A stretch of DNA of 40,885 nucleotides, taken from sequence record DRR723986_609, one strand, 5' to 3'. Of this stretch, positions 1 to 40,885 are shown piece by piece (within the stretch, counting starts at the first letter, position 1; the number at the start of each line of letters is the position of its first letter). Both the position numbers and the translations under genes were made by a program. The notes beneath the pieces were generated by a model, which saw nothing but the letters and a program-made list of their open reading frames with translations, searched no databases and was not told the origin of the DNA.

Positions 1-1125
1 AACTTTTGGGCTATTGGTAATATGTCTCAAATTATTAACGAAGACAGTTCTGATTTAGGTCATCAAGTAATCACCGGTATTGAGAAATCAGGAGGTAATT
101 TAAAAGGAGGAATTACTTATACTGAAATCGGAAAGGGTTACAATCCGAATGATTTAGGGTTTAATACTGTAACAAACCTTAGGACGGTAAGAGCGTGGGG
201 AAGCTACAATATTTACAAACCATTTTGGCGATTTTATAGATTTTGGTCATCTGCATCAGTTCAGTATGCGAGCCTTGTTAAACCAAATGTGTTTTCATCT
301 GTAGCAATTGACGGAAATGTAGGAGGAAGTTTCCGAAACTTCTTAGCAGCCGGCTTAGATTTATACCTCCAACCATTTAGAAATCATGATTATTTTGAGC
401 CTAGAATTGATGGTCGATTTTATGAAGATGATGCCATGGTGTTTTTTGGAGGGTTCATTTCTAGTGATTATTCAAAACCGTTTGCACTTGATGTAAATGG
501 TGGTTGGTTTCAATATTTTGAGGATAATCGAGTTGGTTTTGATTTGAACATCAGCCCAAGAATTCGATTCAACGATAAGTGGTTTTTAGTATATCAATAC
601 AGCCAGAATAACGCTTATTTAGAGGAAGGTGTGGCCTTAACGAATGAATTCAACATACCCATAATTGGGGATGACCCTGTATTTGCGAAAAGAGATCGAA
701 CGACAATCACCAATACAATTGACCTGTCTTATATATTCAATAACAAAATGGGTATCACGTTTAGGCTACGCCATTATTGGTCAAAGTTAGATTATAATGA
801 GTTTTTTATTTTGAATCAAGATGGTAAAATGACTCCAACCAATTATACTGGACTTGACGCAAATGATGAATCTATCCACAACAATAGCTTTAACGCATTT
901 ACTATTGATATGGCATATCGCTGGGTTTTTGCTCCCGGAAGTGAGTTGAGCTTAGTTTGGAAAAATTCAATTTTCACCTTTAATGATGAGGTGCAGTTGA
1001 ACTATTTCGAAAATGTGGGGAATTTATTGAATGACCCTGCTACCAATAGTATCTCACTTAAGGTGCTTTACTACATTGATTATTGGCAGTTTCATCAAAG
1101 GGTATTCAATAAAAAGTTAGACTAG
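1..1125 (+). CDS. DUF5916-type outer-membrane beta-barrel protein, 5'-truncated by the window edge
   Basis: Frame is open from base 1 (NFWAIGN) into the 22..1125 ORF. Amphipathic beta-strands and a C-terminal 'YRWVFAPGSELSLVWKN...SLKVLYYID' typical of this Bacteroidota family. Confidence 0.7.
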   Translation, partial: NFWAIGNMSQIINEDSSDLGHQVITGIEKSGGNLKGGITYTEIGKGYNPNDLGFNTVTNLRTVRAWGSYNIYKPFWRFYRFWSSASVQYASLVKPNVFSSVAIDGNVGGSFRNFLAAGLDLYLQPFRNHDYFEPRIDGRFYEDDAMVFFGGFISSDYSKPFALDVNGGWFQYFEDNRVGFDLNISPRIRFNDKWFLVYQYSQNNAYLEEGVALTNEFNIPIIGDDPVFAKRDRTTITNTIDLSYIFNNKMGITFRLRHYWSKLDYNEFFILNQDGKMTPTNYTGLDANDESIHNNSFNAFTIDMAYRWVFAPGSELSLVWKNSIFTFNDEVQLNYFENVGNLLNDPATNSISLKVLYYIDYWQFHQRVFNKKLD

Positions 1126-2411
1126 TTCGCTGATAAAAAGAGCTTTTGAACGCTAACGCCCTGTTTTGATAATACGCTAACCAAATAAACTCCAGGTGCA
1201 TTGGTTTGAATAATGCCAGTTTGGGTATTTACTTTTTCAATCAGTTTACCATTCAAATCAATAATTTCAATTGACTCGAATAAAAAGTGATTGCTGATAT
1301 AATTTCCAGTTATTGCAGGTTTTATTGAGTTGTTGGTTAGTGAACCAACAACTGGGTCATACTCTAATAAATAAGTTTTATCTGAAACTTGTTGACCCGC
1401 TTCCATTCCCCCGCATATTACCCATGAAGTTGGGCTAATTTGACCCACGCCGCGTAAGTCCATCACTCCAAATGGGGCGCCTTGCCCTTCGTACCAGGTT
1501 TTAGATTGGGAGTCGTAGCGACTAATTGTCATAGCAGGCGGAACACCTCCCGATCCGTTATATGCAACACCATTATAATTGTAAGAGGTTTCAGAACCTC
1601 CTATCCAAAATACATTGTTCCCGTGGCTAACACATGCAGATCGATAGTTGGTGTTCGGCGCATTGTCTTCCAGAGTCCACGTAATTTGCGTAGGGTCAGA
1701 CGGATTAATAATACCTTTTCTTAATCGGTCTCTAGCAGGAAAACTACCCGATTGTGAAGCGCCTCCATAATAAAAAATGGTATCACCAACTATGTACCCT
1801 GAGCTACCAAAAGCTTTGAAGTTATTGTCGTTAGGAACAGGTGTGCCAACTGACCAGCTATTTAAAGCCGGATCATAAATTTGAACATTCGCAACATTAC
1901 CTGAATTGCTCCAACCGGTAATCACGTAAATCAATGAGTCGTGCCAAACAACTTGTGTTTGATCATCAATCGGAACAGGTACGGCTGCTCCGTTTGATTC
2001 ATACACATCAAGTTCAGGGTCGTAAATAATAACTTCGTCACTTGAGGTTTCAGAGCCATTCGCGTAGACATGATAACCTCCAATAATGTAAATTTTGTTT
2101 TTAACGGTGTTGGCTGATGAGGCTATTAAGGGAAGTACCACAGGTAGAGTATCAATCTCCGTCCATTGATCATTCGTAACATCATATCTGAAGGATCTTT
2201 TATTGATGCCGGTATATACCTTGCTTGTATCAATTCCTCCAAACGAAAAAACGTAAGGATTGCCAGCCATTTCACCATGACTAACTGCGTTGTTGGCGAT
2301 TTGAAAGGGCATATCGGCTTTCTGTGTCCAGGTCCAACCAGTTTGTGAAAAACCATTGAAAGCCAATAAAACGGCAGAAATCGATATTGTTTTAAGATTG
2401 AATATCCACAT
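1122..2411 (-). CDS. Kelch-repeat beta-propeller protein with signal peptide and probable T9SS C-terminal domain
   Basis: Repeated Kelch motifs (IYIIGG...IYDP, IYVITG...IYDPALNSW, VFWIGG). C-terminal 'IEIIDLNGKLI...GVYLVSV...QKLF' resembles a T9SS type A CTD. Confidence 0.75.
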   Translation of the reverse strand: MWIFNLKTISISAVLLAFNGFSQTGWTWTQKADMPFQIANNAVSHGEMAGNPYVFSFGGIDTSKVYTGINKRSFRYDVTNDQWTEIDTLPVVLPLIASSANTVKNKIYIIGGYHVYANGSETSSDEVIIYDPELDVYESNGAAVPVPIDDQTQVVWHDSLIYVITGWSNSGNVANVQIYDPALNSWSVGTPVPNDNNFKAFGSSGYIVGDTIFYYGGASQSGSFPARDRLRKGIINPSDPTQITWTLEDNAPNTNYRSACVSHGNNVFWIGGSETSYNYNGVAYNGSGGVPPAMTISRYDSQSKTWYEGQGAPFGVMDLRGVGQISPTSWVICGGMEAGQQVSDKTYLLEYDPVVGSLTNNSIKPAITGNYISNHFLFESIEIIDLNGKLIEKVNTQTGIIQTNAPGVYLVSVLSKQGVSVQKLFLSAN

Positions 2412-3180
2412 AGTATCCTGAGTGTTTTCTGATGTTTAAAACTCGATTATTGTCTAATAAAATGTATTGACCTTTTATTCCTAATAGCTTTCCTTCAATG
2501 ATTTCTTCTTTATCAAATCCTACGCTCTTTACCTTGTCAGGAAATTCTAGAACGGGGTAATTAATTTCAATGATTTCATCATCTTCTGACATATATTCGG
2601 CCAAATCTGCCGGTAATAATTCTTCACATTGCCATTTCTCTTCTTCTAAATCGAAATCTCCAATTTCGTTTTTAAGCATAGAACGCCAGTTAGTTTTATC
2701 AGTAAATGTGCCTTTTAATGCGACTTCTATTTCTCCAGCCAATTGTCTGTAAGGCACCTCGGCAAGTTTGATTGCAAAACTTGCTCCTTGGTCGATCCAA
2801 CGAGTGGGAACCTGTTGTTCGCGTGTCACACCCACCTTTAATGAAGACGCAACGGCTAGGTAAACGACATGGGGCTGCACATGGTGATCTTGTTCCCATT
2901 GAACATCTCTACCTTTTCCTAAATGGCCTTCACACAATTCAGGATTAATAATACATGGAGCGGCTTCGGGCGCATTCATGAAACAGTCATAACAAAAGCC
3001 CTGAGCAAACAACTTCTTTACGAATTTTTGACAGGACCCGCATTGCTGTTTTCCTAAATATTGCATATGAATGTGTTGACCCACAAGGCCATTCATATCA
3101 ATGATATCTTGATCAAATTTGAGTTGATATTTCACGACATCCTCTAAAGATGTCTTCATTTTGTTGAGTTTGATTTCCAT
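2392..3180 (-). CDS. DUF2797 domain protein
   Basis: CxxC...QGFCYDC...CII..ELC, HVVYLA, KVGVTR..QVPTRWIDQGA and GIKGQY motifs. Start moved to ATG 3180 because the longer ORF runs into REP-like repeats. Confidence 0.8.
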   Translation of the reverse strand: MEIKLNKMKTSLEDVVKYQLKFDQDIIDMNGLVGQHIHMQYLGKQQCGSCQKFVKKLFAQGFCYDCFMNAPEAAPCIINPELCEGHLGKGRDVQWEQDHHVQPHVVYLAVASSLKVGVTREQQVPTRWIDQGASFAIKLAEVPYRQLAGEIEVALKGTFTDKTNWRSMLKNEIGDFDLEEEKWQCEELLPADLAEYMSEDDEIIEINYPVLEFPDKVKSVGFDKEEIIEGKLLGIKGQYILLDNNRVLNIRKHSGYYVDIQS

Positions 3181-3254
3181 TCTGAATGTTAAGAGGATTA
3201 AAGGTACAAAATTTCTCGGCCAAGGATAGAGCGATCTGTCGAAGCTCTCTAGTT

Positions 3255-3308
3255 TGTTCGAGTTTTTCATGTCTTGGTTCATCCAAGATGTGAAAAGTAT
3301 CGAGAACA
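3255..3308. repeat. REP-like palindromic element (GTTCGAG...GTATCGAGAAC family)
   Basis: TGTTCGAGTTTTTCATGTCTTGG-TTCAT-CCAAGATGTGAAAAGTATCGAGAACA folds into a long imperfect hairpin. The same ends recur at 8905-8983. Confidence 0.7.
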
Positions 3309-3404
3309 CAGTAGAAGCGACTAGCGAAAGCCTGGTTCAGGCCGCCTAAAGAAAATAATAATCTTAATTTTTTTCAATTAACTCAAGGCTTGTTTAAGAT
3401 TTGG

Positions 3405-3426
3405 TAATCGAGCGAAGTCGAGATTA
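3405..3426. repeat. Short REP-like palindrome TAATCGAGCGAAGTCGAGATTA
   Basis: Inverted ends TAATC/GATTA around a CGAGCGAAGTCGAG core, related to the longer elements. Confidence 0.6.
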
Positions 3427-3485
3427 ACAAATAACAAGGCTTTCAAACTGAGCTAGACGAAAATATTAGTTATTTTAGCGGCAGA

Positions 3486-4232
3486 ATGAATTTGTTCGAA
3501 CATATCGGTCGCTATTTTATCATGCTCAAGTCTGTTTTTTCAAGACCTGAAAAGTTTAAGGTGTTCTGGAAAATGTTCTTTTCAGAGATCAATTCAATCG
3601 TAATTAGTTCAATTCCATTAGTAGCATTCTTGTCTATTTTTATGGGTGGAGTAATTTCACTTCAAACAGCAGCTAATATGGGCTCGCCGTTATTACCAGA
3701 GTATACAATTGGTTATATCACTCGATCTTCAACGATTCTTGAGTTTTCACCAACCATTATATCCTTAATTATTGCCGGTAAAGTGGGTTCAAATATTGCC
3801 TCCGAAATAGGTACCATGCGTGTTACTGAACAAATAGATGCGCTAGAAATAATGGGGGTAAATTCAATAGGTTATTTAATGTTGCCTAAAATATTAGCCA
3901 CCACTTTTTTCTTTCCGTTCGTAGTTATCATTTCAATGGTATTGTGTATTGTAGGTGGATGGATAGCCGGTGTTCAATCTGGCTTGTATTCAACACATAC
4001 TTACGTTTTAGGAATTCGTGCTTTTTGGTATACGGACGCATGGTATGTGTACTACGCCCTGATTAAAACGGTAGTGTTTGGATTCTTAATCACATCAATT
4101 GCATGTTATTTTGGATATTACACTAAGGGAGGTTCTTTAGAAGTAGGACGTTCAAGTACCAATGCGGTGGTTGCAGCCTCAGTGGCCATATTATTGGCTA
4201 ACTATATTTTAACCCAATTGATTTTGGTGTAA
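3486..4232 (+). CDS. mlaE: MlaE-family ABC transporter permease
   Basis: AGKVGSNIASEIGTMRVTEQIDALEIMG signature and multiple TM helices. Confidence 0.9.
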   Translation: MNLFEHIGRYFIMLKSVFSRPEKFKVFWKMFFSEINSIVISSIPLVAFLSIFMGGVISLQTAANMGSPLLPEYTIGYITRSSTILEFSPTIISLIIAGKVGSNIASEIGTMRVTEQIDALEIMGVNSIGYLMLPKILATTFFFPFVVIISMVLCIVGGWIAGVQSGLYSTHTYVLGIRAFWYTDAWYVYYALIKTVVFGFLITSIACYFGYYTKGGSLEVGRSSTNAVVAASVAILLANYILTQLILV

Positions 4233-4993
4233 TGATTATTGTAGATAACATATCAAAGTCATTTGGAGATACTCAAATTCTGTTTGATGTTTCTGCGACT
4301 TTCACCGAAGGTCAGGTGAATTTAATTATTGGAGCTTCTGGTCAAGGTAAATCTGTTTTAACCAAATGCATTGTTGGTTTGCACGAAGTTGATCAAGGAG
4401 CCGTGCTGTATGATGGGAGAGATTTTTCTGCCATGAACAGAAAAGAACGAATTGAGGTCAGAAAAGAGATAGGGATGCTGTTTCAAGGCTCAGCTCTTTT
4501 TGATTCATTGACAGTTGAAGAGAACGTGATTTTTCCGCTTAAAATGTTCACAGACATGTCTCACGAAGAGATGCGTGAAAGGGCTAATTTTTGCTTGAAC
4601 AGGGTGAATATTATCAATAAAAACGATTTGTACCCTGCCGAAACTTCAGGAGGAATGCAGAAACGTATTGCTATTGCCCGTGCAATTGCAATGAATCCGA
4701 AGTATTTGTTTTGTGATGAGCCCAACTCTGGATTGGACCCGAAAACCTCTATTGTAATTGATAACTTGATAAAAGAAATTACGTACGAGTATAATATTAC
4801 AACTGTAGTTATAACCCATGACATGAATTCCGTTATGGAGATAGGCGATCACATTATTTTTATCAATCAAGGTAAAAAATGGTGGCAGGGAGATAACAAA
4901 GAAATTATTAAAACAGATAACCAAGAAGTGGTAGACTTTGTATACGCTTCGGAGTTTATGAGAAATTTACGTGAAAAATTAATTAACAGTTAA
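4232..4993 (+). CDS. mlaF: MlaF-family ABC transporter ATP-binding protein
   Basis: Walker A GASGQGKS, SGGMQKR signature, Walker B FCDEP. TAATG overlap with mlaE. Confidence 0.9.
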   Translation: MIIVDNISKSFGDTQILFDVSATFTEGQVNLIIGASGQGKSVLTKCIVGLHEVDQGAVLYDGRDFSAMNRKERIEVRKEIGMLFQGSALFDSLTVEENVIFPLKMFTDMSHEEMRERANFCLNRVNIINKNDLYPAETSGGMQKRIAIARAIAMNPKYLFCDEPNSGLDPKTSIVIDNLIKEITYEYNITTVVITHDMNSVMEIGDHIIFINQGKKWWQGDNKEIIKTDNQEVVDFVYASEFMRNLREKLINS

Positions 4994-5003
4994 TACAACA
5001 AAT

Positions 5004-6041
5004 ATGAGTGAAGACGAAGAAGGAGGAGGAACATTTATAGATACGTCTGGAGCTGGTTCAAGACCAACACCAACGCCTGTTGCCCCAAAAAAAGAGAAAA
5101 AAAGAGATGGATTATATATCATCATCATTCTAATGATGTTGGTAGCTGGAGGATTTTTAGGTTGGAAGTTGTCTGAGAAAAATGAAGCCATTAATCAATG
5201 CAGTAATGAGAAAGAAGAGTTAGTACTTGAAATGGAAGCCTTGAACGAAATGATGTACGATCAAGGTTTAGAGATGGGAGAGGATGTCAAAGAAAATCTT
5301 CAAAACATGTTAGCCATGTATGACAAAATGGAGATTGATAACGGAGAGATGAACGATTCTATTCAGGCGCAGAAAAACAAAATTCAAGGCTTGATGGCAG
5401 AATTAGAGGATGCCAAAGGTGATAAGGCTTATTACGCTAGTAAAGTGCGTAAACTACAAGAAGAAACAGATGTGTTGAGATCAATCATGAAAGATTATAT
5501 CAGAACCATTGATTCATTGAATTATGCGAATGGTGTTTTGACTGAGAGTTTAGCCACTACATTGAATGATTTGGAAAATACACAATCTACCTTAACAAAT
5601 GTTACTGAAGAGCGTGATAACTTGAATGATAAAGTGAACAAGGGGTCTAAATTGGTAGCCTTTAGTTTTGTGACAACTGGTATTAAAGAAAAGAGTTCTG
5701 GATCTTATAAAGAAACAGATAAGGCCTCAAGAGCTACTCATGTTAGATCTTGTTTTACGGTTGGAGATAATGCGATAGCAACTCCTGGGAATAAAACCAT
5801 TTACATGAGAATTATTGCTCCTACTGGAACGGTTTTAAATTCGAGCCAAGGCAATACCTTTAAAAATGAAGGAGGACAGTCATTGATTTATTCAGATAAG
5901 AAATCAATCAATTACCAAAATCAGTCCACTGATGTTTGTATTTTCTATGAACTTGGTGAAGAAGCTCCAAAAGGGAATTACACAGCTCAATTGTACTGTG
6001 AAGGTGCGCTAATTGGTTCTGATAACTTCGTGTTAAAGTAA
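5004..6041 (+). CDS. Single-pass membrane protein with a long coiled coil and a C-terminal beta domain, function unknown
   Basis: One TM helix (LYIIIILMMLVAGGFLGW), a heptad-rich middle and a beta-rich C-terminus. Confidence 0.7.
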   Translation: MSEDEEGGGTFIDTSGAGSRPTPTPVAPKKEKKRDGLYIIIILMMLVAGGFLGWKLSEKNEAINQCSNEKEELVLEMEALNEMMYDQGLEMGEDVKENLQNMLAMYDKMEIDNGEMNDSIQAQKNKIQGLMAELEDAKGDKAYYASKVRKLQEETDVLRSIMKDYIRTIDSLNYANGVLTESLATTLNDLENTQSTLTNVTEERDNLNDKVNKGSKLVAFSFVTTGIKEKSSGSYKETDKASRATHVRSCFTVGDNAIATPGNKTIYMRIIAPTGTVLNSSQGNTFKNEGGQSLIYSDKKSINYQNQSTDVCIFYELGEEAPKGNYTAQLYCEGALIGSDNFVLK

Positions 6042-6042
6042 A

Positions 6043-6639
6043 ATGAGAGCTGTATTTTTTACACTCTTTCTTGCTTCGTTTTTTTCATTTGGTCAGGATA
6101 GCCTAACACAAAAAGTGTTGACATTTCAGGCTGAGCAAAACGAGCATTATTTTAATAAAGATACTTCGCCGCTTAAGAAGAAAGAACGGCGTAAATTCAA
6201 AGGGCATCATTTCTACCCCATTGATCACACCTATAGGGTTGAAGCCCATTACGAGATCATTGAAAATCCGGACACGATTGTGATGCCGACATCTGCTGGA
6301 ACAGAAAAGATGTTTGCCAAACATGCTAAACTTACTTTTGAGTTAAACGGTGCAACTTGTGTGTTGTTTGCTTATCAAAATCTTAAAGTCATTAAAATGG
6401 AGGGCTATGAAAATTCACTTTTTGTTCCCTTTAAGGATGAAACTTCAGGTACAGAGACCTATGGTGGAGGAAGGTATTTAGACCTTGAACAGCCTGAAGG
6501 TGAGAGTCTCATTGTTGATTTCAATTATGCATACAATCCTTATTGCGCATATACAACAGGTTGGTATTGTCCGATTCCACCAGAAGAGAATACATTAAAA
6601 GTTGCTGTGAAGGCAGGATTAAAAGCTCCAGAACACTAG
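6043..6639 (+). CDS. DUF1684 domain protein
   Basis: LFVPFKDETSGTETYGGGRYLD and DFNYAYNPYCAY...CPIPP.EN motifs; signal peptide. Confidence 0.9.
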   Translation: MRAVFFTLFLASFFSFGQDSLTQKVLTFQAEQNEHYFNKDTSPLKKKERRKFKGHHFYPIDHTYRVEAHYEIIENPDTIVMPTSAGTEKMFAKHAKLTFELNGATCVLFAYQNLKVIKMEGYENSLFVPFKDETSGTETYGGGRYLDLEQPEGESLIVDFNYAYNPYCAYTTGWYCPIPPEENTLKVAVKAGLKAPEH

Positions 6640-6720
6640 AAATGAGCCTTTAACAAAATCTTAACAGACTTTTTAATTATTCAAACGTCTAGAAGATGAG
6701 ATATTTGTAATTTAGCTACT

Positions 6721-7239
6721 ATGAAAAAGGCAGTATTTATACTTTGTGTTGCATTAATTGGCTTTGCCAGTTCATCTTTTATTAATGCAACGAATAGTTT
6801 ACAAGAGAACGAAGACGGATTAAAATGGTACACTGATTTAAATACAGTTCATGAATTATCCGTTGAGTCAGGTAAACCAGTTTTTGGTTTTTTTACCGGA
6901 AGCGATTGGTGTGGCTGGTGTCATAAATTACAAAGAGAGGTTTTTGCGAAAGAAGCGTTCATCAAATGGGCGAACGAAAACGTTATTTTATTGGAATTAG
7001 ATTTTCCGCGTAAAAAGCAATTGGCACCTGAACTTGCTCAGCAAAACAGAAATTTACAACAGGCCTTTAATGTTTCGGGATATCCGACTGTATGGATTTT
7101 TAATACAGAAAAGGATGATAAAGAGAATTTCAACCTGAAAGCATTAGGTAAACTTGGATATCCTTCTGGTGCCGTGAAAGGAAAGGAAGAAGATAAATTC
7201 ATTGCTACTGCAAACGGAATTTTAGCCAACAATAAATAG
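6721..7239 (+). CDS. Periplasmic thioredoxin-fold protein
   Basis: Signal peptide, FFTGSDWCGWC active site, LELDFP and GYPT cis-Pro motif. Confidence 0.85.
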   Translation: MKKAVFILCVALIGFASSSFINATNSLQENEDGLKWYTDLNTVHELSVESGKPVFGFFTGSDWCGWCHKLQREVFAKEAFIKWANENVILLELDFPRKKQLAPELAQQNRNLQQAFNVSGYPTVWIFNTEKDDKENFNLKALGKLGYPSGAVKGKEEDKFIATANGILANNK

Positions 7240-7295
7240 TCTCTACAAAAGACATCTTTTATCGTTACATTTGAAGGCTTTGCAGCCTTTCATTA

Positions 7296-8903
7296 ATGAG
7301 CGAAAAAAACTATCACAAATTTTCTAAAGAATCAGATTTATCTGATTTAGACCACATTGTTGTTGGTTCTGGAATCGGCGGATTAACTGCGGCTACCTGG
7401 TTGGCAAAAGCAGGGAAAAAAGTAGCTGTTTTTGAACGCCATTATGTTCCTGGAGGGCTCACTCATACGTTCAAAAGAAAGCAAGGATTTGAATGGGATG
7501 TTGGCGTGCATTATGTCGGTAACATGGAGGATGGAAACTACCTTCAAAACCTGTTCAACTTCATTTCTGATAATCAATTAGAATGGGAATCAATGGGTGA
7601 TGTGTATGATGTCATTCACATTGGTAATGATCGCTACGAATTTAAGGCTGGGAAAGAGCATTTCATCAAACAAATCACGGCCTATTTTCCAGAAGAGGAA
7701 AAGGCCATTCAAAGCTATATTGATTTAATTGAGAAGGTGGCGAAGAGGGGATCGGGTTTCTTTTTTGAGAAATCAATGAAGCCAATGATGCGTTACACAG
7801 CTGGAGCAATTCTGCGAAATCGCTTTAATAAATATGCGCAGAAGACAACCGCTGAGGTGTTGAATGGTTTAACTAATAATTCACGATTGAAGGCCGTTTT
7901 GGCAGGTCAGTGTGGCAATTATGGATTGACTCCCCGAGATAGTAGTTTTGGAGCGCATGCGATTGTTATCAATCATTTTTTAAACGGAGGATTTTATCCT
8001 AAAGGTGGTGCAGATCAAATTTGGAAGACCGTTGTAGACACCTTTGTAAAGCACGGCGGACAAGTTTTTGTAAGAGCAGATGTACAAGAAATAGTAGTCG
8101 AAAAAAATCGTGTAAAAGGCATTCGCATAGATGATCATTTTATTCCATGCAAAAGCGTTTTGAGCAATGTGGGGGCGAATAATACCTTTAAACATCTACT
8201 GTCTGAAAAGGATCGTATTAAAAATAAATTTTCACTCAAGAACATTGAGCCTTCAAGCGGTCACATGTGTTTGTATGTAGGATTAAACAAATCAGATGAA
8301 GAGCTGAATTTGCCAAAAAATAATATCTGGTATTTTGATAATGAGGATTTGGATGGCAATGTAGATGGCTTAAGTCTTTCAACAGCTGCCGAAAACTTTG
8401 CTTATATCTCTTTTCCCTCAGCTAAAGATCCCAATTGGCAACAAAAGAACCCTGGAACTGCAACCATTCAAGCACTTACTGTTGGTAGATACGACTGGTT
8501 CTCGAAATTTGAAGGAACTGATTGGATGAAAAGAGGTGAAGAGTACGAGCAAATAAAGGCAGACTTTCAGGCTGCTATGCTCAAACGAATTTATGCGCTT
8601 TGTCCACAAATAGAAGGCCATGTAGTTGAGGTTGAAGTTTCATCTCCCTTAAGTACGAAGCATTTTACGAATTATCAACAGGGTGAAATTTATGGTCTTG
8701 CGCACACACCGAGTCGTTTCAAACTTCCATTTTTGAGAACAGAGACCAAAATTAAAGGGCTACGACTTGTTGGTCAAGACATCACAATTGTTGGCTTGGC
8801 AAGCGGCATGGTTTCTGGTATGCTTGGGGCAATTACCATTCTAAAATGGCGGTGCTGGAAGCACTTTAAATCAGTAGCCAAAGATCATTCGAAGGGTAAT
8901 TAG
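7296..8903 (+). CDS. FAD-dependent oxidoreductase of the phytoene desaturase / retinol saturase-like family
   Basis: VVGSGIGG dinucleotide fold, ERHYVPGG..HTF, WDVGVHYVG, SFPSAKDP and GEIYGLAH motifs. Confidence 0.8.
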   Translation: MSEKNYHKFSKESDLSDLDHIVVGSGIGGLTAATWLAKAGKKVAVFERHYVPGGLTHTFKRKQGFEWDVGVHYVGNMEDGNYLQNLFNFISDNQLEWESMGDVYDVIHIGNDRYEFKAGKEHFIKQITAYFPEEEKAIQSYIDLIEKVAKRGSGFFFEKSMKPMMRYTAGAILRNRFNKYAQKTTAEVLNGLTNNSRLKAVLAGQCGNYGLTPRDSSFGAHAIVINHFLNGGFYPKGGADQIWKTVVDTFVKHGGQVFVRADVQEIVVEKNRVKGIRIDDHFIPCKSVLSNVGANNTFKHLLSEKDRIKNKFSLKNIEPSSGHMCLYVGLNKSDEELNLPKNNIWYFDNEDLDGNVDGLSLSTAAENFAYISFPSAKDPNWQQKNPGTATIQALTVGRYDWFSKFEGTDWMKRGEEYEQIKADFQAAMLKRIYALCPQIEGHVVEVEVSSPLSTKHFTNYQQGEIYGLAHTPSRFKLPFLRTETKIKGLRLVGQDITIVGLASGMVSGMLGAITILKWRCWKHFKSVAKDHSKGN

Positions 8904-8904
8904 G

Positions 8905-8983
8905 TTTGTTCGAGTGTGACTAGTTTTAAGTGATGAATTGACTGCAGTGCGAGTGTCACGCTTCAGCATGATGTATCGAGAAC
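8905..8983. repeat. REP-like element between convergent genes
   Basis: TTTGTTCGAGT (8905-8915) and GTATCGAGAAC (8973-8983) are identical to the ends of the element at 3253-3307, with a different interior (GTGAC...GTCAC). Confidence 0.65.
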
Positions 8984-9984
8984 TAGCTTAATTTTTCACT
9001 CAAAATTCTGATCTCAATAAAAGGTGAAATTTTTTCGTAAATGATATTATTTACAGCCTCTAAAATGGGCATTTCAACGCCGTATTCCTTGTTGATTTCA
9101 ACAATACATTTAGTGGCATAGTAGCCCTCGGCAATCATGTCCATTTCTAATTGGGCAATTTTCACCGAGTATCCTTTTCCAACCATGTAACCAAAGGTTC
9201 TGTTACGTGAAAATTTAGAGTAAGCAGTAACCAGTAAATCGCCTAAATAGGCAGATGATTTTACGTCACGGTGAATAGGGTTCACTTCATCTATAAAATT
9301 CTCTATTTCTTGTATAGCGTTTGATACCAATACCGATTGAAAATTATCACCATAGCCCAAGCCTGAACATATACCGCTGGCAATTGAATAAACATTCTTT
9401 AAAACAGCTGAATACTCTGTTCCAAAAATATCATCTGAAATGGTCGTTTTGATGTATCTATTATCCAAACGTGCTGCCATGTATTCAGCAACTTCCTCAT
9501 CTTGTGATGCAATCGTTAAATAAGATAATCGCTCCAAAGCCACCTCTTCAGCATGACATGGTCCACAAATAATCCCAATATTATCGTAAGGCACATCTAA
9601 GTACTTGTGATAATACTGTCCTGGTATTTCATTCACCTCTGGAATGATTCCTTTAACCGCAGAGAAAATAATCTTATCCTTAATTTTTTCTTTCGGAAAA
9701 TCGTGAAAAAGACTGTGTAGAAAAGCAGAAGGAGTAGCGATTATAACAATATCCGCGGGTCGCATAATCTCTTCTAAATCGGTCGAAACATTAATGCGTT
9801 CTAAATCAAATTCAACCGATTGTAAATACTTTGGATTATGTCTGTATTTAATGATATGAGCTGCAGACGCTTCATTGTGCATCCACCAATTAATAACATG
9901 GTTTTGAGCCGTAAGAATTTTCACTAGAGCCGTAGCCCAGCTTCCACCTCCAATAACTGCTATTTTTTTGACTTCTTCGCTCAT
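8983..9984 (-). CDS. gpsA: NAD(P)H-dependent glycerol-3-phosphate dehydrogenase
   Basis: VIGGGSWATA, GPCHAEEV, LKNVY and YLGDLLVTAYS.FSRNR motifs. Start placed at MSEEVKK (9984). Confidence 0.95.
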   Translation of the reverse strand: MSEEVKKIAVIGGGSWATALVKILTAQNHVINWWMHNEASAAHIIKYRHNPKYLQSVEFDLERINVSTDLEEIMRPADIVIIATPSAFLHSLFHDFPKEKIKDKIIFSAVKGIIPEVNEIPGQYYHKYLDVPYDNIGIICGPCHAEEVALERLSYLTIASQDEEVAEYMAARLDNRYIKTTISDDIFGTEYSAVLKNVYSIASGICSGLGYGDNFQSVLVSNAIQEIENFIDEVNPIHRDVKSSAYLGDLLVTAYSKFSRNRTFGYMVGKGYSVKIAQLEMDMIAEGYYATKCIVEINKEYGVEMPILEAVNNIIYEKISPFIEIRILSEKLS

Positions 9985-10112
9985 CTTCAAGGGTAACAAA
10001 AATATAAAAATCTCAGACATAGCCTAAGCCTTGCTCTAGCTTTAGAATGATTCAGAGATATTTTGTTGATATCTGGACTGTTAACGTGAACAAATGGTTA
10101 TTTTTAGAAGCA

Positions 10113-13100
10113 ATGAAATTGTTGAAACTCTATTTAATTTGTGCGCTAGGTCTTTTGATGAGGCATTCTTATGCACAACAACAGGACTGGCTTTTTGACA
10201 GAATTTCATTAAAAGATGGTTTGTCAAACACTAATGTTTATGACATTTTTCAGGATTCTAAGGGATACTTCTGGGTATGCACACAAAACGGTTTAAATAG
10301 GTACAATGCCTACGAATTTCAGGTGTTTAATTCTGATGTTGACGACCCATCTTCAATTAATTCTGATTTAGTTTTATGTGTATTTGAGGATGATGAGAAC
10401 CGTCTTTGGATTGGCACTGGTGGCGGGCTAAATGAGTATGAAAGATCTACAGGCAAGTTTATTTCGCATGAATTAGTGCTAGACAATATCGAAATGTCCG
10501 TTCAACCCACTGTGACAGATATTGTTCAATCAGATGACGGGAGCCTGTATTTGGCAACATCTTCTAACGGATTAATTAAATACGATAAAAATTTAAATAA
10601 ATCCGACTTGGCTTCACCAATCGATCCTTCTAACAAAGATTGGCATCCTGGATTTATTCGTTGTTTAATGATTGATTCTGAGGATAATCTGTGGGGTGGT
10701 ACTAATGGGAGTGGCGTTTTTAAATACAATCTAAATTCTAATGAAGTCACCGTATATTATTCAATTTTAAATGAGAAATTTCCGCATGAACTTTCTTTTG
10801 GTTTTGCTTTACATGAAGATCAAAAAGGAGATATTTGGGTGGGTACCTTTGTTGGTGGCCTCCTAAAGTATGACCAGTCTACTGATAATTTCAGATTAAT
10901 TCCGAACCCAAACAATTCAGATGCTATCACCAAGAATGGAGTAATGGCAATTTCAGAAACACCCAATGGGCAGCTGATTTTGGGTACTAATGGTGGCGGA
11001 GTCTTTATTTTTGATGCTGGAACAGAAAAGTTTGGGAAAAATTATTTGAATGAACCGGGTCTTACTTCTTCGTTGTCAAATGACTTTATAGTGACGATAT
11101 ACAGAGATAAAGAAAACATCATTTGGATTGGTACAGAAAACGGTGGTTTGTCTATTTATAATCCCAACAGAAGAAAGTTTACGGCGTACAAAAAAAATGG
11201 TGTATCGAAAACGGATATGCCGGGCTCTACAGTGAATGCGATCTGTGAAGATGAGCGAGGTATCGTATGGATCGGAACAGAAAACAATGGCTATGCTAGG
11301 TTCAACAGAGAAACCAACGAGTTTCAATCATTTTTAATTCCTAATGCTCACAGACAAAAGGGCAATACTTTTATTAAAACCATTATAGAAGATGGAGAAG
11401 GAGGTGTATGGATTGGAGCGAATATGGGAGGCTTAACACATGTAGATTCGTCAGGTCAAATTATTCAACAATATTCTAGCAGCATTCAAGTAAATGATCC
11501 CCATCCGCTGCTTATGGATGACTTAAGGACATTAATGATGGCCGAAGATGGAATACTTTGGATTGGAGGGTTTAGATCTTTTGCTAGAAAAAAAGGTGAA
11601 AATTTTAAGGTTTTCTGTGAAAATCCCAATCCGAACTCTGGTATCTGTTCTGAGGCAGTAAGTGATATTTATGAATTAAACGAAAACTATTTATTGATTG
11701 GTTATGCCAGACAAGGTATTCGCTATTTCAACAGAAATACTGAGGAATTCGGACCGCATATTCTTCCAGGTGATGAAAAATATCCTGGATTAAGCAGTGA
11801 TGCAGTAAACGTGATTTTTCGTGATTCTCAAAATAGACTTTGGTTGGGAACCAATAACGGGCTTAACCTCATGAATGAAGTAGATACCACCTTTAAAGTA
11901 TATTATCGAAAACAAGGTTTACCTTCAAGTACCATTCTCGGTATTTTAGAAGATGAAGCAGGCAATTTATGGATCAGTACAAATTTGGGCTTGTCCTGCT
12001 TTAACCCCAATCAGGAATCTTTTAAAAACTATTATGAAGAGGATGGATTACAATCGAACGTGTTCAGGTTCGGGTCTTTCTTTAAAAGTAATTCAGGTGA
12101 AATGTTTTTTGGAGGTGTTGACGGATTCAATGCATTCTACCCCAAACAAATTAGAACCAATCGAAAGGTTCCAAAAATTGTATTTACGGATTTTCAATTG
12201 TTTAATAAATCAATTGAGCCAGGAGAAAACTCTGTCTTAAAATCTGTTATTGAAGAAACGAAACAAATCGAATTAGATTATGACCAATCCATTTTCTCTT
12301 TTCAGTTTGCTGCCTTAAATTATACACTTACTGAGCAAAACGAATATGCTTACCAATTAGAAGGTTTTGATGACGAAAAACAATTCATTGGAAATCGCCG
12401 CTATATTACGTTTACCAATATTCCTGCTGGTGAGTACACACTCAAAATTTATGCATGCAATAATGATGGTGTTTGGAACAATGAAGGTCTTACCTTGGAT
12501 ATAAAGATTAATCCTCCGTTTTGGGAAACATGGTGGTTTAGGCTGCTAATGGCTTTGCTAGCTATTGGAATTTTTACTATCTGGTATAGATGGCGAATAA
12601 GATCTATTGAAATACATAATAAAAAGCTTGAGCACCAAGTGAAAGTGAGAACGAAACAAGTTGTAGAACAAAAAGACGAAATAAAACGCCAAAAAGATCT
12701 GGTGGACCAAAAAAATCAAGATATGCTTGATAGTATTAGATACTCAAAGCGTATACAAGACTCTTTTATCCCCAATCGATCTGAATTTGAAAAACAATTT
12801 GCTGATAGTTTTATAGTTTTTAAACCCAAGGATATTGTTTCGGGGGATTTTTATTGGATGGAAACTATTGAAAATTTGACCATGTTGGCGGTAGCCGATT
12901 GCACGGGTCATGGGGTGCCTGGCGCAATGGTATCTGTTTTAGGCAATAATGGTTTACATCAAGCAATTTCTGAAAAGCACTTGACTGATTCGGGTGAAAT
13001 TTTAGACGCTTTAAACAGCTATGTTCGTAAATCATTTGATAAAAGTGATGAAACCGTTCGGGATGGAATGGATATCTGTCTGTGTACTTTTGATTTAAAG

Positions 13101-13466
13101 TCATCTAAGCTAAATTTCGCTGCGGCGAATAACCCATTATGGATAATTCGAGATAAGGAATTGATAGCTTATAAGGCAACCAAACAGCCTATTGGTAATT
13201 ATTCTAAAAGTATTTCTTTTGAATCTCAAGAAATTGATTTAGTTAAAGGTGATTGGGTGATTATGTTTTCAGATGGTTTCCCAGATCAGTTTGGAGGTGA
13301 AAAAGGTAAAAAATATAAATACAGCACACTGAAAAATAAATTAGTGGAAGTATGCCAAAATAAATCAGGGAACGAAATTTCGGAGTTATTAATCAAAGAA
13401 TTTGAAGATTGGAAAGGGGAGCATGAGCAAATAGATGATGTTTGTCTCGTTGGTGTCAAAATTTAA
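10113..13466 (+). CDS. Membrane sensor: two-component-regulator beta-propellers, Y_Y_Y domain, TM helix and SpoIIE/PP2C phosphatase
   Basis: Repeated ED..G.LWIGT..GL propeller motifs, Y_Y_Y (YAYQLEGFD...FTNIPAGEY), PPFWETWWF TM, then VSGDFYW, ADCTGHGVPGA, DGMD, SDG and DD. Start placed at MKLLKL. Confidence 0.9.
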   Translation: MKLLKLYLICALGLLMRHSYAQQQDWLFDRISLKDGLSNTNVYDIFQDSKGYFWVCTQNGLNRYNAYEFQVFNSDVDDPSSINSDLVLCVFEDDENRLWIGTGGGLNEYERSTGKFISHELVLDNIEMSVQPTVTDIVQSDDGSLYLATSSNGLIKYDKNLNKSDLASPIDPSNKDWHPGFIRCLMIDSEDNLWGGTNGSGVFKYNLNSNEVTVYYSILNEKFPHELSFGFALHEDQKGDIWVGTFVGGLLKYDQSTDNFRLIPNPNNSDAITKNGVMAISETPNGQLILGTNGGGVFIFDAGTEKFGKNYLNEPGLTSSLSNDFIVTIYRDKENIIWIGTENGGLSIYNPNRRKFTAYKKNGVSKTDMPGSTVNAICEDERGIVWIGTENNGYARFNRETNEFQSFLIPNAHRQKGNTFIKTIIEDGEGGVWIGANMGGLTHVDSSGQIIQQYSSSIQVNDPHPLLMDDLRTLMMAEDGILWIGGFRSFARKKGENFKVFCENPNPNSGICSEAVSDIYELNENYLLIGYARQGIRYFNRNTEEFGPHILPGDEKYPGLSSDAVNVIFRDSQNRLWLGTNNGLNLMNEVDTTFKVYYRKQGLPSSTILGILEDEAGNLWISTNLGLSCFNPNQESFKNYYEEDGLQSNVFRFGSFFKSNSGEMFFGGVDGFNAFYPKQIRTNRKVPKIVFTDFQLFNKSIEPGENSVLKSVIEETKQIELDYDQSIFSFQFAALNYTLTEQNEYAYQLEGFDDEKQFIGNRRYITFTNIPAGEYTLKIYACNNDGVWNNEGLTLDIKINPPFWETWWFRLLMALLAIGIFTIWYRWRIRSIEIHNKKLEHQVKVRTKQVVEQKDEIKRQKDLVDQKNQDMLDSIRYSKRIQDSFIPNRSEFEKQFADSFIVFKPKDIVSGDFYWMETIENLTMLAVADCTGHGVPGAMVSVLGNNGLHQAISEKHLTDSGEILDALNSYVRKSFDKSDETVRDGMDICLCTFDLKSSKLNFAAANNPLWIIRDKELIAYKATKQPIGNYSKSISFESQEIDLVKGDWVIMFSDGFPDQFGGEKGKKYKYSTLKNKLVEVCQNKSGNEISELLIKEFEDWKGEHEQIDDVCLVGVKI

Positions 13467-13518
13467 ATTGCAATTCAAACAGAAACAGTCTTTTTTTAAG
13501 AATTTGTTCATAACAGTT

Positions 13519-13578
13519 CTTGAGATTGACAGCTTTCGACTTTACTTTTGTTTAATTTTATCGAACAAAAGATAAACA
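13519..13578 (+). promoter_or_regulatory. Primary-sigma promoter of the MerR gene overlapped by a palindromic operator
   Basis: CTTG(13519-22)-N20-TACTTTTG(13543-50) fits the Bacteroidota -33/-7 consensus. TGTTTAA(13549-55)-N16-ATAAACA(13572-78) overlaps the -7 box. Confidence 0.6.
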
Positions 13579-13597
13579 GGCTTGTTAACTGTCTAAG

Positions 13598-14467
13598 TTG
13601 GCACAGTATTCAATAAAAGATTTAGAAAATTTTACCAAAATCAAAGCGCATACTTTGAGAATTTGGGAGCAGAGGTATGCCTTGTTGAGTCCTGAAAGAA
13701 CAGATACCAACATAAGATACTACTCTGATAAAGACTTGAAAAAAATATTGAACATCAATTTACTTTATCAAAATGGCTTGAAAATTTCGAAAATTGCTAA
13801 ACTATCAGAAAAAGAAATATTTCGAGAAGCCGCTAAGATTTTATTAGAAGATGAAGTAAGTGGAAGAGATGAGATCAATAGCTTTGTAGAAAACATTTTG
13901 GCTTTAAACGAGGCTGGAATTCAGGAGTCTTTAAAAAGAATAACACAAAAAATTGGAATGGAACGTCTTTACACAGAAGTTCTCATTCCGCTTTTAGAAA
14001 AAGTCGGAACATTATGGCAGGTTGATGCCATCTCCGTTTCTCACGAACACTTTCTATCTAACATCTTGAGAGAATTCTTAATTACCAATATCTCGGGAAT
14101 AGAGAATGCTAGGGTAGCTAAAGGAAAAGTTGTATTGTTTTTGCCTGAACATGAGAAACACGAATTGAGCCTCTTATTTTATTATTTCTTGCTTAAGAAA
14201 AAGGGCTATGATTGTTTTTATCTAGGTCAGTCTGTTCCAATGAAAGATCTTAGAGAATTTGTGAACGAGACAGAGCCTGATTTTATCGTGACGAGTCTTA
14301 TTGCTGAGGTCACTTCAGAAGATTTCTCAGAATTAATGTCTGGCCTAATCGAACTGATTAATCCAAAGAAAATATTTCTTGGTGGGTATCAATTAGAAAA
14401 ACACAAATTAGCTGTTCCTGAAGGGGTAAATGTCGTACAATCTATTGACGACATCATTGGCAAATAA
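13598..14467 (+). CDS. MerR-family regulator with cobalamin-binding domain (CarH/LitR-like); TTG start
   Basis: MerR HTH (IKAHTLRIWEQRY..L.PERT.TNIRYY), W-x9-EH motif (WQVDAISVSHEH), E-x-H motif (EKHELS) and YLGQSVP; adjacent to crt genes. Confidence 0.85.
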   Translation: MAQYSIKDLENFTKIKAHTLRIWEQRYALLSPERTDTNIRYYSDKDLKKILNINLLYQNGLKISKIAKLSEKEIFREAAKILLEDEVSGRDEINSFVENILALNEAGIQESLKRITQKIGMERLYTEVLIPLLEKVGTLWQVDAISVSHEHFLSNILREFLITNISGIENARVAKGKVVLFLPEHEKHELSLLFYYFLLKKKGYDCFYLGQSVPMKDLREFVNETEPDFIVTSLIAEVTSEDFSELMSGLIELINPKKIFLGGYQLEKHKLAVPEGVNVVQSIDDIIGK

Positions 14468-14543
14468 ATCTATTTGCTCAGAAATTTCCTATTCAACATC
14501 CAAAATTAAATGTCAGTCGTATGTAAGCTGATGCAGATGATTT

Positions 14544-14844
14544 TGTTTAATACAATTAAACAGAATTCAATTTCAACTGGTATTTACCTGGGTAAATAAT
14601 GAGTGAAAATTAAGATTTATGGTATTGAAAATGAAGAAAAATACAGATTTGTTTAAAGTACATTAAACAAAATTGATACTTTTTTCAGATTTGTTTTTTT
14701 GCCATACATCCTATATTATATAGGGTTTTCCGACAGTTGATTGAGGTTTTGTTTAATTTAAATTAAAAAAAGTTAAACAAATGTTTGGAAATGTCATTTG
14801 CTATCACATATATTTGTTTAACAGAAACGAAAAAACATTAAACA
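14544..14844 (+). promoter_or_regulatory. crt operon control region: four TGTTTAA...TTAAACA inverted repeats and a primary-sigma promoter
   Basis: Sites at 14544-14562 (N5), 14650-14669 (N6), 14750-14779 (N16) and 14815-14844 (N16). Promoter TTTG(14784-87)-N21-TATATTTG(14809-16). Confidence 0.7.
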
Positions 14845-14846
14845 AA

Positions 14847-15338
14847 ATGACAGCATTTGAATTTAATACACGTTTGATAGATCTCAATGACTTTATTAAA
14901 GGCTTTGCCTTAAAATATACGAGAGATGAAGATTTAGCTCAAGATTTAGCACAAGAGACAATTTTGAAAGCATTGGCAAATCGAGAGAAATTTAGAACCA
15001 ATACAAATCTTAAAGGTTGGTTGAAGGTGATTTTAAAAAACACATTTATCAACTCATATCGAAGAAAGTCAACACATATGATGACTTACAATTCTGAAGA
15101 TTACAAAGTTATGAATGGGGAAGCTGATAATTACCAGCCAGACAACATTATGATGACGAGTCATATTCAAAATTTGATTGAGTCTTTAGACGAAGGGTTA
15201 AAAAAACCGTTCATGATGCATGTAGAAGGATTTAAATATCATGAGATATCTGAAGAAATGGACTTACCTTTAGGTACTGTTAAGAGTAGAATTCATCAAA
15301 CAAGAAAAATCTTAGCAGCGCAAATTAACAATGGCTAA
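14847..15338 (+). CDS. ECF sigma factor heading the carotenoid operon
   Basis: Region 2 (AQDLAQETILKA...NLKGWL..ILKNTFIN) and region 4 (GFKYHEISEEMDLPLGTVKSRIH). Start at MTAFE (14847). Confidence 0.9.
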   Translation: MTAFEFNTRLIDLNDFIKGFALKYTRDEDLAQDLAQETILKALANREKFRTNTNLKGWLKVILKNTFINSYRRKSTHMMTYNSEDYKVMNGEADNYQPDNIMMTSHIQNLIESLDEGLKKPFMMHVEGFKYHEISEEMDLPLGTVKSRIHQTRKILAAQINNG

Positions 15339-16803
15339 AACTATTGACATAATAGGAGCAGGAATCTCAGGTTTGTATGCTGCGTGCTACCTTTCGAAAA
15401 ACGGTTACCAAGTGACGGTTCATGAGAAAAACGACAGTATCGGTGGACGTTCACGCGTTTTTGAAGCTGAGGGATTTACATTTGATATGGGACCATCTTG
15501 GTATTGGATGCCAGAATTAATCGATCAAATGTTTGAAGATTTAGGTGAAAAACGATCAGATTATTTTGCGCTAAAAAGACTGGAGCCGGCCTATCAAGTT
15601 TTCTGGAAAAACGAGCAACCCACAAATGTTCCTGCAGACTTTGAAGACTTAAAGAAACTATTTGACTCGTTTGAAGAAAATGGCGGAGAGAAGTTAGAGC
15701 GGTTTTTGAAAGATGCTCAAACAAAATATGAAGTTGCGGTTGACGAATTTTTATTCAAACCTGGTTTAAAATGGGGTGAATTGATTTCAATGAAAGTGCT
15801 GAAAAAAGCCTTGAAGTTAGATGTCCTTAAATCTGTTGAAAAAGATGTCAGTAACCGATTTAAATCGGCAAGAGCGCAAGCCATTTTAAATTTTCCCGTA
15901 TTGTTTTTAGGTGAAATGCCGAATCGCATTCCATCATTATATACGCTAATGAATTATGCCGATTTAAAACTGGGGACATGGTATCCAGAAGGCGGAATGG
16001 GGATTTTGGCAAAATCTTTAGCTCAAATTGCAAAGCAAAATGGAGTGCAGTTCAAATTAAATTCGGCTCTTGAAGGACTTGAAATTTCAAACCAAAAAAT
16101 CGACAGAATTAAAGTGGCAGGGCAAACACTTGAAACTGAAAATGTGTTGGTTTCTGCAGATTATCATCACGTTGAACAAAATATCTTACCAAAAGCTTAT
16201 AGAACATATTCTGAGTCCTACTGGGATGCTAGGAAATTAGCACCTTCATGTTTGATTTTCTATATCGGTTTAGATCGTGAAGTCCCTGGGCTACAGCACC
16301 ACAATTTATTTTTTGATGAAGATTTAATTGCCCATGGTAAAACCATTTATGATAATCCATCTTGGCCCGATAACCCATTGTTTTATGCTTGTGCGCCAAG
16401 TAAAACAGATAAAGATGTCGCTCCAATGGGTAAAGAAAATTTATTCTTTTTAATTCCAATTGCTCCAGATTTGGAGGATACAGAAGAGATTCGTGAGCGA
16501 TATTTTAAAGAAATAGTGAAACGATTAAACCAACATTTAAATATTGATATTACTGACCACATCATCTATAAAAGATCGTATTGCGTTAGTGATTTTAAAG
16601 AAGATTATAACGCATTCAAAGGCAATGCCTACGGTTTGGCCAATACCCTTAAACAAACGGCTAACCTAAAACCAAAAATTAACTCAAAATTGGATAATCT
16701 GAACTTTTGCGGTCAGTTAACTGTTCCAGGGCCAGGTGTTCCTCCTGCTCTTATCTCAGGTCAAATTGTTGCGCAGCAGGTGATCAATAAATACAAAAAC
16801 TAG
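15331..16803 (+). CDS. crtI: Phytoene desaturase
   Basis: IIGAGISG, FDMGPSWYWMP, GNAYGLANTL.QTA and GQLTVPGPGVPP motifs. Confidence 0.92.
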   Translation: MAKTIDIIGAGISGLYAACYLSKNGYQVTVHEKNDSIGGRSRVFEAEGFTFDMGPSWYWMPELIDQMFEDLGEKRSDYFALKRLEPAYQVFWKNEQPTNVPADFEDLKKLFDSFEENGGEKLERFLKDAQTKYEVAVDEFLFKPGLKWGELISMKVLKKALKLDVLKSVEKDVSNRFKSARAQAILNFPVLFLGEMPNRIPSLYTLMNYADLKLGTWYPEGGMGILAKSLAQIAKQNGVQFKLNSALEGLEISNQKIDRIKVAGQTLETENVLVSADYHHVEQNILPKAYRTYSESYWDARKLAPSCLIFYIGLDREVPGLQHHNLFFDEDLIAHGKTIYDNPSWPDNPLFYACAPSKTDKDVAPMGKENLFFLIPIAPDLEDTEEIRERYFKEIVKRLNQHLNIDITDHIIYKRSYCVSDFKEDYNAFKGNAYGLANTLKQTANLKPKINSKLDNLNFCGQLTVPGPGVPPALISGQIVAQQVINKYKN

Positions 16804-16805
16804 CT

Positions 16806-17642
16806 ATGAAATCTATCTATGATGAGTATGCTTTTAAAGCATCAAAACACGTAACAAAAACATATAGCACCTCCTTTTATGCTGGGGTTAGGTTTTTAGA
16901 TAAATCGATTCGAAATGATGTGCATGCGATATACGGATTTGTACGTTTGGCAGATGAAATCGTTGATTCTTTTCACGATTTTCCGAAACAACAATTGTTG
17001 GATGAAATCAGAGCGGATACCTATAAGGCAATTGAAAAACAAATCTCTTTGAATCCGGTTTTGCATGCCTTTCAAATGGCGGTGAATAAATACAATATAG
17101 ATAGATCGCTGATAGATCAATTTCTACATAGCATGGAGATGGATTTGAATCCACTTGAGTATAATCAGGCGAGCTTTGAAGAATATATTCTAGGTTCAGC
17201 TGAGGTTGTAGGCTTGATGTGTCTCAAAATCTTTGTTTACGGAGATGAAAATAAATATGAGGAGTTAAAGCCTTATGCCATGAAGTTAGGTTCTGCTTTT
17301 CAAAAAATAAATTTTTTACGTGATTTAAAAGATGATGTTGAAGGTTTAGGAAGAGTTTACTTCCCGGATTTAACTGACGCTGGAATTACATTAGAAGATA
17401 AGCTGGCAATTGAGGCAGACATTCAGCAAGAGTTTGACGAAGCTTATATCGGAATAAAAATGTTGCCAAAATCATCTCGATTTGGTGTTTATGTGAGCTA
17501 TGTCTATTATTTAAAGTTGCTCAAAAAAATTAAGCGAAAAGATACAACAGAACTAATGAATGCCCGAATTCGTGTTTCTGACAAAGCAAAAATCGCCTTG
17601 TTTTTTAAATCTTACGTTAGAAATTCAATCAATTTGTTATGA
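16806..17642 (+). CDS. crtB: Phytoene synthase
   Basis: YSTSF, YGFVRLADEIVD and FQKINFLRDLKDD..LGRVYFP motifs. Confidence 0.95.
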   Translation: MKSIYDEYAFKASKHVTKTYSTSFYAGVRFLDKSIRNDVHAIYGFVRLADEIVDSFHDFPKQQLLDEIRADTYKAIEKQISLNPVLHAFQMAVNKYNIDRSLIDQFLHSMEMDLNPLEYNQASFEEYILGSAEVVGLMCLKIFVYGDENKYEELKPYAMKLGSAFQKINFLRDLKDDVEGLGRVYFPDLTDAGITLEDKLAIEADIQQEFDEAYIGIKMLPKSSRFGVYVSYVYYLKLLKKIKRKDTTELMNARIRVSDKAKIALFFKSYVRNSINLL

Positions 17643-18082
17643 TTAATTTCCTGATTTGGTTAAGCTTAAGTTTATCCGCTTCAGATATGAATGAAGTGAG
17701 AGAATTGTTCACTGCTGCGGCTGAAAGTGAGGCTAAAAACGAGCAATTACTTAAAATCACAGACGGATATACCGTAGATTATAAGCCTGTTGTTTATGCC
17801 TATCATGCAGCAGCAGAAATGACTATGGCAAATCATACTTTTTGGCCAGTATCTAAATTCAATTATTTTAACTCAGGCAAAGACAAACTAGAAAAGGCGG
17901 TAAAAAAATACCCTCAAAATGTTGAAATCAGATACATCCGATATGCTATTCAAAAAGAATCGCCAGGATTTTTAGATTATCAATCTAATTTGACCGAGGA
18001 TCGAAATATGATTTTAAAGAATTATCACCAAACGAATTGGCCCAGCCATTTTAAAAACAAAGTAATTGCATTTGTAAAATAG
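17639..18082 (+). CDS. Exported alpha-helical hypothetical protein inside the crt operon
   Basis: ATGA overlap with crtB, short hydrophobic N-terminus, 'K..YFN.GK..LE.AV...P.NVEIRYIR' TPR-like segment. Confidence 0.75.
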   Translation: MINFLIWLSLSLSASDMNEVRELFTAAAESEAKNEQLLKITDGYTVDYKPVVYAYHAAAEMTMANHTFWPVSKFNYFNSGKDKLEKAVKKYPQNVEIRYIRYAIQKESPGFLDYQSNLTEDRNMILKNYHQTNWPSHFKNKVIAFVK

Positions 18083-18083
18083 G

Positions 18084-19565
18084 ATGGATAAAATTTATGA
18101 CACAGTAATTATCGGCGGAGGCATTTCAGGAATGGCCACTGCATTGCGGCGTCATAAAAAAGGTGATAAAGTTCTGCTAATTGAAAAATCTGATCAATTG
18201 GGTGGCAAGCTCGGTGTACTCAAATGGGGTGATTATGTTTGGGATAAAGGCCCATCATTATTTACTCTTCCCAACTTGATTACAGAGCTGTTTACGCTTT
18301 ACAATAAAAATCCTCAAGATTACTTTGAGTACTCTGAAATGGAAGAAAATTGCAGGTACTATTTTGAGAATTTGCCTCCATTCACATTTTTCAAGGATAA
18401 AGAAAAACGAAGAACTGAATTAGAAAAAATTTTCAGTAAAAAGGAGATCGATCAAGTAGAAGATTATTTAGCGAATACAGAGAAAATCTACAACGAAATC
18501 GGGGAACTGTTTATAGATGAGCCCAAACTGGGACTTAAGGATATGTTTAAACTAAAGATAGTTAGGCAGTATCCTAAATTGATGTCTCAGCAGATGCTGC
18601 ATTCGCTTAACGACTACAATCAAAAGCAATTTCAGAATCCACACCTCGTACAATTATTCAATCGATTTGGAACCTATAACGGATCTAACCCTTATCAAAT
18701 GAGTGGACTTTACAGTATGATTCCGCATCTTGAGTTGAATTTGGGCACATTTTTTCCGAAAGGTGGCATGCGAGCAATTATTGATAGTCTTGAAAAATTG
18801 ATGCGAGAAGAAGGAATTGAATACGCATTAAACATTGAAAAAATAAAGGTTAGCGATAAAGAGAAAGGGGTAATTGTCAGTGTTGAGGATCAAATAATTG
18901 AAGCAAAATGCGTAGTGTCCGCGATTGACCATATGACGTTTTATGACAATATTTATCAAGATGATCGCGCAAAAAATAAATACAAAGATCAGGTAAAATC
19001 AACATCTGCGGTTGTGTTTTATTGGGCAGTTAATCACAAATTTGATGAAATTGGATTGCATAATATGTTGTTTTCGTCAGATTATCAGGATGAATTTGAA
19101 CAGATATTTGATAATCGAAAAATTCCAAAATCCCCTTCAATATACATTCACAATAGCTCCGTTGTTGAACCCAATCAAGCGCCTGAAAATGGTCAGAATT
19201 GGTTTGTGATGATCAATACGCCGGCAGGAATAGAACCGAGTGCAAATCAAATAAATGAATTGAGAGAATTTGTGATGTCAAGAGTTAATGAGCTAGTAGG
19301 TATTGATATTAAAGATCATATCATTCATGAGAAAACATGGACCATGAGAGGAATTGAAAATGATACTGGATCATTGGACGGGGCACTTTACGGAGCTGCG
19401 TTTAATACCAAAACAGCATCTTTCAAACGTCACGGAAATCAGAGTAAAAAGAATAAGAACATCTATTTTACTGGAGGGTCAGTTCATCCTGGAGGGGGAA
19501 TTCCATTGGTGTTGAAATCAGCAAAAATTGTAGATCATTTAATTGATAAAAATGGCAATCATTAG
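18084..19565 (+). CDS. crtD: 1-hydroxycarotenoid 3,4-desaturase
   Basis: Second CrtI-family protein with WDKGPSLFTLP, LFNRFGTYNGSNPY, GALYG and GGSVHPGGGIPL, the pattern of Bacteroidota CrtD. Confidence 0.85.
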   Translation: MDKIYDTVIIGGGISGMATALRRHKKGDKVLLIEKSDQLGGKLGVLKWGDYVWDKGPSLFTLPNLITELFTLYNKNPQDYFEYSEMEENCRYYFENLPPFTFFKDKEKRRTELEKIFSKKEIDQVEDYLANTEKIYNEIGELFIDEPKLGLKDMFKLKIVRQYPKLMSQQMLHSLNDYNQKQFQNPHLVQLFNRFGTYNGSNPYQMSGLYSMIPHLELNLGTFFPKGGMRAIIDSLEKLMREEGIEYALNIEKIKVSDKEKGVIVSVEDQIIEAKCVVSAIDHMTFYDNIYQDDRAKNKYKDQVKSTSAVVFYWAVNHKFDEIGLHNMLFSSDYQDEFEQIFDNRKIPKSPSIYIHNSSVVEPNQAPENGQNWFVMINTPAGIEPSANQINELREFVMSRVNELVGIDIKDHIIHEKTWTMRGIENDTGSLDGALYGAAFNTKTASFKRHGNQSKKNKNIYFTGGSVHPGGGIPLVLKSAKIVDHLIDKNGNH

Positions 19566-20169
19566 AAATTATACCTTTTTGATTTTGCTCATCTTGCATT
19601 TGGTGGGTATAGGATTGTTTGCCTATTTGCAATACGCTCCAGAAATTTCCTACGTAACTATTTTGCTCAGCGCGGTACTCGTTTTTTTTAACGAACCAAA
19701 ATCAAATAAAACGATATTAATTTTCATCTCAATTTTTTTAGCCGGTTTCGTCATTGAATTAATTGGCGTGCAAACTGGCTTGCTGTTTGGGAGTTACAGC
19801 TACGAAACAGCAATGGGGCCCTTATTCATGGAAACGCCGATTGTTATAGGCGCGACATGGTATGCCGTTGTTGTAGGGGCTGCAAATATTGCAAGACGTA
19901 TTAAGGGTTCTATTTTTGGCAGGTCAATTATAGCTGGCTTGATGGCGGTTGGTCTTGATTTTTTTATTGAGAAAGTCGCCATTGCTTATGGTTTTTGGTC
20001 TTGGGAACTAGGCGTTATTCCTCTGTTCAATTATGTGTGCTGGTTTATTTTTAGCGCATTGTTTGCCTTTTTGTACCTCCAATTTCAAAAAAATGAAAAT
20101 GCTGCGGCGATCAAACTCTTTGTTATTTGGTTGTTGTTTTTTGGACTTCTAATTCTACTAAAAGTATGA
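19552..20169 (+). CDS. cruF: Carotenoid 1,2-hydratase (CruF/DUF422 family)
   Basis: ELIGVQTG..FGSYSY....GP, D...E..A....FWSW and P..NY..W motifs in a polytopic membrane protein. Start at ATG 19552. Confidence 0.8.
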   Translation: MAIIRNYTFLILLILHLVGIGLFAYLQYAPEISYVTILLSAVLVFFNEPKSNKTILIFISIFLAGFVIELIGVQTGLLFGSYSYETAMGPLFMETPIVIGATWYAVVVGAANIARRIKGSIFGRSIIAGLMAVGLDFFIEKVAIAYGFWSWELGVIPLFNYVCWFIFSALFAFLYLQFQKNENAAAIKLFVIWLLFFGLLILLKV

Positions 20170-20612
20170 TAATAGTATTAGTTATAGGTTTAGCCTTTTT
20201 TGGTATGGAGTTCATGGCCTGGTTTACCCATAAGTATATCATGCACGGCTTACTATGGTCAATTCATGAAGATCATCATCAACCGAGAAGCAAAAGATTT
20301 GAGAAAAACGATTTATTCTTTTTGATTTTTGCTATTCCATCATGGTTGTGTATAATGCTGGGGCTTATTTACGGAGCTTCCATTGCTGTTGCCGTTGGTT
20401 TTGGAATCATGTTATATGGAATTACTTATTTTTTAGTTCATGATGTGTTAATTCACCGCAGATTCAAATGGTTTGACAACACTAATAATCGTTATTTTAA
20501 GGCCATCAGAAAAGCGCACAAAATTCACCATAAAAACATGAAAAAAGAGCATGGCTCTTGTTTTGGGATGCTTATTGTGCCAAGAAAGTATTTCATTGAC
20601 CAAAAATCATAA
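20166..20612 (+). CDS. crtZ: Beta-carotene hydroxylase
   Basis: His boxes HKYIMH, HEDHH, HDVLIH and HKIHH; FEKNDLF. ATGA overlap with cruF at 20166. Confidence 0.92.
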   Translation: MIIVLVIGLAFFGMEFMAWFTHKYIMHGLLWSIHEDHHQPRSKRFEKNDLFFLIFAIPSWLCIMLGLIYGASIAVAVGFGIMLYGITYFLVHDVLIHRRFKWFDNTNNRYFKAIRKAHKIHHKNMKKEHGSCFGMLIVPRKYFIDQKS

Positions 20613-21304
20613 TGACAGATTATTTGTATCTGATATTAATTTTACTGACGCCTTTGGGACCTTTAGCATTAAGTTTCGATAAGAAAGTACGCTATGTTAC
20701 TAAATGGAAATGGGCTATGTTATCTGCAATACTAGTTGCAATTCCCTATTTAATTTGGGATGAGATTTTCACTAAAAATGGCTTTTGGGGCTTTAATCAA
20801 AACTACTTAACTGGAGCTTATGTAGGGAATTTACCTATTGAAGAAGTCTCCTTTTTTATAGTTGTACCTTTTGCTTGCACCTTTATTTACGCTTGTGTCA
20901 GGTACTATTTCAAATCTGCAAATCTTCAAAATTTCAATCTCATTTTTTATTTGTTGTTTTTTGCTTTTATGATCTGGATCGGCGAAGTTGGTGTAAAAGG
21001 ATGGTACACCAGAATTGCCATTAGTTTGGGTTTAATTTTAAGTCTGTTTTTGTTTATTCGTAGAGATAAATTTGTTTTTATCCCATTGACTTTCGTTTTT
21101 TCATTAATTCCTTTCTTAATCATGAACGGTATCTTGACTGGCTCCTTCATCAAAGAACCAATAGTTTGGTACAATGAGGTTGAATTTTCAGGATTAAGAA
21201 TCTATACCATACCATGTGAGGATGTGGTGTATGGCTTTGGTTTAATTGTTTTGAACCTATTTCTTTTTATTTGGATGGAAAAACGATTTACCAAACCACT
21301 TTAA
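20612..21304 (+). CDS. crtY: Membrane lycopene cyclase (fused CrtYc/Yd type)
   Basis: Two cyclase repeats (WD....G.WGFN...LPIEE..FF and NGILTG...VWYN...IPCED..YG). Confidence 0.8.
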   Translation: MTDYLYLILILLTPLGPLALSFDKKVRYVTKWKWAMLSAILVAIPYLIWDEIFTKNGFWGFNQNYLTGAYVGNLPIEEVSFFIVVPFACTFIYACVRYYFKSANLQNFNLIFYLLFFAFMIWIGEVGVKGWYTRIAISLGLILSLFLFIRRDKFVFIPLTFVFSLIPFLIMNGILTGSFIKEPIVWYNEVEFSGLRIYTIPCEDVVYGFGLIVLNLFLFIWMEKRFTKPL

Positions 21305-21395
21305 ACATTATATGTTCGCATAAACTAGTGGGATACAGCTAGATTTTTTAGTTAAGGTATTTACTTAAAATTCAATCTTACTATCTTTACTGGGA

Positions 21396-22310
21396 ATGAA
21401 TTGGCTAAAAAATCCGTATCCCTTCATTTTTGAAGATTCCAAATCACAAATAAAAATGACTATTCTAGTGGTTGTTTTTGTCACACTCTTTCTGTACATT
21501 TTTCGTCCCTTTAATTATGATGAAATACTGCTCATTAATCCATTACAGGCTTCAATTCTGTATGGATTTGTTGCCGGAATAGTCAGCTTGTTCGTTACAA
21601 AAATGTTAATAGCTTTTGCACCTGATTTTACTTCTGAAAAAGATTGGAATATCGGAAAGCAACTATTCTTTTTAAACTTAATTTTACTTGCGGTAACACT
21701 GGCAAATTTGATTTTTTCATACTGGTTTCAAATTCATGATTTAAAAGGGAGATCTTTTTTACAATGCCTACTTCAAGATTTAACTTATACTTATGCGATT
21801 GGATTTTTTCCGGTTTTAATCGTAACGCTTGTGGGTTTTTATGTTCGGTTAAAAAGGAACTTAGCGGCTGCTGAAGAATTGAATAAAAAGATTGAGTTCG
21901 CAGATGGAAATGCAGAAAGTCAAAATGTTCGTCTTGTGATACCTTCTAACGCTAAAAGTGATGACTTAGAAATCAATGTTCAGGATCTGGTTTTTGTAAT
22001 GGCAGATGGTAACTATGTTGAATTTCATCTGAAAGATGAGAATAGAACTCAACGGAAAATAATAAGAAATACCATGAGTAACGTGGAAGAACATTTAAAT
22101 GATTTTGATTTTTTATTCAGATCTCACCGTGCATATATTGTCAATTTAAATTTTATAAAAGAAAGTTCTGGTAATGCTCAAGGTTATCAATTGAAAATGA
22201 AAAACACAGATACAATTCTCCCTGTATCCCGTACGAATCTTGATAGGTTCAAGAATGTTATTGAGTCAAATCGACAAAATCCAGCCTTGCATTTCGTCCC
22301 AAATTCTTGA
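21396..22310 (+). CDS. Membrane-anchored LytTR-family transcriptional regulator
   Basis: Four N-terminal TM helices and a LytTR domain (ADGNYV, FRSHRAYIVNL, LPVSR). Confidence 0.85.
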   Translation: MNWLKNPYPFIFEDSKSQIKMTILVVVFVTLFLYIFRPFNYDEILLINPLQASILYGFVAGIVSLFVTKMLIAFAPDFTSEKDWNIGKQLFFLNLILLAVTLANLIFSYWFQIHDLKGRSFLQCLLQDLTYTYAIGFFPVLIVTLVGFYVRLKRNLAAAEELNKKIEFADGNAESQNVRLVIPSNAKSDDLEINVQDLVFVMADGNYVEFHLKDENRTQRKIIRNTMSNVEEHLNDFDFLFRSHRAYIVNLNFIKESSGNAQGYQLKMKNTDTILPVSRTNLDRFKNVIESNRQNPALHFVPNS

Positions 22311-22378
22311 CAATCACCACAAATTTGAAAAATATCAATCTGTCTCAATTACCTTTGAAGCAAATAATTTTTTGAGAC

Positions 22379-24739
22379 ATGAAAACCTTTATTTTCACAA
22401 TAGCTCTATTTATCTCATCTGGATTGTATGCGCAAAATTTAACGCAAACAGTTAGGGGAACCTTGAAAGACAAGCAAACCTTTGAGCCGTTAATTGGAGC
22501 GAAAATCATTATTGTAGGGACAGAACCTTTGATCGGAGCTGTGTCAGATATAGATGGAAAATTTAGGCTAGAAAATGTCCCGGTAGGAAGACAACAAATC
22601 GCCATCAGCTATGTGGGTTATGAACCTATTGTTTTATCAAACATTGATATAGCTTCAAAAGAAGTGGTTTTAAACTTAGAAATGACTGAAGCCGTGAATA
22701 TGATGAACAAGGTAGAGGTGAAGGCGAATAAAGAAAAAGGCGAACAAATTAATAAAATGGCTACGGTCTCTGTCCGTCAATTTTCTGTTGAACAATCTAA
22801 CAGATTTGCAGGTTCGTTTAATGATGTAGCGAGAATGGCTCAAAATTTTGCCGGTGTTCAAGGTGCGGATGATTCAAGAAATGATATTGTGATCAGAGGA
22901 AATTCTCCAACAGGAGTTTTATTCAGAATGGAGGGAGTTGATATTCCAAATCCTAATCACTTTGCACGTTTTGGTACAACTGGCGGCCCTGTTTCTATTT
23001 TAAATAATAACGTTTTAGCGAACTCAGATTTTATGACTGGCGCCTTTCCCGCTGAGTATGGGAATGCTATAGCAGGGGTTTTTGATTTGAAAATGAAAAC
23101 CGGAAATAATGAGAAGCATGAGTTCATGTTTCAATTTGGCTTCAATGGTGCTGAGCTAATGGCAGAAGGGCCATTGAGCAGAAAAACAGGAGCATCTTAC
23201 TTAGTGAATTACCGTTACTCAACACTTAAACTATTTCAAGTAATCGGAATTAATTTTGGCTCTACAGCTTTACCCAATTATCAAGACGCAGCATTTAAAC
23301 TTAATTTTCCTTCTAAAAGGGGATTAACTACAGTTTTTGGTATGGGAGGATTAAGCAATATTAATATTCTAGCAGAGAATGCAGACAGTACTGATTTGTT
23401 TGCGCTTGATTATTCAAATACTTATTTCAATTCTCAAGTTGGAGTAGTGGGTGTTGCACATAAACAAAGAATTGGAAAAAAGTCATACATCAACGCTTCG
23501 TTAGCTGCTCAAGCAAACGTCAACATAATTGACAATGATACGGTAGATTTTAATTTCGAAAACCCTTTTAAAACTTACGAAAGCAATTCTGTGATTGCAA
23601 AAATTGTAGGGGATGTGTTTTACAATTATAAGATCAATGCTAAAAACATGTTTAAAGTAGGCGTGCATGCTGATTTATTTTTGCTGGATCTTGTTGATTC
23701 TGTATATTCTGGTCCTTCTTTTGGTTTTGAAACCTTAAGAAATTTTACCGGAAACACTTTGTTATTGCAACCTTACGCTCAATACCGATACCGACCTACT
23801 GAAAAAATAACTTTGAATGTTGGTTTGCACTCCCAGACTTTAACCTTGAATTCAGAAACTTCAATTGAACCTAGATTTGGTGCTGCTTGGCAAATGACTA
23901 AAAAAGATCGATTGTCATTTGGTTATGGATTGCATAGTCAAATGCAGCCGATAGAAGTTTATTTTAAGGAAGTGCCAGACGGTACTGGGCAAACAACACA
24001 GCCTAACAATGAATTAAAATTTACTAAAAGTCATCACTTGGTTTTAGGCTACCAACACCGATTTGCTTATGGTATAAACGCAAAACTTGAAGCCTATTAT
24101 CAATCTTTATATGACGTTCCAGTAACCCCGCAACCTTCTTCTTTCTCAATGGTGAATTTTGGTTCTGATTTTAATACCGCTCTACCCGATTCATTAGATA
24201 ATGATGGAACCGCATCAAACTACGGCTTAGAACTGACCCTTGAAAAATATTTGGATAAAGGCTTTTATTTTATGATAACCACGTCAATTTACGAGTCAAA
24301 ATATAAAGGTTCTAACGGTGTAGAATTTAACTCAGCCTTTAACGGAAACTATACCTTTAATACCTTGGCGGGTTACGAATTTAGATTCAAAGAAGGTAAA
24401 AAGATTAAACCATCTTTGACCATAGACTTTAAGTTCACTTATAATGGAGGAAGTAGATATACACCTGTTTTGGTTGAAGAAAGTAATTTGGCTGGTACTG
24501 AAGTGAGAGATTTTTCTCAAACCAATACGCTTACTTATCCTGATTATGTGAAATTAAATGCACGAGTAGCCTTTAAAATGGTAGGTAAAAAAGTCACGCA
24601 AGAAATAGCCTTTGATGCCCAGAATATAACCAACCGAAAAAATGTTTTTGTCCAAGAATATAACGTGCAGTCAGGTAAATTCGAAACAACCTATCAGACA
24701 GGTTTTCTGCCGATAGGTCAAATTCGAATATATTTTTAG
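22379..24739 (+). CDS. TonB-dependent receptor with an N-terminal carboxypeptidase-regulatory-like domain
   Basis: Signal peptide, EPLIGA...DIDGKF.L.NVPVG, plug motif (DVARMAQNFAGV...NDIVIRGNSP), barrel ending in F. Confidence 0.9.
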   Translation: MKTFIFTIALFISSGLYAQNLTQTVRGTLKDKQTFEPLIGAKIIIVGTEPLIGAVSDIDGKFRLENVPVGRQQIAISYVGYEPIVLSNIDIASKEVVLNLEMTEAVNMMNKVEVKANKEKGEQINKMATVSVRQFSVEQSNRFAGSFNDVARMAQNFAGVQGADDSRNDIVIRGNSPTGVLFRMEGVDIPNPNHFARFGTTGGPVSILNNNVLANSDFMTGAFPAEYGNAIAGVFDLKMKTGNNEKHEFMFQFGFNGAELMAEGPLSRKTGASYLVNYRYSTLKLFQVIGINFGSTALPNYQDAAFKLNFPSKRGLTTVFGMGGLSNINILAENADSTDLFALDYSNTYFNSQVGVVGVAHKQRIGKKSYINASLAAQANVNIIDNDTVDFNFENPFKTYESNSVIAKIVGDVFYNYKINAKNMFKVGVHADLFLLDLVDSVYSGPSFGFETLRNFTGNTLLLQPYAQYRYRPTEKITLNVGLHSQTLTLNSETSIEPRFGAAWQMTKKDRLSFGYGLHSQMQPIEVYFKEVPDGTGQTTQPNNELKFTKSHHLVLGYQHRFAYGINAKLEAYYQSLYDVPVTPQPSSFSMVNFGSDFNTALPDSLDNDGTASNYGLELTLEKYLDKGFYFMITTSIYESKYKGSNGVEFNSAFNGNYTFNTLAGYEFRFKEGKKIKPSLTIDFKFTYNGGSRYTPVLVEESNLAGTEVRDFSQTNTLTYPDYVKLNARVAFKMVGKKVTQEIAFDAQNITNRKNVFVQEYNVQSGKFETTYQTGFLPIGQIRIYF

Positions 24740-27315
24740 TATTGTTTCAGTACTTTCTTCGTGAGGACCTGCCCATCTGCTTTAAGCAGACTTACCAAGT
24801 AGAACCCATCCTCAAGGTCCGTAAGGTCAAGTTGGCCTTCAAAAGATCCTAAATTCATTACCTGTTGCCCTTGCATATTATGTACGAATATTTGAGCAAC
24901 ATTTTCAGATGTTAGAATAGTTATTAATCCACTTGTCGGATTAGGGAAGACTTGGTAATCAATTAATTTAGGGTCTAAATCGATTTCATCTACACTACCG
25001 GTTGTGCAATCATCTAGACAGATATTAGAAATACACATGGTAGAATTACCTAATTCAACATAATCAAAATCTCCTTCTATAGTGATATACTGCTCTCCAG
25101 CTATAGTATCAGAAGTATAGGTCCAATTTGGATTGAAAATGGTGGTATCGTAATAAGCTCCATAAATCGTATCTCCGTCAATTGCGGTATAGTAAGCGGC
25201 TAGCACACTATAGGTTAGTTTTTTACAGTTGAAGAGCGAGCTTGAAACATCTATTCCCAGATTACCAATAAAACAGAATTCGTTGTTTGTAGAATCAATA
25301 GAAATTGGATAGAAGTTGGTGCTGTCCACTTTTATTAGGTCAATATCCCCTGATGTCATAAAGACGGACCCGTTAGGATAAGTTGCGTGATCTGTTCCAA
25401 CAGCTTGAATATAGGTGTAACTGTAGTTGCTAAAATCAAGACATGATCCTGATGATGGCGCGCATTCAGCTAAACAAATATCTTTCAAACACATTGTTGA
25501 ATTACCAAATTCAACGTAGTCAAAATCACCTTCAATAGTAACTACTTGGTCTCCTCCGGTTGTATCTGAATGATAGGTCCAATTGGCGTTGTAAATTGTA
25601 GTATCGTAATAAGCGCCATAAATAGTATCACCATCAATAATAGTATAATACGCCGCTAATATTGAGTAGGTCAATTTCTTACAAGCGAAAGATGAAGATG
25701 ATATATCAATTCCTAAATTGCCGATCCAACAGAAGCTGTTTTCGGTTGAGTCTATAGATAGAGGGAAGAAGTTGGTGCTGTCTACTTTGATGAGGTGAAT
25801 GTCTCCTGAAGCCATAAAAGTTGAACCGTTAGGATAGGTCGAATGATCCGAGCCCACATTTTGAATATAAGCGTTACTGTAGTTTCCAAAATCCAAGCAT
25901 GAGTTACTCGAAGGGGCACATTCGGATAAGCAGATGTTTTTAATCGTTGAACTGGTCATCCCAATTTGAACGTAATCAAAAGCACCCTCAATGGTTATTA
26001 ACGGATCCGTAGAGGTATTGCTGACAGTGAAAGTCCAATTAGGTCTATAAATTACCGTGTCAGTATAAGGGTTCCATATGGTATCGCCATCAATTGAATA
26101 CAAAATATTGAATTCGTTAAATGATAGTACTCTGCATGAATAATTTGCTGTTGATACGTCTATCCCAATTTCCCCTACGTAGGATAGAGAATTATTCGTT
26201 GAATCAACGAACTGATAGAATGAGTTGGATGTTGTTGGTTTGATTAATTGAATATCCCCTGAAGTTGCAAAAGTTGATCCTGCGGGATAAGTAACATGGT
26301 CGGTTGAAACTGTATTCATATGAGCATTCGTGTAATCACCAAAATTTAAGCAAGAATTTGATGAACAATCCGTCAAGCAAATGTTGCTTATACATGTGGT
26401 TGATTGGCTGATTTCAACATAATCAAATTGACCAATTATTCCGACTGTTAATTCACCTCCTGTCGTATCTGAATCATAAGTCCAGTTTCCAAAATGAACG
26501 GTGGTATCAGCGTATGTTGGGTTAATGGAATCTCCATCAACAACTATCCAAAATCCCGCAATTAAATCAAAAGTTAACTCTCTACACGCATAATTTGCTG
26601 AAGAAACATCAATGCCTAACCATCCGATATAACACATTTGATTATTCCCAGCATCAATGAACTGGTAAAAACTTGATGTATTGGGCTTAATTAATTGAAT
26701 ATCTCCTTCTGTTATAAAGGCCGAACCGGCTGGGTATGTTGTGTGGTCATTCGTAACATCATTTAAATAAGCATCCGAATAATTACTAAAGTTTAAACAT
26801 GAGGGTCCTCCTGTATCACAAGAGCTTAAGCAGATGTTACTGATACAAGTGGTAGAAGGGCTAATTTCAACATAATCAAAATCTCCTTGGATAGTTATAC
26901 TATGATCTCCACCGGTAGTATCAGAATCAAAAGTCCACATTCCACTTGAGATGGTGGTGTCAGTGTAGCCTACTCCTATAGTGTCGCCGTCAATTGTTAT
27001 CCAAAAACCAGCTACTAAATCAAAGGTTAATTCTCTGCAGCTCGCACTAGAGGTTGAAACATCAATACCCAATTCTCCAATATAACACATTTCATTATCG
27101 GCTGAATTAATGAATTGATAGAAAGTGCTGGTGTTGGGTTTGATGAGCTGTATGTCTCCCTCCACGATAAAAGCAGACCCTGGAGGATAAGTTGCATGAT
27201 CGCTTGATACAGTATTGATATAAGTATCCGTGTAATCCCCAAAATTGATACAGTCAATTTGTGAATATCCAACTGAAAATACAAACGCGATAATAAAAGT
27301 TAAGATGCTTTTCAT
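24736..27315 (-). CDS. T9SS-secreted protein with five tandem ~150-aa Cys-containing repeats
   Basis: Signal peptide ending YSQ, five repeats from C[IL][ND]F to ICL..C, then a CTD (VFPNPTSG...HNMQGQ...LEDGFYLV...KKVLK). Confidence 0.85.
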   Translation of the reverse strand: MKSILTFIIAFVFSVGYSQIDCINFGDYTDTYINTVSSDHATYPPGSAFIVEGDIQLIKPNTSTFYQFINSADNEMCYIGELGIDVSTSSASCRELTFDLVAGFWITIDGDTIGVGYTDTTISSGMWTFDSDTTGGDHSITIQGDFDYVEISPSTTCISNICLSSCDTGGPSCLNFSNYSDAYLNDVTNDHTTYPAGSAFITEGDIQLIKPNTSSFYQFIDAGNNQMCYIGWLGIDVSSANYACRELTFDLIAGFWIVVDGDSINPTYADTTVHFGNWTYDSDTTGGELTVGIIGQFDYVEISQSTTCISNICLTDCSSNSCLNFGDYTNAHMNTVSTDHVTYPAGSTFATSGDIQLIKPTTSNSFYQFVDSTNNSLSYVGEIGIDVSTANYSCRVLSFNEFNILYSIDGDTIWNPYTDTVIYRPNWTFTVSNTSTDPLITIEGAFDYVQIGMTSSTIKNICLSECAPSSNSCLDFGNYSNAYIQNVGSDHSTYPNGSTFMASGDIHLIKVDSTNFFPLSIDSTENSFCWIGNLGIDISSSSFACKKLTYSILAAYYTIIDGDTIYGAYYDTTIYNANWTYHSDTTGGDQVVTIEGDFDYVEFGNSTMCLKDICLAECAPSSGSCLDFSNYSYTYIQAVGTDHATYPNGSVFMTSGDIDLIKVDSTNFYPISIDSTNNEFCFIGNLGIDVSSSLFNCKKLTYSVLAAYYTAIDGDTIYGAYYDTTIFNPNWTYTSDTIAGEQYITIEGDFDYVELGNSTMCISNICLDDCTTGSVDEIDLDPKLIDYQVFPNPTSGLITILTSENVAQIFVHNMQGQQVMNLGSFEGQLDLTDLEDGFYLVSLLKADGQVLTKKVLKQY

Positions 27316-27404
27316 TGTGGTAAGAGTTTTTTTTTTAGCAAGACGTGTTGATTATTAAACGGTTGTGTAAAGTTTTCTTTTAATCAAGTTTTTATATTTG
27401 AAAC

Positions 27405-28508
27405 ATGAATAAACTCACAATTATATTTTTATTAGGTGTATTAGTCTCGTTAGGCGCCTGTAAAAAAAAGGGATGTACTGATCCTGAAGCATTAAATTAT
27501 CATACTAATGTTAAAGAGGATAATTCGCTTTGTAAGTATGAAGACACCACTCTGGTAACTGTTCAACGTATTTCATATGGCAGTCATGAGCGTCAACATT
27601 TTGATTTGTATTTGCCTCCTGGACATAATAGTCAGACTAAAACCGTAATCATGATTCATGGTGGAGCCTGGGTGCTTGGACCTCAAGCTCAAGATTCGGT
27701 TATTACTTTCAACGGTGGACTTGGATGGGATATTGTTAACCCTCTACTTTCTGATGGATATGCTGTTGCTGTGATGAAGTATCGTTTGGCGTGTTATACC
27801 ACGCAAACAAGCGCTTTTACAGGTGATCCAAATTTTTATATAGGAGATATGATAGAGGACATTGATTTGGCCATAGGTAAATTAAAAGCCGAGGCCTCAA
27901 CTTTAGGAGTTTCCTCAAACAACTTTGCATTAATAGGAGAAAGTGCTGGTGCTCAAATTTCATTAATCTACGCACTAAGAAATTCTTCAGATTCAGATTT
28001 GAAAACGGTAATTTCCTTTTATTCTCCAGCTCTAATGGATGACGAGTCATTTAAATCGGCTGCAGGAACCTTTCCTTATACAGCGATTCCTTTGAGCAAT
28101 GAGTTCGGGATGCCGAAATACGCGAATAACTGTAATTTTACAACTACAGGCAATGTCAACCTTTTTTGGGGTTTAAAAAGTTTGGCGGGATATGATCTAC
28201 AAATGGGTACTCAGTTTCCAGCTTACACAGATACTTTAAGTCCTGGTTATCTTCCCAATATTCAGAGAAACTTGCCCACTTTTATTTTGCACGGAGCAGC
28301 TGATGATTTGGTTCCTCCTGCTCATGCGGATACTCTGATTGACAGAATTACCTCTGCTTTCGGAACATCACCCGCATCTTCTGGTGACTTTAATGCTCAA
28401 CACAAAATGCTGAAATATGCGAATTGCGGACATGGATGGAATGGAGGTTCATGCAACAGGTCGCAAATGATTGATGATGTTCAAAGTTGGTTAGCTGCAC
28501 ATTTTTAG
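27405..28508 (+). CDS. Alpha/beta-hydrolase (HGG-type esterase/lipase) lipoprotein
   Basis: Lipobox LGA-C, HGGAW oxyanion hole, GESAG nucleophile, LHGAADDLVP (Asp) and CGHGW (His). Confidence 0.85.
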   Translation: MNKLTIIFLLGVLVSLGACKKKGCTDPEALNYHTNVKEDNSLCKYEDTTLVTVQRISYGSHERQHFDLYLPPGHNSQTKTVIMIHGGAWVLGPQAQDSVITFNGGLGWDIVNPLLSDGYAVAVMKYRLACYTTQTSAFTGDPNFYIGDMIEDIDLAIGKLKAEASTLGVSSNNFALIGESAGAQISLIYALRNSSDSDLKTVISFYSPALMDDESFKSAAGTFPYTAIPLSNEFGMPKYANNCNFTTTGNVNLFWGLKSLAGYDLQMGTQFPAYTDTLSPGYLPNIQRNLPTFILHGAADDLVPPAHADTLIDRITSAFGTSPASSGDFNAQHKMLKYANCGHGWNGGSCNRSQMIDDVQSWLAAHF

Positions 28509-28515
28509 AAATACT

Positions 28516-28541
28516 AAAACCCTCTCGTCAGAGGGTTTTTT
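28516..28541. terminator. Intrinsic terminator, probably bidirectional
   Basis: Perfect stem-loop AAAACCCTCT-CGTC-AGAGGGTTTT followed by further Ts, between two convergent stop codons (28508 and 28543). Confidence 0.85.
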
Positions 28542-28542
28542 C

Positions 28543-28662
28543 TTAACAACAACTGTTATTTTCATTGCAACAGTTTCCGTTGCAGTTGCAATCACATTGA
28601 CATGATTGTTGTGTTGTGCATTGGCAATTTTCACAATTGCATTTTTCGTTTCTAGTATTCAT
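28543..28662 (-). CDS. Small Cys-rich protein, putative metallothionein (39 aa, 12 Cys); not in the ORF track
   Basis: Hand translation: MNTRNEKCNCENCQCTTQQSCQCDCNCNGNCCNENNSCC*. ATG is preceded by an A-rich leader; it has its own promoter-like motif and is followed by a terminator. Confidence 0.8.
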   Translation of the reverse strand: MNTRNEKCNCENCQCTTQQSCQCDCNCNGNCCNENNSCC

Positions 28663-28700
28663 AACTCTATTTTTTAATTTGACTTTAGTGTCATATATAG

Positions 28701-28726
28701 AGACGAACTACTTAGAAAAAGACGCA
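28701..28726 (-). promoter_or_regulatory. ECF-type promoter for the Cys-rich peptide
   Basis: Minus strand TGCGTC-TTTTTCTAAGTAGTT-CGTCT (15-nt spacer), matching the site upstream of the sigma gene. Confidence 0.7.
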
Positions 28727-28733
28727 ATTTTTA

Positions 28734-29270
28734 TTAACACGAACAGTTTTCATTTGAACTGCCAATAATGTTGCCGTATTTATCTGTTTGAATTTGACAA
28801 CACGAAACAAATAAGTCATTTAATTTTTTTCTAGCTCGCTGAATACGACTTTTGGCTGCAGAATAACTTATGTTTTGCGAAGCAGCGTAATCTTTTTGAG
28901 AAACGTTTTCGAATGCAGTTTTTATAATGGCATCTCTATCTTTTTCATCTAATTGTTGGATATGTGATTTCAGACAACCATAGAACTCTGAGTTTAAATT
29001 TGAATCCGATAAGTCTTCTGGAAGTTCAGGGATTTGGTCGGTGCTAATTTTCTTTTTCCGGTAATAATCAATTATAGAATTTCGGGTAATTTGATAAACC
29101 CATGAGGATAATTTATCCTCATTACTTAGTTTCGAAATATTCATGTGAATTTTAAGAAATACATCTTGCAATATATCCTCACTAATAGATTTTGAATTCA
29201 CCCTTTTCAAGATAAAGTTGAATAATTGATCCTTAAGATCAACCCATATTTCTTCTGTTACAGCATTCAT
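28734..29270 (-). CDS. sigZ: SigZ-type ECF sigma factor with a Cys-rich C-terminus
   Basis: EDILQDVFLKI...SWVYQITRNSIIDYYR, SQKDYA....SYSAAKSRIQRAR and the tail CC.....YGNII......CSC characteristic of SigZ-like sigmas. Confidence 0.8.
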   Translation of the reverse strand: MNAVTEEIWVDLKDQLFNFILKRVNSKSISEDILQDVFLKIHMNISKLSNEDKLSSWVYQITRNSIIDYYRKKKISTDQIPELPEDLSDSNLNSEFYGCLKSHIQQLDEKDRDAIIKTAFENVSQKDYAASQNISYSAAKSRIQRARKKLNDLFVSCCQIQTDKYGNIIGSSNENCSC

Positions 29271-29279
29271 TATTTATAA

Positions 29280-29305
29280 AGACGTATTAAACCAAAAAAG
29301 ATGCA
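29280..29305 (-). promoter_or_regulatory. ECF-type autoregulatory promoter of the SigZ-like gene
   Basis: Minus strand TGCATC-TTTTTTGGTTTAATA-CGTCT (15-nt spacer) ending 9 nt before the ATG. Confidence 0.7.
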
Positions 29306-29335
29306 AAAATTCGCAAAAAGACTTTGAAACTTTTA

Positions 29336-29602
29336 CTAGACCTTATCAGATCTAAGTAGCGTGCTATTACCATTGAAATGAACATCAATTTCGGTCAAAA
29401 CACTTTCTCTACCATCAATTTCGATTTTTTGATGTTTTTCGAATTGAACGGTTATCTCGTTGTAATCGTTCGATAGCGTAATCACCCGAATTCCTTTTCG
29501 CTTAAACACTTCGTCTTCCTCAATAATCCATCCGGTATCTTCTAGATATTCAAGCAGACGGTTTTTTTGAAGGGAATCTATATAAATGGTACCTCTATAC
29601 AT
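29336..29602 (-). CDS. Hypothetical protein
   Basis: 88-aa ORF translationally coupled (1-nt overlap) to the upstream gene; no recognised motif. Confidence 0.55.
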   Translation of the reverse strand: MYRGTIYIDSLQKNRLLEYLEDTGWIIEEDEVFKRKGIRVITLSNDYNEITVQFEKHQKIEIDGRESVLTEIDVHFNGNSTLLRSDKV

Positions 29603-29916
29603 CAGTTAAAAGTTGATGATTTTAGTAAGTCATTTGTCATTTCAAGTTCGTGATCTGTTTTAATTTCAATACAGGCCGACTTCATTAATGCTCTTATTTC
29701 GCCTGCAGAATCTGGTAAATTCTTTCCAGCATTTTCCCAGGTAGCTCTGTTGGGCCATTGCGCATAAGCGATATAATGATGCTCTGCTTTTTTATGAAGC
29801 CTAGAGCCCAAGCTATTTTCAAATTGGTAGATTAACCGGGTTAAATCTTCCCATGCTTTAACGAACTGAGCTTCTTTGCCCGGATGCGTTTTGAATGAAT
29901 AAATGGCTATGAACAT
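29602..29916 (-). CDS. Antibiotic biosynthesis monooxygenase (ABM) domain protein
   Basis: IYSF...PGKEAQF..AW...T..I....SLGSRLH......IAYAQWP pattern. Confidence 0.75.
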   Translation of the reverse strand: MFIAIYSFKTHPGKEAQFVKAWEDLTRLIYQFENSLGSRLHKKAEHHYIAYAQWPNRATWENAGKNLPDSAGEIRALMKSACIEIKTDHELEMTNDLLKSSTFN

Positions 29917-29918
29917 GA

Positions 29919-30473
29919 TTACGGATTTTGAATGTCAATAAAAACGAGTTCGCTCAACTCTTTCGCTTTCATCTCAATTATTGATTCTTTTTTTATACGA
30001 ACTAATCCACCAGTAAAATAGGTTTTTTTGTTCAATTCAATAGCCCCATTTACAACATAGAGATACTGAATGGCTCCTTCACAATCCAAAACACGATATT
30101 GATTTTTTTGAAGTACAAATCCATCTAATTTTCCACTCGTATTTCCTCGACACATTAAATTGAAATCAACGCATTTACCTTCAGATTTGGTTTCCCAATC
30201 ACCTTTAAATTCATCTTGATTAAATTGCCCTAAACTTGCTTGATGATGTCCTTCATGATGAAGGTTTAGATGGCCATAAAGTACCATAAGTGTCCTGTTA
30301 ACACCTGGCAAAGATGTAAATGTTGATTGCTCAACTTCTACTGTAGCGGTGCTCAATCTAAAGTGAAAATTTCTTTCTGAATATTCGGCACCTTCTGGGT
30401 AAATAAATAATTCAGTGGTTGTTCCACCAGACCATTCCTTGATTTCGTAGTTTGATTTAATTAAATGTATCAT
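29919..30473 (-). CDS. HutD/Ves family cupin protein
   Basis: WSGGTTTEL, FRLSTATVE...STFT.LPGV.R.L and DFNLM motifs. Confidence 0.85.
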   Translation of the reverse strand: MIHLIKSNYEIKEWSGGTTTELFIYPEGAEYSERNFHFRLSTATVEVEQSTFTSLPGVNRTLMVLYGHLNLHHEGHHQASLGQFNQDEFKGDWETKSEGKCVDFNLMCRGNTSGKLDGFVLQKNQYRVLDCEGAIQYLYVVNGAIELNKKTYFTGGLVRIKKESIIEMKAKELSELVFIDIQNP

Positions 30474-30596
30474 GCTAAAAGGATATTGTTTTCTCTGAAA
30501 ATCGTCATGGACTAATTGAATATTTTAAAGTTTGTTTGGAGAATTACTCTTCAACGTCTGAGCAAATAACGGAGTAAATCAACAGCCACTAACGGC

Positions 30597-31205
30597 TTAT
30601 TTCAGCTCGTCCATGTCACGAATGAGTTTGTTGATTGGGTCTTTTTTATTTGATCGGTTGATGATTAAAGTACTCACAAAGTATGAAAGTAATAACATTA
30701 TTGGAATTAATAAAAATAGATACCAGTTAGAAATCGCCAACCCATCTATACCAAGCATTTCACCCAAATTTTCATGACTTTTTTTAATGCAGCTGTAAAT
30801 GATCATAGGAGTCATGATTATTGGAATTGAAAGTAAACCAAGATTTCGGTTGAATCTTGTGAGTTGATCCCTTTTTAATTTAAAGGCCAATAAATACTGA
30901 TAGCAATTATCTTGAAAGTCAATCTTTTTTATTCTTTTTAGTTGATATAAGCCGAGGAACGTCCAAGGAATCATTACGGCTGCACTTAGAAGTCCCCAAA
31001 TAAGATCATTGCCAACAAAGTAATTAATTAGCACCATTAAAGCAGAAGCCGGTATCATTAAATAGGCACCGAACCTCATTTTATCTTCTTCTTTGCTTAT
31101 TGACATTTTTGACTTCATATTGTAAAAAGCAATCACCTTAGGTGCTATCAATTCATTCGATTCAATAAAACCTTTTTTCCAGATATTTTCAATTGATTTT
31201 TCCAT
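30597..31205 (-). CDS. Four-TM membrane protein, probable anti-sigma partner
   Basis: Overlaps the ECF gene end by 17 nt. 'MEKSIENIWK' N-terminus, four hydrophobic helices and a C-terminal 'LIRDMDELK'. Confidence 0.65.
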   Translation of the reverse strand: MEKSIENIWKKGFIESNELIAPKVIAFYNMKSKMSISKEEDKMRFGAYLMIPASALMVLINYFVGNDLIWGLLSAAVMIPWTFLGLYQLKRIKKIDFQDNCYQYLLAFKLKRDQLTRFNRNLGLLSIPIIMTPMIIYSCIKKSHENLGEMLGIDGLAISNWYLFLLIPIMLLLSYFVSTLIINRSNKKDPINKLIRDMDELK

Positions 31206-31680
31206 CTAATAATTTTTTTAATCGTTCTTTAATTCTATTAATTCTAACTCCAATATTGTTGGATGTTGTTCCAGTGATACTTGCGATTTCTTCATACGAT
31301 TTTTCCTCCAAATACAGCAAAATTACAGCTCTATCAACTTCAGAAAGTCGTTTAATTGCGAGATAAAGGAGATTTAAATCCTCATCATCAAATACTTTTG
31401 AATCCTCGAGTAATTCAGTTGGTATTTCCTGTTCAGAATGGTTTAGTTTTATTTTCTTGTCCTTCTTTAATAGAGTCAAACAGACGTTAAGAGATACTTT
31501 GTAAACCCATGTTGACCATTCAGATTTATGTAGAAATTTTTCATGACTTCGCCAAATTTGAAGGCAAACTTCTTGATAATAATCTTCAAAATCTTCTTGG
31601 GTGTTACTATATGCCCTGCACATCTTTATAATAATGCCAGCGTAAGGAAGAATGAATTGTTTGTAAAAGTCGCTACTCAC
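31189..31680 (-). CDS. ECF sigma factor (GTG start)
   Basis: DFEDYYQEVCLQIW...STWVYKVSLN and DRAVILLYLEEKSYEEIA...NIGVRINRIK. Confidence 0.9.
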   Translation of the reverse strand: MSSDFYKQFILPYAGIIIKMCRAYSNTQEDFEDYYQEVCLQIWRSHEKFLHKSEWSTWVYKVSLNVCLTLLKKDKKIKLNHSEQEIPTELLEDSKVFDDEDLNLLYLAIKRLSEVDRAVILLYLEEKSYEEIASITGTTSNNIGVRINRIKERLKKLLDGKIN

Positions 31681-31774
31681 TTTTCTTTTTCTTGGTTAGT
31701 GGCAGAAGTTTTAATTTATTACAGTATAAAGAAAATTTTTAATGTTACATTCTTTAAAGGGCTAACTTTGCAGC

Positions 31775-32617
31775 ATGTCTAGATTATTTGCGCCTACTTG
31801 GAAAAATTATGAATTGATTGATGCTGGGGGAGAGCGTAAACTAGAACGTTGGGGAGATATAATAACCATTAGACCTGAACGCAATGCCTATTTCGGATCG
31901 GTTCTTTCTAAATCTGAATGGCAGAAAAAAGCCCATTTTGAATTTGTTGAAGAAACGAAATCCAAAGGTGAGTGGAAGATCCTGAAAGGGAGTGGGGATA
32001 AAACTTGGCCCATTCAATATAATGATGTAACCTTAAATCTGCATCTCACCAATTTTAAACATCTTGGTATTTTTCCGGAACAAGTGGCCAATTGGCAATT
32101 TTTAGAAGAAAATTTAAATAAAGGGGATAGGTTGTTGAACCTATTTGGTTATACTGGAGCAGCGAGTATCGTTGCAAGGGCTAAAGGAGCGGATGTTTTT
32201 CACGTTGATTCTGTTAAACAAGTCATTAATTGGGGAAAAGAAAATATGGAGGCATCTGGTTTGGCGGATATTCATTGGGTATTAGAAGACGCCTTAAAAT
32301 TTGCCCAAAGAGAAGTCAAACGGGGTAAAAAGTATAAGGGTATAATCATGGATCCGCCAGCGTTTGGTATTGGAGCAAAAAAGGAAAGATGGAAAATTGA
32401 GAACAAATTTCCTGATTTGTTAGAGACGGCTTTACAATTAAAACAGAATAAGGGATTTATCATTGCCAATACTTATTCTCCAAGACTAGAGGCGCCAGAA
32501 ATACAACAAATCTGCAAAGAAATTTGTAATTCAGAATTAATTCAAATAAATACCTTAAGCGTTAAATCAACCACTGGAAAAATTCTGGAGTATGGACAAA
32601 GAACCCTTATCCAGTAA
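31775..32617 (+). CDS. Class I SAM-dependent methyltransferase (RlmI/RlmK-like)
   Basis: YELIDAG..RKLERWG, FKHLGIFPEQ, LNLFGYTG and IMDPPAFG motifs. Confidence 0.85.
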   Translation: MSRLFAPTWKNYELIDAGGERKLERWGDIITIRPERNAYFGSVLSKSEWQKKAHFEFVEETKSKGEWKILKGSGDKTWPIQYNDVTLNLHLTNFKHLGIFPEQVANWQFLEENLNKGDRLLNLFGYTGAASIVARAKGADVFHVDSVKQVINWGKENMEASGLADIHWVLEDALKFAQREVKRGKKYKGIIMDPPAFGIGAKKERWKIENKFPDLLETALQLKQNKGFIIANTYSPRLEAPEIQQICKEICNSELIQINTLSVKSTTGKILEYGQRTLIQ

Positions 32618-32981
32618 CCTGCTGAGCTCTTGTTTGAACATGACATGCCCTCAATGTCGGGCTACCCGGATGTTTAAAAAACCAGGCTTTTTCGTTTATT
32701 TCAAAACTTTTGAAATGCATGCCAATTGCGGAAAGTGTGGATTGAAATTCGAGTTGGAGCCAGGCTTTTGGTATGGTGCGCTTTGGGCGAGTTATCCTTT
32801 ATTAATAATTATAGAATTTCCTTTTCTGCTAATGTCCCTTTTTAAGAGCTGGGGAAATTATTGGTCACCATTAGTTATAATGGCTATTGTCTTTATCATT
32901 TTATGGCCAACTTTTATCAGACTAGGACGATCTATTTGGGTCCACGCCTGGGTAAAATTTATTCCGAACGGACAGGTTTAA
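32592..32981 (+). CDS. DUF983 domain protein
   Basis: CPQC...M...CGKCG..FELEPGFWYGA..SY, two TM helices, R.GRSIW. Confidence 0.85.
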   Translation: MDKEPLSSNLLSSCLNMTCPQCRATRMFKKPGFFVYFKTFEMHANCGKCGLKFELEPGFWYGALWASYPLLIIIEFPFLLMSLFKSWGNYWSPLVIMAIVFIILWPTFIRLGRSIWVHAWVKFIPNGQV

Positions 32982-33067
32982 ATGCAAGGAATCTTGAATT
33001 TGTTCGACTCAATGAACACTACATACATCCAAATGTTATTTTTGAACGTAGATTAAATAAAATAAAC

Positions 33068-33403
33068 ATGAGCAAAACATATTACGATCCAGATGATTTA
33101 AAGAAATTCGGTGATATCGCTGATTTTGAGCCAAAACTTGCCGATAAATTTTTTGATTATTATGGTGAGGTTTTTAAAGAAGGAGCGCTTACCGAAAGAG
33201 AAAAGTCTTTAATAGCACTTGCGGTATCTCATGCAGTGCAATGTCCTTATTGTATTGACGCCTATACACAAGACACACTTTCAAAAGGATGCTCCGAAGC
33301 TCAGATGATGGAGGCTGTTCATGTGGCTGCAGCTATTAAAGGCGGTGCAGCTTTAGTACATGGTGTACAAATGATGAACAAGGTGAAAAAACTCTCAATG
33401 TAA
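33068..33403 (+). CDS. AhpD/CMD-family protein (arsenosugar-biosynthesis-associated peroxidase-like)
   Basis: ALTEREKSLIALAVSHAVQCPYCIDAY...EAVHVAAAI.GGA.LVHG. Start at ATG 33068; 2 nt upstream of arsS. Confidence 0.85.
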   Translation: MSKTYYDPDDLKKFGDIADFEPKLADKFFDYYGEVFKEGALTEREKSLIALAVSHAVQCPYCIDAYTQDTLSKGCSEAQMMEAVHVAAAIKGGAALVHGVQMMNKVKKLSM

Positions 33404-33405
33404 TT

Positions 33406-34461
33406 ATGGCAAAATCTCTTAAGGCACAAGGACATAAACTTGCTAAGATTGAAGAACAAATTAAGGTACTTAATGGCGGTGATTTTGAATCAGGTGATTT
33501 ACCAACTTTTGGTCAAAAGATAGCTGAGATAGGTCACGCTCCTTTAAAACCCTCTAAATTGGAAGTTTTTCAAATCAATCTGGGCTACATGTGCAATCAA
33601 ACATGTGCACACTGTCATGTAGATGCTGGTCCTGACAGAAAAGAGATCATGACGCGCGAAACCATGCAGCAATGTGTTGACGTTATTGCTCAGCATGATT
33701 TTCCAACAGTAGATTTAACAGGAGGAGCTCCGGAAATGAATCCTGACTTCAGATGGTTTGTAGAGCAATTAACAGCTGCTGGAGCTAAAGAAATTATTGT
33801 AAGATGTAATTTGACTATCATTCTTGCCAATAAAAAATACCATGATTTACCTGAGTTTTTCAAGAAACATAAAATTAGAGTAGTCAGTTCTTTACCTTAT
33901 TATGAAGCCAGTAAAACTGATCGTCAGAGAGGTGATGGTGTTTTCGGAAAGTCTATTCAAGCTCTTCAAATGTTGAATGAAATTGGTTATGGCAAAGAAG
34001 GCACAGGCCTAATATTAGATCTTGTTTATAATCCCGCTGGAGCATTCTTGCCAGGAAATCAGGCTGCTCTTGAACAAGATTTTAAAAAGTCGTTAATGGC
34101 CAATTTTGAAATCGTATTTAATAACTTATTGGCCATAACTAATCTTCCTATTAGTCGTTTCTTGGATTACCTGATTAGATCAGAAAATTATCAGGAGTAT
34201 ATGGAGAAGTTGGTGGATGCCTACAATCCTGGAGCAGTAGAAAACGTCATGTGCAGAAACACCATAAGTATTGATTGGGAAGGGTACATGTACGACTGTG
34301 ATTTCAATCAAATGTTGTTGCTAAAAACAGATGAAAAAGTGGGTCAACACATTAGCGAATTCGATTTAGATAAAATCAATTCTAGAACGATAAAAATAGG
34401 GCAACACTGTTACGGATGCACTGCTGGTGCTGGTTCGAGTTGTCAGGGTGTTGTGGCTTAA
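33406..34461 (+). CDS. arsS: Radical SAM protein of the ArsS (arsenosugar biosynthesis) family
   Basis: CNQTCAHCHVDAGP cluster motif, DLTGGAPEMNP and C-terminal MCR..ISIDW.G..YDCDFNQ...HCYGCTAGAGSSC. Confidence 0.85.
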   Translation: MAKSLKAQGHKLAKIEEQIKVLNGGDFESGDLPTFGQKIAEIGHAPLKPSKLEVFQINLGYMCNQTCAHCHVDAGPDRKEIMTRETMQQCVDVIAQHDFPTVDLTGGAPEMNPDFRWFVEQLTAAGAKEIIVRCNLTIILANKKYHDLPEFFKKHKIRVVSSLPYYEASKTDRQRGDGVFGKSIQALQMLNEIGYGKEGTGLILDLVYNPAGAFLPGNQAALEQDFKKSLMANFEIVFNNLLAITNLPISRFLDYLIRSENYQEYMEKLVDAYNPGAVENVMCRNTISIDWEGYMYDCDFNQMLLLKTDEKVGQHISEFDLDKINSRTIKIGQHCYGCTAGAGSSCQGVVA

Positions 34462-34465
34462 AATA

Positions 34466-35716
34466 CTAGTTTCTCCAATCGTGAATCTCGGCTAGCTGCT
34501 CGTTGATGTAATTTTCAAAGTGTTCATTCTCAAACGATTCAATCACTTCACCAATGAAGGCTCGCACCAATAATTTTTTCGCGTTCTCTTTTGAAATTCC
34601 TCTGGCCTGTAAATAGAAGATAGCTTCATCATCTAATTGACCAGTCGTAGAGCCATGAGAACATTTAACGTCATCCGCATAAATTTCTAATTCGGGTTTA
34701 GAGTTTATTTTGGCATAATCAGATAACAAAATGTTTCCATTATTTTGATAAGCGTTAATCACCTGTGCATCCTTTTGAACCACAACTCGTCCGTTAAAAA
34801 CGCCTGTCGATTTGCCGCCTAAAACATATTTGTAGTTTTCATCACTCATGCAATTCGGCACCTGGTGGTCAACAAAAGTGTGGTTATCCACCACCTCATT
34901 ATCCTTTGTAATTACAGCTCCATTCATGAAGGTTTCGCAGTTCTCACCTGCAACCGCAATATTGATATTGTTTCTCACCAAAGCACCGCTTAATGTGATG
35001 GTGTTGATTTTAAATACTGAATTTCGTTCTTGGTGCACTTGCTCGGTTGAAATAATTGAATTGCTTCTCTCATCTAGCTGCGCCTTGTTAATTTTCAAAT
35101 GCGAGTTTTCAGAAACATAAGCCTCTGTGACATGATTAGTAAAACTATCAGTACTTTCTTTTGATATGAAGGTTTGGATAATCTCACTTTGTGATGATTT
35201 TCCAGCATCAATGTATAGTCTAGTATTTGCTATTATCTGATTGCCTTTTGAGACATAGATGATTTGCAGAGGACCTTTATTAATTTTATTCGCACCAATC
35301 TTTATTGAAATCACTTTTTCAAAAAACGCAGAATTGATAGATGAAAAAACATCTTTTTTATTCAAATTTTTATCGAAATAGTGCTCTTCGGCCATTCTAT
35401 CCGCACCTAAAAAATCTATTTCAAAATCCAACTTAGAAAATTGACTCAAATCTTCTCTAACGAATCCGTTCACGACCACAATATAATCGTTGGAGATAAT
35501 ATGCTTAGTCAGGTTTAATTTATCAGGATCGGCAAATTTTGAAAGTTCTAATTTCGTAAGCTTACCTAACCTAGTGTATTTCCAGTATTCATCCCTTGTG
35601 GACGGAAAGTCTAATTCACCGAGACGTTCTGCTGCCCTTTGCTGAAAATCTGCAGACGAAACATCTAAATTTTTGATGAAATTGGTTACTTTATTTGATG
35701 TTGTTATTTCTGACAT
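34466..35716 (-). CDS. sufD: Fe-S cluster assembly protein SufD
   Basis: FP..RDEYWKYT, GVFNG, KPELEIYADDVKCSHG and FYLQARGI motifs. Start at MSEITT. Confidence 0.93.
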   Translation of the reverse strand: MSEITTSNKVTNFIKNLDVSSADFQQRAAERLGELDFPSTRDEYWKYTRLGKLTKLELSKFADPDKLNLTKHIISNDYIVVVNGFVREDLSQFSKLDFEIDFLGADRMAEEHYFDKNLNKKDVFSSINSAFFEKVISIKIGANKINKGPLQIIYVSKGNQIIANTRLYIDAGKSSQSEIIQTFISKESTDSFTNHVTEAYVSENSHLKINKAQLDERSNSIISTEQVHQERNSVFKINTITLSGALVRNNINIAVAGENCETFMNGAVITKDNEVVDNHTFVDHQVPNCMSDENYKYVLGGKSTGVFNGRVVVQKDAQVINAYQNNGNILLSDYAKINSKPELEIYADDVKCSHGSTTGQLDDEAIFYLQARGISKENAKKLLVRAFIGEVIESFENEHFENYINEQLAEIHDWRN

Positions 35717-35754
35717 TATAATTAGTTCATGAGTCAATTAGTCTAGGCAATAGA

Positions 35755-35879
35755 TTACAAATGTTTCTCTATCGACTTGATGAACGAATTGATCATTTTA
35801 TTTTCTTCTGTTATTAATCCTATTAAATTTTCAAATCCCTATGTGACTTAACTTCACCCAATTTTAAGGCTATTAATTT
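35755..35879 (-). pseudogene. Decayed 3' fragment of a four-helix-bundle (23S rRNA IVS-like) protein gene
   Basis: Minus strand reads KLIALKLGEVKSH, then after a frameshift GFENLIGLITEENKMINSFIKSIEKHL*, resembling helices 3-4 of that family. No start codon for the full fragment. Confidence 0.55.
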
Positions 35880-35882
35880 AAC

Positions 35883-35940
35883 TTATTGACTCCTTTTATT
35901 GACTCCTTTTATTGACTCCTTCACTTACGACTTATTGACT
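35883..35940. repeat. 13-bp tandem repeat (TTATTGACTCCTT)x3 plus a partial copy
   Basis: Exact copies at 35883, 35896 and 35909; TTATTGACT again at 35932. Confidence 0.9.
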
Positions 35941-35943
35941 TAA

Positions 35944-36708
35944 CTAAGCCTCAGCATTCAACCAATCATACCCCTTTTCTTCCAGCTCCAACGCCAAAGT
36001 CTTGTCTCCCGTCTTTACAATTTTTCCATCAGCCAACACATGAACAAAATCCGGAACGATATAATCAAGTAATCTTTGGTAATGTGTAATCAAAATCACT
36101 GCATTGTTTTCGTTTTTCAATTTGTTTACTCCAGCGGCAACAATTCTCAAGGCATCAATATCTAAACCTGAATCTGTTTCATCTAGAATTGCAACCTTAG
36201 GTTCCAACATGGCCATTTGAAAAATTTCATTTCGCTTTTTCTCACCACCTGAGAATCCTTCGTTTACTGAACGAGAAGCCAATTTAGGGTCCAATTCTAC
36301 AATAGAAGATTTTTCTCTTACCATTGCCATGAAATCTTTTGCAGAGATTTGTTCTTCGCCTCTGTATTCTTTGATTTCATTCAAGGCCGTTCTCAAAAAA
36401 TTGATATTAGAAACGCCTGGAATTTCAACAGGATACTGAAAGGCTAAAAACAGACCTTCTTTTGCTCTTTCGTCCGGATCTAATTCTAAAATATCTGCTC
36501 CGTCCATTTCTATTGAACCCTCAGTGATTTCATATCCATCTTTACCGGAAACAACAGAGGCTAAAGTAGATTTACCAGCTCCATTCGGTCCCATTATAGC
36601 ATGGACTTCACCAGCTTTAACGGTTAAATTCAATCCTTTCAAAATTGCTTTTCCTTCTTCTTCAATTTCCGCATGAAGATTCTTGATATCTAATAACGTT
36701 TTACTCAT
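35944..36708 (-). CDS. sufC: Fe-S cluster assembly ATPase SufC
   Basis: GEVHAIMGPNGAGKST, FQYPVEIPGV, VNEGFSGGEKKRNE and LDETDSGLDID motifs. Confidence 0.96.
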   Translation of the reverse strand: MSKTLLDIKNLHAEIEEEGKAILKGLNLTVKAGEVHAIMGPNGAGKSTLASVVSGKDGYEITEGSIEMDGADILELDPDERAKEGLFLAFQYPVEIPGVSNINFLRTALNEIKEYRGEEQISAKDFMAMVREKSSIVELDPKLASRSVNEGFSGGEKKRNEIFQMAMLEPKVAILDETDSGLDIDALRIVAAGVNKLKNENNAVILITHYQRLLDYIVPDFVHVLADGKIVKTGDKTLALELEEKGYDWLNAEA

Positions 36709-36732
36709 TGCTTATTTTGTCTTTCAATTTTT

Positions 36733-36887
36733 TCCAATTAAAATTGGATTAAGCGGGAGGAAAAATGTTATCCGAGTTCCTCCCTCTCGGTCTCCCTCCA
36801 AAGGGAGAAATATTTTATTCGTTCTAATTAAAGAGCCCTGACCGCGTGTCGCTTTAGCTTTAGCGGTGGCGCAGGCACTCGAAGGGC
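36733..36887. repeat. Cluster of GC-rich palindromes / REP-like elements between sufB and sufC
   Basis: TCCAATT-AA-AATTGGA; GGGAGGAA-N14-TTCCTCCC; TCTCCCT-CCAA-AGGGAGA; GCCCTGA...TCGAAGGGC. Confidence 0.6.
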
Positions 36888-36889
36888 GA

Positions 36890-38332
36890 TCACCCTACAC
36901 TATTCTCTAACGAAATCGCTAATAATTTTTGTGCTTCAACGGCAAACTCCATTGGAAGCTTGTTCAAAACTTCTTTACAATATCCATTCACAATCAAACT
37001 GATAGCTTTTTCTTCAGATAAACCTCTTTGCTGGCAATAGAAAATTTGATCTTCTCCAATTTTTGAAGTCGTTGCTTCGTGCTCAAGTTTAGCCGAATTG
37101 TTTTGACATTCGATATAAGGAAAAGTATGTGCCCCACATTCATCTGTCATTAACAAACTATCACATTGTGTAAAATTTCTTGCATTGTCAGCTTTCGAGT
37201 GAATCTGAACTAATCCTCTGTATGAGTTTTGCGATTTCCCCGCCGAGATTCCTTTAGAAATAACTGTACTCTTCGTATTCTTTCCTAAATGAATCATTTT
37301 GGTGCCTGTATCGGCTTGCTGAAAATTATTAGTAACCGCAACTGAATAAAACTCACCAATTGAATTATCACCTTTTAAGATACAAGATGGATACTTCCAT
37401 GTCACGGCAGATCCTGTCTCTACTTGTGTCCAAGATATTTTCGAGTTTGTATGACAGATCCCCCTTTTTGTTACAAAATTGTATACACCCCCTTTACCTT
37501 CTTTGTCTCCAGGGAACCAGTTTTGAACAGTTGAGTATTTGATTTCAGCATCATCCAATGCAATCAATTCTACAACCGCCGCGTGCAATTGGTTTTCATC
37601 TCGCTGAGGTGCAGTACATCCTTCAAGATAAGAAACATAACTACCAGCATCTGCAACTAATAAAGTTCTTTCAAATTGACCCGTTCCTGATTCGTTTATT
37701 CTGAAGTAAGTTGATAACTCCATTGGGCACTTAACACCTTTCGGAATGTAGCAAAATGAGCCGTCTGAAAATACTGCTGAATTTAAAGCCGCATAAAAGT
37801 TGTCCGTTGACGGTACAACCGTTCCTAAATATTTTTTAACCAATTCAGGGTGATCTTTAACAGCTTCACTGAATGAACAAAAGATAATGTCTAACTCGGC
37901 CAATTTTTCTTTGAATGATGTCGCAACAGAAACTGAGTCCATCACGAAATCTACTGCCACGCCTGTCAATTTTTTTTGCTCGTCCATAGATATGCCGAGC
38001 TTGTCCATGGTTGCCTTCATTTCTGGGTCAACATCATCCCAACTTTCATATTGCTTTTTTGGAGCAGCGAAATAAGATATTTCTTGAAATTTAGGTTTAG
38101 CGTAATGTACATGAGCCCATTCTGGCTCTGTCATTTCTTGCCATACTTTGAAAGCGTTTAAGCGATACTCTAGTAACCATTCTGGCTCCTCTTTTTTAGC
38201 TGAAATTATACGAATTACTTCTTCGTTTAATCCCACAGGAATTTTGTCAGATTCTATGTTGGATGTAAACCCAAATTCATATTCTTGACTTTTTAATTCC
38301 TCTTTTAATTCATCCTCTGTATATCCGGCCAT
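36890..38332 (-). CDS. sufB: Fe-S cluster assembly protein SufB
   Basis: [34 protein letters not shown] and EHEATTSKI motifs. Confidence 0.97.
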
Positions 38333-38395
38333 CTAAATTTTTTATTTCTCTCTAATAGATTAAATCTAAAATTGAATGTCTTTTGAAAGAGTCAG

Positions 38396-38719
38396 CTACA
38401 GTGAAAATGATTCACCGCATCCGCAAGTTCTTGAAGCGTTTGGATTAGTAAAAACAAAACCTTTTCCATTTAATCCTCCGCTATAATCTAAAGTAGTACC
38501 TACGAGATACAAAACACTTTTCTTATCCATCACCACTTTTACTCCATTATCCTGGAATTCTTTATCATCCTCATTCATCTGATTATCAAATTTCAATTGA
38601 TACATCAAACCTGAACATCCGCCACCTTCAACACCTACTCGAATAAAGTGATCCGCTTTTCCTTCTTCAGCCATCATTCTGATTGCTGTATCCTTTGCTG
38701 TGTCTGTTACTTTTATCAT
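38396..38719 (-). CDS. sufA: A-type Fe-S carrier (SufA/IscA, HesB family)
   Basis: GGGCSG and NPNASRTCGCGESF motifs; first gene of the suf operon. Confidence 0.9.
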   Translation of the reverse strand: MIKVTDTAKDTAIRMMAEEGKADHFIRVGVEGGGCSGLMYQLKFDNQMNEDDKEFQDNGVKVVMDKKSVLYLVGTTLDYSGGLNGKGFVFTNPNASRTCGCGESFSL

Positions 38720-38725
38720 GATTCT

Positions 38726-38750
38726 CTTATTTGTAATTCATCTAAATAAG
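38726..38750. promoter_or_regulatory. Palindromic operator immediately upstream of sufA (Fur-box-like)
   Basis: CTTATTT-GTAATTCATCT-AAATAAG with perfect 7-bp arms, 6 nt from the start codon. Confidence 0.6.
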
Positions 38751-38873
38751 ACGAACTAGAGTACAAAAATACCACTTTTGTGGTATTGCCATGTCGATTA
38801 GTTTGATTTATTCCGTCTAAAATTCACATCACATCATATAAATAACACTTAATCAGTAGGTTAGTAATTATTT

Positions 38874-38895
38874 TTATTTAGAACGATTCTAAACA
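38874..38895. promoter_or_regulatory. Second palindromic operator of the same type, upstream of sdhC
   Basis: TTA-TTTAGAA-CGA-TTCTAAA-CA; the 7-3-7 core is a perfect inverted repeat. Confidence 0.6.
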
Positions 38896-38992
38896 GCTAA
38901 TGATTAGTCTAAAGAATGATTGATTTTCGCTCTTAAAACAAAATGACGGTTAATTTTGTTCTTAACTAAACCTTAAGACGTAATTTCAATAT

Positions 38993-39646
38993 ATGAAAAC
39001 TTCTATCGCAAGGAAAATCTTAATGGCCTTATCAGGCTTCTTCCTTTTATTTTTTCTACTTCAGCATTTGACAATAAATTCATTATCACTTTGTTCTGAA
39101 GACACATTCAACAGTGTTTCCCATTTTATGGGTTATAATCCAGTTGTTCAGTATGTCCTACAACCAGTTCTAATTTTTGGTGTACTTTTTCATCTCATCA
39201 TGGGGATGTACCTAGAGGCACAGAATAACAAGGCTAGAACTAAAAAGTACGCGAGTAACAATGCTGCTGCTAATTCCACTTGGATGTCACGTAACATGAT
39301 CATTACTGGAATTATGGTAATGTTGTTTTTAGGATTACACTTTTATGATTTCTGGGCAGTAGAAATGAATTACAAATACGTTGCAAAGCTTCCTGAAGAT
39401 CCCACAAGATATTATGAAGAATTACAGCATAAGTTTGTAGATGTATGGCGTGTTGCTATTTACGTTTTGTCATTCGTGTTCTTATCATTGCATTTAATGC
39501 ATGGATTTCAGTCTGCGTTTCAATCAGTTGGATTCAGACATAACAAATACACTCCGATTATTAAAAAATTAGGTACTCTGTATGCAATCTTAGTTCCACT
39601 AGGATTTATCGTAATAGCAGTTTATCATCATGTTTCACAACTTTAA
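38993..39646 (+). CDS. sdhC: Succinate dehydrogenase/fumarate reductase cytochrome b subunit
   Basis: SIARKILMALSG, five TM helices with heme-ligand His, HLMHGFQSAFQSVG. Confidence 0.93.
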   Translation: MKTSIARKILMALSGFFLLFFLLQHLTINSLSLCSEDTFNSVSHFMGYNPVVQYVLQPVLIFGVLFHLIMGMYLEAQNNKARTKKYASNNAAANSTWMSRNMIITGIMVMLFLGLHFYDFWAVEMNYKYVAKLPEDPTRYYEELQHKFVDVWRVAIYVLSFVFLSLHLMHGFQSAFQSVGFRHNKYTPIIKKLGTLYAILVPLGFIVIAVYHHVSQL

Positions 39647-39656
39647 TATTATTTAG

Positions 39657-40885
39657 ATGTCAGTATTAAATTCAAAAGTACCTGAAGGTCCAATTAAAGA
39701 TAAGTGGACAAACCATAAAAATCACATCAATTTAGTAAATCCTGCAAATAAGCGTTTGATTGACGTTATTGTTGTAGGAACTGGATTAGCTGGAGGTTCT
39801 GCTGCAGCATCTTTAGCAGAGATGGGATATAAAGTAAAAGCATTTGCTTTTCAAGATTCACCAAGACGTGCGCACTCAATTGCTGCACAAGGTGGTATTA
39901 ACGCAGCGAAAAACTATCAAAATGATGGTGATTCTACTTACAGATTATTCTATGATACAGTAAAAGGTGGAGATTATAGAGGAAGAGAAGCAAACGTTTA
40001 TCGTTTAGCTGAGGTTTCTGCAAATATTATTGACCAATGTGTTGCTCAAGGTGTTCCTTTTGCAAGAGATTATGGTGGATTATTAGATAACAGATCGTTT
40101 GGTGGTGTACTTGTTTCTAGAACCTTCTATGCGAAAGGCCAAACGGGACAGCAATTATTATTGGGTGCTTATTCAGCAATGAATCGCCAAATTGGAAAAG
40201 GAAAAATTGAAATGTATAACCGTCATGAGATGTTAGATCTTGTAAAAGTTGACGGTAAAGCAAGAGGAATCATTGTAAGAAACCTTGTTACCGGTGAAAT
40301 TGAAAGACATTCTGCTCACGCAGTTGTACTTGCTACTGGTGGTTATGGAAATGTTTTCTTCTTGTCGACCAACGCAATGGGATCAAATGTTTCTGCTGCA
40401 TGGCGTGCACATAGAAGAGGAGCATTTTTTGCTAATCCTTGCTACACGCAAATTCACCCAACTTGTATTCCACGTTCAGGTGATTATCAATCTAAATTGA
40501 CATTGATGTCAGAATCACTTAGAAATGATGGTCGTATCTGGGTGCCAAAAAATATGGAAGATGTTGAAGCGATTCGATCTGGAAAGAAAAAGCCGGTTGA
40601 ATTGTCAGAAGACGAAAGAGATTATTACTTAGAAAGAAGATATCCTGCCTTTGGAAATTTAGTACCAAGGGATGTTGCTTCAAGAGCTGCAAAAGAAAGA
40701 TGTGATGCTGGTTTCGGTGTAAACGCAACGGGAGAAGCAGTATTTTTAGATTTTGCATCTGCTATTCAACGTTATGGGAAAGAGGCAGCTACCGTGAAAG
40801 GTGAGAAGAACGCTTCAAAAGAAAGAATTACTGAATTGGGAGAAGAGGTTATCAGAAATAAGTATGGTAACTTATTCCAGATGTA
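39657..40885 (+). CDS. sdhA: Succinate dehydrogenase/fumarate reductase flavoprotein subunit, 3'-truncated by the window edge; not in the ORF track
   Basis: Hand translation from ATG 39657: [17 protein letters not shown]...VVGTGLAGG...[18 protein letters not shown]...QIHPTCIP...[11 protein letters not shown]. Confidence 0.95.

Follow-up and report, generated by a model that had tools for sequence, protein, structure and literature searches.

The stretch of DNA analyzed here (the window; 40,885 nucleotides of sequence record DRR723986_609) contains a SigZ-type ECF sigma factor and a Cys-rich peptide that probably work as a self-contained pair, one raising the alarm over arsenic or soft metals and the other soaking them up. 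The reading that we favor, and hold to be fairly probable, is an autoregulated two-gene regulon in which As(III) or a related metalloid is sensed by the sigma factor and bound by the peptide, a thiol sponge that provides negative feedback. The sigma factor would recognize TGCRTC-TTTT-N-CGTC before its own gene, giving positive autoregulation and a nearly leaderless mRNA. It would also drive the next gene, which encodes a 39-residue peptide with 31% Cys, and a terminator would close the unit. The ligand, most likely As(III) or a related metalloid, would bind the sigma factor and activate it. The peptide is predicted to soak up that ligand in the cytoplasm through its thiols, and by lowering the free ligand it would turn the sigma factor off again. 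The unit comprises the following features of the window.

28734..29270, minus strand: SigZ-type ECF sigma gene, 178 aa, with Pfam Sigma70_r2 and Sigma70_r4_2
29280..29305, minus strand: putative sigma-gene promoter, with TGCATC at 29305-29300, a 15-nt spacer and CGTCT at 29284-29280
28701..28726, minus strand: putative peptide-gene promoter, with TGCGTC at 28726-28721, a 15-nt spacer and CGTCT at 28705-28701
28543..28662, minus strand: unannotated Cys-rich peptide gene of 39 codons (MNTRNEKCNCENCQCTTQQSCQCDCNCNGNCCNENNSCC)
28516..28539, minus strand: terminator-like hairpin that closes the module, 10 pairs and a T-run

The original prediction placed a motif TGC[A/G]TC...CGTCT before both the sigma gene and the Cys-rich peptide gene, and reading of the minus strand confirms it. 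The 'identical 15-nt spacer' claimed for the pair is identical in length only. Both spacers are 15 nt long and open with TTTTT, but their sequences differ. The sigma promoter has a -35-like TGCATC, a T-run and a -10-like CGTC (29284-29281). It ends 10 nt before the sigma ATG (29270), which is why the sigma mRNA would have almost no leader. The peptide promoter starts 8 nt past the sigma stop codon and lies about 40 nt upstream of the peptide ATG (28662), and no terminator was found between the two genes. A two-part motif with a CGTC-type -10, located before a sigma gene and repeated at its candidate target, has the form of an autoregulated ECF promoter. A scan of the window with TGCRTC-N15-CGTC on both strands returned only these two sites in 40,885 bases; 100 shuffles of the window gave a mean of 0.04 matches, and a single shuffle reached two. 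When the spacer is relaxed to N14-17, one extra site appears (34766-34791, plus strand). It was dropped as a third promoter copy and is taken as chance because it is antisense inside sufD and is followed by no gene that it could plausibly serve. In the near-identical locus L001, the sigma promoter differs by one spacer base only.

The motif recurs among relatives of this sigma factor. A scan of 103 related loci, 1.38 Mb over the two strands together, found 117 motif sites against 5 for a control in which the pattern was read backwards, and 91 of the 117 precede a sigma gene, a Cys-rich small ORF or an arsenic-type gene. By the gene that lies behind them, these sites divide into 34 for sigma, 25 for the Cys-rich small ORF, 22 for arsM, 4 for ArsP, 4 for DUF2703 and 2 for ArsI. 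The other 26 sites lie elsewhere, and several of them stand before small ORFs of a second type that is less dense in Cys. This excess over the control supports the view that both motifs of the window represent one promoter, peculiar to this family of sigmas. The motif is found upstream of the sigma gene itself in 25/80 and 14/24 related loci. Neighbors were surveyed for the best 80 of 515 sigma relatives in genome contigs. Among these 80, the adjacent gene is a Cys-rich ORF in 16, the second small-ORF type in 2 (flagged by hand), arsM in 26, ArsP in 5, DUF2703 in 5, ArsI in 2 and none of these in 24. Of the 16 peptide genes, 15 have the motif in front, as does the ars-type gene in 31 of the 38 loci that have one next to sigma.

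The nearest genome (G001) is 93% complete and has 41% of sampled words in common with the window. Its 18 loose motif matches include only three with a T-run, namely those at sigma, at the peptide and at an antisense position inside sufD. In the order to which this genome belongs, 25 of 301 genomes contain the sigma factor. The synteny survey of sigma plus small Cys-rich ORF that had been suggested was run on these loci and found an adjacent ORF in 22 of the 25 (21 by threshold, 1 by hand). The motif precedes 11 of 20 peptide genes in the order sample; the 9 that the regular expression misses may have variant promoters or may be co-transcribed with sigma. On this evidence, a conserved two-gene module of sigma and Cys-rich peptide that operates without an anti-sigma factor is supported.

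The layout of the window and of the related loci agrees with the self-contained, terminator-bounded module that was originally described. The gene next downstream encodes an alpha/beta hydrolase and is convergent, and the hairpin at 28516..28539 is also terminator-like on the plus strand, where it would serve the hydrolase gene. Pfam and NCBIfam recognized no anti-sigma family among the neighbors of sigma, as is expected of group ECF238, and no candidate is conserved; the claim that no anti-sigma gene is adjacent was thus borne out. An upstream ORF of 88 aa has no family match and was rejected as a partner, as it recurs in 1 of 128 loci searched, the near-identical L001. ABM and HutD homologues were rejected as partners as well; a search of 104 related loci and of the window's own region found them in the latter only. 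Metatranscriptome contigs from two runs cover parts of the module. Two contigs from X5 cover 28468-28705 (256 nt) and 29054-29237 (184 nt), and one from X6 (151 nt) covers 28593-28744 and bridges the sigma stop and the peptide start; strand and transcript starts are not resolvable in these contigs, which may also stem from carried-over DNA. Contigs cover the convergent hydrolase gene too, and the RNA data were counted neither for nor against the module.

The sigma protein matches Pfam Sigma70_r2 (E 1.1e-12) and Sigma70_r4_2 (E 4.9e-10), and its score of 81.1 bits against TIGR02937 (cut-off 42.9) places it among ECF (group 4 sigma-70) factors. Its top-scoring NCBIfam models by far are those for SigZ, the branch of Bacillus subtilis SigZ, but the scores lie just under both curated cut-offs (TIGR02959, 166.7 bits against 168.65; NF007215, 180.3 bits against 212). 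Hence, it is filed as SigZ-type or SigZ-like and not as a SigZ equivalog. Homologues that are 50-55% identical carry the NCBI name SigZ. A search of the PDB found no relative other than generic ECF sigma domains. The C-terminus reads as predicted, with CC (157-158), 17 residues and C-S-C (176-178). The last 22 residues thus contain four Cys, the linker contains a single one (C99), and all five are invariant across a 34-sequence alignment. Group ECF238 is characterized by a short (about 20 aa) Cys-bearing C-terminal extension (Casas-Pastor 2021, PMC7826278), which is present here as CC-x17-CxC after sigma-4. The same publication groups SigZ and CorE2 as ECF238 by this extension, and describes SigZ as having no anti-sigma factor and C-terminal Cys that may be functional. 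Judged by these sequence features, the sigma factor of the window is a putative member of the SigZ branch (former ECF24) of ECF238, with no anti-sigma candidate next to it. The SigZ-CorE2 grouping was already published; a literature search found no paper on the promoter, the peptide or the arsenic link, and the passages checked in PMC12607644 and PMC8871858 had no bearing on them. No function, promoter or regulon of SigZ was found in the article texts searched.

The comparison with the CorE and CorE2 sigmas of Myxococcus xanthus (former ECF44, now in or beside ECF238) that accompanied the original prediction holds in part. The link between SigZ and CorE2 is published through ECF238, but the defining CorE-like features are missing. 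CorE and CorE2 are described as ECF sigmas that consist of sigma-2 and sigma-4 only, lack an anti-sigma factor and carry Cys both in the linker and in a Cys-rich C-terminal extension, as the window sigma does; they are activated by the ligand itself (PMC4937300, PMC8999054), as is proposed for the window sigma. For CorE2, the Cys-rich tail is reported to mediate activation by Cd and Zn, again with no anti-sigma factor (PMC7826278, PMC4937300). CorE-like sigmas have a linker CxC and a tail (CRD) of 28-38 residues with 6 Cys (PMC4937300), whereas the window sigma has one Cys in the linker and a tail of 22 residues with 4 Cys. Because both features are absent, the CorE mechanism is an analogy for this protein and not a membership. 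CorE is described as acting on pumps and oxidases and as autoregulating only in part, whereas the putative target in the window encodes a Cys-rich peptide, and a copy of the promoter stands before the sigma gene as well. OrbS of Burkholderia cenocepacia has also been described as an ECF sigma with an on-board metal sensor. It is an iron-starvation sigma of a different ECF group and is likened here by description only.

An AlphaFold2 model of the sigma factor (mean pLDDT 78.6, pTM 0.42, linker residues 84-93 below 50; output limited to confidence and secondary structure) places strands at 160-162 and 168-171, between the two Cys pairs. The modeled tail would thus be an ordered beta-hairpin, which presumably resembles a zinc knuckle. 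Such a fold would suit a reading in which the Cys are a structural, zinc-knuckle-like element, control of the sigma factor lies solely in how it is transcribed or how stable it is, and the peptide does not serve sequestration. We give this reading little credence, since a purely autoregulated sigma must have some input and the equivalent tail of CorE2 is described as the sensor (PMC4937300). Loss of the Cys also accompanies loss of the promoter and target in one clade of the sigma tree. In this clade of nine rows, CC and all tail Cys are lost, and the motif and such a neighbor gene are found in 0/9; as the Cys-less sigmas form a single clade, they count as one event. The sigma of the window belongs to a clade of 22 rows (SH-aLRT 84), 20 of which have the peptide. 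Neighbor labels cluster on the tree: they require 29 changes, where shuffled labels average 55.8 and none of 200 shuffles was as low.

Metallothioneins are operationally defined as small proteins rich in Cys in CxC and CC motifs, with few or no aromatic residues. The peptide MNTRNEKCNCENCQCTTQQSCQCDCNCNGNCCNENNSCC has 39 aa with 12 Cys (31%) and zero F, W, Y or H, and its size, Cys content and lack of aromatics make it metallothionein-like in composition. Twelve thiols could have room for at most four As(III), or for Cd/Zn/Cu(I) clusters. Pfam and NCBIfam, metallothionein families included, gave no match for it at E up to 0.1. Among 15 billion predicted proteins in one collection, its exact sequence does not occur, and 8 of 10 checked peptides of the family are missing there too. 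Atlas look-alikes of the peptide were dropped, with best scores of 0.81-0.84, under the accepted level; the feature score against the 'Metallothionein TY1' cluster was 0.81, also under that level. An 89-aa Flammeovirga homologue is named 'Metallothionein' in UniRef. The 37 adjacent peptides contain 28.1% Cys and 16.7% Asn and range from 26 to 61 aa in length, and 4 of the 37 have any aromatic residue.

The peptide gene and its Cys codons are conserved. A homologue in locus L126 adjoins a 68%-identical sigma. Between the two peptides, 11 of the 12 Cys columns are kept, 5 of them via a synonymous TGC/TGT switch, while 17 of 39 codons are non-synonymous outside the Cys columns. This retention of Cys amid diverging codons is evidence for coding. 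It bears on the proposal that the small ORF is untranslated and its transcript is a small RNA, or that the motif is the operator of another regulator, which we regard as very improbable. The 201 nt between the predicted transcript start and the terminator do fold well (z -5.17), and TGCGTC with CGTC makes a short direct repeat. However, the ORF alone folds in an ordinary way (z -2.44 to +0.80 in 8 loci, 1 below -2), Rfam gave no match at E up to 1, and the ATG, stop and Cys codons are kept despite nucleotide divergence. The motif occurs in a single orientation and at a narrow distance from the start codon (16-56 nt for 25 peptide genes), and no other regulator gene is conserved nearby. A Cys-codon attenuator leader was rejected too because the next gene is convergent, which leaves no same-strand gene downstream to control.

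The original prediction took a metal to be the signal. Here, arsenite or a related metalloid is favored over a generic metal, as ars-type genes adjoin sigma in 38 of the best 80 relatives. In other phyla the same promoter precedes arsM, an ArsP-type permease, DUF2703 and ArsI/CadI genes. The likeliest inducer would therefore be arsenite or a related thiophilic metalloid and not a classical metal. The arsM neighbors checked score 329-373 bits against the arsenite methyltransferase model NF008823 (cut-off 263), and the ArsP_1, DUF2703 and ArsI/CadI neighbors are above their family cut-offs (NCBIfam, Pfam). The second peptide type (L056) is 53% identical over 38 residues (E 5e-10) to an N-terminal extension of an arsM product in L073, a match that connects arsenic methylation with the Cys-rich peptides this promoter serves. 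Within the clade of the window, however, the promoter is followed by no arsenic gene, and the arsenic link is therefore extrapolated from sigmas with only about 40-50% identity. In the genomes G001, G208 and G003, Acr3 (TIGR00832) was not found, and each has one arsM-like match, below the family cut-off and away from sigma. ArsS and a peroxidase-like partner lie 4 kb from sigma in the window; like the Acr3 and arsM-like results, they were given no weight for the arsenic reading. The partner was not found beside sigma in the 104 other loci searched, and the ArsS query had no match at all in that search, in which the region taken from the window ended short of ArsS itself.

A classical soft metal (Cd, Zn or Cu) could act through the same architecture, as in CorE and CorE2, with the peptide being a true metal-cluster metallothionein. 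This is rather unlikely in our judgment. It draws on the reported response of the ECF238 member CorE2 to Cd and Zn and of CorE to Cu, on the CxC/CC motifs and lack of aromatics in the peptide, and on the UniRef name of the Flammeovirga homologue. Moreover, a Cu/Zn efflux model is matched by ArsP_1 relatives too, and the joint ArsI/CadI family includes a Cd-linked protein; the neighbor genes are thus not strictly arsenic-specific. One Cys change is enough to make CorE2 respond to Cu instead of Cd (PMC4937300), and the identity of the ligand may therefore differ from one sigma to another. On the other side, the sigma factor lacks the CorE-type CxC and 6-Cys tail. The neighbor that most often follows the promoter is arsM, with 26 cases in the best 80 of 515 relatives, and it is above cut-off where checked. 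Metals are not among the known substrates of its product. No P-type ATPase, CDF or RND metal pump was recognized behind the motif among the ORFs listed; the systematic part of the neighbor search covered four ars-type references. Alternatively, the Cys might sense thiol or redox stress through disulfides, with the peptide as a sacrificial thiol buffer, an option already named with the original prediction. The CC and CxC pairs are able to form disulfides and DUF2703 relatives match a thioredoxin-like family, but the neighbor genes are those of arsenic or metal detoxification, and no thioredoxin or peroxiredoxin systems were recognized among the ORFs listed. As the characterized members of the sigma group are also described as metal-dependent, redox sensing appears improbable.

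The preferred reading, a metalloid-sensing sigma factor with a thiol-sponge peptide, resembles two known arrangements. SmtA and BmtA are inducible, small, Cys-rich cytoplasmic proteins, and the paired sensor, the ArsR-family repressor SmtB, is encoded adjacently. The window likewise encodes a small Cys-rich protein with a dedicated candidate sensor next door, but the peptide has no Pfam metallothionein match and no His or aromatics, and control would be exerted by an activator sigma and not by de-repression. The contrast originally drawn between activator logic and SmtB/ArsR repression is therefore a fair one. In ArsR-controlled ars operons, As(III) is sensed through thiols to control genes such as arsM or those of the arsP type, and the same gene families adjoin this sigma family in other phyla. 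In contrast to these operons, the sensor would be a sigma subunit, and the output in the window is a peptide and not an enzyme or pump.

For the family as a whole, we tentatively propose, at less than even confidence, that SigZ-type sigmas are one-component sensors of As(III) or metalloids that use the linker Cys and the CC...CxC tail, and that they share one promoter in at least 10 phyla. In Bacteroidota and Balneolota, a hitherto unannotated family of Asn/Cys-rich metallothionein-like peptides would be their main output, acting by sequestration and negative feedback. SigZ has so far been an orphan sigma, and the comparison offers it a precise promoter, a minimal regulon (two genes in the nearest genome) and a candidate signal. 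The peptides would be a sizeable bacterial metallothionein-like family that is mostly missed by gene callers, and the sigma factor, promoter and peptide together form a compact, orthogonal biosensor part. If a sigma subunit senses As(III), arsenic genes would have an extra mode of control beside the ArsR-type repressors.

The SigZ-type ECF sigma gene and the gene for a 39-aa Cys-rich peptide are arranged with their promoter motifs and a terminator-like hairpin as follows.

29305-29280, minus strand: sigma promoter motif (TGCATC 29305-29300, 15 nt, CGTCT 29284-29280), 10 nt upstream of the ATG at 29270
28734-29270, minus strand: sigma ORF, 178 aa, ATG at 29270
28726-28701, minus strand: peptide promoter motif (TGCGTC 28726-28721, 15 nt, CGTCT 28705-28701), about 40 nt upstream of the ATG at 28662
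28543-28662, minus strand: peptide ORF, 39 aa, ATG at 28662
28539-28516, minus strand: terminator-like hairpin downstream of the peptide ORF

The motif pair with its 15-nt spacer, described in the original prediction, is confirmed. TGCRTC-N15-CGTC has only these two matches in the whole window, while shuffled sequences average 0.04 and 1 of 100 reached two. The two spacers are equal in length and both start with a T-run, but their sequences differ. In line with the shared terminator of the original prediction, the terminator-like hairpin follows the peptide ORF and no such hairpin lies between the two genes. A third motif copy, with a T-run and a spacer of 16 nt, is placed within sufD in antisense orientation (34766-34791, plus strand), as it is in the nearest genome, G001, and is probably a chance occurrence.

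The module is real and well supported as conserved. The G001 sigma is 99% identical to that of the window, the entire unit has 98% mean column identity, and a single spacer base is changed in the sigma promoter. Three samples of sigma loci were compared: the best 80 of 515 sigma relatives in one-genome-per-species contigs, the 25 sigma-bearing genomes among 301 sampled in the same order, and metagenome contigs. A Cys-rich ORF was defined as 20-110 aa with 7 or more Cys making up 18% or more of its residues, at most 500 nt from the sigma gene, and either on its strand or downstream of a motif. By this rule it is present at 16 of the best 80 loci and, with the G001 locus set aside, at 20 of 24 loci in the order. 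Loci L056, L070, and L122 carry a 63-65-aa ORF with 8 Cys that falls under the threshold and was flagged by hand; with this flag and the G001 locus, the synteny survey called for by the original prediction places a Cys-rich ORF beside the sigma gene at 22/25 order loci. The peptide gene is downstream of the sigma gene in 14/16 (best-80 sample) and 10/20 (order) cases and upstream in 2 and 10. In two metagenome loci (L131:1492-1710 and L132:1040-1258) the ORF from the sigma ATG ends after 72 codons, yet the protein match spans sigma residues 6-178, and the Cys-rich ORF and both motifs are kept; the cause could be a frameshift, a misassembly or a disrupted gene. At some loci the Cys-rich ORF is followed by an additional small ORF with an apparent N-terminal signal peptide and CC motifs (L104:2360-2467, L107:1063-1173, L056:5146-5346, L072:4577-4774), a hint that some members of the sigma family have an exported Cys-rich partner.

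The motif recurs across the family. Among 103 loci (duplicates L012 and L103 left out; 1.38 Mb, both strands counted), the pattern TGC[AG]TC-N14-17-CGTC has 117 sites versus 5 for the reversed pattern. Ninety-one of these lie on the coding strand immediately 5' of a recognised gene: sigma (34), Cys-rich ORF (25), arsM (22), ArsP (4), DUF2703 (4), and ArsI (2). Some of the other 26 precede a second peptide type, or arsM and ArsP genes farther off. The consensus is TGCGTC, a T-run, and CGTC; the whole spacer measures 15 nt at 35 sites and 16 nt at 55, and the motif ends 16-56 nt before the start codon of the 25 peptide genes. The suggested genome scan, run on G001, gave 18 loose matches versus 10 for a control. 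Only three have the T-run, namely the sigma, peptide, and sufD-antisense sites, so on present evidence the regulon in the window's organism consists of the two module genes. A sigma gene with its own motif copy is seen at 25/80 of the best-80 loci and at 14/24 order loci; autoregulation is therefore common but not universal in the family. The motif and locus counts underlie both this two-gene regulon and the assignment of the promoters, both of which the sigma very probably drives.

The 39-aa peptide has 12 Cys, is Asn-rich, and contains neither aromatic residues nor His. At E up to 0.1 it has no match among Pfam and NCBIfam families. At the nearest independent locus, L126, the sigma is 68% identical and a 40-aa peptide homologue lies downstream of the same motif. 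Comparison of the two peptide genes shows 11 of 12 Cys columns conserved, five of them through TGC/TGT switches, against amino-acid differences at 17 of the 39 codons aligned. A strain variant on a public contig has four changed residues and all Cys intact, one by a synonymous change. RNA folding of the peptide ORFs alone is not unusual (8 loci, z -2.44 to +0.80), and an Rfam search gave no match; a 201-nt region folds strongly (z -5.17) but contains the terminator. The 37 adjacent peptides are 26-61 aa long with 19-38% Cys (pooled composition 28.1% Cys, 16.7% Asn); 4 contain any aromatic residue and 18 terminate in CC. Exact-sequence look-up of 10 such peptides in 15 billion predicted proteins found 8 to be absent; the remaining two are "hypothetical protein" at NCBI, and one close UniRef cluster member is named "Metallothionein". 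The peptide is likely to bind metal(loid)s.

The sigma contains Sigma70_r2 and Sigma70_r4_2 domains (Pfam). Its top models, by a wide margin, are two SigZ models, with both scores just below the curated cut-offs (180.3 versus 212 bits and 166.7 versus 168.65 bits). It has 794 relatives among 5.8 billion proteins, and several that are 50-55% identical carry the NCBI label SigZ (Flavobacteriales, Crocinitomicaceae, other Bacteroidota). The predicted tail of CC, 17 residues, and CSC is borne out by the translation. In an alignment of 34 relatives C99 (in the linker), C157, C158, C176, and C178 are invariant, as are D163, Y165, G166, and N167, which are flanked by the two Cys pairs. In an AlphaFold2 model (mean pLDDT 78.6, pTM 0.42), which gives no inter-Cys distances, the final sigma-4 helix runs to residue 158 and a beta-hairpin (160-162, 168-171) separates the Cys pairs. 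PDB relatives are generic ECF sigmas only, aligned across sigma-2 and sigma-4.

CorE and CorE2 of Myxococcus xanthus need both a Cys-rich tail and a linker CxC, each essential, and have no anti-sigma factor, according to passages of two papers (PMC4937300, PMC8999054). SigZ and CorE2 are both placed in ECF238, a group formed by merging ECF24 and ECF44; its members lack an anti-sigma factor and carry a short C-terminal extension that contains Cys, and the same source suggests that the C-terminal Cys of SigZ are possibly functional (PMC7826278). According to a later review (PMC8999054), the linker CxC is confined to the portion that was formerly ECF44, about 15% of ECF238, and another (PMC8103513) names CorE and CorE2 as the only members studied experimentally. 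Neither sequence criterion for CorE-like factors fits the sigma here, which places it outside that subgroup, although its mode of action may resemble that of CorE; the parallel originally drawn stands as an analogy and not as membership.

A maximum-likelihood tree was built from 103 sigmas. The sigma of the window belongs to a clade of 22 rows (SH-aLRT 84), of which 20 are peptide-linked and come from Bacteroidota and Balneolota. A second peptide clade has 12 rows (support 99), 11 of them peptide-linked with the peptide mostly upstream, and the other large portion of the tree is made up of ars-linked rows. Neighbour labels change 29 times versus a shuffled mean of 55.8 (0/200 shuffles equally low). 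Because related rows share labels, the result speaks for clustering and does not count independent events. A group of nine sigmas forming one clade (L024, L026, L028, L033, L042, L043, L048, L061, and L071; Maribacter, Aquimarina, Tenacibaculum, Fulvivirga, and a Cyclobacteriaceae genome) is missing every tail Cys as well as one of the two Cys in the CC pair through loss, and 0/9 have the motif or a Cys-rich or ars-type neighbour. This is a single event in the expected direction.

An ars-type gene lies beside the sigma gene, no more than 300 nt away and in the same orientation, at 38 of the best 80 of 515 loci: arsM (26), ArsP_1 permease (5), DUF2703 protein (5), and ArsI/CadI (2). The motif is upstream of 31 of these 38. 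The arsM representatives score 329-373 bits with the arsenite methyltransferase model NF008823 (cut-off 263), the ArsI/CadI representative scores 148 versus a cut-off of 116, and ArsP_1 and DUF2703 are above Pfam cut-offs. Ars-linked loci are labelled Bacillota, Pseudomonadota, Chloroflexota, Acidobacteriota, Verrucomicrobiota, Nitrospirota, Thermodesulfobacteriota, Myxococcota, Spirochaetota, and some Bacteroidota in their record titles. The second peptide type, the free 63-65-aa peptides downstream of the same promoter motif at L056, L070, and L122, is homologous to an N-terminal extension of the arsM product of a Mariprofundaceae genome (L073:2972-3919; 53% identity over 38 residues, E 5e-10). 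Judged from its sequence, the L073 product is a natural fusion that would connect peptides of this kind with the handling of arsenic. As(III) or a close relative has about an even chance of being the natural inducer. Arsenite is proposed from neighbour genes in other sigma clades; against it count that no ars gene was found downstream of the promoter in the window's own sigma clade, that ArsP_1 and ArsI/CadI are families not confined to arsenic, and that CorE2 specificity shifts with one Cys, as stated in a passage of PMC4937300.

Elsewhere in the window, 33074-34461 (plus strand) encodes ArsS, an arsenosugar biosynthesis radical SAM protein (TIGR04167, 451 versus 300 bits), and its peroxidase-like partner (TIGR04169, 193 versus 120 bits), 4 kb from the sigma gene and on the opposite strand; a search of 104 other loci gave no such partner gene next to the sigma gene. 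A second, unrelated ECF sigma gene (31189-31680, minus strand, 163 aa) overlaps by 17 bases a 202-aa ORF (30597-31205, minus strand) that matches no family above cut-off (weak DUF6320 match, E 0.033), and the two look like an ordinary sigma/anti-sigma pair. The translation of an 859-aa ORF (24736-27315, minus strand) has five similar units of about 150 aa, each with many conserved Cys, and a short C-terminal segment that looks like a type IX secretion sorting signal.

By analogy with CorE and CorE2, ligand gating of the sigma by its Cys is plausible. In the favoured reading, the five conserved Cys of this anti-sigma-free sigma would bind a thiophilic ligand and make it transcription-competent. 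The activated sigma would then use a nearly leaderless promoter to amplify its own gene and would express the thiol-rich peptide, which would bind the same ligand so that the signal falls. As(III) is typically coordinated by three thiolates, and with five Cys in the sigma such binding would be possible. The metal-activated mechanism of the original prediction is thus plausible in outline, but given the ars-type neighbours at 38/80 loci the first candidate signal should be a metalloid, probably arsenite.

Full-text searches found no literature that describes a promoter for SigZ, a peptide linked to it or a connection between SigZ and arsenic. Neither "arsen" nor "methyltransferase" occurs in the main text of PMC7826278; the supplement of that paper or the ECF Hub may show a promoter logo for ECF238 and the surrounding genes. 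ECF sigmas that sense through a C-terminal extension are a known kind, and here the sensor would answer to a candidate signal and have an unannotated family of metallothionein-like peptides as its output.

Follow-up and report, generated by a model that had tools for sequence, protein, structure and literature searches.

The window analyzed here is the whole stretch of 40,885 nucleotides from sequence record DRR723986_609. A very short Cys-rich ORF is encoded on its minus strand next to the gene of an ECF sigma factor, and the following features were located around this pair:

28516..28539, minus strand: intrinsic-terminator-like hairpin of 10 pairs followed by a T-rich stretch, starting four bases past the stop of the peptide gene
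28543..28662, minus strand: peptide CDS, 39 aa with 12 Cys (ATG at 28662-28660, TAA stop at 28545-28543; the coordinates include the stop)
28702..28726, minus strand: ECF-type promoter box of the peptide gene, TGCGTCTTTTTCTAAGTAGTTCGTC, with a -35-like TGCGTC, a 15-nt spacer and a -10-like CGTC, 39 nt from the ATG
28734..29270, minus strand: gene of a 178-aa SigZ-type (ECF238-like) ECF sigma factor with the Pfam domains Sigma70_r2 and Sigma70_r4_2, upstream of the peptide gene
29281..29305, minus strand: variant box TGCATC-N15-CGTC before the sigma gene, TGCATCTTTTTTGGTTTAATACGTC, 10 nt from the sigma ATG

Translation of the minus-strand ORF at 28543-28662 gives MNTRNEKCNCENCQCTTQQSCQCDCNCNGNCCNENNSCC, followed by TAA, and a stop codon interrupts the plus-strand reading of the same interval. 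The original prediction had placed a 39-aa ORF with 12 Cys at this position without giving the strand, which is minus, and the translation bears it out together with all the motifs described: CxCxxCxC (C8-C15), CxCxCxC (C21-C27), a CC pair at positions 31-32 and a terminal CC (38-39). The absence of aromatics, His and a hydrophobic core was found as well, F, W, Y and H being missing and M1 being the sole hydrophobic residue. The non-Cys residues are mainly Asn, Thr, Ser, Gln, Glu and Asp. Cys makes up 12 of the 39 residues (30.8%). Six-frame translation of the window yields 284 ORFs with a length of 30 aa or more, and this fraction (0.308) is the highest among them, the runner-up reaching 0.182 and the median being 0.022.

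The ORF had also been described as lying between a promoter-like motif, left unspecified, and a terminator. The terminator part agrees with the hairpin found after the stop. This hairpin is bidirectional and also serves a convergent gene coding for a 367-aa alpha/beta-hydrolase (esterase), with the plus-strand stem at 28522-28535; three terminator-like sites were counted in 1.1 kb near the peptide gene, against 0.6 expected. In a crude scan, 12 of the 20 homologous peptide genes described below had a hairpin and T-run within 90 nt of the stop. The promoter part has to be modified. A generic sigma-70 promoter scan gave nothing on the ORF's own strand, and what is conserved is the ECF-type box rather than a housekeeping promoter.

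Conservation in other genomes indicates that the ORF did not arise by chance. A six-frame peptide search of 201 genomes of the window's taxonomic family recovered an identical copy in the nearest genome and full-length relatives in two more species of the window's genus, and in both relatives (loci L002 and L004) the peptide ORF is found directly downstream of the orthologous sigma gene. The flanking genes differ between these three species, with the sigma-peptide pair kept. The same search gave eleven other matches (E 0.02-6.5), which were judged spurious, being either interrupted by stop codons or derived from unrelated frames that code for Cys. With the sigma gene as anchor, a close homologue was found in 26 of 401 genomes of the family, belonging to 9 of 29 genera. 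One of these loci is cut by a contig end; in 20 of the 25 that could be assessed a CxC-rich ORF of 27-61 aa is present downstream on the same strand, and among the remaining five, two have other Cys-rich small ORFs and three have none. In genus g1 all four genomes bearing the sigma gene also carry the peptide, and the peptide query matched nothing in three of the four g1 genomes without the sigma gene. In the fourth (G105) it had only a weak match (E 0.19), interrupted by a stop codon and also judged spurious.

Five orthologues from five species of a single genus encode an identical 27-aa peptide, and all the nucleotide differences between them fall at codon position 3. When 24 family members were aligned, TGT and TGC were both used in each of the nine conserved Cys columns. 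The ORFs measure 26-56 aa in this alignment and up to 61 aa in the wider set, and all the frames are open. These substitution patterns show purifying selection on the Cys residues of the peptide. The 39-residue, 12-Cys ORF is thereby confirmed, from genome comparison, as a real, conserved and unannotated gene, and the data support the existence of a family of Cys-rich peptides of 26-61 aa in several Bacteroidota lineages and in one Balneolaceae MAG. The original prediction had pointed to two comparisons, one of the frame and Cys pattern in homologous loci and another of small ORFs linked to SigZ-like genes, and both turned out in its favor, as seen in the open frames and nine Cys columns of the 24 members and in the 20 of 25 sigma loci. 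Its description of the gene as unannotated was also accurate. An exact-sequence lookup in ~15 billion predicted proteins failed to find 9 of 10 family peptides. The tenth, a 57-aa Paenibacillus peptide of the CC type, is present in that collection without a name.

The polycysteine short ORFs of mycobacteria, like this one short, unannotated and Cys-rich, have been described as cysteine-responsive attenuators (bioRxiv 10.1101/834739), and this precedent could suggest that the window ORF is a Cys-sensing leader peptide or attenuator, or even a chance ORF in a non-coding RNA. Nevertheless, the mycobacterial ORFs are leaderless, precede operons and act in cis, whereas the window ORF is flanked by a promoter and a terminator of its own, with no gene downstream. 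There would be nothing to attenuate, because a terminator and a convergent gene follow the peptide ORF, both here and in L002 and L004. Furthermore, an Rfam search gave no match over the ORF, and selection acts on the protein as judged from the substitutions. This explanation is disfavored and seems to us extremely improbable.

The best NCBIfam matches of the neighboring sigma factor are two SigZ models, both below their cutoffs (180.3 vs 212 bits and 166.7 vs 168.65 bits). Its Cys residues are located in the sigma2-sigma4 linker (C99), just past region 4 (C157-C158) and at the C-terminus (C176-x-C178), the C-terminal tail being CCQIQTDKYGNIIGSSNENCSC. Across 17 aligned sigmas C157, C158, C176 and C178 do not vary, and 16 of the sequences have C99. 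Group ECF238 includes B. subtilis SigZ and M. xanthus CorE2 and is characterized in PMC7826278 by a Cys-rich C-terminal extension of ~20 aa, a linker Cys and the lack of an anti-sigma factor; the same source proposes that its sigmas are activated by metal binding. The window sigma has a short Cys-rich C-terminal extension, a linker Cys and no anti-sigma gene, the peptide gene being the only gene downstream before the terminator. It shares these traits with SigZ of Bacillus subtilis (ECF238s9) and with the Myxococcus xanthus sigmas CorE and CorE2, members of ECF44, which is now placed in or next to ECF238. The CxC between sigma2 and sigma4.2 that defines ECF44 is conserved in 67 of 67 members (PMC4937300), whereas our 17 sigmas have a single conserved Cys in the linker, CC appearing in one of them and CxC in none. 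The window sigma would therefore belong to the SigZ/ECF24 branch and not to CorE proper. CorE responds to Cu and CorE2 to Cd or Zn, in both cases via Cys residues, and the arrangement of these residues sets the specificity, to the point that a single Cys change shifts CorE2 from Cd to Cu (PMC8999054; PMC4937300). The genes known to be controlled by CorE code for a multicopper oxidase and a P-type ATPase, not for a thionein.

The box of the peptide gene is matched a single time in the window, with 0.03 matches expected. The sequence TGCGTC(C/T)TTTT, followed by the spacer and CGTC, precedes all 20 CxC-peptide genes in the family loci, and in 19 of them the end of the box is 28-43 nt from the peptide ATG; in locus L034 this distance applies only if an internal ATG is taken as the start. 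Where 170-520 nt separate the sigma stop from the peptide gene (three loci), the box moves with the peptide gene. Before the sigma gene the box is found in 22 of the 26 family loci; its distance from the ATG is 9-17 nt in 21 loci and 32 nt in the remaining one, L036. The 10 nt between box and sigma ATG in the window imply a leaderless or near-leaderless mRNA and autoregulation. We also searched genome-wide in five relatives with a relaxed version of the box and obtained 12 matches, compared with three for its backwards control. The sigma and peptide sites make up nine of the 12, so the apparent regulon consists of the sigma and peptide genes, and a stricter pattern agrees with the relaxed one. 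At the level of pattern matching, these counts show a promoter box that is shared by the sigma and peptide genes and restricted to them, and the whole looks like a two-gene circuit. Counted against this reading are three loci (L020, L028 and L031) in which the sigma frame has in-frame stops and the peptide ORF is intact. A third box match in the window (34766-34791, plus strand) is antisense inside a SufD-like ORF and was taken as chance, 0.15 matches being expected.

This picture departs from what has been published for the group. B. subtilis sigmaZ does not direct its own transcription according to PMC4105308, and the supplement of PMC7826278 describes ECF238 as having no conserved promoter motif and a conserved context limited to one subgroup. 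Neither a conserved promoter nor autoregulation is reported in the ECF238 description of PMC7826278, whereas here the box is conserved at both sites. Our box counts contradict the statements of that classification on promoter motif and context.

Since the peptide gene is the apparent partner of the sigma gene in a regulon of two genes, and the pairing is strictly one to one, the peptide could chiefly regulate the sigma factor, either as a small anti-sigma-like partner or as a buffer that removes metal from its Cys tail or supplies metal to it, rather than serve bulk detoxification. In classical ECF systems the gene adjoining the sigma gene usually codes for its regulator. A FastTree phylogeny of 99 sigmas (midpoint-rooted, support values not weighed) is consistent with a close association, as 24 of the 27 sigmas linked to CxC peptides fall in one clade, separate from the arsM-, permease- and Paenibacillus-type clades. 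The tree does not include six family loci (three with interrupted sigma frames, one at a contig end and two near-duplicates) or L060, a duplicate locus of the broad set. A complex prediction for sigma and peptide scored 0.00, which speaks neither for nor against binding. On the other hand, members of ECF238 are described as working without anti-sigma factors (PMC7826278), and in other lineages enzymes and transporters fill the position of the peptide. A purely regulatory peptide would moreover leave the circuit without an output if the regulon holds nothing else. A mainly regulatory role appears improbable to us.

Metallothioneins are operationally defined as small, Cys-rich proteins with few aromatic residues that form metal-thiolate clusters. 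The mass of the window peptide, with 39 aa (26-56 aa in the alignment), is under the approximate limit of 10 kDa. Its 12 Cys in CxC, CC or CxxC motifs are matched by an average composition of 29.5% Cys in the 24 aligned peptides, which have nine conserved Cys columns, the other frequent residues being Asn (19.9%), Thr (11.5%) and Ser (8.8%). Aromatic residues and His are absent from the window peptide and add up to 3 of 864 residues in the 24 members. The composition thus supports an assignment to the metallothionein class in the operational sense, with metal binding as a prediction. The peptide also resembles this class in being tiny, with ~30% Cys in CxC, CC and CxxC motifs, in lacking a hydrophobic core and in that no fold is predicted without metal; AlphaFold2 on the peptide alignment gave a pLDDT of 48.6 and no secondary structure, which is uninformative. 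It differs in being bacterial, in having a dedicated ECF sigma promoter and in the lack of detectable sequence kinship to the Pfam metallothionein families. Its closest likeness is presumably to the short Cys-only copper thioneins of fungi.

Two types of bacterial metallothionein invite comparison. SmtA has a zinc-finger-like fold, and such a fold is not expected for the window peptide; MymT was long overlooked by annotation. The SmtA/BmtA proteins (PF02069) are small, bacterial, Cys-rich and provided with a dedicated metal sensor, as the window peptide would be, whereas the window peptide has neither His ligands nor aromatics and its regulator is a sigma factor instead of an ArsR/SmtB repressor. 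MymT, compared here by its published description, is likewise a small bacterial Cys-rich peptide under a dedicated metal sensor, the difference being that its regulator is a CsoR-family repressor and not a sigma factor. The dedicated sensor that controls SmtA is SmtB, and MymT of Mycobacterium tuberculosis is a RicR-regulated, copper-protective metallothionein (PMC10141476).

Searches of family databases gave no known relatives. The window peptide had no match in Pfam at E<=0.01 or in NCBIfam at E<=1, and none of the 24 members matched PF02069 (SmtA/BmtA) or the other Pfam metallothionein models at E<=10. A profile built from the 24 peptides gave no matches in 1.84 billion representative proteins at E<=0.001 and none among PDB sequences at E<=10; since the profile spans just 34 positions and its composition is biased, these negatives are weak evidence of absence. 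In the ESM Atlas the best cluster (unnamed) scored 0.84 and a Metallothio_5 cluster 0.81, all below a meaningful level. A full-text literature search found no description of a module formed by a sigma factor and a Cys-rich peptide. The proposal of a new Bacteroidota metallothionein family in the original prediction is supported in so far as the family is conserved, has a metallothionein-like composition and matches no known family.

A broader scan with one genome per species gave 80 loci with relatives of the sigma from many phyla. The pattern TGC(G/A)TC-N13-17-CGTC had 99 matches in these loci, against 6 for the backwards control, with a spacer of 15 or 16 nt in 98 of the 99. The box is present in 70 of the 80 loci, just upstream of the sigma gene in 27 and elsewhere in the locus in 65. 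The genes found behind it were:

CxC-type small peptides: 12 loci (one on the opposite strand), from Flavobacteriales, Sphingobacteriaceae, Chryseobacterium, Vicingaceae, Parvicellaceae, Flammeovirga, Balneolaceae and unclassified Bacteroidota
CC-pair peptides of 55-64 aa: 6 loci, from Paenibacillus, Ornithinibacillus, an Anaerolineales MAG and a Bacteroidetes MAG
CC-rich proteins with a signal peptide: 3 loci, from Saprospiraceae
Arsenite methyltransferase (arsM): 15 loci passing the NCBI cutoff (316-373 bits vs 263), plus two unscored look-alikes
ArsI/CadI enzymes: 1 locus passing the cutoff and 2 partial
Permeases with a PxCSCG motif: 5 loci, resembling SO_0444/SaoE efflux proteins, below the cutoff
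Thioredoxin-like DF-family proteins (CxxC): 5 loci, below the cutoff
Aldo-keto reductases: 2 loci, Bacillus sonorensis and Cohnella

A CxC-rich ORF is thus found beside the sigma gene in 12 of the 80 loci, most of them from Bacteroidota. A carrier available in culture is Flagellimonas myxillae, whose locus L051 combines a sigma gene with both boxes and a 28-aa peptide. The list shows, as gene association, that elsewhere this sigma family is linked to metal and arsenic genes. The sharing of sigma family and box with arsM, ArsI/CadI and the permeases means that the ligand of the peptide could be a metalloid, for example As(III). The end of the sigma tail varies with the target: it is C-x-C in 9 of the 12 CxC-peptide loci, CCCC beside 4 of the 5 permeases and mostly C-x-x-C beside the arsM and DF-like genes. 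Given this difference, the inducer linked to arsenic genes need not be the one acting here. Specificity depends on how the Cys are arranged, as the case of CorE2 shows, so the sigmas of the thionein-linked clade may answer to another inducer than those of the arsM-linked clades.

Some of these targets are of a different nature. The aldo-keto reductases of Bacillus sonorensis and Cohnella resemble yrpG, which we take to be an aldo-keto reductase too, and such targets fit electrophile stress better than metal stress. In B. subtilis yrpG is one of two suggested sigmaZ targets (PMC4105308). Together with the thioredoxin-like CxxC proteins of the DF family, and with a sigma sensor that consists of Cys only, they are what would be expected if the peptide were a sacrificial thiol sponge against oxidants or electrophiles (quinones, aldehydes, chlorine species) and the sigma Cys sensed thiol modification instead of metal. 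However, among the box targets that could be identified, arsenic and metal genes (arsM, ArsI/CadI and the SO_0444/SaoE-like permeases) are the most frequent. CxC repeats, a Cys content of ~30% and the lack of a catalytic partner are typical of metal-thiolate binders. The sole characterized relatives of the sigma, CorE and CorE2, respond to metals in the published accounts. We consider the thiol sponge unlikely, yet the most serious of the alternatives.

The window itself contains arsenic-related genes. A radical SAM gene at 33406-34461, 4.7 kb from the peptide gene, codes for the arsenosugar enzyme ArsS (451 bits vs a cutoff of 300), and ArsS together with its peroxidase-like partner is 3.6-4.1 kb from the sigma gene. 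Their presence indicates arsenic biochemistry in the source organism, and there is nothing that ties these genes to the box. A radical SAM enzyme at this distance from a short, Cys-rich peptide with a hypervariable core might also recall a RiPP precursor and its maturase. Against this stand the identification of the enzyme as ArsS, the absence of any maturase traveling with the sigma-peptide pair among the differing flanking genes of the window, L002 and L004, and a peptide that has its own terminator and no obvious split into leader and core. A RiPP precursor is disfavored as very improbable. Ranked from the most to the least credible, the alternatives are the thiol sponge, the regulatory partner of the sigma factor, the RiPP precursor and the attenuator or chance ORF.

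The reading that we prefer, with a probability of roughly 0.6, is that the peptide is a sigma-induced thionein for a thiophilic metal or metalloid and the sole output of a two-gene, two-promoter stress circuit. From the ECF238 traits, the behavior of CorE and CorE2 and the genes found behind the box we infer that the sigma factor is a sensor of metal(loid) or thiol-reactive stress. It would be its own sensor, by means of the five conserved Cys in the linker and C-terminal tail and without an anti-sigma factor. If it works as CorE and CorE2 do, the sigma would become active when these Cys bind a thiophilic metal or metalloid, and it would then read the two TGC(G/A)TC-N15/16-CGTC promoters. The conservation and placement of the boxes are shown by the genome comparisons, and their dependence on this sigma is presumed. 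The box before the sigma gene would provide positive feedback, and the one 39 nt before the peptide gene would lead to expression of the peptide, which may bind the inducer in metal-thiolate clusters as metallothioneins do. By lowering the free inducer the peptide would switch the sigma off again. Candidate ligands are As(III)/Sb(III), Cd(II), Zn(II), Cu(I) and Hg(II).

A wider generalization can be offered tentatively, and taken as a whole we find it possible but doubtful. SigZ-type ECF238 sigmas would be one-protein sensors of arsenite and other thiophilic metal(loid)s in many phyla, autoregulated via TGCGTC-N15/16-CGTC and each controlling one dedicated detoxification gene, with the tail Cys matched to the output (C-x-x-C for arsM, CCCC for a Cys-bearing permease and C-x-C for a thionein). 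In Bacteroidota the output would be thioneins of 26-61 aa missed by gene callers. If this were true, the window peptide would belong to the first circuit of a sigma factor and a thionein to be described in bacteria, and possibly be a dedicated arsenic- or cadmium-binding peptide. The preferred reading has consequences of its own. Few bacterial metallothionein families have been characterized, and the peptide would add a widespread one that annotation does not see. Both a function and a promoter would be assigned to the SigZ/ECF24 branch of ECF238, so far without a known signal or defined regulon and without a conserved promoter according to the published classification. The association with arsM, ArsI and permeases elsewhere suggests a sigma-factor route of arsenic and soft-metal regulation beside the ArsR repressors. 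The circuit is minimal, comprising a single sensor sigma, a pair of promoters and one very small output gene. Tests of it would be simple, and it could find use as a compact part for sensing or sequestering metal(loid)s.

The peptide gene is also covered by contigs from two metatranscriptome libraries of different studies. One of them spans 28593-28744 and is identical to the window except for one gap; the other spans 28468-28705 and derives from a variant strain. Both run into or through the promoter box, so that DNA carry-over or read-through from the sigma gene is possible, and they show at most that the gene is present in RNA libraries. In run X5 cover by RNA contigs is missing at 28723-29051. 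The strain variant, found in a contig from the RNA library of a public run, keeps 12 of 12 Cys and has four substitutions, all of them at non-Cys residues.

The promoter box TGC(G/A)TC-N15/16-CGTC was matched 99 times beside the SigZ/ECF238-type sigma genes of 80 loci from many phyla (L051-L130), versus only 6 times in the control, and was found in 70 of these loci, a conservation that spans phyla. The published ECF classification (PMC7826278) describes ECF238 as having neither a conserved promoter motif nor autoregulation. Among the genes located behind the box in the 80 loci we found arsM (15 loci), ArsI/CadI, permeases with a PxCSCG motif and DF-like thioredoxin-fold proteins. In the same set the cysteine pattern of the C-terminal tail of the sigma factor differed with the class of target gene:

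C-x-C tail: CxC peptides
C-x-x-C tail: arsM and DF-like genes
CCCC tail: permeases

Since the tail pattern follows the target class, the sequences suggest that sensor and output are matched as pairs.

Next to the sigma genes of L036, L037, L056, L062, L063 and L130 lies another class of small Cys-rich proteins, in which the N-terminus resembles a signal peptide and CC pairs are repeated. These genes are mostly preceded by the same box, the exception being that of L036, and the products may represent periplasmic or secreted equivalents of the cytoplasmic peptides. Four Firmicutes loci (L065, L078, L080 and L086, from Ornithinibacillus and Paenibacillus) code for peptides of 56-62 aa behind the same box, with the pattern CC...CC...CGC...CC; one of them is the sole member present in the protein collection, where it is unnamed. 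In three genomes (L020, L028 and L031) the sigma frame is interrupted by in-frame stop codons, while the peptide ORF downstream remains intact, as does its promoter box. The stops could be assembly errors or reflect decay of the sigma gene with retention of the peptide.

Two arsenic-related genes are found in the window at 3.6-4.1 kb from the SigZ-type gene, followed by a third match to the box, in its TGCATC variant:

within 32861-34461, + strand, ArsS, arsenosugar biosynthesis radical SAM protein (451 bits, cutoff 300)
within 32861-34461, + strand, ArsS-associated peroxidase-like protein (193, cutoff 120)
34466-35737, - strand, SufD-like ORF
34766-34791, + strand, third box match, antisense within the SufD-like ORF

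No arsM was seen among the window ORFs between 20 and 36 kb. The third match occurs also in the nearest genome (G001) and is probably due to chance.

Other genes of the window are:

30597-31680, - strand, second ECF sigma factor (163 aa), then a 202-aa membrane protein
24736-27315, - strand, 859-aa protein with a T9SS C-terminal sorting domain
19543-21304, + strand, three small membrane-protein ORFs

The second sigma factor and the 202-aa membrane protein, for which no family match was obtained, are possibly a classical sigma/anti-sigma pair; their genes are 1.3 kb upstream of that for the SigZ-type factor. The 859-aa protein, whose sorting domain marks the organism as Bacteroidota, contains five or six internal repeats of ~140 aa, each with Cys-containing motifs at its C-terminal end. 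One of the three membrane-protein ORFs carries His-rich HxxxxH and HxxHH motifs, and the three are, by resemblance, putative carotenoid cyclase and hydroxylase genes.
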